Assembly (NCBI GenBank): GCA_013239625.1
Contig: MU053645.1
Location: forward strand, 124,001-188,000
From: Lama guanicoe
Taxonomy: Eukaryota
Direction of reading: 5' to 3'
DNA: 64,000 bases
The position numbers and the translations under genes are program-made. Of this stretch, positions 1 to 64,000 are shown one piece after another (the stretch's first letter is position 1; each line of letters starts with the position of its first letter). The notes beneath the pieces were generated by a model. The model saw nothing but the letters and a program-made list of their open reading frames with translations, searched no databases and was not told the origin of the DNA.

Positions 1-1350
1 AATATTTAAAGATTAGGGCCAAGAGTTCAACTGGGGGCCTATATGCTATATATAAAAACATGTGAAAGGTTTGAATCAACTAGTAGACTGTTAAATAAAA
101 TACCTTCCCATTAACCTGAATAGCCAGGTTCAAATTTGAATAGCTGGTCTATTTTGATGTTTTTCTTATATAGTTTCTTGAAGAAATTTAAAAACAAAGC
201 TCTCAGTTACAGGTATATGTCAAGAATGGTTAGGTTGTACTCAAGATCACACATCCAGATACCTGTTTCCAGGGCTGTCCTGTGCTAAGTGTATTAATTT
301 TCTATTGTTACACAACAAATTTCCACTCAAAGAATATATATATGTGTGTATATATAGATATAAAATAACCGTTTCCATATTCTATTGATTATAAGGAAGT
401 CATTTGTCCTGCTAAATTCCAGGGCAAAGAATTATACAAGAGTGTGAATACTAGAAAGTGGGGCCAGCTTTTGGCCTGTCCACCATGCTTGGACTCCTTA
501 AAGTTCTGTTCCAGGTGTGTAGGGAGAATTAAGCCCCTAACCTAGGCCCTCCATCCTCATTCCAGGCCCCAGTCTCTCCTCTGCCACTTCTCTACACAAA
601 CTGAGTTCCATTTGTCACCTCAAGAGGTTTCACATGCATATATGTAGATAATGTAGCTCACTTGCTGTCTGTTCTCAAAATACAGCCATCACCTCTTGGT
701 CATCTCTCAGTCCTGAGGATATATATATTGGCAGCGAACTCAACTCCCAGAAGCACAGACTCATTGAAGAGGACCATACAGGACTCTTGGGGCTTAGGAC
801 TTATGGCTATATGAGGTACAAATTCAGGGCCCCAAATATATGGAACATGATTTGAGGTGGAAGGCAAAGTTTTTGTGTGCACATCCCCTTAATCTCACAC
901 ACTGGACTCTTTGCTGTTTGCAGAGTTGAAGCCCACCCTCCCCAATTAAATTTTCTTCACTCTGTCCACAAGAAGTAGCCACTATCCTAAATAAGTCGTT
1001 TATGATTCTCATACATGACTTTGTGTGCTAACTATGCATGCATAATTCTTATGCATTTCTTTTACTACATGTGTGTTTACCCATAATCAATTTATGGCAA
1101 TTGTTTTGAATGTTTTTAAACTTCACATACAAGGCATCATAAAGTTTGTATACATCTGGAACTAGCTTTTTCCCTTATCTATTTTTTCCACTGCTACTTC
1201 CCAATCTTTGCATCTGGTCTTTCTCTGTGTCTCCATCCCTGAGAATTCTAGTCTCTTTCCCGGGTTAGCTTTTATTGATCTGTTCAACTTACTTGAAACA
1301 GACCCAAGTAAGTGAAGGAAGACTGGTCATAATAAATGTGAAACCTAAAC

Positions 1351-1520
1351 CAGCGGTTCTCAAACTTTACTGTGCTTCAGAATCACCTAAAGGACTTATA
1401 AAACTCTGATTCCTAGACCACCTTAAAATTTCCAATCCAGCATGCCTGGTATGGGACCTGAGAATGTGCATTTCTAAGAAGTTCCCCGATGATGCTGATG
1501 CTACTGCTCCAAGTCAGCCC
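1351..1520. mobile_element. MER5A-like hAT DNA transposon fossil
   Basis: cagcggttctcaaactt...agaatcacct...gaatgtgcatttctaagaagttccccgatgatgctgatgct is the MER5A pattern. Confidence 0.7.
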
Positions 1521-1794
1521 AGTACCAGCCTAGCACCATCTGGTCTTGAGGTAAGCTAAGTCATCATTCATCAGGTTCTTTCAATAAAATGCAGTAAGGG
1601 CTAGATTTCCATCCCTCTTCACATACATAGTTTATAACTTGATATTTTAACTAATTGGAGGATGCAATAAAAGAACTTAAAACATGGTTGAAAGTGAATA
1701 GCTGGTTTATTTCAATGGAAGGTGGGCCAAAACAAAAAGAAAGATACAAAGATAGATTTGAATCGGAGTTACTTATCTAAAAAAATCTGCAGCT

Positions 1795-2015
1795 GATTCA
1801 TTTTAAACAAACGTTTATTTTTAACTTGAACAAACGTTGTCAGATATATATGAAGAAAGACAAAAACCAAGTATCAGTGGATGTTACTTTTTGGGTGATG
1901 AACTCCTGGACAAGCTAGTGTTGATGAAATTTCCCATGCACTACTGAATTTCAAAACATCTCAAATCCGTGAAGAACACTGTTTCTCTTTCATCCATGTC
2001 TTTCTATGCTTTAAA
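1795..2015 (-). other. Candidate non-coding exon on the - strand (3' exon of the CT47-like unit or internal UTR exon)
   Basis: Strong minus-strand acceptor ttcttttattatttcttcctacag ending at 2016, and minus-strand AATAAA at 1819-1814. Confidence 0.4.
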
Positions 2016-2093
2016 CTGTAGGAAGAAATAATAAAAGAACATTTGAACATAAGTAGCATACTCCAGTGGCTTTCTAAATCTAAGAAAAGTCAA

Positions 2094-2114
2094 ATATATA
2101 TATATATATATATA
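2094..2114. repeat. (TA)n microsatellite
   Basis: atatatatatatatatatata run. Confidence 0.9.
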
Positions 2115-2653
2115 GTCTCAACGAGAGAAAACACAATTTTCCTCTTGTTACCCAGGACCTTGGGTACCAGGGTGTTTGTACATTTTTTGATGTCTTCAAT
2201 CATCTGATCACACCAATCTCATCTCCTACTTGCCAAACACCAAAAATGCTTGCTATTTTTTTTTTTGGCAGGTAGGAGGACACCATTCAGGGATGTAAAT
2301 AAGTCTTTCCACCTTAAAGGCCTGTGCTCTTTCCATAAACCATAATCTCTTAACCTCCTAGACCCTCAGTGCCCATTATCTGTAAAAGGAGAAAGAAAAA
2401 AAGAGGGAAAGAAAAAGATAGATAAGATGTAAGTTAAATTAACAATTCAATGATAAGCAAAATCTTAATATGACTAATTTTCTTCTGTGGGTTCATGGAT
2501 TGCATTGATGATGGCAGCTCTCCTATCAAACAGAAGTTGGTAGAAGGCAGCGTACTTTTTCTCGAGATCAAAAAGGTCTTTACAGAATTGGGCTTCTAAC
2601 TTGTGCATATTGTACCTGAGGGCTTTTTAGAGCTTTGACCTGCTACTTAATCG

Positions 2654-3514
2654 TTAGAGGAAAGCGCTGAGCACTGCCTGCCTGTGGGTTGGTCGCCCCA
2701 ACAAGGGATGCAAGGGCCTGAGGACTGGGCCACCACTTACCAGCTTCAGTCCACCTGGTTTCACAGCCCCCAGCTCCCAGAATACGTGTGTATCAGCAAG
2801 GGATTTGCTCTCTTGGACCTTGGGTTCCTCGGGTTCCTCTACCTTCTGACATGCAGCCCCCTCTGTACGTTTCTCTGGCACTTGCCAGGAGGTTCCCTCT
2901 GTCAGGTACTCACCCTCCCAGTTCTCTGCTTCCTCTGGCAGGTCCTCACCCTCCCAAGGTACAGGTCCCTCTCCCAGATCCTTGGGCTCTTGGGAACCAC
3001 ACTTGACCACAATGTGGCCTGCATGGGGTCCAACCAGGACATGGTCATTATAATGGATACGGCATAAAAGGGAACGGACCAGATACTGGAACAGGGATCA
3101 AAATCCTGCAACGGGTAACTCATGGGCCCCTATGAGGACTTCTGCACCCTCCTCCCGTACCTGCTTGTTGCAGTCTTCCCCTTCATCCTCATCTTCCTCC
3201 TCCTCAATGACGTAGTCCTGTTCCTCTTTCTCCTCCTCCTGCCCCTCCTCCATGCCTTCCTCTTGCTCTGCTGAGCAGGTGTCTCTGTCCTCCTCAACTG
3301 TGGTCTGGGCAGCCTCCTGACTACCCTTCTTTGCCTCCTGAAGGGCTATGGCGACTGCCTGGGAAACCAGAAAGGCCGCAACCAACACGATTTCATCTGA
3401 CTCTTCTGCGGGGGTAACCACTGGGACCCCAGCGAGTCCAGGGTCATGGTCTGCCTCACTATCAGCTCTGTCCTGACCAGCTTGAGTCAGGTCTTGCTTC
3501 TCCATGACAGACAT
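2654..3514 (-). pseudogene. CT47 (cancer/testis antigen 47)-like acidic protein frame with one internal TGA (3100-3098); pseudogene, null allele or sequence error
   Basis: ORFs 3098..3514 and 2654..3010 share a frame. The gap between them translates ELPVAGF*SLFQYLVRSLLCRIHYNDHVLVGPHAGHIVV, which resembles the CT47 core as I recall it ([28 protein letters not shown]...VGPHA). The flanks are Glu-rich and the N-terminus is MS..(K/D)..TQ..Q. Donor CTG|gtaagt at 2740 probably ends the true exon. Confidence 0.75.
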
Positions 3515-3530
3515 GGCAGGAGGGACTCAC

Positions 3531-3925
3531 CAGTCTGTACCTGGACCTAAACTGCAATCCTGTGCAGTAAAGATGGCGACCACCAAGCTGACTGCCACTG
3601 AGCAAATGCCGTTGGCAGCGGGGCCTGCTGGGAGGTGGTGCGGGCGATAGAGTAGATGGCCACAGACAGGATAACAACTTGCGAAAGTGTCTGTGGAGGC
3701 CCCGAGACAAGAAGGGCAGGGGGTGGCCGGAGGAGTGGCCCAGCCCACTGAGACTGCGCCTGAGGTAACAGTGGACAAGGTGGAAAATGGCGGGCAGATG
3801 ACGCGAGGCGAGCTTGAAGGGTCAACAAAGGACTGCTTCCGTCATCACTGAGCTCTTAGCTCATTTGCTGAGAAGCAAGGATTGACATGCCTGGCGTCCA
3901 ATGAGTGATCAAGGTCCATTGGGTC
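3531..3925 (-). promoter_or_regulatory. Small GC/CpG-rich promoter and first-exon region
   Basis: Clearest CpG-enriched patch of the window. YY1-type motifs AAGATGGCG (3570-3578) and AAAATGGCGG (3784-3793), TGACG half-CRE (3799-3803), overlapping ETS/CRE CTTCCGTCA (3836-3844) and CCAAT (3898-3902). Minus-strand donor CTG|gtgagt at 3530. Confidence 0.65.
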
Positions 3926-4659
3926 TAAATTGCTCAGAATCTCCCTTATCTTTGAGACCTTAGAAGTTCTTACGCTTTAAGCCCAAGCCAGTCAACAAGT
4001 CCTGTTCATTTAATTTCATCATTGTCAGCAAAACTATAGTGTTCCAATATGACTGCACCCTGCAGCATAGGAACTGTAATCCTCTCCCCCCATTTTCATC
4101 TAAGGACACCTCATGTCAGTATGGACAGAGTCTTAAAAAATTGTTTATCTCAGATCTCAGCAGTGGCAAAAGTCTCCAAGAAGAGAGAGAAAATATTTTA
4201 GACTTACTAGTGTTATTAAAACTGCTTAATAAAGAACTTATAAAGTTAAAATGAAATCAGTCAGAACAGAGAGTTTAAGAAGTGTCCAAAAAAAAGGAGC
4301 TTTAAAGTGTTTAATAAATGCTGCCAAAAACACATCAAGCCTCTAAAGAATAAACAGAAAGGGGAACACTTATTTAGAGGCAACCATGAAAAGCCAAAGG
4401 GTAGCTTTTCAATGATGATCTGAGTAAACTAGGAGTTTCTGTTGTGTTCTGACCTACTAAATCAAGAAATCAAGTGTAAAAAAAAATTCTTAAAATGATG
4501 GATAGGTCACTTTTTATATTAAAGTATTTTGTAACTGAAAAATATCTTAGAAAAAGAGACATAGGAAATGAATTATGAAATATATATCACAAAGTAACAT
4601 TGATAAACCACTTTTATCACTTTACTCCAGTTTCAATACATTTTAAATTTAAAAATTGT

Positions 4660-5259
4660 AATTTATTTTTATTGAGGTAACATTAGTTTGTAACATTATA
4701 TACGTTTCATGTGTACAATATTGTATTTCTACTTCTGAATACACAACAGCATGCTCACCATAAAAAATTTAGTTTCCATCCAACACCATACAGTTAATCC
4801 CTGTTACTTGTTTCACCCTCCCACTCACTGGTTCACCTCTGGTAACGACTACTCTGTTCTCTGTTTCTAAGTGTTTGCTTTTGGTTGGTTTTGTTTGTTC
4901 ATTTATTAGGCTTATTTGTTTGTTTTTTATATTCCAGTGATAAGTTAAATCATATATATCTTTCTCTGTCTGACTTATTTCACTTAGCATGATACCCACA
5001 AGGTTCATCCATGTTGTCGCAAGTGGCAAAGTTTCATTTCTTATGCCTGATTACTATTCCATTTTATATACATACATATGTGTGTGTGTGTGTGTGTGTG
5101 TATCCATTCACCTGTTGATATGCACTTAAGTTGTTTCCATATCTTAGCTATTGTAAATAATGCTGCCATGAACATAGGGATGAATATATGTTTCCAAATT
5201 AGTGTTTTCATATTCATAGGATAAACGCCCAGAAGAGGGATAGTTGGATCATACGGTAG
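4660..5259 (-). mobile_element. LINE-1 3'-end fragment, cut off at the duplication junction
   Basis: Antisense L1 3'UTR and ORF2 end (MPLATTWMNLVGIMLSEISQTEKD). Contains (TG)n at 5078-5101. Confidence 0.85.
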
Positions 5260-6443
5260 TTAATTTTGTCTCTGGTCCAACCTCAAGAAGAGAGCATGGC
5301 ATTGTCAAAAAACACTGATTCAAATTTTGAAGGGAATGTAGTAACGTAACTAACCAAACACTGACAAAATCAATGCCCGGAACACCTAATTGGCTTGCCA
5401 AAGGTCACACCAATTAATGGCAGAGTCAAGACTCCAACCAAGATTTCCTGATGTCTAATCTGCATTTAAACAAGACTGCTTCTTTTCTATCGAGCAAATG
5501 TGGAAACATGACAACTGAAGGTTAATTAGCCAGCCACAGAGAAATTCAATGGCTTCTCAGATTAAGGGAATCTGAAAGGACCAGACTAAGCTATCTTCAC
5601 CACTCTCTTTCCACCTTTGACCAAAAACATTGTCAGGAACTGAGAAGGAGTTGCCAGTCCTGAAAACTGAGAAGCTCCAAGTCTGGCTGGGAGAATAGGC
5701 TGAATGTGAAGTGGAAATATAACTAAAGCATCACTCCATGTAATATATTAACTGCCAACTATGGAGCTGAAAGAATCAGGAGGGGTCACAGTGGGTTGGC
5801 TTTTCTCAGGACAGGAGGAGGAAGCACTTAAGGTGGACACCAAAAGACAGGCAGCACACACCTGACTTCCTAGGACAGTTTTCACTTTGCCCCTTCCAAG
5901 TGCCCTTGACTCTTTCTCTCTGGAGGAAGGGCAATATAATAGAGATTTGACTTTACGCTGCTGTGGGAACTGGTCAAACAGTTTTGGTTCAGCTGTTTCT
6001 TTGGCATCAGGTGCTGATTCTCAACTCACAGGACATGTGGTCCGGAAGGAAGAATGAACAGGGACTGGGGAAAGGTTGGGGAAAGTTGAAACATGCAAGC
6101 AAGATGGAACTTGTAACTTTCCTTTCCTTCATTGGATCCCACATCAGAATTTGTCTATCTCCAAACCTAAAGAATTGCTGGTATGCGTGACCTGCAAGAG
6201 AAATGTAACTCTTGCCCCAAAGTCCCTCTTGAACTTGGCCCAGAAGTTAGAGAAGCTAGAGGAGTATGACTCTGGGGGCTGGAGCTGTGAGCATGGCTAC
6301 TGCCATTATCAACAAGGGGGATCAGTAGATGCACAGAAAAGTGTGTGATCCATAACAAGGTGCCTGACCTACATCATCCTTCCAAGCATGAAACATGGCT
6401 ACTTTTTCATTTCTGCTTTCCAGATCTTAGGCCAGCTTTTATG
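5260..6443 (+). repeat. Local direct duplication, copy 1
   Basis: Matches 18316-19499 at constant offset 13056. Three ORF-track peptides are identical in both copies. The only mismatches seen are in the last ~30 nt. Confidence 0.97.
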
Positions 6444-6449
6444 TCAATA

Positions 6450-7790
6450 CTATAAAAGAAGGGGATGTGATTGAAGGAAGGGGGCAGACAGCCTGATCAA
6501 ACATATGGCATAAGGGATTTTTGGGAATTGTTGTGTTGATACCCTAGACTATTCACCTGAGATATGCAGTCCAAGCTAGGATATTTCGTTCCATCTTGTC
6601 AACTGCTTAAGCCAGCTTTTAATTATCCAATCATCTCTGTGGCTTGGGGTGATATGAAGCATGGAGGTTGTCTCACATGCTCCACGATTGAGTCTGATGA
6701 CACTACACTGATATATAGTTTGGGTCACAAATCTGAAGCCATTATTAGATGCAGTGTGTTCAGGAAGCCTGAACAGGAAACAAATGTGGTTTTGAAGGTC
6801 TAGGATAATGTGGCCAACTCAGTGAAATACATAGAATTGGCTAGGCCAAACCCTAGAGAAGGTGTCAGCATCAGTCAGGATCCAGTGAACCCCTCCAGAT
6901 GGGACCAGAGGCTCTATGTGATTAAACTGTTGAGAATGTCCTAGCCTGTGGATTGGAGAATCTGTCCCTGGGCAGTGTTTTTAGCCTTGGCCTGGATTTG
7001 GCAGGTGTGCCAGATTTTCCGTGCTATTTCAGCATTTTTTGATAGCAGTGGCAGTCCATGCGTGTAGACCAAATTTAGGATTCTATCTGAGTTTCTATGG
7101 GCCACCTCTGGTGGATCCAGGAGGCAATCTGTCACAAATCTACCTGCTTTATGGAAGAAGACACTTTAGTCTCAGCATTTAGCTGACAAGCACAGTCTGC
7201 TCATTGATTATGTTTTCCCTCATCATTGTTAGAGGACTTTCTAATGAGCATCTGTATGTGTAACAAAAAATTTATTAAGAATAGAACTGATTTTTATTTA
7301 AATATCTCTGCCCCACAAAGGCCCTTGTTTTATTGCCAGTATGAGGCTTGCTAGTGGCCTGATCAAATTTCCAAGCCATTAGCTATAACCTATGAGTCAC
7401 ATAGATTTATGGTTTTCCATATGTCCCACAAAATGGCCCTAACTGTAGCAATTACCACTCGGGCTTAAGGGTAAAGGCTAGCAGGGATGTGCATAGACAA
7501 TATATCAAAACCAATAATACGTTGTTTATGGTGGTCATAGAGATTTATAGGAGCTCTAAGGGACCCACCCATAGTGAAGCTTACGCAAGTGTCTTCATGT
7601 TGATGGCTTAGGCTCCAAATCAGAGGGTATTATCTACTTTTCCCTCATCTTGGCACCAGTGGTTGTGTGGAGCACAGTCACCTATGAAATGATACTTAGA
7701 AAGCCAAGGAGTTTAATTTTTTGAATTCTCTATTAAATTTTAACCTTTGCATAAGAACTCTGGTCTCCCTGGGGAACTCTGGTCTCTCCA
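6450..7790 (-). mobile_element. Degenerate class III (ERVL-like) pol/integrase remnant
   Basis: The minus strand near 6850-7020 gives HTCQIQ..AQGQI and, in another frame, FNHIEPLVPSGGVHWILTDADTFS. These resemble the integrase zinc finger and the WQxDxxGPL...LTxxDTFS core. Confidence 0.55.
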
Positions 7791-7834
7791 TAGGGACATT
7801 GGCTTAACCCCAGTCTTATTTGCTTTAGAAAGAT

Positions 7835-10800
7835 GAGAGGTCAGATTCTGGTTCAAGATAGCTGTGTAGGATGAACTCACTCCCTCCATGGACACATTGA
7901 GTCTATAGCTACATATGTAACAATTTCTTTTGACAAAAACCTAAAGGTTGGCTGAGCAATGACTATACATTGGGCAAGCAAGAAGAAAATCACATAGAAA
8001 TAGGTAGGAGAGACTGGGACACAACCTTGCCATACCCCCACCCCCAGCATGGTGACCCACAGTCAAGAGGAACTCAAAACCCAGAGCTTCTCTCTGGGGA
8101 GCAAAGGTTTTGAACTCCACATTGAGCACCCCAGATTTTAAGACCTGTACCTGAGAGGTGAATCCCCCAAACATCTAGCTTTGAAAACCAACTGGGCTCA
8201 TGTCCATGAGACCTACAAGACTGTAGCAATATTGAAAAATGGCTCTAAAAAGGCTTTTGTGCTTGGGCTCACCCAACCTAGGGCCCAGCTCCAGAGGCAA
8301 CCAATTGTGCTCAGAGGCTAAGTGAAAGAGGCTGTGTGTATTAAAGTATTGGTCTGAGGGGCAAGCATCTAATTCAACACACATATTTAAGAAGAGCCTG
8401 TTGAAATACTGTCTGGGGAGAAACTGTTGGGCATCAGCTTTGCACTCTTCCTCCACCTTACTCTAGTCAGCAAGTATCACTCTTTTTTCCCCCCTATTTC
8501 CTGTGGACACCATCTTTATGCTCCCCCTCTGCCTCATTACAGTTGGTGGGCACCGTTTTCACACTCTCCCTCTGCCATGCTCCACAGCACCAGTATCTCA
8601 GGGAAGGGAGCTTTCACACACATCCGGAGCCCCAATTTCTGCAACCACCACCCAGAGTACACCCCTTGATCACCTGGTTATGGAGGCCAAAAGGAATTGT
8701 GTTCCTGGGTACCATGGGACTGTATCAATCAGAGAGACAGTTCCTGGCAGCCTACCACCAACAGGGCATTGCACAGACAGTATACTGAAACAAACACTTC
8801 TTGGTATTTATGTGAAAGGGGTCTATTTGCTTGTCCAGGAACTTTGGCCTCAAGGGCAGGTTTCTGGTTTGACACACATCTAGAGCCCTAAGAAATGATT
8901 TCAGGGAACAGAGGCCATTGAATGCAATCTTTGCACTCTCCCTCTGCCTTAATCCAGCTCATTGGTATCTCCCATAAAGGAGCTTATGCCCTTGCCTGGT
9001 GCTCAGATTCTTGCAACCTCCACCAGGGGAAACCTCTGCATGGCCTGGCTCTAGTGGCCAGCAAAGCTTATGCTTGTGGGTCCCATAGGACTTTAACCAA
9101 TATAAGAATAGTAATCATCCCAAGGGCACAGAAAGAGGCAGCAGACCCAGGAGCTCAGTCTCTGTGAGAGAAGCCTATTAGCTAATCCTCATAGGTGCAG
9201 ACTAAGTGTCAGGCATCTAACTAAGCACATATCTCAGTGCAGACTGTAATCATTTCCATCGACCTCAGAGGGTGTTTGGCATCTTCACACTGTGCCTCTG
9301 CTATGCTCAGGAGCAATAGTACTTCCCAGAGGGATGCTCTTGCACATGACTGGTGGCCCAGTTTTTGTGGCTGCTGCCTAGGGGACGCTCCTTAAATGCC
9401 TGGTTTTGGTGGCCAGGGAAGCTTGTGTTCCCGGGACCCATGGGACAGTAACAATCAGAGAGACATTTCTTCACAAGCTAGTTTCCCCAGGGCACTGGAC
9501 AAACAATGGATTAAAACACACCCCAGTCTTGCTATGAAAGAGGCCTATTTGCTTGGCCCAGAACTTCAGCCTGAGGGACAGGCTTCAGATTTGGCTCACA
9601 CCTAAGGGGCCAATGGAGCTGCTCTCAGGGAACGTAGGACAGAGGATACCATCTTTGTGCTCTCCCTCTGCCTTGCTACAGCTTGCTGGTATCTCCCAGA
9701 AAAGAGCTTATATACCTATCTAGTGCCCCAATTTCTGAAACTGCTCCCTAGGGGACACCTCCAGATTGCCTGGCTCTGGTGGCCAGAAGGGTATACACTT
9801 GTAGTCCCACCAGACTTTATATATTTGCATACTTTAAAAGCTGTTGCCTGAGGGTCTGGATTCCAATCAGCCTGAATCTAAGTGCTGAATGAGATCATCC
9901 ACTTTGAGATGACAGGTCTTGGCATACCCTCAACTACTTGGAGCTACTAAAAATATAATAGGCTGCTTGGACAATCACAAAGCTTTTAGAGACAACTGAA
10001 AGCTAAGGAAGGGTTGAATGATAAGTTTTATCTCTTACATGAGGCCACTACTTCAAGATGGGAGAAGTGGCTGGTTCATCTAATGCCTAGAAACCAACAC
10101 AGAAGATCAAGCAAAATGAGGAAACAGAGGAATACATTTCTTATGAAAGAACAAGATAAAACTTTAGGGAAAAAATCTTAATGAAATGAAGATAAGCAAT
10201 TTAAGCCTGATAAAGAGTTCAAGGTAATAGACATAAAGATGTTCACCAAACTGAGGAGAAGAATGGATGAACAGAGTGAGAACTTCAACAAAAGATAGTA
10301 AATGTAAGAAGTACAAAATAAAATAAGAAATTAGAGAAAAATTTTAAAAATAGCTTGACACAAAAATGGAAATATATTAAGAAATGAAAATATAATGAAT
10401 TGAAATTTAAGGGATACAGCAAAAGGAGTTCTAAGAGGGAAGTTCGTAGTGATAAATGCCTACCTCAAGTAACAAAAAAAAAAGTCAAATAAACAACCTA
10501 ACTTTAAACCTCATGGAACTAGAAAAAGAACAAATAAGCCCAAAGTTAACAGAACAAAGAGAATAACTAAAATCAAGCAGAAATAAATGAAACTAAAAAG
10601 ACAATAAAGTAGAGCATTTAAATTAAAGGCTAGTTCTTTCAAAAAATAAATAAAATCGAAAAACCTTTAGCTAGACTCACCAGAGAAAAAAGAAAGAACT
10701 CAGATAAAATCAGAAAGAAAGAGGAGATATTACAATTGATATTACAAAAATACAAAGGATCATAAGACCTTACTATGGACAGTTATACATCAACAAAGTT

Positions 10801-13740
10801 GGTAACCTAGAAGAAATGTATAAATTCCTAGAAACATACAACCTACCAAAGACTGAATCACAAAGAAATAGGAAATCTGGATGTATTATTAGTAAGGATA
10901 TAGAATCAGTAATCAAATCCTTTCCAACAAACAAAACTCCAGGATTAGGTAGCCTTACTGTTAAATTCTATCAAACATTTAAAAGAAAAATTAAGAGCGA
11001 TTCTCCTCAAACCCCTAAAACATAGAAGAGGAGGAAACTCTTCTAAATTCCTTTTACAAGCTCAGCATTACTCTGACATAACTAGGTAAGGACATCACAA
11101 GCAAAGAAAATTATAGGCCAATATCTCTGATAAACATAGATACAAAAATCCTCAACAAAATATTAGCAAACCAAATTCAACAATAAATACGTTAAAAGGA
11201 TAATACACCATAATCAAGTAGGCTTTATTCCAGGGATACAAGGATGGTTCAACATCTGTAAGTCAATCAATACAATACATCACATTAACAAAATGAAGGC
11301 TAAAAATCATTGCAATAGATGATCATCTCAATATAGGATCATCTCAACAGATGCAGAAAAAACATTTGACAAAATTAAACGCACATTTATGATAAAACTC
11401 TCAACAAATTGGGTACAGAGGGAGTATACTTCAACATAATAAAGGTCATATATGACAAGCCCACAGCTAACATCATACTCAGTGGTAAAAAGCTTAAAAT
11501 TTTCCCTCTAAGAACAGGAACAAGACAGGGATGCCTTTCTCCCACTTTTATTCAACATAATATTGGAAGTCCTAGCTAGAGCAATCAGGCAAGGAAAAGA
11601 AATAAAAGGAATCAAAATTGGAAAGAAAGAATTAAAACTGTCACTATTTGCACATGACATGACGCTATATATAGAAAAACCAAAAGACTTCATTAAAAAA
11701 ACTCTTAGAACTAATAAACGAATTCAGTAAAGTTGCAGGATACAAAAATCAACACACAAGTTGTGTTTCTATTCATTAATAACAAACTATCAGAAAGAGA
11801 AATTAAAAAAAATCCCATTTACAATTCCTCCAAAAATAATAAAATACCTAAGAATAAATTTAACCAAAGAGGTGAAAGACTTGTATAATGAAAACTATAA
11901 GATGTTAATCAAAGAAATTGTAGAAGACACAAATAAATAAAAAACTATACCACACTCACGGATTTAAAAAAATTATTATAGTCCATGCTATTTAAAGCAA
12001 TCTACAGATTCAGTGCAATTCCTATCAAAATTCCAACAGCACTTTCATAGAAATAGAACAAACAATCCTAAAATTTGTATGGAACCATAAAAGACCCTTG
12101 AATAGCCAAAGCAATCTTGAAAAAGAACAGTGCTGGAGACATCATGCTTCCAGATTTCAAAGTATATTACAAGGCTTTAGTAATCAAAATTGTATGCTTT
12201 GGCACAAAAGCAGACACATAGATCAATGCAACAGAATAGAGCACCCAGAAGGAAACCCACACACAAATGGTCAATTAATCTACAAGGGAGCCAAGAATGT
12301 AAAATGGAGAGATGACAGTTTCTTCAAAACATAGCATTCAGAAAACTGTATTGTCACATTCAAAAGAATGAAACTGGACCGTTATCTTACACCACACACA
12401 AAATTAACTTAAACCAGATTAAAGACTGAAATTTAAGACTTGCAACCATAAACTAGAGGAACACATAGATGGTAAGCTACTTCACATAGGTCGTGGTGAT
12501 AATTTTTTGAATCTGACATCAAAAGCAAAAGCAAAAGCAAAAAAAGCAAACAAACAAAATCAAGTGGGATTATGTAAAATTAAAAAGCTTCTGCACAGCA
12601 AAAGAAACCATTAACAAAATGAAAAGGCAACCTCCCTAATGGAAGAAAATATTTGCCAATCATATATTGGACAGGGGATTAATATCCAAAAAATATAAAG
12701 AACTCCTACAACTCAAGAACAAAAAAATGCAATTAAAAATGCAGAAGACCTGAATCGATATTTTTCCAAAGAAGACATACAGATGGCCAACAGGTACATG
12801 AAAAGGTACTCAACATCGGTAATCATCAGGGAAATGCAATCAAAATCACAATGAGATGTCACCTCACACTTGTTAGAACGTCTATTATCAAAACAAAATA
12901 AAACCAGATAACAAGAGGTGTTGAGGATGTGGAGGAAAAGGTTCAATACTTGCGACTTGTTGCTAGGAATGCTAACTGGTATAACCACTATGTAAAACAG
13001 TATGGAGTTTCCTCATAAAATTAAAAAAAACTACCATATGATTCAGCAACTCCACTTCTGAGTATTTATCCAAAAAAGTGAAAACACTAACTCAAAAAGA
13101 TATATGTACCCATGTTCATAACAGTATTATTTACAATATACACTAGGCAAGGTATGAAAGTGAACTAAGTGTCCATTGATAAATGAATGGATAAAAAATG
13201 TGATACATATATATTATTCAGCCATAGACAAGAATTAAATCTTGTCAACTGTGACAACATGGATGAAACTTGAGGGCACTAAGCTAAATGAAAAAAATCA
13301 GAAAAAGACAAATGCTGTACGATATCACATATATGTAAAACATCAAAACAAAAACAAAACCCCAAATAAAACAAAACAAAAAACCCAGTCTCATAGATAC
13401 AGAGAACAGATTGGTGGTTGCCAATAGTGGTGGGAGAGGGGTGGGAGAAATACGTGAAGGGGATCAAAAAGTATAAACTTCAGTCATAAAATAAATAAGT
13501 CATGGGGATGTAATGTACCTCATGGTGACTATAGTTAATGCTGTATTTCGTGTTTTAAAGTAAATCTTTAAAATTCTCATCACAAGAAAAAAATTTTTTG
13601 TAACTATAGAAGGTGACAGATGTTAACTAGACTTACTGTGGCGATCATTTCACAACGTATACAAACACCAAATCATTATGTTGTAAATGCGAAACTAATA
13701 TAACGTTATATGTCAATTAGGCCTCAATTAAAACATTTTT
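7835..13740 (+). mobile_element. Old near-full-span LINE-1: long 5'UTR, start of ORF1, internal deletion, degraded ORF2, 3'UTR
   Basis: ORF2 remnants ([35 protein letters not shown]). An ORF1-like start at ~10115-10310 jumps to post-endonuclease ORF2. Many stops and frameshifts. Confidence 0.9.
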
Positions 13741-13749
13741 TTACTTCTA

Positions 13750-15455
13750 GAAAAGAAGAAGGAAAAATGCTGAGAGGCCTACACAAAAGCTGCTGGGCCT
13801 TTTGGTCTATTCCCCAGGTCCACAGGGAAGGGTGGAGGGATCAGTCACAAGGGCTGACAAAGTGCAGACCCCAGCAGGGCCACCTCCCTGGATTTGGCCA
13901 CAAGTTCTCTGGAAAAGGAGAAAGAGGAGGATCAGAGAGTAGGTGAAGCAACTGGCTGGGGTGGACAGCTGTTTCCTTGCTGGGACTCCTGGGGGCGTGC
14001 AGGGTGGGCCTGTTCTAGCAGAACCCAGGCTTCCCTGGAGGGAGTGGCAGCCAGAAAGCTGCAGCTGCTGTTTACATTCTGTTATCCTGGCAACGGCTGC
14101 CGTAATGGCACTCTGAAGGACCGGGTTTGTAGTAATGTACCCCACGCTGTGCCACCCCTCCTTTATTAACTCTAGCTAGATTACCTCTGGAGGGATCTAA
14201 TTAAGTTTCTAAGGTCTCTTTGGGTTGCTGGACAAAGCAATTTTGAAAGGTACTATATATATTTTTCCCTCTTGAAGCTTCAACAACTTGCTGACTGCAG
14301 GGTGTTTATTGGCACCCGGGACGTATACTTCAAGTTACTGAGTTTATGCGAGAGCCCTCATCCCCATCTCAGTGTTGGAGAGCCCTAAACAGTGGCTAGG
14401 ATACTGCTTCCCTGCTTTCTTCGAACCCCTTTGTTGGATCACTTATTTGACCAGCCAGATGAGCTCAGCAAGGGAGTCAGGCACTAAAGAGGACCAGAAA
14501 TCCCCCGCAGAACTGAAAAGTTTATATAAAAAATATGCTAACACTCTCTAAGAATGCCCCCATGGCTTCCTCTAGTATTCCCCAAGACTCTCATGCATGG
14601 CTGGCAAAGTGCCCCATGGGACATTTAGACTCTTGCAAATAATCCACTAGCAACCTTCTAATATGCCCTGCAGACTCCACTAATACCTCCCAAAGGTACT
14701 GCGTGGGATCTTCAGGCCTTTTACTTTTCCAGAATAGCATTGTGGTTAATTGACTGCTTGGCTCACTACACCAATTTGTCAGGAGCTCAGTTGAGCTGGA
14801 CAGAAAACTGATCTGCCAGATGTCAGAGTAGCTGCATAAGACAACAAGCCAAAGTGAAAGTAACACTCAAGCCTTACTTAAATCACTTACTGCAATAAGA
14901 TAAGCAAAAAGCTCAATTGGGAAAAGTGCTGACTCCACTCTTTTCCATTTTGCCCATAGACCAGTACCAGCATAGGATCAGATGGATGGGCACAGACATG
15001 GATATTGTCTCACTGTGGAGGGAACCCTGAACAAAATGCTCCTGTGGTTTTAGGGTCCCAGGAGCTGGGAAATAGAAGTCGGGGAGGGCTAAGAGGGTAA
15101 TGAGTACTGATTCAGAAAGGAGAAAAACTGTTTTCAAGGTTCCTTCCTTCCCCACGTCCCTCCCAAAGAGATTTCAGCAGAGGCACTGGAGGAAGGCCTC
15201 TGCCAAAGGCCGTTGATAAAGAAGCCTCCAAATGGAGGCAGGTGGGCTAGGAATGCACTTATGTATAAGAACATGGCCACCCAGGGGAGGCTGATTCCTT
15301 GACAGCAACCCTCCCCAGAGAATTCACTGCATTGGTTGTACAAGAACTCTGGTGTAGAGAGAGCAGCATTCTCTTGTGAGGTCTGCCAGCTAAAGTCTTC
15401 ATAATTGCCTATGGTCAGGCTGGAAAATCACATATAAGTTCTTAACCAGGACCCA
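13750..15455 (-). mobile_element. Probable continuation of the degenerate ERV internal sequence interrupted by the L1
   Basis: Composition resembles 6450-7790 on the other side of the L1. I recovered no decisive motif. Confidence 0.35.
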
Positions 15456-15459
15456 GACC

Positions 15460-16265
15460 CTTTGTTTTCACTATATTTCTTTAGTGTGTTGTTGTTGTTG
15501 TTATTGGTTGCTCTAGGGCTTAACATATACACCTTAGCTTTTCAAAGTCAGCTTCAGATTTATACTAACTTAATTTTACTTAGATATAGAAATATTACTT
15601 TTATATGGCTGTTTTCCTTTTACCCTATTTGGGTAATATTGTTATACATGTTAAATAATGTTACAAACCTGAGAATACATTGTTGTAACTATTATTTTGT
15701 AAAATTTTATGTCTCTTCAAGGATCTGAGAGGAGAATAAACACATGTTTATAGCTCTTTTATATTATCCCTCTTATTTACCATAGCTGGTTCTCTTCATT
15801 TGTTCCTGTGAATTCCAGTTACCATCTAAGTCATTTCCTTAGCCTATTACAGCTTTGCTTCCACCCACATCCACTGTGCTGTTATTGCTAAATACATTAC
15901 ATTTCTGTATAAGTCTCACAATATATTTTATACTTATTTTAATACCATTGCTTTTAAAGTCACTTAAATGAAAGGAGAATAAATATGCTTTACACAGTCT
16001 TTTATAATTACATGGTTAATGTTGCTCTTTGTATGTGTATGTTTTCAAACCACCATTGGGGTCACCCATTGTCAGCCTGAAAATTTCCTTTAGTATTTCC
16101 GGTATGGCAGATGTGCTAGCAACAAATTCTTTAAGCTTTTGTTTTCCTGGAATGTGTTTATTTTACCTTCATTCTTAAAAGATCACTTTGGTTGATATGG
16201 GATTATTGGTTGACAGTCTTCTTCTTTGAGCACAGTATTCTACTGCCTTCTGGCCTCCATTGTCT
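15460..16265 (-). mobile_element. Ancient L1M fragment (ORF1/inter-ORF region)
   Basis: T-rich antisense L1 hallmarks: tgctagcaacaaattct..., ccttcattcttaaaagat, ctgccttctggcctccattg. Confidence 0.7.
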
Positions 16266-16274
16266 CTCTCTTTT

Positions 16275-18310
16275 TCTTTTTTAAATTGAAGTATAGTTGA
16301 CATACAAAATTATATTAGTTTCAGATGCTCAACACAGTGATTCAACATTTATACACATTACAAGTTAATCATCACAATAAGTATAGCAAACATCTGTCAC
16401 CATAATAAGTTATTGCAATATTATTGCCTATATTCCCTGTGTTGTATATTAATTATCAGAGATTTATTTATTTTATAAATGGAAGTTTGTACCTCTGAAT
16501 CCCCCTCACCTATTTTGCCCAACCTCCCACCACTCTCCCTTCTGGTGACCACCAGTTTGTTCTCTGTATCTATGAGTCTGCTGGTGTTTTGTTTATTTGT
16601 TTGTGCTTTTTAAGTAATATTCCACATAGAAGTGAGATTAGACAGGATTTGTCTTTTTCTGTCTGACTTATTTCACTTAGCGTAATATCCTCAAGGTCCA
16701 TCCACATTGTTGCAAATGCAAGATTTCATTATTTTCTATGGCTGAGTAGTATTCCATTTTATATACCATATCCTTTTTATCCACGTATCTGTTGATGGAC
16801 GCTTAGGTTGTTTCCATATGTTGGCTATTGTAAACAATGCTGCAAAGAACACTGGTATGCATTTCAAATTAGTTTTTTTTCTTTTTTATAAATACCTAGA
16901 GGTGGAATTGGTTGATTGTATGGTAGCTTTATTTTTAGTTTTTTGAGAAATCTGCATAATGTTTTCTGTAGTGGTTGCACCAATTTACATGCCCACTAAC
17001 AGGGCCCGAGGGTTCCCTTTTCTCTATAACTTCTTCAACACTTGTTTTTTGTTGTCTTTTTGATGACAGCCATTCTGATAGGTTGTGGTGATATCTCACT
17101 GTGGTTTGGATTTGAATTTATCTGATGATTAGGGATGTTGAGCATCTTTTCATGTGTCTGTTGGCCATTGTATGTCTTCCCTGGGAAAATGTCTACTCAA
17201 ATTCCCTGTCCAATTTTTATTCAGATTTTTAATAAATATATTGAGTTGTGTGAGTTTATTATATATTTTTAATATTAACCCCTTACTGGATATACCATTT
17301 GCAAATATCTTCTCCCATTCAGTAGGCTGCCTTTTGGTTTTGTTGATGGTTTCCTTCACTGTGCAAAAACTTTTCAGTTTGATGTAGTACAATTTATTTG
17401 TTTTTCTTTGTCTCCTTTGCCTGAGGAGATTGATCCAAAAGAAATCACTAAGACTGATGTCAAACAGTGTACTGCCTTTGTTTTCTCCTAGGAATTTAAG
17501 GTATCGGGTACTACATTTAAATTTTTATACTATTTTGAGGTTATTTTGTAGATGATATAAGAAAGTTTTCCAGTTTCATCTTTTGTATGTGGCTATCCAG
17601 TTTTTCCAACACCATTTATTGAAGACACTGTCTTCAATATGTATATTCTTGTCTGTATATTCTTGTCGCTTTGTCATAAATTAATTGACCGTATAAGCAT
17701 GAGTTTATTTCTGGGCTCTCTATTCTGTTCCATTGATATCTATGTGTCTGTTTTTATACCAAGGCCATACAGTATTGATTACTCTAGCTTTGTAGTATAG
17801 TTTGAAATCAAGGCCTGTGATGTATCTAGCTTTGTTCTTCTTTCTTAAGATTACTCTAACTATTCAGGATCTTTTGTGTTTTCATACAAATTTTACGATT
17901 ATTTGTTTTTGTTCTATGAAAAATGCCATTGGAATTCTGATAGAGATTGCATTGAATCTGTAGATTGCTTTGGGTACTATAGACATTTTAACAATATTAA
18001 TTTTTCCAGTCCACCAGCATGAAATATCTTTTCATTTATTTGTGTCTTCTTCAGTTTCTGTCACCAGTGTCTGATAGTTTTTGGAGTAGAGGTCTTTTGC
18101 CTCCTTAGGTAGGTTTATTCCTAGATATTTTATTCTCTTTGATGCAATGGTAAATGGCACTGATTCCTTAATTTTTCTTTTTGATATTTCATTGTTAGTG
18201 TGTAAAAATGGAACAGATTTCTGCATATTAATTTTTTTTCCTGTAAATTTACTGAATTTATTGAAGACTTCTGGCAATGATTATAGAATTTTCTATGCAG
18301 AGTATCAAAT
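16275..18310 (-). mobile_element. 5'-truncated LINE-1 (ORF2 C-terminal part and 3'UTR)
   Basis: [29 protein letters not shown] and RIKYLGINLPKEAKDLYSKNY. The T-tract at ~16272-16282 is the poly(A). Confidence 0.92.
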
Positions 18311-18315
18311 GGTAT

Positions 18316-19499
18316 TTAATTTTGTCTCTGGTCCAACCTCAAGAAGAGAGCATGGCATTGTCAAAAAACACTGATTCAAATTTTGAAGGGAATGTAGTAA
18401 CGTAACTAACCAAACACTGACAAAATCAATGCCCGGAACACCTAATTGGCTTGCCAAAGGTCACACCAATTAATGGCAGAGTCAAGACTCCAACCAAGAT
18501 TTCCTGATGTCTAATCTGCATTTAAACAAGACTGCTTCTTTTCTATCGAGCAAATGTGGAAACATGACAACTGAAGGTTAATTAGCCAGCCACAGAGAAA
18601 TTCAATGGCTTCTCAGATTAAGGGAATCTGAAAGGACCAGACTAAGCTATCTTCACCACTCTCTTTCCACCTTTGACCAAAAACATTGTCAGGAACTGAG
18701 AAGGAGTTGCCAGTCCTGAAAACTGAGAAGCTCCAAGTCTGGCTGGGAGAATAGGCTGAATGTGAAGTGGAAATATAACTAAAGCATCACTCCATGTAAT
18801 ATATTAACTGCCAACTATGGAGCTGAAAGAATCAGGAGGGGTCACAGTGGGTTGGCTTTTCTCAGGACAGGAGGAGGAAGCACTTAAGGTGGACACCAAA
18901 AGACAGGCAGCACACACCTGACTTCCTAGGACAGTTTTCACTTTGCCCCTTCCAAGTGCCCTTGACTCTTTCTCTCTGGAGGAAGGGCAATATAATAGAG
19001 ATTTGACTTTACGCTGCTGTGGGAACTGGTCAAACAGTTTTGGTTCAGCTGTTTCTTTGGCATCAGGTGCTGATTCTCAACTCACAGGACATGTGGTCCG
19101 GAAGGAAGAATGAACAGGGACTGGGGAAAGGTTGGGGAAAGTTGAAACATGCAAGCAAGATGGAACTTGTAACTTTCCTTTCCTTCATTGGATCCCACAT
19201 CAGAATTTGTCTATCTCCAAACCTAAAGAATTGCTGGTATGCGTGACCTGCAAGAGAAATGTAACTCTTGCCCCAAAGTCCCTCTTGAACTTGGCCCAGA
19301 AGTTAGAGAAGCTAGAGGAGTATGACTCTGGGGGCTGGAGCTGTGAGCATGGCTACTGCCATTATCAACAAGGGGGATCAGTAGATGCACAGAAAAGTGT
19401 GTGATCCATAACAAGGTGCCTGACCTACATCATCCTTCCAAGCATGAAACATGGCTACTTTTTCATTTCTACTTTCCAGAACTTAAGCCAGCTTTTATG
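18316..19499 (+). repeat. Local direct duplication, copy 2
   Basis: Same as copy 1. Its right end continues into an LTR-like end and ERVL internal sequence. Confidence 0.97.
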
Positions 19500-21770
19500 G
19501 TGGCCAACCTTAGCTCCTAACATGCAAAGCAAATATTTCTGGGAAACGTAGTTTGGCTTAGCCAAGTTGACATGTCACAGAGCTTTCACACTCCAGCCCT
19601 TGCAGCTTGGCACTCAGTGAGACTTCCAACTGAAGAAAAGAGCAAAGCCTGCTTCAGCCTATCAGGATGCAACTCTCCCAAGTAAGACTGAGAACATACT
19701 AACCCTCTTTGTAAAAGAGGATACAAGGTCTCTTTATCTATCTTGGGTGATGTTCATTCTTCTCAGTCCACTTTGATGTCTTGTAACTTGTACATTGAAA
19801 TAAAAATTAACCACAATCAGCGCATCTTATATAAATAAGAAATAATAGGGGGAAAAGAAGGTAGAAGAAAAATGGTTAACACAAATACAAATATACTGAT
19901 ATCAAAATATGGAAGAAATACTCATGGCTATCTCAGCCCTGGGTTTTGCAACTGGTCTGGTGGCCATAACTGGTGTTTTCAACTAATCTTATGCTACCCA
20001 CTCCATACTCTCCTTGCTGTCAGCAAGTCCCTTAGCCGAGTGTAGTTACTTGCCTGGTGGAATGACCCAATTCTTCATTCCTGGAGGATCTGGACCATTA
20101 CTGCCCTGTTTTATGGGCTGTTGTAGTTTGCCATTGACTTTACTCACAGGACATGGGAGTGCCAAGAGGCAATCCTGGGAAGTTCCTGCTTTACAAACTC
20201 CCATTTTGTGTAGCAGTGAAATTTCCTCTTGATAGTCAGGATCTACCACCTCAGCCAGTATTCTAATCTCTTTTTTCTATTCATTCAGTGGCATGCGTAA
20301 CCCAAGGTGGCCAGGTGGCAATCTAAACTATAAGTTTAGTGGAACCTCTGTGGAAGCTTTCCTCTGTTTGAACTCAGAGAGCCTAGTTCATAGGGACAGG
20401 AAGCAAGAATTGTGCTAGTGGATTAGTAGGGGAATAATGGGAGGATCTACACTCACTTTGATTCCCCAACCTGTGAATCCAGGCTATGGGAGAAGCACCA
20501 TCACATTCTGGATGCTGCTTTAGACCATATACCACATCATCTAGCTGTTGTCATGTAGCTGGCTTTGTAACTGTGTCATCAAAGGGCCATTCCACTCTCT
20601 ATTCCATCAGCTGTTTTAAGGTGATGGGAAACATGAATTTCATGAGTAGCAGTCCATTTCCATATTTTGTTTGGTGTGAAATGATTTTTTTTGGAAAAAT
20701 GCTGTGTAGAATACTTTAGTGGTGGACATGGTGGCTCATATTTCTTTGAATGGTAGTTTTAGCAAGTGCATTTCAGGCAAGGAAGGTGAACCTTTATTCA
20801 AAGTCAATGTCTATTTCTTTGAGAATAAAACAATACCCCTTCTCTGATAGAAGTGATCTAATGTAATCGGGTTGAAAAAGGTAGTTTACTAGTTCTCTGA
20901 GAAATAGTGTCATAAAGTGTTGATATCTGATGTAGCTGTAGCCGGGTCAGCCATGTTAAATTGCAGTACATTTATCTGAGACCATGTATGATCTCCATCC
21001 CAGCTAACATGCTGATATTTTCATAAACACATCAGACAAAGACAAGGGTATTTGGCAAAAAACGCCAACTGACATCCACAGAATGCATCATATTATCCAC
21101 CTGATTGTTTTAACTTCTACTCTGCTGATGTTGTTCTTTGGTAAGCATTCAAATGGGACACAAATACCTTCACATACTATTCCCATTTGCAGATGTTCAG
21201 GCACATATTTCTTCCCTACATTTTTACTACCTATTTGACAATCATATTACTTTCAATGAATATCCAGATAAGCCCCTAACCATGAACCAGGCTAGATTCA
21301 TAACTCTGTCCTCACATCTCCTTCCAAACAAAATCAGTAAGATTCTTTGGCATTCTTGTTAATGTTATAGAGTCATATCCTCAAAAAAATTTTTTTATGT
21401 TAAGGTTATCCAGTAGCACTTACTGTTGTTTAAAGCCATGAATTCTGACTGAATAGAGACATTGACATGAGGAATTAGGTTTCATGTAATAAAAATTAAT
21501 GGAATTACGGAACTTTTAAGTTGATTATCTGGTCTAGTAGGGGTAAAGGCAATTGAAATCCCAAGTTGTATTCTATAAGAGGAGTATGAAATGAAATGAC
21601 AAAGTAACTAAGTGGTCCTCTATTATAAAGGAGATATATAATTTTAGATTTGATTGAGTTTATTGATATGACTGCACTTCCTAGAGATTCTGTATTCAAT
21701 GTGCCAGCTCCACTAGCTTTACACAAGACTGAAATTATTGCTTTAAATATAAGTTTTGAAGAAGACCTTA
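19500..21770 (-). mobile_element. ERVL-type LTR end plus internal region with dUTPase remnant
   Basis: ORF 20046..20249 VDPDYQEEISLLH...LPCPVSKVNGKLQQP...GPDPPGMKNWVIPPGK matches the ERV-L dUTPase/post-dUTPase segment. agccaagttgaca at ~19560 is a typical LTR-end motif. Confidence 0.8.
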
Positions 21771-21792
21771 CACATTAAGAATCAGTCAATCA

Positions 21793-22601
21793 CCTCACAC
21801 CAGTCAGAATGGCCATCATTCAAAAATCCACAAATGACAAATGCTGGAGAGGCTGTGGAGAAAGGGGAACCCTCCTACACTGCTGGTGGGAATGCAGTTT
21901 GGTACAGCCACTGTGGAAAACAGTATGGAGATTCCTCAAAAGACTAGGAATAGACTTACCATATGACCCAGGAATCCCGCTCCAGGGCATATATCCAGAA
22001 GGAACCCTACTTCAAAAAGACACCTGCACCCCAGTGTTCATAGAAGCACTATTTACAATAGCCAAGACATGGAAACAGCCTAAATGTTCATCGACAGATG
22101 ACTGGATAAAGAAGATGTTATATATTTATTCAATGGAATACTATTCAGCTGTAAAAATGACAATATAACGCCATTTGTAGCAACATAAATGTCCCCGGAG
22201 AATGTCATTCTAAGTGAAGTAAGCCAGAAAGAGAAAGAAAAATACCATATGAGATCGTTCATATGTGGGGGAAAAAAAGAAAAAGGCAAATGAACATAAA
22301 TGCAAAACAGAAACAGACTCATAGACATAGAATACAAACTTGTGGTTGCCAGGGCGGAGGAGGGTGGGAAGGCACAGACTGGGAGTTCGAAATTTGTAGA
22401 TACTGACAGGCATATGTAGAATAGATAAACAAGATTATACTGCATAGCATAGGGAAATATATACAGGATCTTGTGGTAGCTCACGGTGAAAAAGAATATG
22501 ACAATGAATATATGTATGTTCATGTATAACTGAAAAATTGTGCTCTACACTTGAAATTGACACAACACAACACTGTAAACTGACTATAACTCAATAAAAA
22601 A
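21793..22601 (+). mobile_element. Young 5'-truncated LINE-1 with target-site duplication
   Basis: ORF2 C-terminus [19 protein letters not shown]..., 3'UTR, aataaa and A-tail. TSD aagaatcagtcaatca (21777-21792) / aagaatcatccaatca (22602-22617). Confidence 0.93.
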
Positions 22602-24542
22602 AAGAATCATCCAATCAATTTCATCTTAGGAAGAATGCATTTCCAGAAAGCATAAATGAACAGCAGTTGAGAATGGGAGGGAGGTGGAGTTCAGGGACAG
22701 TGGCGACTTGCAGTATGGGAAGAGAATCAAGATAGTAGAGGAAAGGAAAGAGAAGTAACAGTTGCTGGATCCCTGTTATGAGCCAGGTACTACATAGGAG
22801 CTTCCAGAAACCACCTCTAAATTTTAGTTGATACTGCAGATAACCACATGATGTGGGGCTTGTTATCATTCCACTCTAGAGGTAAGGAAACTGAGGTTCA
22901 GGGATATTAAGTAAGTTGCTACAAATTACACAGTTACTACATAGCAAGGGCATAACAGGAGCACAGGACTCCAGAGCTCAGAACAGGGGAGTCTGCAGGG
23001 GGAGAGCTGCCCTTCTTATATGTCAGGGACAGATCCTGCCATTGCTACCTACTAGCAAAGCTCAGCTCAGATACAACAGAAAATAAACTGTACCATTTTC
23101 TGACTATGCCACCAGAGGGCACAACTTTGGAAGTTTTCTTTCTAGACAGTCTGTCTGTTCCTTCTGAAGCAAATACCTAGCAAATACGTATAACTGAGAG
23201 AGCAGACTGCGTGCTGTATACCAGGAGTGAGCATGGACAGACCTCAGCATTCGGAGATCTGAGCTTTTCATGCCTTGCTGTGGGACACATACACCCATGA
23301 CCATCTTACATGTGAGATATGCCTTGTCTTGTTCAGTTTGGGCAGTGGGTGTCAGCTGGTTACAAAGATCGCTTGGGCTCAGGACTGATAGTTAGCATTC
23401 ACCTTTGAAACCCTGGTCACCTGATTTAAAATGTTGTACACTTGAAACACACATACATCTATATAGATATAAATATAAAATGCACTTAAGTGAAAAAAAA
23501 AAAAGAAAAGAAACCCCAGTCCCGAGTGTGGTCATTTCCACATAGTAGGAGCTCTGTCTGTGTTCCCTTGAGAAGAAACAATGTCACAGAACAATCACCC
23601 TCTATCTAGTTACTGCTTTGTCAAAATCGCCCAGTGGCTTTCACTGGTGAAGTGTGTGCTATTTAACCTGGCTTCCAAGTCCCACCATAGACAACAGCCT
23701 AGGCATGTCTCATGTTAGCTCCCATTCCCCCAACACTCACCCCTCTCTTAACATATACACATCCTTAATGTAGTCCTGAAGCAGTGAGGGTCTGGAATGA
23801 GATGCTTCACATCACACCCTGCCTGTGGTAAATGCTTAATAAGGAGGAGTTGCTATTACTGCTGCTCCTCCTCCTACTTCTACTGCTGGATCTAGAAACT
23901 GGCAGGGGAAGGATGAACTCAGGTCTCCTAACTGAGTCCAGTGCTCTTTGCTCCCACTGCTTCTTTGCAGCACACAGTTGAGTACACAGTGAATACTGAA
24001 CTGTCAGAACTTTGATTCCACTCTTCTTGGTTCCTTCTCTTTCGGGGTCCTGTGGCCACAGGGGATTTCGGTGACCAGAGGACAGAACTGGCTTCTCTCT
24101 GAGCAGACACAGATGCGTGCAGCATCAGAAGTCTATAGAGTTGGAGGCTACTTTTGACATCATCTCCTCCAGAGCAATGCATAAATAATTTCTACAGCAC
24201 CCATGAAAGGGGTTCACACAGCCTCTGTCTGTATGCACCTGTCCCTCAAAAGGCTGATGATCCCAGCACTGTTTGGCCATGATAGGGAAAACAGTCTTTA
24301 TCCTGCTGCCCCTTAGCACTTTTGCCCCCTGGACCTCATCCTGCCTGCTGAAAAGACACTCTTCCCAGCGTGAGCCTGGACCCTGCCAGCTCTGACAGTC
24401 CTCTTCCTTTTTTGTTATAGATGAAGGATGTGGCAGCAAAGCAACCATTCAAAGTTCCATCCTTATCATTTTTCACTTTGTTCTTTTTGGCCTTGGTTGT
24501 GTACATCAGCTTAGAAAATATCATTCCAGGGCTAATGCCTGG

Positions 24543-24597
24543 GGTTAATGAGTAACTAAGAGCACTCTACTTTTGCAATACAGGGCATGTTATAAAA
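24543..24597 (+). promoter_or_regulatory. SERPINA7: SERPINA7 hepatocyte core promoter: HNF1 site, C/EBP-like site, TATA box
   Basis: GGTTAATGAGTAAC at 24543-24556 (HNF1 consensus GGTTAATNATTAAC), TTTTGCAATA at 24571-24580 and TATAAAA at 24591-24597. It lies ~1.6 kb upstream of the first coding exon, and the TBG promoter is known to depend on HNF1. Confidence 0.8.
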
Positions 24598-24620
24598 ATG
24601 GAAAGATCTTGCTTTCTGAG

Positions 24621-24649
24621 AGATGTAAGTGGCTTCTTGGGCATATGCT
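24621..24649 (+). other. SERPINA7: Probable short non-coding exon 1 of SERPINA7
   Basis: Starts ~30 nt after the TATA box (TSS estimated) and ends at donor CT|gtaagt (24650). A second gtaagt lies at 24625. Confidence 0.6.
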
Positions 24650-24809
24650 GTAAGTAGTTTTTTTCTCTCTCTTTGGAACTTTGAGCCTATCTATCAGCAA
24701 GTCAGAATCCCAAATAACCACAAACTCCAAATTCTTAGCTCTAGAGGCTAAGGTCTAAGCGTGGTCATCTGATAATTGACCTCCTACCAGCCTCTGTGGC
24801 TTTTACAGA

Positions 24810-25330
24810 AAGAGGACTCTGGTGACAATGTGAAGACTGGATAGAAGGGAAGAAGCAGGGGGGTGCAGTGAGGAGACACTGAAAGCAGTGTGACCTGCTA
24901 GGAGCTGGTGGAATAGTTCAGGCCATGAACTGAGGCAGCAGCAGTAGAAAACGAGGGAAAAGAAACTTTTTGAGAGGTATTTAGAAGGTAGTACTCATAG
25001 GGCATCATGACTCATTAGATGTGAGGATGACTCCCAGGTTTCTGGCATGGGAGCCTCAATAGACAGTGATATGGAATGAAGATGAAGGAGCAGTCTTAAG
25101 GGCCAAGGAGATGTATTTACCTTTGGGAAACTGAGATTTCCAAATTGAAACTGAGGTAGTTTTGAAACATTCTGGTGGATATATGAAGTAGGCAGCTGGA
25201 GCAATGTCTGGGAATATAGGAGAATGATCTGGACTACAGTATGTAGTTTTGTGCAATGGCAGTTGAGTTCCTGGAAGTGGATGAGGTCACTCAGGAAGAG
25301 AATAGATAGCTGAGGGAGGAGTCCTGTCTA
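24810..25330. mobile_element. L2-like fragment in SERPINA7 intron 1
   Basis: gatgactcccaggtttctggc, gtaggcagctgga and gtggatgaggtcactcaggaagagaa are typical L2 motifs. Confidence 0.6.
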
Positions 25331-26219
25331 GACTCAATGGATCTCTTCTTTCATATTACACATGTCCATGGTCATTGGATTCCACAGCTGACTCCCTTAC
25401 TCCACTGCCTTGTACTCTTCCAGGCTCAGAGAATCTTACATCATATTTTCTGGCTTTTGCTCTAATAATTCAGAAATAACATAAATGAATGTAGGAATAA
25501 TACTGTAAGATGTCTTGCAACTTAGAAATGACTCTTTAGATGATACTGATGGTGAGAGAAATCTGAAATACAAAAAGTTATACTTTTATCTTCCTGTTGT
25601 TTAGAAACACTCCTGTGACTTCCGTGTATTGCATGAATGCTTATGATCTTGTACATAGCTCCATAAACTACCACCATTCCATTCCAACTAAATGTATCTT
25701 GTGGAAATTATTCTCCTTTTGTCTTTTATCCAATGAAAAGCACAGGTGTTCTCCCATCTCATTTCTTATAGATTTTATCTTAAGAAAAATGCCAAATTAA
25801 AAAATATCTAAAATTCTGATCTACAAAAGATAATGTAAGCAAAGAGAGTGGTAGTTTTATCTAAGCATTCTTCCCAAGGCTGCCTCTGGTTCAAATAAAA
25901 AGTAATTCAATTTATAAATTCAGCCCAGTTTATCCCCAAAGTTTTCATATGTTGCTATTACATCTGAACAACAGTCTTTGCCATTATTTCTGTGGCCCCA
26001 GCAAGCCACCTATTTCCTGCTCTTATTAGATGTGCCATCAATTTTTCAGGGGAGAAAAGCCTCCCCACAGGCCCTGGCGAACACACCATTGAATGTTTTA
26101 TATTGTTTTACTAATTATGATGGGTGATTATTGTGTGTTTCTGATTCAGAGTTTTCATCCAGCTAAGATCCCCCAATGGTTTTCTCACCTCATCTCTTAT
26201 AGATTACCTTCCTTCCAAA

Positions 26220-26838
26220 ATGCCACTGTTGCTCTATCTGGTTCTCTTGGTACTTGGGATTCATTATGCACCACCTAACATCTCTGAAGGCACAGTAACT
26301 TCCTGCCATTCCCCTCAACAAAATGCCACTCTCTATAAGATGTCATCCATCAATGCTGACTTTGCATTCAACCTGTACCGGAGGTTCACTGTGGAGACCC
26401 CAGATCAGAACATCTTCTTTTCCCCTGTAAGCATTTCTGCAGCTTTGGCCACGCTCTCCCTTGGGGCCTGCTCCAGTACCCAAACCAAAATCCTGGAAGG
26501 CTTGGGTTTCAATCTCACAGACACCCCAGCAGCAGAGATCCAGCAGGGCTTCCAGCACCTGATCTGTTCACTGAATTTTCCAAAGGAGGAGCTGGAATTA
26601 CGGATGGGAAATGCCATCTTCATTGAGAAGCAGTTGAAACCACTGGCAAAGTTTTTGGATGATGTCAAGAACCTCTATGAGACTGAAGTCTTTTCTACCG
26701 ACTTTTCCAATGTTTCTGCAGCCCAGCAGGAGATCAATAGTCATGTGGAGGAGCAAACCAAAGGGGAAATTGTGGGCCTCATTCAAGAACTCAAACCAAA
26801 CACCATTATGGTCCTGGTGAACTATATTCACTTTAAAG
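26220..26838 (+). CDS. SERPINA7: Thyroxine-binding globulin, first coding exon (signal peptide to ...LVNYIHFK); exon starts at 26203
   Basis: The translation MPLLLYLVLLVLG...NATLYKMSSINADFAFNLYRRFTVETPDQNIFFSPVSIS...LVNYIHFK is TBG. Acceptor ctcttatag ends at 26202, donor AAAG|gtaagg starts at 26839, 619 coding nt (phase 1). Confidence 0.98.
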
Positions 26839-27144
26839 GTAAGGTTCTAAGATATCCATTTCTAGTTCAGAATTCCAATAATTTGGTGGAGCACTGAAGG
26901 GAGCTCATGATGTCTTCTCACTGGCATCAGTAGGTGTCCCTCACACCACAGTGATGTGCTCCACCGGACATAGCTGTATGTATTTTTGGATCTTCCAGGG
27001 AGGCCACATAGCTCTATGGATGAGCCCAAGAAATTTCTAGGGAGAGGGCACTTTCAGAGAGGTGAGTTACAGTGGTATTAAAATCCTTCTCATATCTAGC
27101 TAGAGAATCATGGTTTCCAAAAGATTTGGTGAGGTGGGACAAGC

Positions 27145-27835
27145 TTGCACTTGGCAGGTAAACAGATTTGGGTTTAAACCTTTCTGTTACCCTCAGTTGC
27201 TGTTCACGCTTGGGTATGTTGCATAAAGACTTCTTTCATGTACTATGTATCCACTATGTACTAAGCACCATGCTACGTGTGTGTGGCTTATAGACATTGT
27301 CTCATCTAATCTTCACAAGTGCGCAGGTTCACACAGTCAATAAGTTTTAGAGCTGGTATTCCCACTCAGGTTTGTCTGATTCTAAAGCTGGTGCTTGTAA
27401 CAACAAGAATCATGTGACTCTTTTCTGAAGGTGCTGTGCCCACATGATTTCTCCTGGTTCTACAGCACATGTCAGCCACGTTTCGTGGAGGAGTGAACAA
27501 TTCTTGGCCACAAATCACACACTTGTAGACGGATGAAACGGCAGAACAGATCTGTTGTCTCATTTCACCCTGTGTGTTGGATGTGCTTATACCTTTTTAC
27601 AGAAGAGGAAACTGTGGCTCTGATGGGTTTAGTGTAAGTATAGTGGTTTTGAACACAGATGGAACATCAGTTGAACATGGAGTCCAACAACCATGGACGT
27701 GACTCCTGGCTCTGCCACCAGCTAGCTGGGAGACCATGTAAAGTCACTCTCTCTCCCAGATCCTCAGGTACTCATTTGTCAAACTGGTTGACAGAAGGCA
27801 CGTACCTCTTTGGTGGTATTAATTAGTAGATTAGA
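27145..27835. mobile_element. Cluster of MIR fragments in the intron after the first coding exon
   Basis: ttttacagaagaggaaactgtggctc and cctggctctgccaccagctagctggg...ctcatttgtcaaa match the MIR core. Confidence 0.6.
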
Positions 27836-27909
27836 TGACTGATGGAAGAGTTCACATTGGCACTAACACTGGTTTAAAACAAACAACTCTCTTTTCTCTG
27901 TATTTTAAG

Positions 27910-28183
27910 GCCACTGGGCAAATCCTTTTGATCCATCCAAGACAAAAGAGGGTTCCAGCTTCTTAGTGGACAAGACCATGACAGTGCAAGTGCCCATGAT
28001 GCACCAGGTGGAACAATACTATCACCTGCTGGATACAGAGCTAAACTGCACAGTGCTGCAAATGGACTACAGCAAGAATGCTCTGGCACTCTTTGTCCTT
28101 CCCAAAGAGGGCCAGATGGAGCAGGTGGAAAGAGCCATGTCATCTAAAACACTGAAGAAGTGGAACCGCTTACTGCAGAAGGG
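27910..28183 (+). CDS. SERPINA7: TBG second coding exon (GHWANPFDPSKT...KTLKKWNRLLQKG)
   Basis: Acceptor tctctgtattttaag ends at 27909 and donor GG|gtaaat starts at 28184. The 274-nt exon is frame-compatible with both neighbours and includes VQVPMMHQ...LQMDYSKNALALFVLP. Confidence 0.97.
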
Positions 28184-28915
28184 GTAAATGTTTTATATGG
28201 TGTGAGAAGCAGAGGGTGGGCATAATGGCACAGATGAGACAGAGTTCAGCAGAAACCCAGAGGCAGGAGAATCACTGTGAAACATGTAAGAGCTGTGTAA
28301 TGACCACTAAATTATAGTGAGAGCGTATAATTTTTGCCAATCCCTTGGCTGGGCACTTTACATACTTCATTTCATTGAAGCACATCAACAAACCTGCAAA
28401 GGAGAGAGTATCATGGACATTTCTCAGATGAAGAAATCAGGATTAGAAAAATAAAATGAACTATCCAAAGTCAACCATCTAGTGAATTGATGAGTTCCCA
28501 GAGGCCAACTGGAGCTTGAGGGATGAGTAGGATATTGACACTAAGAGGCAGCCATGCTGGGCTGCAAGTGCTAGATGGAAAAACCATGAAATTCCCCTGG
28601 TACTACCCACTGAGATTCATGTCACTGGCTCTCCAACCTTGGCCAACATTGTAGAGATGTTTCTTTTTGATTATAAGTGGGTCACATCTTCCAACTTCCA
28701 GTGCTGCAGTCAGTCCCACATTGGCTGAACCAGATAGCATTCCTTCCTGGGTAACTTCTGAGGTTTTGATGCCATATATTGACCTGCATAGCAGTGGTTG
28801 TCAATACCTAGGAGAGGAGCAGAGTCCAATATATATATACTATGGAGACAAAGAGGGAGGGAATCATGGGCTTAGTGTGCTGATAGCCATGTGTTCCCTC
28901 ACCCTACCCTCACAG

Positions 28916-29063
28916 GTGGATTGAATTGTTTGTTCCAAAGTTTTCCATTTCTGCCACATATGACCTTGGAGCTGTCCTTTTGAAGATGGGCATCCAGGAT
29001 GCCTTTGCTGACAGTGCTGATTTTTCTGGACTCACAAAGGACAACGGTCTTAAACTTTCCAGT
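28916..29063 (+). CDS. SERPINA7: TBG third coding exon (WIELFVPKFSISATYDL...DNGLKLSS)
   Basis: Acceptor ccctcacag ends at 28915 and donor AGT|gtaagt starts at 29064. The 148-nt exon was translated by hand and is open; it is absent from the ORF track. Confidence 0.97.
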
Positions 29064-29596
29064 GTAAGTTGATAGAGTCCTTTAATGTATGAAAGGGAAA
29101 GGCCATTGAGAATCAGTTAATTCAATTCTCTCATTTAATCAGTGAGGATTCTGAAACCTAGAGAGGCAGAATGACTCCTTCTAGGCCAGATTTACTCCAG
29201 GGTCATTCTCATTACCCTCAAACATCTCACTTTAACAGTTACTTCCAGCCCTAACCTTCATGTCCTAAAATGATTCTGATAGAAGAACCTAATCATCAGA
29301 ATTAACTCTGATGAGATACAGTCCTTGAGGAGATGGTAGGGGAAGGGGAAAGCTTAAGAACTGATTTCTAGAGGCAGAAAGCCATGGAGAAAGAGGTGGT
29401 TCCCTGACAGCTAGCTCTAAAATCACTGGAGAATCACTAACTACACTTAAACAAGTGGCCTTCATATTCAAGCACCATCAACATATTACAGTAAAGTGGT
29501 AGCCCCATCCTTCTTTTTACTTTCCTGCTTCCAGACTATTCCAAAGACGTTTCCTGTTTTTTCAGGGTATCACCAGTATTTGTTCTCCCCTGACAG

Positions 29597-29794
29597 GTTG
29601 CCCACAAGGCTGTGCTGCACATTGGTGAAAAAGGAACCGAAGCTGTCCCTGAAGTCAGTTTCCTGAATCAGCCTGAGATAACTCTTCTTCATCCTGTCAT
29701 CCATTTTAATAGATCCTTCCTGTTGTTGATATTGGAGAAAAGTACCAGGAGTATTCTATTTCTAGGGAAAGTTGTGGACCCAACGAAAGTGTAG
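29597..29794 (+). CDS. SERPINA7: TBG last coding exon (VAHKAVLHIGEKGTEAVPEV...LFLGKVVDPTKV*), including the reactive-centre loop and serpin signature
   Basis: Acceptor ttctcccctgacag ends at 29596 and the TAG stop ends at 29794. Total CDS is 619+274+148+198=1239 nt, i.e. 412 aa plus stop. Confidence 0.97.
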   Translation, partial: VAHKAVLHIGEKGTEAVPEVSFLNQPEITLLHPVIHFNRSFLLLILEKSTRSILFLGKVVDPTKV

Positions 29795-29841
29795 TTGGGA
29801 AAGAGGTTGTTGACTAATTGCATGTGTTTACTGCAATAAGA

Positions 29842-29847
29842 AATAAA
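29842..29847 (+). terminator. SERPINA7: Polyadenylation signal AATAAA of SERPINA7
   Basis: AATAAA 47 nt after the stop codon, followed by GT-rich sequence at ~29870-29905. Confidence 0.7.
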
Positions 29848-30097
29848 CAAATAGTATAGCCTGATGTGATCGATGTGGGCTTGGATGTGTTTTCCTTTGT
29901 GCAGGGTTGGAGACTGGACCTTAGCTAAATTTTATTGGGTGTCAAGAGGCCACTCTTGTGATCAAATATTCAGATAATAAGTGTTCCCGAAGTGCAGGAA
30001 GGCCTCATGTCAATACATTCCCCTTTGTTAGAACCCTCACCCCCAACCCGGTTACTTAGCTCCAAGGAATTTTACTGGCCTGTTAAATGCCCCTTCT

Positions 30098-30272
30098 TCT
30101 ACCCCTTGAGCAGCATGGAGGTTAGGAATGCTGAAGTTAAAAATTCATGCATAATGTTACAGTTGAACCTCTGTATCCACAGTTCCAGGGATCATGTAGT
30201 ACTTACTGAAAAAAAACTGTGTATAAATGGACCACACAGTTCAAATCTGTTTTGTTCCAGGGTAATTTGTAG
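30098..30272. mobile_element. Tigger2-derived (TcMar) non-autonomous DNA transposon
   Basis: Degenerate terminal inverted repeats accccttgagcagca ... tgttttgttccagggtaatttg-ta, with internal ggaccacacagttcaaa. Confidence 0.6.
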
Positions 30273-33200
30273 TTTGAAATCAGGGAGCATGATCCCTCCA
30301 GCTTTGTTCTTCTTTCTCAAGATTGTTTTGACTATTGGAGATCTTTTGCGGTTCCATACAAGTTTAAAATTTTTGTTCTAGTTCTGTAAAAAATGGCATT
30401 GTTATTTTGATAGGGATTGCTTTGAATCTGTAAATTGCCTTAGGTAGTATGGATATTTTAATTATGTTAATTCTTTCAACCCATGAGCAGAGTATATCTT
30501 TCCATTTATTTACATTGTCTTCAATTTCCTTCATCACTGTCTTACAGTTTTCAGAGTACAGGTTTTTCACCTCCTTGGGTAAATTTATTCCGAAGTATTT
30601 TACTCTTTTTGATGCAATTGTAAGTGTAATTGTTTTCTTAATTTCTCTTTTTGATAGTTCATTTGTAATATATAGAAAAAGCAACAAATTTCTGTATATT
30701 AATTTTGTATCCTTCAACTTTACTGCATTCATTTAGTACTTTTAGTAGTTCTTTTCATGGAGTCTAGGATTTTCAGTATATAGTGTCATGCCATCTACAA
30801 ATAATAACAGCTTTATTTCTTCCCTTCCAATTTGGATGTACTTTATTTCTTTTCCTTGTGATTGCCATGCTCTGATTGCTGTGATCAGGACTTCCAATAC
30901 TGCTGAATAGAAGTGGCGAGAGTGGGAATCCTTGTCTTGTTCCTGATCATAGAGAAAAGTTAAAAGCTTTTCACTTCTGAGTATGTTAGCTGTGGGTACG
31001 TCATATATGGCCTTTATTTTGTTGAGATATATCCCCTCTATACCCACTTTGTTGAGAATTTTTATCATGAATGGATGCTGAATTTAGTCGAATACTTATT
31101 CTGTATCTATTGAGATGATTATGTGATTTTTTCCCTTCATTTTGTTAAAGTGGTGTATTGTATTGATTGATCTTCACATGGTAAACCATCTTGGATCCCT
31201 GGAATAAATCCCACTTGATCATGGTATGTAATTCTTTTAATGTACTGTTGAATTCAGCTTGCTAATATTTTGTTGAGAATTTTTGTTGAAGATGATCAAC
31301 ATTCATCAGGATATTAGCCTGTAATTTTCTCTTTTTTTTTGGTGGTGTTTTTGTCTGGTTTTGGTTATCAGGGTGACACTGGCTTCATGGAATGAGTTTG
31401 GAAGTAATTTTTCCTCTCTAATGTTTTTGGAATACTTTGAGGATGGGTATCAACTCTTCTTTAAATATTTGCTAAAATTCACCTGTGTGAAGCCATCTGG
31501 TCCTGGACTTTTATTTGGTAGGAGTCTTTTTGATTACTGATTAAACTTTATTACTAGTAATTGGTCTGTTCAGATTTTCTATTTCTTCCTGATCAAGTCT
31601 TAGAATATTATATGTTTCTTCATATGTTGTCCATTTCTTCTAGGTTATCTAATATGTTGGTATATATAGCTGTTTTCAGTAGACTCTCATGATTGCTTGC
31701 ATTACTGTGATATGGGTCACAACTTTTTCTCTTTTTCTAATTTTATATTTTTGAGCTCTCTCTTTTTTTCTTGATGAGTCTGGCTAAAAATTTATCAATT
31801 TTGTTTATCTTTTCAAAGACGCAACCCTGAGTTTCATGTTATTTTCTATTATTTTTCAGTCAATATTTTTAAAAAATTTCTACTCTAACCTTTATTATTT
31901 TCTTTTATCTGCTAACTATGGGCTTTGTTTGTTCTTCTTTATCTAATTAGTTTAGGTGTAAGTTTCTGTTGTTTATTTGAGATTTTTCTTGTTTCTTGTG
32001 GTAAGCCTGTATTGCTGTGGACTTCCTTCTCAGAAGTGCTTTTGCTATGTCCCATAGATTTTGAAAAGCTGTATTTATATTTTCATTTGTCTCAAGGTAT
32101 TTTTTAAATTGAAGTATAGTCAGTTTACAATATTGTGTCAGTTTCTGGTATACAGCATAATGTTTCATGTTCTTTTTCACCATAAGTTATTACAAGATAT
32201 TGACTATAGTTCCCTGTGCTATATAGTATAAACTTGTTGTTTATGTATTATAAATAGTAGTTAGAATCAGCAAATCCCAAACTCTCATTTTATCTCTTCA
32301 CACCCCCTTTGATTTCCTCTCTGATTTCTTAGTTGACTCTATGATTGTTTAGTAGCATTTTGTTAGTCTTCACACGTTCATGTTTTTTTCCAGTTTTCTT
32401 CCCATATTGTTTTCTAGTTTCATACTGCTGTGGTCTGAAAACATGCTTGATATGATTTCAGCCTTCTTAAATATATTGAGACATGTTTTGTGGCTTCACA
32501 TGTGATCTATCCTGCAGAATGTTCCATGTGCACTTGAAAAGAATATGTTTTCTGCAGTTTTTAGGTGTGCATAAATTTACTAAGTCAGTCTACTCTAATG
32601 TGTTGTTTAAGGTGTTCTTATTGATTTTCTGTACGGATGATTTATCCATTGATGAAAATGGAATTTCAAAGTCCCCTGCTATTACTTTATTACTGTAAAT
32701 TTCTCCCGTTATGTCTGTTAATATTTGCTTTATAATTTTAGGTGCTCCTAGATTGAGTACATAAATATTTACAAATGCTATACTCTTTTCTTGGATTGGC
32801 CTCATCATCATTATATGCCCTTATTTGTCTTTTGTTGTAGATTTTGTTTTAAAGTATATTTTGTCTGAGATGAGTATTGTTACCCCCATTTTTTGTTTCC
32901 ATTTGCATTGAATATCTTTTTCAAATCTTTCCCTTTCAGTCTGTGTGTATCTTTAGTGCTGAACTGAGTATCTTGTTGGCTGAACATAGATGGGCCTTGT
33001 TTATTATCCATTCAGTCACCTTATGTCTTTTAATTGGAGCACTTAGTCCATTTCACACTTAAAATGATTATTGATAGGTATGTACTTATTGCCATTTTGT
33101 TAATTATTTTCTGGTTGTTTTTGTCATTCTTCTCTGTTCCTTTCTTCTTCTTTTAGTCTCTTCCCTTGTGGTTTGATGATTTTCTTGTGTTGTTTGGTTT

Positions 33201-35222
33201 CCTTTCTCTTTATTTTTTGTGTATCTGTTGTTGATTTTTGGCTTGTGGTTACCAAAAGTTCTTACATATTGACTTATATATATATAGCTGACATTTGCTT
33301 AAGTTTTAAACATTATAAAAGCTCTATATTTTTTTTCACCTCCTACATGTTTTGTTTTGATTTCATATTGCCCATTAAAATTTTTTTATGTATCCCTTAA
33401 CTACTTAGTGTAGTTCTATGACTTTTTTCTTTTAACCTTCATATTAGCTTTTCAAGTTTTTGGTCCAGTGCTTTTACTAAACATTTGCCTTTACCAGTGA
33501 GATTTTTCTTTCATATATTTTTTTATTCCTACTTATGGCCTTTTCTTTTTCACTTAAAAAAGACCCTTTACCTTTTCTTGTAAAGCTAGTGTAATGGTGA
33601 TTAACTCTATTTGTTTTTGCTTGTCTGGGAAACTCTTTACCTCTCTTCCAATTCTAAATGATAACCTTGATGGATATTCTTGGTTTTAATTTTCTTTTTA
33701 CTTTAAGCACTTTAATTAGATCATGCCACTCCCTTTTGGCTTGCAAAGTTTCTGTGGAAAAATCAGCTGATTGTCTTACGTGGGTTCCCTTCTGTTCCTA
33801 ACTATTTTCCTCTTGCAGCCTTTATAATTCTCTCTTCATCTGTAAACTTTGCCATTTTAATAATGGTATGTCTTGTGGATCTGAGTTCATCTTATTTGGG
33901 ACTCTATGCTTCCTGGACCTAGATGTCTGTTTCTTTCCCTGTGTTGAGGGGCGGTGGTTAAGCCATTCTTTCTTCAAATGTGTTCTCTGCCCCTTTCTCT
34001 CCCTCATCTCCTTCTGGGATCCCTATAATGTAAATGTTACTATACTTGATATTGTCCCAGATGTTCCTTAAACTACCCTCACTTTTAAAATTATTTTTTC
34101 TTTTTGCTGTTCTGATTGGATGATTTAAGATTGCTTTTCCATTCACCTGTATCTTCTAATCTGTTGATTCTCTCTAGTACATTTTTCATTTCAGTTATTG
34201 TATTCTTCAGCTCTTATTGGTTCTTTCTTATATTTTCTGACTCTTTGTTGAAATCCTCACTAGTTCTCCATTCATCATTCTAGTTCAGCAAACATATTTT
34301 TGATCATTCCTTTTAACCCTTTAATGGGTAAATTACCTATGTTTGTTTCAATAGGCTTTTTTCCCCTAGGGTTTTATCTTGTTCATTTTGGAAGAACATA
34401 TTCTTCTGTCTCATTTTGTTTGACTTTCTGTGCTTGTTTCTATGAATTGGGTTAAATACCTACCTCTTCCCGTCTTGATGGCATAGTCTTGTATAGGAAC
34501 ATCACCTGTGTAGACTGACTACGATGGGCAGCTTTGACAGCCTGGATGGAGCTGGAGTGGCTGTGGGCTGGAGGCAGGGTGGTTGAGGCATGCTGCACTG
34601 GGGATGCCTTTGTGGGATGGCTGGGGTTGGATTGTGCAGTCAGGGACTTGGCACACAGTGTGCTGGGGTAATCGATGTCAGTGTTGCCTTGTGGGAATGG
34701 CTGTAGCTGGTGTGGTTCAGGGGCCTAGGATGTGTTTGGGGGAGGGCCTTGGCAAGCTGGTTCTAGTTCCTGGACTATGTTCCTTCCCTCACTATCATGG
34801 TGGAGAGGGAATAGAAAAAATGGCTCTCTCTTATACCTCTAACCCAAGAGAGAGTTCCAGAAGTTCCTCACCCATTTGGTAGACACTCTAGGGTTAGTAA
34901 ATGGAAATCATTTACTTATAGTCTAGGTGCCCTTTAAATGGCTGTTTTTTTCACTGTGTCCCAGGTCAGGTGAGTCTGTGCAAGCCCTTCAGTGATACTC
35001 CTCCCTACTGCAGGTCACTGCACTGGGGATGGTGTTCTCACTGAAACTGTCTCAATGTCTCCTACTCATCTCTATGTGGTCCCTGAATCATTTGTGGTGT
35101 AGAAGCTGTTCAATCAATTCTCAGTTCTTCTTCAGTAAGAAGGTATGTAGGTATAAATTTGTTGCACTCATGGGAGGAGGTGAATTCAGGGTCCTCATAA
35201 GCTTTCATCTTAGACCGGAACT
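30273..35222 (-). mobile_element. Old LINE-1 (5'UTR, ORF1, ORF2 up to RT/thumb), 3' part missing, with a short nested L1 3' fragment at ~32100-32310
   Basis: SLRNIWDNIKYSNIYIIGIPEG (ORF1), VNIYVLNLGAPKIIKQILTDI (EN) and RVKYFGINLPKEVKNLYSEN...WKDILCSW (ORF2). Confidence 0.92.
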
Positions 35223-35934
35223 CCTTGTCTCCTGTTTTAAAAGAAGATAAAATTCAACATTTTATGGCCTCCCGAGATTGTCATGAACCCTAGACCCTGT
35301 GACTACTGTGCATAATGTATAAGTCAGTCATGTACTTTACTTCTGAACCATGGAGGTTATGGACCCTTTGTGCCTTCTCTACTTTCATTTTTTGGAAGAA
35401 ATCTCTCAGATCCCTTTAGCTTGAACTGAAAAAAGATTATTCTCTCTGAGTCAATATGTAGAAGAAACTTACCATCTTCTCAGGAATACACACATAGTCC
35501 TGTTATGTGAGTGAAAGATCATTTTTATTGTTTTAAGTCACAGAAATGTTGGGATATATCTGTAACAACAGTTAAAATTATGCTAAAGAATACAGAAATT
35601 GGTCATTTGAAGTGGAATCTACCCATCATAAAAGCCTACAATATATGGCTTTAGTTTAGTGGTCAAATTGTATAAAGTGATGAAGTTAAATTTGAAAACT
35701 AGAGATATGGATACCCAAGTATGGGAAACATTGGGTGAATTTATCATTCATGATCACTTGGAAGTCAGATCAAAGACTTACTAATCTTGAAACTCTAATA
35801 GAGACCAGATAATAGAATGTTGATAGTGTGTATTGGTTGTTTCTTGCTGCATATAGCAATGTATGTTAAGAAAAGGAGGCACATTGCAATATTTATCTGG
35901 TTTGAGATTAAAGACAGAAACCAATAGAGTCTTT

Positions 35935-37913
35935 GTCTACTCAGGCTGACATAACGAAACAGAGACTAGGTGGCTTAAACAATATTAATTTTTTCACAGT
36001 TCTGGAAGCTGGAAGTCCCAGATCAAGGTGCAGCAGGGTTAGTTTTTGTTGAGTACTCTCTTCCCAGCTCTCAGGCAGATGCCTTTTTACTCTGTCCTAA
36101 CATGTATTTTCTTCAGTGCATGCCTATATATAGAGAGAGATTTTTCTCTCTTCTTCTTCTTATAAGGCCACTAATTCTATCAGATTAAGGCTACATCCTT
36201 ATGACTTCATTTTACCCTAATTACCTTCTGCACACCATACCACCAAATACAGTCTCATGGGACGTTTGCATTTCAACACGTGAATTTTAGAAGAGACATA
36301 ATTCAGTTCTTAGAATTCCACCTCTTGCCCTCTAAAATTCACATCCTACTTGCATACAAAATACATTCATTCTATTCCAACAGCCCCCAAAATCTCAACT
36401 CATTCTAGCATCAACTCTAAAGTCTAAAGTCTGATCTAAATATTATCTTAAATCAGATATAGTTGAGACCCAAGGCACAATTTATCCTGAGTCCAAATTC
36501 GTTTCCAGTTGTGACTGTCAAACCAGACAATATATGTGCTTTCAAAATACAATGTTGTGATAGGAAAAGATAGACATTTCTTTTCAAAAGGAAAAAGTTA
36601 GAAAAAAGAAAGGGGTGATGGGTTCTATGCAAGTTCAAAACCTAGCAAAGTAATTTTATTAGATTTTAAGGCTCAAAAATGATCTTCCTGGTTCAATACT
36701 CAGCCCTCAGGCCCACTGGGGTGGCAGCATTCAGCAACCCCCTTCCTCCGGTGGCTCTAGGCAAAGAGTCTTACCTCCATAGCTCTGCTATGTCAGGCCT
36801 CCACTCACAAGGTTCAGGTGATCCTACCTCCCCAAGTAGGATCAGGGAGAGGCCATTTGGCCTCTTAAAACTGAGGCAGTGGTTCTGATAATCTCTGAAT
36901 CACTTTCAGGGTCATTTTTTCCTCTTCTCGATGAATAGAATATGTTCACAGGCAAATAGCTCTGTTGTCCCATTTTGTGAAATTCAAGAAGCCTTCCCTC
37001 AGTTTATCCCATCCCCACCTCCTTTAGTTCAAATTGGCAGTGTTTCTGCTAACATAACCCAACAAACTTTTTATCAAGTGATCTGGCCACACAGCTCTCA
37101 CTTTTTGAAATATGGATGGGTTGAGAAATCTCTTCCAAATCCTTTTTGCTTAACAATTCCTTCTTTAATTAATTTCTCTCCTGTGGCATTTCATTATAAG
37201 CAGTCAGGGGGAACAAAGACACTTCTTCAAAACTTCGCTTAAAAATATCCTCAGATAAATATTCAGTTTCATCACCTGCAAGTTCTACCTTCCACAAAGC
37301 ATTAGAACATAGTTCAGCTAAGTTCTTTGCCACATTATAACAAAAATTTCCTTTCTTCCTGTTTCCAATAACATGTTCCTCATTTCCAGTTGAGGCCTCA
37401 CTAAGGTTACCATTAATGTCCATTTTCCTAGATTTCACCTTAAAACTCTTCCAACCTCTACCCATTATGCAAGTTTAAAGCCACTTCTACATTTTTAGGT
37501 ATTTGTGGTAGCAACACCCCACTTCTCACTGACAAAATACGTCTTAGTCTTCTTGGGCTGCTATAAAAAAAATGGCATAGATTGGGTTGCTTACACAACA
37601 GAAATGTATTTTCTAATAGTTTTAGAGGCTAAAAATCCCAGATCAAGGTGCAGTAGGAATGCTTTCTAGTGAGTACTCTCCTCCTGACTTATAGTCACCT
37701 CACTTGGCTCTGACATGGTCTTTCCTCAGTGTGAGTCTGAAGAGAGAGATCTCGTCCTCTCTTATTCTTCTTGTAAGGCCCCCAATCCTATCAGAATAGA
37801 ACCCCATACTTATGGTTTCATTTTACCTTAATTACATTCTAAAAGCTTTATCCACATACACATTGTGGGTTAGAGTTTTAACATAAAGTTTAGAGGGACA
37901 CATTTAGTCCATA
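35935..37913 (-). mobile_element. Two-LTR MaLR element (MLT1A/MST-like): LTRs ~35935-36312 and ~37540-37913, ~1.2-kb internal region
   Basis: Both ends share ggctg(c/a)..ataa...ggtggctta/ggttgctta...gtcccagatcaaggtgcag...gagtactctc...gagagagat...taaggcc..aat.ctatcaga...cttatg..ttcattttacc.taattac. It appears nested in older MaLR-like sequence at 35290-40800. Confidence 0.8.
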
Positions 37914-38129
37914 GGAGTTGTCCTGCAGCATTTAAAATGCCATCTACTTCTGGACCCTAAGTAGAAAGTCTTCAGGCTGAAAAAGTCTTTAAGCAAAAAG
38001 GCTCATTAAGTCTCCTCAGGTAAAGAGAAAATGGCAGAATCAAGAACTTTAAAAGCCCATTCCTCCACAAAAAAAATCACTAACAAACTGGCAAAACCTG
38101 CCAGAATCAATTTTTTCAAACTCTGGAAA

Positions 38130-39800
38130 TTTATTAATGTATATTCACCTAACATAGGAGCACCAAATATATAGGACAATTATTAACAGACATAAAGGGA
38201 GAAATTAAAGAAACACAATAATAATAGCAGACTTTAACACCTCACTTACGTCAATGGATAGATCATCTAGACAGAAAGTCAATGAAAAAAAATCAGCTTT
38301 AAATAAAACATTAGAGCAGATAGACTTAATAGACATATACAGAAAACTCCAAAATGCCCACGCCCAGATGGCTTCACTGTCAAATTTTACGAAATTTTTA
38401 CAAAAGAGTTAAAATCAATTATTCTCAAACTCTTGCAAAAATATGGAAGAAGAAAGAACACTTCTTAGCTCATTCTGTTTGGCTAGTATTACCTTGATAC
38501 CAGGGAGAAACCAAGATATCACAAAAGAAGAAAACAAATACCAACACCATTTATGAATATAGATGCAAATGCTCTCAACAAAATACTAGTAAACTGAATC
38601 CAGCAACATATAAAAAATATTATACACTATACCCGTAGGAGCTTTATCTCAGGAAAACAATGATGGTTCAATACACCAAACTCAATCAATGTAATACAGC
38701 ATATAAACAGAATGAAAAAAAAAGCACAATATTATCTCAATAGGTGAAGAGAAAGTGTTTGAAAAATTGAATGTATTTTTGTGATATAAATAATTAGGTA
38801 GGAATAAAAGGGACATGACAAAGGACATTTTTTTAAGAACCTAAAGCTAACACCATACTCAATAGTGAAAAAATGGCAGTATTTCTCCCAAAATCAGGAA
38901 AAAAGGCAAGGATGCCCAGTCTCATCACTTCTATTCAATATTTTACTGGAAGTTCAAGTCAAAGCAATCAGGCAATAAAAAGAAATATCATACAGATTGG
39001 AAAGGAGGAAATAAACTATTTCAATTTGCAGATTAAACCCTTAAGAATCCACAAAATACTATTGGAGCTAATAAATGAGTTCAGTGATTTTGTAGGACAT
39101 AAAGTCAACACACACAAATCAGGTGTTTATCTATACACTAGCAATAAACAATCTGAAAGGAAATTAAGAAAACAATTCTACTTACAATAGTATCATAAAG
39201 ATGAAAATATTTAGGATTAAGTGCAACCGAGGATATGCAAGACTTGCACATTGAAACTACAAAATATTGTTGAAAGAAACTAAAGAATACATAAATAAAT
39301 AGAAAGTCATCTTGGGCTCATGGATTAGAAGACTTAATATTGTTAAAATGGCATTACTCCTCCAATATGGATCCACAGATTAAATACAATCCTAATCAAA
39401 ATTCCAACCACCTTTTCTTGCAGAAATGGAAAAGCTGATCCTAAAATTCATAAGTACAAGGGACCCTGAATAGCCAAAACAATCTTGAAAAAGAATGAAG
39501 ATGTAGAAGTTATACTTTCCAATTTCTAAACTATGCCAAGCTAGAGTAATCAAAGCAGTGTGGTATTTGTGTTGATAGACATGTGGATCAATGGAATAGA
39601 ATTTGAGTCTAGATAAAACTCATACATCTAGGGTAAATTTATTTTTGGCAAAGATACCAAGACCATTCAATGAAAAATTATAGTCTGTTTAATACATGAT
39701 GCTGTGGCTATTGGATATTCACATGCAAAAGAATGAAGTTGGATCCTCACCTAACACCATATACAAAAACTAAGTCTAAATAGAAAAGGTTCTAATTAAC
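38130..39800 (+). mobile_element. Degraded LINE-1 ORF2 fragments
   Basis: An EN-like start (aatgtatattcacctaacataggagcacc), then RT-region remnants ([29 protein letters not shown]). Confidence 0.85.
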
Positions 39801-42800
39801 TCAAAAAGAAAAAATGTCTTTGAGCAAAAAATGCATATTAAGACCTCATTTAAACAAAGGTACACAGTCTTTCAATAAAGATCAGATTAAGGTTGTTTTA
39901 TTCCCATGCAACCTGACAGATTCAGATGGCCTCAATTAAGAAAAGAGATTGGCAGAGGGTGAGGAAGCAAAGAAATAAATCAGACTTAATTGTGTCTAGG
40001 AAAAAAGTTGGATGCAGTTGCCGTCACATGGGATTGATTGAATGCAAGTAGACTGAAAGTTTATTGAGTTTTGAGGCAATTGCATTGACAAAGAAACCGC
40101 ATAGACTATACATCATAGACTCTTTTAGACCACAAATGTGTCTAAGACTGTATAGCCTGGCCCCCAAACCTGTACCATCAAGAAGAGGTCTGTGGACAAT
40201 TATGCATCTACTAAAGAAGGAAATATCCCGAAAACCCACTTGAGGTGTGTCTATGGGTAGCAATGGACAAGGAGGTTTCCCACAGAGAGGAGAATCAGAA
40301 TCTAATCATGGAATCTCCCTCACTACCAGGGCAGAGTGTCTTCCGAGTACCTGACCAGTAGGATCCCCAAAATTGCTATGAACCAATGATCACGGCATAT
40401 CTTTCATTCTTCCATTTTTATAATGGGAGGTTTTATTTAGCTTATTCTGCCCCTATTCCACCATTGTATGTTGGGGATGTGGGAGACTGATAATTTAAGT
40501 TTTAATTCAAAAGGATACACCTGATGGAGAGAACTGTACATCACCTAGAGGTCCTGGATTTTGAGTCTAATGTAGTAACTGGTTAGAACAGTGACTTATC
40601 TTCTTTGAAGAGGGAGTCAGTATATTCTAGGTATGAGAAGGAATATGCATACAGGTATTTGGTGGCTAGAGGAGCAAACACAGATAAGAAATTGTCCTCT
40701 AAAAATCTATTCCTTGCCTCCTATTGGATAAATTTGTTGTTGAGGAATATCAGTCTAGCCAGGGACTATTTTTGTCAGCCCACCTTGTAACTGGGTGAGT
40801 CCTTGTGACTTGTTCTTAACAAAGTAATAAGAATGGAAGTGATCTGTATCACTACTGAGCCAAAAAGATTAAGAGGCAGATACAGCTTTTACATCATCTC
40901 TTTCCTGATTTTTAGCAGCTCCAGAGCTTTAGAGTATAGAGGACTCACAAGACGAGTCTGTATCAGTTAATTACCATATGGAGGAAACTACCCATCTATA
41001 AAGAACAAATACTTTGGACTATTAGGTAAGAGTGAATAAATTTCTAATCTATTAAGCCATGGAAACATTGAGTTTTATTTGATAAATAACATTACTCTTA
41101 TCTAGAAATGTACCAATATTATCCTTATTGTAATGGGAATATACAAATATGTGTATAGATTTATATATAGCGCTAAGGAAATGTAGATGAGGAAGTAAAG
41201 GTCCAGGGGCTTAAGGACCTTTCCCAAAGGCAAATGCCTTTTTAGTGTTGAGACCAGGATTCCCACCCAGGCCACCTCACTGTAGGGATAATACTCTTGG
41301 CTAGGATGCTATTTGTCTCCTGGGAAATAGTAGAAATAAGGACATTGCTGGCAGTACTGGTATCTGTCCAAAGTTACTTCCAGCTGCAGTAAGAAGCTAC
41401 CCACAAGGTAAATACAAAGCAATGTGCAAAAGCAATCAAAAAGAAAGCTTCATCAGTTTTTGAGAAGGGGCCATGAGTTTCCAAGAAGTCAGTTGGAAAG
41501 TTGGAACTTGGTATTAGAGCCCCAACATCTCCATCAAAAGTGAGGGGAGACCCACAAATCCTCTTGATGATGCATTCAGTCATTCATTCTTTCATTCAGC
41601 AGACATTAATGGAGGGCCTATCATGTGCCAAGATCTGTTGCAACAAAACAAAAATCTTTATGGAGCTTACATTCCAAGTGTGGAGAGACAGACAGTAAAC
41701 TAAGTAAAATATACTTATAGGTCTTTCATGGTGATGAGTATTATGGAGAATAATAAAGCAGGGAAGAAGGAAAGTGCAATTCAGATATTGCGGTCCTGTT
41801 CTGCAGCTTGGAGAAACAAGGGTTACTCTTTCTGTTTGAGATACCACACTTCCCAGAACCTGAGATGAAATGCCCTCACAAGGTCTGTTGATTTTTGCTC
41901 CCCCTATCACTTATTTGTCTTGTTTTCTTGCAAATTATTAACTTTGCAAGCTATGATTTTGCAAGGGCTTGTCTCAGTCTGCAGGTCCCTTACCCTGTCC
42001 TGTTGTGGCAACTGTCTTATCTACTTTCCATTTCTTTACTGCCCATCCAAAAGGCCTGCTCTTTGCTAATTGTGGGCCTATGACTCCTGATGTGTCTCCA
42101 CTTATTTCCTGCCTCTTATCTCAATCTATTATTATTCATTCAAGGAGCCAGAGTAGTACTACAAGTGTGAGTTTTGGAATCAGAGAAACCTGAATTCAAA
42201 CCTTGGTTCGATCGCTTACTGGGTATGAGAACTTTGGCAAATCACTTAACGCCCGAATAGCATGAAATGGGTATAATGCTAGGAAAACAAGCTGAAGTTG
42301 TTATTTAGATTGAGAAGTTGACATCAGAATGTAAATCAATGCAGTGCATCTGAGGTCTCAGATAAGCCAAGAGTTAAAGTTTGAGTACACGACTGAAAAA
42401 TGAAGCCCAACTGCTAAGGTACTGGTAAAAAGAAAAGGAGATATTAAATGGAGAGTGGAGGAAAAAAGTCATAAATACTAAATAAGAACTTAAGACTAGC
42501 CACAGAATGGAGGGCTTTGGTCTTTACAAATAGATTTTTTTTCTTTCTGGTCATTGATTTATACCTATATATTTCCATTAATATATTTTCCCTTTCTTCC
42601 AAACCTGTACATAAACTGTTTTTATGATGGCTAAATAAGCACACAGGTTGAGGAATATTGAAACATAATCACAATAGAGCTAAAGGAAGTATGAGTATTA
42701 CCCATAGATCCTGGAATTGGAGCTCAGTGAAGTGACTGATGTTGGAAAGTGACAGAATTTGTTTTGAATTATACATAATATAATTGTATCTTTTAAGGCA

Positions 42801-44789
42801 AGAACATTTTTGGAAATAGTATATGGGAAGAAGAGTAAGTCAGGCAGCCAGAAGCATGGATTCTAATAGACATGTATCACTTTTTGGCAACCCAACAACA
42901 ACTTTGTCTTTCCTGATTGTGGTCCAATTTCCTTTTTAAAAAGTACCCTTTTTATAGTAAGTTTACTTAAGTCAATGATACTTCTCTGCTCTAACCAAGA
43001 GGCAGGCACTTATTGACCTAAGTTAGAATAATCTAAAGCTCGGTGGCTAGATTTTGGTTCTTCATCATAAGGACAAAAAGGCTGAAAGTGTCTAAGGTCT
43101 AGGCAAACAATGTGTTAGTATCCTCATCAGATCAATTATGCTACACCGCCACTTTTGGTCATTACTAGCCCAGTTGTCCAGCTTCCTTTTGGTACTCTGA
43201 TCTCTTAATATCATTAAGACAAATTTGCTTTTGTTCAGGTTTGTCTGAGTTATTTCCTATTTTTTACTTTTAAAAAATTTAAAGAATTTAAAGTATAATA
43301 AATCAATGATGTACATGGGTCCTAGCATCAGAGCATGGGTTTAAATTTTGGTCCTGCAATTTATTTAAACTCTCTGGGCCTCAGTTTCATTATTTGTAGA
43401 AAGGAGATGATAAAATGGCACCTACATCATAGAGTTGTTGTGCTGTAAGTATCCAATAAATGTTAGCTTTTGCTGTTATGTAGCTGACTAATTTCTTATA
43501 TTATATATTCCTACCTTTTGTCCTTCACTACCGTGTTATGAGGAGGGATCTCTTGTTGCATGGGAAGCTCCCAGACATGGGATTTTATTGTGTTGATTGG
43601 AATAACGAATAGAGCAGCAGAAATGAAGGACCCTAAAAAGTTTAGTGCAGTTTACATTGGAAAGGGCCAGGAGGTATTCCTAGGAAGAGGTGAATATTTT
43701 AAATTGATTTTCAATGATTTTTGCCTATTGGCTTAGAGTATTGAATATAACATTGTGATGTAATAGATCAGAGAACACAAGCTTTACTTTGTATTCATTA
43801 AAATAAATTAGGTGTATGTGTTGTGATGGGTCTTCTCCTCATATGTTCCTGAGCACTTCAGCTGACGCATTCTGTCTTGCCCCTCTGCCATGTGATTTAT
43901 TTTCTCAGCAATGTCAATCAGTATTTCCTCTATCTGCGCTCATTTCCCTATTGTTTTCCCTATTGTAATTAAGTCTTCATCACCAACATGCATATAGTTA
44001 AGTTTTTGACCTGAATAGTCTCTGTGGTTCATAATATTCCCACTGGCCTGCCTCAGAGTTCTAAAGCATTTTGTCAGTATTATTTAACTAGTGTTTACTT
44101 TGAAAACACTGAGGACCTTTAAACTCTCCCCATTAAGTACTTTACCTTTTCCATCTGGCAGCAACAAGTTTTGCTCCAGACAAGGTTCACATGTCTCTTT
44201 CCCTGGTGCTAGAGCAGGACAGCCTGGGAAAAATCTCTGCTTTTAATAAAAGTGACATTAACTATTAGGGGAACATCTTTTCTTATCGCTTATCCTCATT
44301 TGTGTTCCCCAAATTTGTTAATTCTTTGGGAGCCTGAATTGATTGATGAATTGATTCATTCATTCAGCCATGAATCCTTCTCTTTCTAAGAATGCAGTCC
44401 TTTTACTCTTCAAAAGTACTGCATTTCTAGGGAGATTTGAAAACCAACTACATTTTTTATATACTTTGCTATTTTTCTTATTTTTTTAACATTTTTATTG
44501 AGTTATAGTTATTTTACAATGTTGTGTCAAATTCCAGTGTAAAGCACAATTTTTCAGTTATACATCAACATATATATATATTCATTGTCACATTTTTTTT
44601 CACTGTGAGCTACCTAAGACTTTGTATATATTTCCCTGTGCTATACAGTATAATCTTGTTTATCTATTCTACATATACCTGTCAGTATCTACAAATTCAA
44701 AATCCCAGTCTGTCCCTTCCCATCCTCCTTCCCCCTGGCAACCGCAGTTTGTATTCTATGTCTATGAGTCTGTTTTTGTTTTATATTTT

Positions 44790-44798
44790 TCTTTCTTC

Positions 44799-44845
<47 letters not shown>

Positions 44846-44852
44846 TTTTTTT
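44790..44852. repeat. (TTTC)n microsatellite inside the L1 3'UTR
   Basis: Run of tttc units ending in a T tract. Confidence 0.95.
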
Positions 44853-45916
44853 AGATTCCACATATGACCAATTTCATACGGTATTTTTCTTTCTTTTTCT
44901 GGCTCACTTCACTTAGAATGACATTCTCCAGGAACATCCATGTTGCTACAAAGAGCGTTATGTTGTCGGTTTTTATGGGTGAATAGTATTCCATTGTATA
45001 AATATACCACTCTTCTTTATCCAGTCATCTGTTGATGGAAATTAAGGCTATTTACATGTCTTGGCTATTGTAAATAGTGCTGCTATGAACATTGGGGTGC
45101 AGGTGTCATCCTGAAGTAGGGTTCCTTCTGGATATATGCCCAGGAGCGGGATTCCTGGGTCATACGGTAAGTCTAGTCCTAGTCTTTTGAGGAACCTCCA
45201 TACTGTTTTCCACAGTGGCTGCACCAAATTGCATTCCCACCAGCAGTGTAGGAGGGTTCCCCTTTCTCCACAGCCTCTCCAGCATTTGTCATTTGTGGAT
45301 TTTTGAATGATGGCCATTCTGACTGGTGTGAGGTGATACCTCATTGTAGTTTTGATTTGCATTTCTCTGATAATTAGTGATATTGAGCATTTTTTCATGT
45401 GCCTATTGATCATTTGTATGTCTTCCTTGGAGAATTGCTTGTTTAGGTCTTTTGCCCATTTTTGGGTGGAGTTGTTTGTTTCTTTCTTTTTAAGTCGTGT
45501 GAGCTGCTTATATATTCTGGAGATCAAGCCTTTGTCAGTTTCATTTGCAAAAAATTTCTCCCATTCTGTAGGTTGTCGTTATGTTTTGCTTGTGGTTTCC
45601 TTTGCTGTGCAAAAGCTTGTAAATTTAATTAGGTCGCATTTGTTTATACTTGCTTTTATTTCGATTGCTTGGGTGGACTGCCCTAGAAGAACATTTCTGA
45701 GATGTTCATCAGATAATGTTTTGCCTATATTTTCTTCTAGGAGGATTATTGTATCTTGTCTTATGTTTAAGTCTTTGATCCATTTTGAGTTGATTTTTGT
45801 ATATGGTGTAAGGGAGTGTTCTAGCTTCATTGCTTTACATGCTGCTGTCCAGTTTTCCCAACACCATTTGCTGAAGAGACTGTCTTTATTCCATTGTATA
45901 TTCTTGCCTCCTTTGT

Positions 45917-46401
45917 NNNNNNNNNNNNNNNNNNNNNNNNNNNNNNNNNNNNNNNNNNNNNNNNNNNNNNNNNNNNNNNNNNNNNNNNNNNNNNNNNNNN
46001 NNNNNNNNNNNNNNNNNNNNNNNNNNNNNNNNNNNNNNNNNNNNNNNNNNNNNNNNNNNNNNNNNNNNNNNNNNNNNNNNNNNNNNNNNNNNNNNNNNNN
46101 NNNNNNNNNNNNNNNNNNNNNNNNNNNNNNNNNNNNNNNNNNNNNNNNNNNNNNNNNNNNNNNNNNNNNNNNNNNNNNNNNNNNNNNNNNNNNNNNNNNN
46201 NNNNNNNNNNNNNNNNNNNNNNNNNNNNNNNNNNNNNNNNNNNNNNNNNNNNNNNNNNNNNNNNNNNNNNNNNNNNNNNNNNNNNNNNNNNNNNNNNNNN
46301 NNNNNNNNNNNNNNNNNNNNNNNNNNNNNNNNNNNNNNNNNNNNNNNNNNNNNNNNNNNNNNNNNNNNNNNNNNNNNNNNNNNNNNNNNNNNNNNNNNNN
46401 N
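45917..46401. other. Assembly gap (485 N)
   Basis: Run of N within L1 ORF2. Confidence 1.
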
Positions 46402-49400
46402 TGTGGACCTTTTAGGGTTTTCTATATATAGTAACATGTCGTCAGCTTATAGTGACACTTTTACCTCTTCTTTTCCAGTTTGGATCCCTTTTATTTCTCT
46501 CTTGCCTGATTGCTGTGGCTAGGACTTCCAGGACTATGTTGAATAGGAGTGGTGATAGTGGGCATCCTTGTCTTGTCCCAGATTTTAGTGGGAAGCTTTT
46601 GAGTTTTTCACCATTGAGTACTATGCTGGCTGTAGGCTTGTCATATATAGCTTTTATTATGTTGAGATATGTTCCCTCTATACCCACTTTGGTGAGAGTT
46701 TTCATCATAAATGGGTGTTGAATTTTATCAAATGCTTTTTCTGCATCTATTGAGATGATCATGTGGTTTTTGTCCTTTCTCTTGTTGATGTGATGTATCA
46801 CATTGACTGATTTGTTTATGTTGAACCACCCTTGTGTCCCTGGGATGAACCCCACTTGGTCATGATGTATAATCCTTTTCATGTATTGTTGGACTCCATT
46901 TGCTAATATTTTGGTGAGGGTTTTGGCATCTGTGTTCATCAGTGATATTGGCCTATAATTCTCTTTTTTGGTAGTGTCTTTGCCTGGTTTTGGTATCAGG
47001 GTGATGGTGGCTTCATAGAATGAGTTTTGGAGTAGTCCCTCCTTTTCAATCTTCTGGAAGAGTTTGAGAAGGACTGGTATGAGTTCTTCTTTGTATGTTT
47101 GGTAGAATTCCCTGGTGAAGCCATCTGGTCCTGGACTTTCATTTGTAGGGAGGTTTTTTATTGCTATTTCGATTTCATTTCTAGTGATCGGTTTGTTCAA
47201 GTGGTCAGTTTCTTCTTGATTCAGTCTTGGTGGACAGTGTGTTTCCAGAAACTTGTCCATCTCCTCTAGGTTATCCAGTTTGGTTCCATGTAGTTTTTCA
47301 TATTCTTGTATGATATTCTGTATTTCTATTTTATTTGTTGTAATTTCTCCATTTTCCTTTCTTATTTTGGTAATTTGTGCTCTCTCTTTTTTCTTCTTTG
47401 TGAGTTTGGCCAGAGGTTTGTTGATTTTACTTACTCTCAAAAAACCAGCTTTTGGTTTGATTGATTTTTTTTTCTATTTTTTTTTAATCTCTATTTTATT
47501 TATTTCCTCCCCGATCTTTATAATTTCCTTCCTTCTGCTGACTTTGGGTTTTTTGCTCTTCTTTTTTGAGGAAGCCCTTTATTGCTATAAACTTTCCTCT
47601 TAGTACTGTCTTTGCTGTGTCCCATAAATTTTGTGTGGTTGTGTTTTCATTTTCATTTGTCTCAAGGTATTTTTTAATTTCAATTTTGATTTCATCATTG
47701 ACCCATTGATTTTTAATAGCATGTTGTTTAATCTCCATGCTTTCCTTTTTTTCTCCTTTGTTTCTCTGTTGTTGATTTCTAGTTTCATGACATTGTGGTC
47801 AGTAAAGATGCTTGAGATAATTTCTATCTTCTTAAAATTGTTGAGGCTTCTTTTGTGCCCAAGTACATGATCAATCCTAGAAAATGTTCCATGTGCACTT
47901 GAAAAGAATGTATATCCTATTTTGGGGGGCTGTAATGCTCTGAATATCCACCGAATCTAATTTTTCTAATGTATCATTTAATTTCTTCGTTGCCTTATGT
48001 ATTTTCTGTCTGGAAGATCTGTCTAGTGATGTTAATGTGGTGTTAAAATCTCTGACAATGATTGTATTCCCATCAATTTCCTCTTTTATCTCTGTTAGTA
48101 ATTGTTTTATGTACTTAGGTGCTCCTATATTGGGTGCATATATATTAATGAGTGTAATATCCTCATCTTGTATTATTCCTTTAATCATTATAAAATGTCC
48201 TTCTTTATCTTTCTTTATGGCCTTTGTTTTAAAGTCTATTTTGTCTGAAATCAGTACTGCTACACCTGCTTTTTTGGCTTTTTCATTTGCGTGGAATATC
48301 CTTTTCCATCCTTTCACTCTCAATCTATATGTGTCCTTCTTCCTAAAGTGGGTCTCTTGTATGCAGCATATTGATGGTTCTTGCTTTATTATCCAGTCTG
48401 CCACTCTATGTCTTTTGACTGGAGCATTTAGTCCATTAACATTTACAGTAATTAATGATAGATGTGTGTTTATTGCCATTTTGAACTTATTTTTGCAGTT
48501 GATTTGGTATTTTCTCTTTGTTCCTTTCTTCTTCCTTTTGTGGTTTGGTAATTTTCCTTTGTATTATCTTGGATTTTATTTAGTTTTTGTGACTCACTTG
48601 TAAGTTTTTGGCTTGTGGTTACCCTTTTTTGTAAGTCTATTAACCCATTACTATAACTGTTTGTATTAAACAAATAGTAATATAAGCTCAAACCCATCCT
48701 ACCAAGAACAAAACATTTTAAAAAGAAAAAAACCTCTATATTTTCTTGCTTCCCTCTCCCACACTTAATGATTTAAACAATGTCTTGTTTTACAATTTTG
48801 TGTTTATTCTTTTTGTAATTCATGGCAGTTATCTTCTTTCCAGTTATGAGCTTCTCATTTCTGTAGCATCCTGTTTCTTTTCTATTTAGAGTAGACCTGT
48901 GAATATTTCTTTTAGCATGGGTTTAGTGTTGCTAAACTCTTTTAGTTTTTGCTTGTCTGTGAAATTCTTTATCTCTCCTTGTATTCTAAAGGACAGCCTT
49001 GCTTGATAAAGTATCCTAGGCTGCATCTTTTTTTCATTCAGGGCTTCGAATATATCTTGCCACACACTCCCTTCTGGCCTGTAGTGTTTGTGTAGAGAAA
49101 TCAGCTGAGAGCCTTGTGGGGGGTTCCCTTGTAACTCATTCTTTGTTTTTCTCTTGCTGCTTTTAGGATCATTTCTTTGTCCTTGACTCTGGCCGTCTTG
49201 ATTATGATATGTCTTGGTGTGAGTCTGTTTGGGTTCTTCCTGTTTGGGACCTTCTGAGCTTCCTGTACTTGGATATCTGATTCCTTCTTTAGGTGTGGAA
49301 GTTTTCAGTCATGATTTATTCAAATACCTTTTCCATCCCCTTTGTTCTTTCTTCCCCTTCTGGAATCCTTATTATGCATAGATTTGCACGCTTTATATTA

Positions 49401-49894
49401 TCCCATAGGTCCCTTATGCTATTTTCATTTTTTAAATTTGTTTATCTTGAAGCTGTTCTGATTGGGTGCTTTCTGTTGTCCTGTCTTCTAGGTCACTTAT
49501 TCGTTCCTCTGCATTATCTAGCCTGCTTTGTATCACCTTTAGGTCAGCTCTCATCTCAGCAAATGAGTTTACCAGTTCTACTTGGCTCTTCTTTATAGCT
49601 TCAATTTCATTTTTGACATATTTTATATCTCTAAACACTATCTCTTTTAGTTCCTTCAGTACTTTGATTACTCCTTTTTTGAAATCTTGATCTAGTAGGC
49701 CGTCAATGTCTATTTCATTGATCATTCTTTCAGGAGATTTCTCTTGCTTTCTAAATTGGTAGTGGTTCATCTGCTTCTTCATATTGCTCATATCTCTCTG
49801 GCACTGTGGCTTAAGGAGTATCAGTTATCTATTGTGGCCCTTAAGAAGTTTATTTATTTATCTATCTAAATCCTATACAGGAATAAAACTTAAA

Positions 49895-52800
49895 AAAGAA
49901 GTGACACAAATAACCAATATCTCAGGTGGAAGGGGTTATTACTACTGATCCTATGAACTTTTAAAGATAATAAAAGAATACTAGGAACAACTCTATGTGT
50001 ACAATTTGATAACTTAAATGAAATGGACAAACTCCTTGAACAACGCAAACTCACAAAAAAAGCTCACATAAGGAAAAATAGGTCTTCTGTAGAATAGATA
50101 AACAAGATTACACTGTATAGCACAGGGAAATATACACAAAATGTTATGATAAGTCACAGAGAAAAAAATGTGACAATGAGTGTGTATATGTACATGAATG
50201 ACTGAAAAATTGTGCTGAACACTGGAATTTGACACAACATTGTAAAATGATTATAAATCAATAAAAAATGTTAAAAAAAGGAAAAATAGGTCATCTGAAT
50301 AAGTCTATATCTGTTGACTATATTGAAGTAATAATCAATAACCTTCCAAAAAAGAAATTACCAAGCCCAGATGGTTTCTCTGGTGGAGTCTACCAAACAT
50401 TTATAGAAGAAATGGTACTAATTTCCCACAATATTTTCCAGAAAATAGAAGTAGAAGGGATGCTTCTTAACTCATTCCATGAAATCAATATTTCCCTAAG
50501 GTCAAAATGAGAAAAAGACATCATAAGAAAGGAAAACTATAGGCCAGTATATATTGCAAACATAGATGCAAAAATCTTCACTTTAAGTCCAGTTCAACAA
50601 TCACATCAATGTACTCCAAAACATTAACAGGCTAAAGAAGAAAAATCATATAATTATATCAATTGATGCAGAAAAAGTTCTTGACAAAATCCAGTACCTA
50701 CTCAAGATGAAAAAATCTCAGCAAAATAGGAAGAGAGAGAAACTTCTACAACTTCATAAACAGCATCTACTAAAAACCTACAACTAACGTCATTCTTAAT
50801 GTTGAGAAACTGGACCCTATTACCATAATATCAGGACAATGAAGTCCTGCCTTGCCGCACTTGTTCAACATCATACTGGAAGTCCTAGTTAGTGCAGTAC
50901 AACAGGAAAAGGAAATGAGAAGTACAAAAACTGGGAAGAAAGAAATAATACACTCCTTAAAAATATTATTGTCTATGTAGAAAAGTTCATGACATTGACA
51001 AAAAATTCTGGAAATAATGTTAGTGTAGCAAGGTCACAAATTTCAAGGATAATACACAAAAAATAAATTGCTTTCCTAAATGCCTTCAATGAACAAATGG
51101 AATTTGAAATTTTAAAGATATCATTTACAATAGCACCAAATAAAATGAAATATTCAGATATAAATTTTTAAAAATTTGTGGACTCTATATGTGGAAAACT
51201 ACAAAACACTGATGAAAGAAACAAAATAAGATCTAAATAAATGAAGAGATGTTCTTTGTTCATAAATTAGAAGGCTCAGTATTACTAACATGCCACTTCA
51301 TCCCAACATGATACATAGATTTGATGCAATTACAATACAAATTTCAACAAGTTATTTTGTAGATATCAACAAAGTGATTTAAAAGCTTGATGGAAATGCA
51401 AAAGATCTAGAATAGCCTACATAACACTGAAGAACAGGAACAAAGTTGGAGTACACAAACTACTAAATTTCAAGATATATTGTAAAGCTACAGGAAACAA
51501 GACAGCATGGTGTTGGCAAAAGAATAAACAAATAGATCAATAGAATAAAGAGTCTAGAAATGGATCCATACAAATACAGTCAGCTGGCCTTTGACAGAAG
51601 AGCAAAAGTAATTTTATGGAGCAAGAATATTCTTTCAACAAATGGGTGGGAACAACTGGATGTCTGTATAAAGAAAAAATTAACCTAGACACTGACCTTA
51701 CACCTTTCACAAAAATTAACTCAAACTTGATCACAGGTCTAAGTATCAATCACAAAACTATAACCATCTAAAAGAAAATATTGGGAAAATCTAGGAGAGC
51801 TTGGGTTGGGTGATGAGTTTTTAGACTCAGAACCATTAGCACAATCCAAGTAAATATAAATTTAATTATTGATGACTTCGACTTTAACAATTTAATTATT
51901 TCTGTTCTGCAAAAGACACTGTCAAGAGAATGAAAATACTCTCCAGAAACTAGAAAAATATTTGCACAATCAATCATATCTGATAAAAGACTTGTGTCTA
52001 AATATATGAATAATACTTAGAATTCAACAGTAAACAAACAACCCAGTAGAAATGTGGGCAAATATTTGAATAGATACATCACTGAATAAAATATACAGAT
52101 GGCATAGAAGCATATGAAAAGATGTTCAATATCACTTGGCATCAGGGGACTGAAAATTAAAACAATGTAATACCAGTATAAACCTATTAGAATGGCTAAA
52201 GTCTAAAACACTGACACCATCAAACACTGGCTAAACTTTACAGCAACAAGAACTGTAATTCATTTAAGGTGTGAATGCAAAATGGTGCAACCACTTTGGA
52301 AAAGATTTTGGCAATTTCTTACAAAGGTAAACATTGTCTTATGATGCAGTGATCGATCTCCTGGTTATTTACTTAACTGATTTTAAAATTTATGTCCACA
52401 CAAAAACCTGTATTCACAATTGCCCTAAACTGGAATCAACCAAGATGCCTTTATACAGGAGAATGGATAAATAAACTGTGGGACACTCACACAATGGGAT
52501 ATAATTGAGTGATAAAATGAAAAGAACTATCAATCCATAGAAAGACATGGTTGAATTTTAAATGCATATTTTTAGGTGAAAGAAATTAATCTGACAAGGC
52601 CGCATAGTGTATGATTCCAGTTAAATGACATTCTGGAAAAGATAAAACTATAGAAACAGTAAGTAAGTATATCAGTAGTTTTCAGTGCTTCAGGAAGAAG
52701 AGGGATTACACAGATAAAGCATAGGTGATTTTTAAGGCAGTGAAACGATCCTGTATGATGCTGATATTGGTTATACAGCATTCTGCATTTTTCAAAATCC

Positions 52801-53340
52801 ATAGAAATTTACAGCATAAAGACTGAAAGTTAATGTATACAAATTCTAAAAATGATTTAGGAAGTCAGAGGACCTCATGAAGGAATGCAGACTGTGAAAA
52901 GAAAATCTAACTGTATTACAAATGTATAAAACAAATTCATATTAGAGGGTTGGGTGGGAAATGTGCTGACCTAAGTAAGTCTGTAAAATGAAAGATATAA
53001 TAAACTTCATATTAGCACTCTACTCTAGGTTATACAGTTTTTTTTCCCATTGGGGTATGGTTTAACAATTTTGAAACCAAATGCATGTAATACTGGAGTT
53101 TAACAATAAGTATATGGATGGAGAATGGTAGGAAATAGGTTTCTTACTATCAGAGGGAGTGGCTAGAGATAAGCAAGGAGAGAAGGCTAGAATGATCTAT
53201 GTGATAACAAACTAGAGTGGCAAAGAGACGTGTGTGTGTGTGTATACTAACCAGTGTATGTACACATATCTATAAAAATTTCTATATGTAACCATCTGTA
53301 TTATTACTGAGCTAAACATGAGTTTATACTGAGTTTACCA
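49895..53340 (+). mobile_element. Ancient LINE-1 (L1MB/MC-like) ORF2 and 3'UTR remnant
   Basis: IINNLPKKKLPSPDGFSG..YQTF and further degraded ORF2 and 3'UTR motifs. Confidence 0.85.
50085..50277 (+). mobile_element. Very short young L1 3'-end insertion with a perfect 15-bp TSD
   Basis: aaggaaaaataggtc at 50070-50084 and 50278-50292 flanks 193 nt matching the young L1 3'UTR and A-tail. Confidence 0.92.
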
Positions 53341-54379
53341 CAAGGATATCTAGTGAGGGGAGGGAAAGAGTGGCTATAAAAGGGCAATAGGAGGGATCTT
53401 TGTGTTGATGGAACTTTTCTGTATCTTGCTTGTATCAATGTACCATGCAATCATCTGTTTATGGACATTTAGGTTGCTTCCATGAAACTAACACAACACT
53501 GTAAATCGACTTTACTTCAATTTTAAAAAATGGGAATATTATGGTTGTGATTTCGTAACATATCACAATGTGTTACCACTGGAGGAAACAGGGTAACGTG
53601 TACACAATATCTTCCTATTCTATTTCTTCTTGGTATTTAGAATCTACCTTAATCCTACTCTGTGTCTTCTTTTTTCTCATACAATTTATCCCAATCTAAA
53701 ATTTCATATATTTTGCATACTTATTACATTTACTGTTTATTTTCTGTCCCTTCTAGAACATAATAGTCATGAAAGTGTATCTCCTTTTCTGTTTTATTCT
53801 TGATGTATCCCAACTATCTATAAAAGTGCAGACCATATTATGAGTTCAAATTTATTTGTAGAATAAAGCAAAGGTTATAAAAGTATCACTGTGTTTCTTG
53901 ATGGTATATCTAGCTCTGAATACAGCTTTCCTCCAGGAGCTCAAATTTGAATTGCATGGTGTCTCTCACCTTCCTTCTGTCCTGCTGGCAATAGATTTTA
54001 TACTTCTAATACTAACATAGCTCAAAGTGGTTCTACGTGTAGGCTCCTGTTTCTAGGGCCCTTCCTCTTACTAGTTTCTCCTTGAGAATCCCTTAGAGTG
54101 GTCTCATATGTAATCTGCATCTTGATCTAAAAATTTGCCCTACTCAGCATTAACTACCAAGCACTTTGCCTTTTATAAAAATTTTTTACTATGTATTTGA
54201 GAAGAAAATATGGGCATCTTTAAACCTTGACTCCCAAGTTTTTAAACAAACTTCAAATCGATACATGCTCCTGCTCCCTCAAAACGTATGCATTTTCCTT
54301 CTTCAGATTTCCAAGGAAGCTTTATACTTGTCCAACTCATCCTTTAACATCAAATTCCTCAAATTATATGTCTATAGAT

Positions 54380-55790
54380 ATAGCAGGTTCAGGAGCAAGG
54401 ACATCCTTCATTCTGCTTCTCTCCATCTTCCAATATACAGCCAAGCTGTACTTTTATTCAGCATCCTAATTGCTCATAAGAGTTGTATTTATTCAGTGTT
54501 TCCAATTCCTTTCCTCCCACTCTCTTTAATCAACCCCAATCAGATTTTTATCTGATTCACTTCTTTTTCCTGGAAATACTTTATTTTTACTTGGCTTTCA
54601 GGATTCCACATATTCTTGATTCTCCACTTACCACATAGTCACTCCTTTTTAGTCTTATTTTTTGTTTCTCCTAGTCATTTGAACCTCTAAAAATTGGAAA
54701 GGCTCAGGGCTCAATTCTCAGACCATTTTTCTTTTCAATCTACACTCACCGCCTATGTGATTTCATTTCATCTAATGGCTGTATTACTAGCTATACAATT
54801 CTTCAGCTGCCTACTTGACATCTCCTCATAGCTGTCTAAGGAAATTTAAAATTTGACATGTTTGAAACCAACTTACTGATCCACTCCAAACACACAAACA
54901 AAACACAGAAACAAAAACCCTACTGCACCTTTATTTTTCTCCATCTCAGTTCATTTCAGTTCCTTTTACTTGCATGGAACAAAAACCTTGGAATCATCCT
55001 TCACTTCTCTCTTTCTTGTACTCCATAAATAAAATTGATCTGGAAATCTGTTGGCCCTGCCTACGTACAATGTCTTCAGCGAACTACTTCTCACTCCCTC
55101 TAATGCTATTACCCTGGTCCAAGCCACCATCTTCTCTCAATTTGTTTGTTTTAATAACTTTTTAACTTCTTTTACTCTTGCTGTCCTACAGTTTATTTTC
55201 AGAAAGTCAGAGTAATCCTTTTAATATCTAGGTCAGCTCATACGTTTCTTCTGCATAAAACCATGTAATGACATACTCTTAGAATAACATCCCAAGTCCT
55301 TTAAATGGTCTAGACCTTAACTTTATGAATTCCTCTTCTGCTATTCATCACCTCAATCAACTATAGCAAGTCTGACCTCCTTGCTCCTTGAACATACGAG
55401 GTATGTTCCCGCCTCAAGAACTTTGTACTTGGTATTTTCTCTTCCCATGATGCACTTTGTTGAAATAGACACATGGCCTGCTCCCTCACCTCTTTTCAAA
55501 TCTTTGCTCAAATATTAACTCAGTGAGACTTACCCTGACCACTCTCTTTAAAACTGCAGCCAACAACTCCAGCACTCCTCCCCTTTAGCATTCTTTATTT
55601 TCCCATAATATTTCATCTTCTACAATTCTCTATAATTTACTTATTCAGTTTGCATATTTGGTGTCTCACTCTGCTAGAAAATAATATCCATAAGGACAAA
55701 GGATTTTGTCTCTTTTGTTCACTGCTATGTCACCAGCATCCAGAAGAGACTCAAAATGTTAGATACTCAAGAAAAGTTAGTGAATTTTGA
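54380..55790 (+). mobile_element. L2 remnant
   Basis: gcctacttgacatctcc, aaaaaccttggaatcatcctt and tttgttcactgctatgtcaccagca are L2 3' motifs. Confidence 0.7.
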
Positions 55791-57659
55791 ATCAAGCTCC
55801 ACTTGGACTGCTTTCAGGGCTATTATTACCTGGACGTGTGTCACACCCTGAATTCATCCATTCTCACCCTTGTTATCTAGCTGCCACTGCAAAAAACTCA
55901 GGTGATTGCTATTGCTGATTGCCACTCTGCACCTATAAGGGCTAGTTTCTGCTGCCATCGTTTGGGTCAAATTTGTCCAATGCCCCACTTCATGGATCTC
56001 CTGTCTGTTCAAATGCCACTGGTTATTTATTCCAACTCAGTACTCCAAACTACAGCTGAGGAGTTTGCCTGAGTCATTATCTTCATTGTGCACCATCACA
56101 TTGTGCTTTGGATATAATCATTTGTTATAATCATCTCTTGGGCTTAAACTTCTTGGAACTATAAGAAAATGCCTTTTAATCACATCTTTGTGCTGTTTTA
56201 GAAAGGTTTAATATTAAACATGCTAAGAACTCTTGTGCTGTAACACATTTAGTTTTATGCTCACAGCTATTTCTTCTCCTAGGACACAAAGGTGCCTCTT
56301 TGGAGTGGGGTCAAGATGGGTTCAATCATGTATGCCTTAATGTTGTTAGAATGCCACATATTATACCAATACTCACTGTTCCTTAACTTCAGTCTCTGTT
56401 ACGTGGTTGACTCATGTTACTAGAGTCTATATTCTGCCACTTTGGGTTCATTTGCAGGGCCACACAGTCTCTACTGTCGTCGTATCCTCCCCATATAGTT
56501 TGTCAGATGTGTCTCTATACAGAGCATATTGATCTTCAGTGTACAAAGTCAAGTTCTTCCCTAGGAGATGAATTGCATCTAACGAGGGGCTTCATCAAGG
56601 ATGACACTGCTAAGGTCTAGTCAGCACAGACTCAATCTCTTCCACATATCTGTCAGCTGTGTCTATAAGGAGGTTTATATGACAAAGAGGAAGCAGATTT
56701 AGTTTCACTTAGTTAAGATGCTTTTATTTCAGGAAGATTGTGTTCCAGCAGTATCAAAGAGTTGAGTATTTCTTCATGTGGATTTCTGGCAATATCATTG
56801 GGGAAAAGATCCATAGATTTGAAGGCGGGGTGGTCCTGTCTGGGAAAGCATTGTTCTGGTATAATCTGTAGGGACTAAGGCCTGACTGCATTCCTTGCCT
56901 TTAGTTCTCCATTTGAAAAATATTTTATCTTTATGATGGTTAGGATTAGGATCTGTGGCCAGTGACTAAGAAATTCAAACTTGCTTTTGCTTAAATACTT
57001 TAAAAATGTATCTCTCTTGTGTAAAATGTGGAGTTTCATGTTTCCAGGGTGACATGGCAGCTCTGATCAGTGAAATCCTAGAGAACTTAAACTCGTCCAG
57101 TTCACTGTCCACTTTGCTGAACAGGGCTCTCATCTTTAGGTCTGAGGCATCAGCCACATTCCAGGCAGCAGGACAGAGGAAAAAATGAAGAAAAAGGCAC
57201 AAATTGCAACCTTTGGCACTTTTATAAAGAAGGTTGTTGGATTCTGTCACTTGGCACTTCCACTTTCATCTCATTGGCCAGAACATAATCACATGTCACA
57301 CGTAGGGTGGCTCAGAAATTTATTCTTTATTCTAGGGAGCTACATTTTCAACTAAAAATACTATTATTTGGCTGATTGAATCTAAGGACCTATATCAGGC
57401 TTCATAAAAATGGGTATTAGGAGCAGTCTCTGCTACTACCCTTATTGATTAAGCTACCTTTAAGTTACATATATGTGTAGTACAGTTAACATCTATAGCT
57501 ATATGTGTGTGTAGGCAGGTGCTCATGTGTCCTGTATTAGTAGGCTTTATGGGAGAGGTGGTACAAGTTGAGATCATGGTTGAGTTGATTCCATTTTATT
57601 TTGCTATAAATGTAAAACTGCTCTAAAAAATAAAGTATATTAAAAATAGGGGAAAAAAA

Positions 57660-57890
57660 TTTGATCTTGAGTCAGCAGATCTCAGATTTAAATCCTGATT
57701 CTTCCACTTACAAGTCCTATGAACTTGGACAAGTTATTTCCCCTCCATGAACCTCAATTTTCCATCTGTGAAGCAGAAAAAACACCATCTCTTTGGGTTA
57801 TTCCAGTTTTAACATTCATCAGTAATATGTATAAATTGCTTAAGCACAGTATTTGACACATAGTAATTTCAACAATAGAGGCTAGTATTA
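57660..57890. mobile_element. MIR
   Basis: aaatcctgattcttccacttac...cttggacaagttatt...cctcaattttccatctgtgaa. Confidence 0.65.
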
Positions 57891-58229
57891 TTTATATATA
57901 TACACACACATGATTATTCACATAAAAACTTACTTATGTATATATCCGTATGGAAGCTGTGTAAACAACAGTTTCAAAATTGTTGTAACACTGTGTATCA
58001 AGTTTCGAGATAGTGTGGCTTTCTGAAAGGTCCCTAAATTCAGGAGTGCTGAATTTTAATTCAAATGATCTTGGGCAATTCACTTACTGTTTTTTCATTT
58101 CCTTCCTTCCTTCTTGCCTTCTTTCCTTCCATCTTTCTGTCACTTTCTTTTTTTCTTTCTTTGTATTGTATTATCATGGGTCATGAAAGGTAGCTGAAAT
58201 GCATTAGGGAAAGTATAAAGTACATCCTC

Positions 58230-58365
58230 CTTAGCATCCCTGGTCTCTTCACACCACATGCTAGTAGCACCCACACCACTCATTTGTGACAATGAAAACT
58301 GTTTCCAGACATTGCCAAATGTCCCCTGATGAACAAAATTGCCCCCAGTTGAGAACCACTACTCT
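58230..58365. mobile_element. MER20-like hAT fossil
   Basis: ttagcatccctgg...tgtgacaatgaaaactgtttccagacattgccaaatgtcccctg...ccccagttgagaaccact. Confidence 0.75.
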
Positions 58366-61300
58366 AGGCAATAAGATATTGAAAAATTAAGCAGTAAGAG
58401 TTATCAATTTAGAATATGAAATATTTAACAAAATTTTTATTAGAATGACATCAACTTAAGGCATTTTTCTTTTCTAGTCTCCTGGTGTATAAAGTTATAT
58501 AAGCCTTTCATTAACTATGGGTTCATAGTGGAATGGCATGCTGGAGGTAGAATTTTAAATAAGAAGGACAACATTCTATGATACTGAAATTGTTGTGCAT
58601 TCTTTAATGTTGCAATTGTTTTAAACAATCTAGTATGAAGTAGGATAATGAATATAAGTGTCACCTATATGTCCTACCCCTAGGCCTTCTAGTGAACTCA
58701 TCCAGCCCTTCAACATCTCAGCTTCTGAATACTCATTCTGAGCAAGGGAGTGAAATTTGGGGAAGAAAAAAGGCCTGAATATTTGTCATTTTTCTTGGAA
58801 AACTTCAAGAATATCACTCTATCTATTTTCATAAAATAATTAAATTCATACCTTGCATTTCTCATACTTGATCCTATAGCTCCACTTAGTGGCTGATATG
58901 GTTCAGAGGAAAAGCAAGTTTGAGTTTTCTTCCTAAGTCAGTAGGAAAATAGATGCTATTTTCATCTTCTGATTTTTTTTACAGCACTTACTTAAAATAA
59001 TTAAGTGAAGCAGAACAGTCATAGTTTCATCTAATCTCCTTGATAGATATTGCATTAGAGACCTAAGCTCAAGTCTAGGTCAGAGGACTCCTTTTCTCTC
59101 TTGTATTTTTGTTTTTTATTTTGTTCCAAAAGCAGCAATTAGACCAAAGTCGTGGAATCAAGGGAAAATGAATAGCTGGTGATAAGATAAAGGAGCTTTC
59201 CAGTGAGGACAGCGATTGTGAAGGCAGAGTTTATGAAAATATGTTTTTTGATGGGAGAGGCCTTTGTTATTTTACTATCAAAATAATACATGCAAGTTAC
59301 AAACAATTCAGAAAATTAAGAAGAAAAAATAAGATAATAAATAGTCCTACCTCTATGTATATAATTACTTTTAACGTTTTGGAGTGTGTGTGCGCGTGCT
59401 TTTATGCATAAGCTTTATAGAACAAATTGTTTTTCTCTCTGAAACCAATAGATAAAATTAAACTGAAGATTAATTTCAATTACAATTGAGGAACACAACA
59501 TCCATTGTTTGGTGAATTTTTGTAATTGAAAAAGTAATATATGGGTATAACTAAAAATTTTAAAAGTATGAAGGGATAGAAAATAAAAAATAGATATTTT
59601 ACTCAGAAACTATTTTTCCTTTCTCAGAGACATTGTCTATGTTAAATCTTATTATGTAATATAATAAGTAATATAAATAATATAATTCTTAATTATATTA
59701 TGTATATTTTTGCACCTTGTATTATCCCTTTTATGAATCAGAGAGATTTTTCCATATGGCTCACATAGATGTGCTCCATTTTTGTTAATAGCCTATTTTC
59801 TGCCCAATAGATCTACTATACTTTTTAAACAAATCACTTACTAATGGAAATTCAGTATTTTCCCCCTAGTCCAGTATTTTATTACAACCAATCTTGCAAC
59901 AAACATTCTTGTGCATGTAACTGTGTACATATGTGAGTATACCTGTAGTATGTATTTCTAGAAGTAAAATAGCTGGTTCAAAAAGAATGTGTGCTGAATG
60001 CTATTGTCAAATTGCCTTGCAAAGGGAGTGCAACAATAGCACATACAAGTGGTATAATATCAAAATCTTTAACTTTTGCCAATCTGATGGATAAAAAAAC
60101 AGTTACCTTTGTTCTCATTCTTGTCTTTTTCATTATGAGTGGGCCAAACATACTTGAATAAGTTTATAAGTTATGTATATTCCTTTTGATGACTATATTG
60201 TTCATATTGTTAACCTATTTTAGCCCATTGGATTTGTCTTAGTTTGGCTTCCACTCAAAGTAGAACTTGGGTTCAGATAGTTTATTTGAGAGATAATCTC
60301 AGAAAGCAAGAGTTGGAGAGTTGATAACACGAGAAAGAGAGGAAGGAAAGAATAAAAGGATGCACAGATACATTATTTAGATCACTGCAAGTTTTAGGGA
60401 AAAGATGGAGCAGACTCCTTTCTCTGTACCCCTTCTCACCAGGTACAACTGTAAACTCTGAAATTACAATGTATTTGGCAACCAAAGGAGAATTCTGAAA
60501 GGTGGTAAGGGGAAGGCAAGGAGGTTCGGGACTCCCAAGGCTGCAGAAACAACACAGTGGCAAGTTGTATAAAGTATTCCCAGCCTCCAACTGAGTAACA
60601 AGAGGTAGTCCAGATAGTCTCATTTCTCCCCACATCTAATGAGAGTCCCTCTGACAACATTGGGAAAGCCCAACACTACCAGAAAAGGAGATTTATCAGG
60701 AATTGCATGAGGAATAAGTGGCCAGGGGAGGTACTCTTCTTCCTCTCTGGGCTAGAGACTCCAATCCCACACTGGAAGATGCTGGCAACACCAGCAAGAG
60801 GGGTTCCACTACAACAGTCAGCCCAGCCTGGAAAGCTTCTTTGTCTCCACTAGCATGAGACTCCTCTTCCCCATCCAGAGACATTAGATTATCAGTAGAT
60901 GAGTTCCTAAAAGTGACCAGCCAGAGAAGTACTATCCATCAACCACAGACAGAGGAAACCATGTCACAATGACCTCAGTCCCAGAGAAGCCTCTTTGACA
61001 CATAGCCCAAGACTCCTCTCTCCCACCCAGAGACACCAGGTACACAGGCCTAGGGGAAACATCTTGCACCCCATAAGTAAGTGCCAGTGGGAGCTACAGC
61101 AGCACCAGATAAACCAAACAGACCAAAATGACACTGGAAAGCCTCTGAAAATAAATGAACTGTCATTGTAACCACAGGTCACAAAAATAGACCAGGACCT
61201 GGGTGTTAAATTTAGGCATGGAGGCTGACTGATCAGATAAAAGATTTAAATAGGAGTCTCCTAATATAATCAATACAATGTATAGGAAACAATATAAATC

Positions 61301-61399
61301 TGTCATACCAAGAACTAGGGAAATCATAACTTGAATATGAAAACATAATCAACAGATGCCAAAAGTAAGATGAATCAAATGTTGGAGTCATCTGGACAT

Positions 61400-63245
61400 C
61401 ACCATCATGGTACTATAAGTCACCCCTTGTGTTTGTCCCCCCACTTCAACAACAAACATTTACGAACAAAAGTGCCTCTGTGGTAGCTGTGGGATCCAAC
61501 ACCATATGCCAAAGGACCTGGGAGGAGTCTTACCCACCTGTGCATTGGGTGGTAGACAGATAGACCTCGGTACTAGTTGTGGAAACTGCAGGAGACTGTC
61601 AACTGGTTCTTTCTCGGCTATGATCTGGGAGCAACTGGAGAACACTGACTTGGGTAGACAGCTATGAATGAGAGTTTTTGTGGAAGTTCATATTTCCAGA
61701 GGAGAAATTTCAGCACTCTTTTGGAGCAAAAAAAAATTACAAGTTTGTACACATTGGAATGGGTAAAAGAAACTTCACTTTGCTAGCGTCACCTCTCCTT
61801 CAAGGCAGCACAGTTTAGGGCTAAATTAATCAGCCTGAGGTCTCTCCCAGGGGAGAATGGGAGAGAGAATAGGAAAACACATGGCTTCCCCAGCTGTGTG
61901 GGACACTGCCAAAGAGAATCACTTTTCTCTCACAGCACCCAGAATATTGACTTGGGAGCTCCGTGACTGGGGTGAAGAAACAGATCAGGGGAGTGGCATA
62001 AAAGATTCCTGGAGGGTATTAAAGGAAAATGATTCCTGGTGACTGCATTCTGGACTCCATTAGGAAACTTACCCACAAGCTCAGGGGAAATCTCAACCAC
62101 AGATTTCCTGGACTGGTCCAAGGAGACACACAGTGTACTGAGTACACACTCCTCCTCCAACTCTTCTCTGCAGCTGTCTCCCTGTGGTGGCCATGAGAGC
62201 GAGATTTGGAAGAAGATAGGGAATATGTGTAGAAAGCAGGCCACGTTTTGTGGGCAAGGGGAAAAGTCCAAAACTGAGCTGTAGTGCCTCCTTCAAGAAA
62301 ATAAAAGAGAGGCTATCAGCAGCTGGACTGATGCACTGTAGGATCAAGAGAAGCCATACAAGCTGAAGAATTCTGCCACAAGAGGGAACAGGAAACATGG
62401 AGCAGTTGTATCCATACAAGGTCTGAGAGAGCCTCAGAATTTACAGTAGAACTGATGAAAGGTATTTCTACACTGAATGTAGGTAATAAAGATTGGAGGT
62501 GGTGACTGTTATTTCAACTGTGAAAACAGCAAAAAAAACTTCAAGTGTCATGGAAAATCAAGGGAACATGACATCACAAAAAGATCACAATAATTTTCCA
62601 GTTACCAAACACAAAGATGTGGAGATCTATGACTTACACAATAAAGAATTCAAAAGAACTGTTTTAAGAAAACTCAGTGAGCTACCAAAAAAACACAGAA
62701 AGACAATTTAATGAAATCAAGAAAATGATACACAATCAAAATGAGAAATTTAACAAAGAGATAGAAATCATTAAAAAAGAGAACCAAGCATACAGTCTGG
62801 AGCTAAAGAATTCAATGAATAAAGTGAAAAAAATGCAATAAAGTACATAAACAGCAAAATAGATCAAAGAGAAGAAAGAATCAATGAAATCAGTGAGACA
62901 GAGGACAGGAACAATATAGAGTGGGAAAAAACCCTGTGTGGTCTACGTGAGACTTTCAATAAAACCAATATCCAAATCATTGGAGTTCCAGAAGGCAAAG
63001 AGAGAGGGAAGGGGTCAAAAGCTTATTAAATAAATAATGGCTGAGAACTTCCCACAACTAGGGAGAGATTAAGACAATTCATGAAACTAACAGATCACTC
63101 CATTATTTTAATCCAAAGCAATCTTCTCCAAGACACATGATAATAGAACTGCAAAAAATCAAATACAAAAGGAGAATTTAAAAGGCAGCAAGTGAAAAGA
63201 ACATTTGAATCTACAAAAGAAACTTCATTAGGCTATCAATGGATG
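61400..63245 (+). mobile_element. Old LINE-1 5'UTR and ORF1 remnant
   Basis: MENQGNMTSQKDHNNFPVT...KEFKRTVLRKLSEL, and atcattggagttccagaagg (IIGVPEG). Confidence 0.8.
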
Positions 63246-63246
63246 A

Positions 63247-64000
63247 TTTATTTATTTATTTATATTTTTATTGAATTATAGTCAATTTATAATATTATGT
63301 CAATTTCTGGTGTACAGCACAATTCTTCAGTCATACATGAATATACATATATTGATTTTCATATTGTTTTTCACCATGAGCTACTATAAGATATTGAATA
63401 TATTTCCCTGTGCTATACAGTATAAACTTGTTTATCTATTTTATATATATCCATCAGTATCTGCAAATCTCAAACTCCCAGTCTATCCCTTCCCACTCAC
63501 CTCCCCCTTTGGCAACCACAAGTCTGTATTCTATGTCTGTGAGTCTGTTTCTGTTTTATATATATGTTCATTTGTCTTCTTCTTTTTTTTTTTGATTCCA
63601 CCTATGAGTGATATCATATGGTATTTTTCTTTCTCATTCTGGCCTGCTTCACTTAGAATGACATTCTCCAGGGACATCCATAATGCTGCAAATGGCATTA
63701 TGTTGTCATTTTTATGGCTGAGTAGTATTCCATTGTATAAATATACCACTTCTTCTTTATCTAGTCATCTGTTCATGGACATTTAGGTTGTTTCCATGTC
63801 TTGGCTATTGTAAATAGCGCTGTTACGAACATTAGGGTGCATGTATCTTTTTGAATTAAGGTTCCCTCTGAATATATGCCCAGGAGTGGGATTGCTGTAT
63901 CATATGGTAAGTTTATTTTTAGTCTTTTGAGGAATCTCCATACTGTTTTTCATAACCGCTGCACCAAACTACATTCCCACCAACAGTGTAGGATGGTTCC
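63247..64000 (-). mobile_element. Young LINE-1 3' end, running off the window and inserted in the older L1
   Basis: MPFAALWMSLENVILSEAGQNEKEKYHMISL, same 3'UTR family, (TTTA)n tail at ~63247-63270. Confidence 0.9.

Follow-up and report, generated by a model that had tools for sequence, protein, structure and literature searches.

The minus-strand frame from 3514 to 2654 raises the question of whether a CT47-like gene was recently disabled by a single stop codon or whether that stop belongs to an older and larger change. Translation of the window (the whole stretch of guanaco DNA that was analysed, 64,000 nucleotides) gave 287 codons in this frame with a single internal stop, a TGA at 3098..3100 on the minus strand (codon 139), in the read-through context LPVAGF-stop-SLFQYLV. 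An earlier note, made from the letters alone, had joined two separately listed open reading frames into this one frame, and the minus-strand translation confirms the join. With the stop read as X, the frame matches the Pfam CT47 family (PF15623) at residues 83–234 (2813..3268, minus strand), with an E value of 4.4e-12 and 47 bits against a gathering cut-off of 27, and the CT47-like family call of that note is borne out. The part after the stop reached 30.4 bits by itself against the same cut-off, and a Pfam scan of the part before the stop alone found no CT47 match. The placement of the locus also stands as first described. It lies beside SERPINA7 (thyroxine-binding globulin), whose first coding exon is at 26145..26897 on the plus strand (E 2.1e-105), head to head with it and about 22.6 kb away, and there is no tandem array within the 64-kb window, which holds one copy. 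In human, a deletion is reported to run from DRP2 to NAP1L4P2, and SERPINA7 is the last OMIM gene that the report lists (PMC10201758); going by that list, a NAP1L-type pseudogene would therefore lie near SERPINA7 in human too. Elsewhere in the window, a run of 485 N bases (45917–46401) lies inside a long element (about 45000–49800, minus strand) that we take to be LINE-1-like from its translated motifs.

A first protein search returned seven matches, including two dolphin proteins with both CT47 and NAP domains. A search with a dolphin CT47+NAP protein then yielded 34 matches, seven of which are at least 600 aa long and carry both Pfam domains. These are proteins of elephant seal, mink, otter, desman and mole, plus two records that cluster with bear and cat proteins. 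Proteins of tamandua (617 aa) and golden mole (571 aa) also align from Met1, and CT47 was not found in the tamandua protein at E 0.01 when it was rescanned with Pfam. The NAP part is complete in all five full-length proteins that were scanned (248–266 bits), and the best PDB match of a full-length homologue is NAP1L1 (E 6.8e-93). The window aligns collinearly with residues 1–388 of the seal protein (642 aa), without any gap as large as an intron, and the NAP helix starts in the same way. In its ancestral form the frame coded for a CT47+NAP1L protein of 570–645 aa, which is intact in carnivores, moles, tamandua and golden mole. Unlike these proteins, which keep the whole NAP domain, the copy in the window has four lesions, is missing about 250 codons and falls on another branch. 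An AlphaFold2 fold of the full-length homologue, made from 12 full-length homologues, had a mean pLDDT of 34 and a pTM of 0.20, with only the long NAP helix above 70; it supports neither a fold search nor conclusions on order, such as the earlier note's description of the segment at the stop as the only ordered one. Two irregularities were seen among the other models. In those of sheep (P0025), yak (P0032) and reindeer (P0033), the tail of one copy is continued by the head or core of another, a hint of tandem copies in ruminants. A pangolin cluster (P0074, with P0176 and P0177) is named 'T-complex protein 11 X-linked protein 2', perhaps from fused models or a neighbouring gene.

Transcription was assessed from X17, the sole RNA run mapped, which is labelled reproductive system (tissue not stated) and comes from a relative about 2% different; the RNA runs X15, X16, X18, X19 and X20, with shares of 0.08–0.18, do not enter the evidence. 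An 804-nt contig of this run, at a depth of 131, lies on 3787–3164 and 2017–1839 with one letter between. The junction 2017/3164 was present in the one RNA run and in none of three DNA runs. It corresponds to a joint from 3161 to 2015 over a GT..AG intron, with the donor CAG/GTACGG at 3161/3160 and an acceptor made of a pyrimidine tract and CAG. Exon 1 of the observed transcript spans 3161..3787 on the minus strand, where 3787 is the contig end and not a mapped start site. Its coding part (3161..3514, minus strand), delimited by the RNA contig and RefSeq comparison, has 118 codons and is the acidic N-terminal head of the CT47–NAP1L family. The start is Kozak-like and clean, with no ATG upstream of it in 3787–3515. 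The intron (2016..3160, minus strand, 1145 nt), identified from the RNA joint and the splice signals, holds the TGA, the CT47 core and a remnant of the NAP domain; absent RNA cover inside it was counted only together with the joint across 3161–2015. The last exon (1814..2015, minus strand; the RNA contig covers 1839–2017) supplies three codons and a stop (2015–2004), followed by the 3' UTR and an AATAAA at 1819–1814. The product is 118 + 3 codons, or 121 aa, with 39 acidic (D+E) and 8 basic residues. The conserved CT47 core, being intronic, is absent from it. A second contig of the same run (2237 nt, depth 67) represents a paralogue that is unspliced into the NAP domain, and it matches the window at 2482–2975 and 3508–3526.

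Five proteins matched exon 1, and the top two were RefSeq models from alpaca (XP_015105239.2) and dromedary (XP_010978330.2), with 1 and 8 differences, respectively, over the 118 residues. Identity to the whole 121-aa product is 99% for alpaca and 93% for dromedary. These records, named 'rho GTPase-activating protein gacV-like' and 'parathymosin-like', are the 121-aa spliced product of this gene; their names appear to be based on composition, and neither record is linked to CT47 or NAP1L. The exon-1 peptide has no Pfam family above cut-off, and its four weak matches, at E up to 1, include neither prothymosin nor parathymosin, which resemble the product in charge only (39 D+E of 121). A search of the ESM Atlas with the 121-aa product gave no usable match. 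Two rhino gene models (P0003 and P0004) leave the genomic frame at the same donor place, and the end peptide of one of them matches a different reading frame of this last exon.

The intron contains four lesions and not one. A frameshift-aware alignment placed three lesions beyond the TGA, and they are the same in six of seven homologue alignments (the seventh, P0012, differs in the anchor motif). On the minus strand, these are a net loss of one base at 2751..2766, whose exact place is uncertain within that range; a premature TAG at 2643..2645, where five of six aligned homologues have Q; and one extra base near 2597 (2595..2600), which restores the original frame. Offsets against the paralogue RNA contig confirm the phase changes at the DNA level. 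The offset shifts by 101 nt at 2751–2766, and 95 letters stand against 94 in the paralogue contig at the second frameshift. The true homologous frame between the frameshifts (2592..2777, minus strand), covering a linker and the start of the NAP helix, was recovered with a profile of full-length homologues (E 2.6e-14) and by tblastn. The last ~32 codons of the 287-codon frame, together with its end stop, are out-of-frame sequence. The earlier note had described one lesion and no frameshift because the two shifts cancel; it also overlooked what is left of the NAP domain and the fact that the stop is spliced out with an intron. The NAP remnant (2477..2626, minus strand) matches profile positions 8–55 of 266 in PF00956 at an E value of 8.9e-10, above cut-off. 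It is broken and intronic and falls far short of a complete NAP domain, but with the NAP1L1 match of the full-length homologue it marks descent from a NAP1L gene. Homology ceases near 2482, beyond which a profile built on 12 full-length proteins found nothing more in the window; the remaining ~250 codons are absent from it. Contigs from all three DNA runs pass through ~2482 as in the window, whereas paralogue contigs there continue into the NAP domain; the loss of the 3' part is therefore real. The piled-up depth at 2482–2582 and 3175–3205 is due to contigs of the paralogue or of repeats, and copy number was not judged from it. All four lesions are intronic, and none falls among the 118 codons of exon 1.

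We propose that the locus represents a second, old copy of a placental gene. One exon of that gene encodes an acidic head of the CT47 type fused to a histone-chaperone domain derived from NAP1L1. The camelid copy would still be transcribed, with the donor after codon 118 spliced to the last exon. The CT47 core and the chaperone part would thereby have become intron and then decayed through the TGA, two frameshifts, the TAG and the 3' loss. This anatomy, an intronised CT47–NAP frame with a short spliced product, is very probably correct. Because the stop of the mRNA frame lies in the last exon, the mRNA should escape nonsense-mediated decay, and a 121-aa protein would presumably be made and kept by selection. 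Prothymosin and parathymosin are the model for unfolded polyanions that bind basic nuclear proteins. By analogy, the 121-aa protein would most likely serve in germ cells as an unfolded polyanion that binds basic nuclear proteins, histones or others. Within the anatomy described, we give a probability of about 0.55 to a functional, acidic and probably unfolded binder of basic nuclear proteins, a role suggested by charge and ancestry.

The main competitor accepts the same anatomy and holds that the locus is a transcribed pseudogene. Its promoter would still be active, its spliced form would merely escape nonsense-mediated decay, and the 121-codon frame would be a leftover. We regard this as possible, though clearly the less likely of the two. 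Exon 1 differs between the window and the RNA run by eight replacement and three silent changes, a neutral-looking ratio (P 0.43–0.63 for at least 3 silent of 11; the 11 are 10 listed differences and the junction letter, and one of the contig's 14 is not listed). The distribution of lesions, 4:0 between intron and exon 1, is not significant alone (P 0.19), and an open frame of 118 codons survives neutrally in 26–46% of simulations at the camelid-scale distance of 0.03, with assumed indel rates. A pseudogene would also suit a peptide that matches neither a Pfam family above cut-off nor the Atlas, the discarding of the conserved CT47 core, and the N-terminal frame of fin whale (P0019), which appears to be broken early. 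Any function could come instead from the paralogue, whose longer contig is present in the same RNA run. Two further relatives (P0079 and P0087) start downstream of the N-terminal frame. Set against these points, four lineages (camelids, rhino and the mammals P0078 and P0132; open frames were found by searching for them) have exon 1 open from a shared Met, and at a distance of 0.1 per lineage neutral survival is 1–8%, again with assumed indel rates. The splice donor shared with the rhino models and the Kozak-like start, with no ATG before it, likewise speak against a mere leftover.

That other isoforms are of importance in the species of the window is improbable. These would be either an unspliced 138-aa product that runs to the TGA or forms spliced from a donor-like site at 2741 or into an acceptor-like site at 2379. 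A dromedary model (P0133; KAB1252780.1) has the unspliced 138-aa form, and minor forms are lost from contigs. The minus strand carries two unused sites that resemble donors (2741 and 3531) and, at 2379, a strong acceptor-like site; minor isoforms are possible. However, X17 contains no RNA contig of this copy over 2018–3163, where the pieces are those of the paralogue. Transcripts spliced downstream of a stop are targets of nonsense-mediated decay, and splicing downstream of the TGA would produce such a target.

An otherwise intact 287-codon CT47 gene, with a recent stop, a segregating null allele or a consensus error, is very unlikely. The frame is indeed open apart from the TGA, and the residues at that column (R 11, Q 7, W 5, G 3, P 1 and S 1 in the 28 homologues with a residue there, among 34 rows) fit a CpG hot spot. 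R, Q and W are the usual CpG products, and such an origin of the TGA is plausible from the alignment. Against this reading, no other letter was found at 3098–3100 in any of three DNA runs (X9, X12 and X13), which represent three organisms and three studies and are three of the 14 runs sharing half or more of the window's words. Each of the three spans 2553–4000 by one contig with five to six other letters. Contigs drop rare variants, and a low-frequency sense allele would escape them; such an allele would leave the ancestral protein unrestored. The 138-aa dromedary model ends exactly at the TGA codon, and the split between Old and New World camels is dated to about 16.3 My ago in the account consulted (PMC12127551). 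Unless a CpG site mutated twice independently, the stop, common to dromedary and the window, therefore dates back at least about 16 My. Neither recent loss nor an error or common segregating allele, the explanations offered in the earlier note, is compatible with these data, and the idea of one private or polymorphic lesion in a 287-codon gene has to be abandoned given the three further lesions, the missing 3' part and the out-of-frame end. The paralogue is also less neglected than had been supposed, as 121-aa RefSeq models exist for both alpaca and dromedary. In itself the TGA is unremarkable, an old lesion within the intron of a gene for which models already exist. At six other positions (2157, 2457, 2825, 3311, 3335 and 3579), all three DNA runs share a letter that differs from the window; these are alleles private to the window or consensus errors, and none of the three in the long frame changes an amino acid. 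A 286-aa protein made by programmed read-through, or with selenocysteine at the TGA, could be suspected from a lone in-frame TGA common to Old and New World camelids but is the least likely reading of all, as the codon is removed by splicing, the frame has no homology past 2751, and C occurs at the TGA column in none of the 28 homologues, which have R, Q, W or G instead.

The proposed second copy appears to be old. A tree of 31 N-terminal regions was built from 34 rows hand-picked from about 170 proteins, leaving out three with fewer than 100 aligned residues. The window clusters with dromedary, rhino and four further records (support 92/89, unstarred). NAP-bearing proteins of camel, whale, ruminants and carnivores lie apart from this group (97/93), and a separate branch (100/99) is made up of the true CT47-like proteins from rhino and sloth. 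In a 14-row tree, support for the window's group is only 60, and the sloth CT47 protein lies beside it. A sister relationship between the window and the camel paralogue (P0034, assigned to camel by its likeness to XP_031302463.1) was rejected at a p-AU of 0.004, and grouping of the window with all cetartiodactyl rows at a p-AU of 0.0002; the clade groups for these tests were named after the first tree had been seen. With sisterhood to the camel paralogue rejected, the sequences date the duplication to before the camelids, and it is probably also older than the split from perissodactyls. Among the proteins examined, none of this lineage extends to an intact NAP domain.

Published accounts describe CT47 as a young gene. 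Its C-terminal part in human has been identified as an out-of-frame NAP1L1 retrocopy, in a primate-specific candidate made mostly of intergenic DNA (Baertsch et al. 2008, PMC2584115). Other sources, in the parts that treat the gene, report CT47 only in human and chimpanzee, as a tandem array at Xq24 with >98% identity (PMC3652184), or call it specific to human, lacking both a known motif and a mouse orthologue, and find that it binds and stabilises PRMT5 (PMC9345867). The human family (CT47A, CT47B1 and CT47C1) shares with the locus an acidic head, the core after it and, from the 2008 description, NAP1L-derived sequence 3' of the core (PMC2584115). It differs in forming the Xq24 array, whereas here the core is intronic and a single copy in the 64-kb window lies beside SERPINA7. 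Among the literature matches listed, in which subscription coverage was thin, no paper states an in-frame placental CT47–NAP1L form, and only the 2008 remark on an out-of-frame retrocopy was found.

Shortened relatives occur in other placentals. The squirrel protein XP_047391246.1, a Trap1a-like protein (tumour rejection antigen P815A-like), matches exon 1 with 40.5% identity over 105 aa (E 6.7e-15) and both ends of the full-length protein (residues 1–70, E 1.3e-7; residues 556–629, E 1.6e-13). Like the copy in the window, it is without the CT47 core and most of the NAP domain, but it keeps the NAP C-terminal tail that is lost here and falls on a separate branch of weak placement. The rhino and sloth CT47-like, squirrel P815A-like and siamang proteins all match the NAP C-terminal tail of the full-length protein. 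The rhino and sloth proteins also match the CT47 core, the squirrel protein the N-terminus, and the siamang protein exon 1 of the window. Seven short relatives (P0123 from squirrel, P0085 from siamang, P0007, P0008, P0018, P0035 and P0050) join the acidic head or the CT47 core straight to this tail, a pattern suggesting that splicing or deletion has taken out the chaperone core repeatedly.

It is likely that CT47 is a shortened descendant of an in-frame CT47–NAP1L histone chaperone of about 600 aa that was present in the placental ancestor. As part of the same reading, this chaperone is intact in Afrotheria, Xenarthra and Laurasiatheria, where it is filed as 'NAP1L1', and CT47, the P815A/Trap1a-like genes and the gene described here would each have lost the chaperone core, either through splicing or through deletion. 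Of the three, the gene at this locus would have gone furthest, keeping only the acidic head. Human CT47 and mouse Trap1a are tentatively linked to the family through the Pfam model and database names. The in-frame union of CT47 and NAP in golden mole, tamandua, moles and carnivores argues for a much older origin and for a germ-line link to histone chaperoning. The locus is a clear case of coding sequence becoming intron, with the decay visible inside it, and it exposes a mis-named placental gene family. If this history is true, CT47 gains both a biochemical ancestry and animal models.
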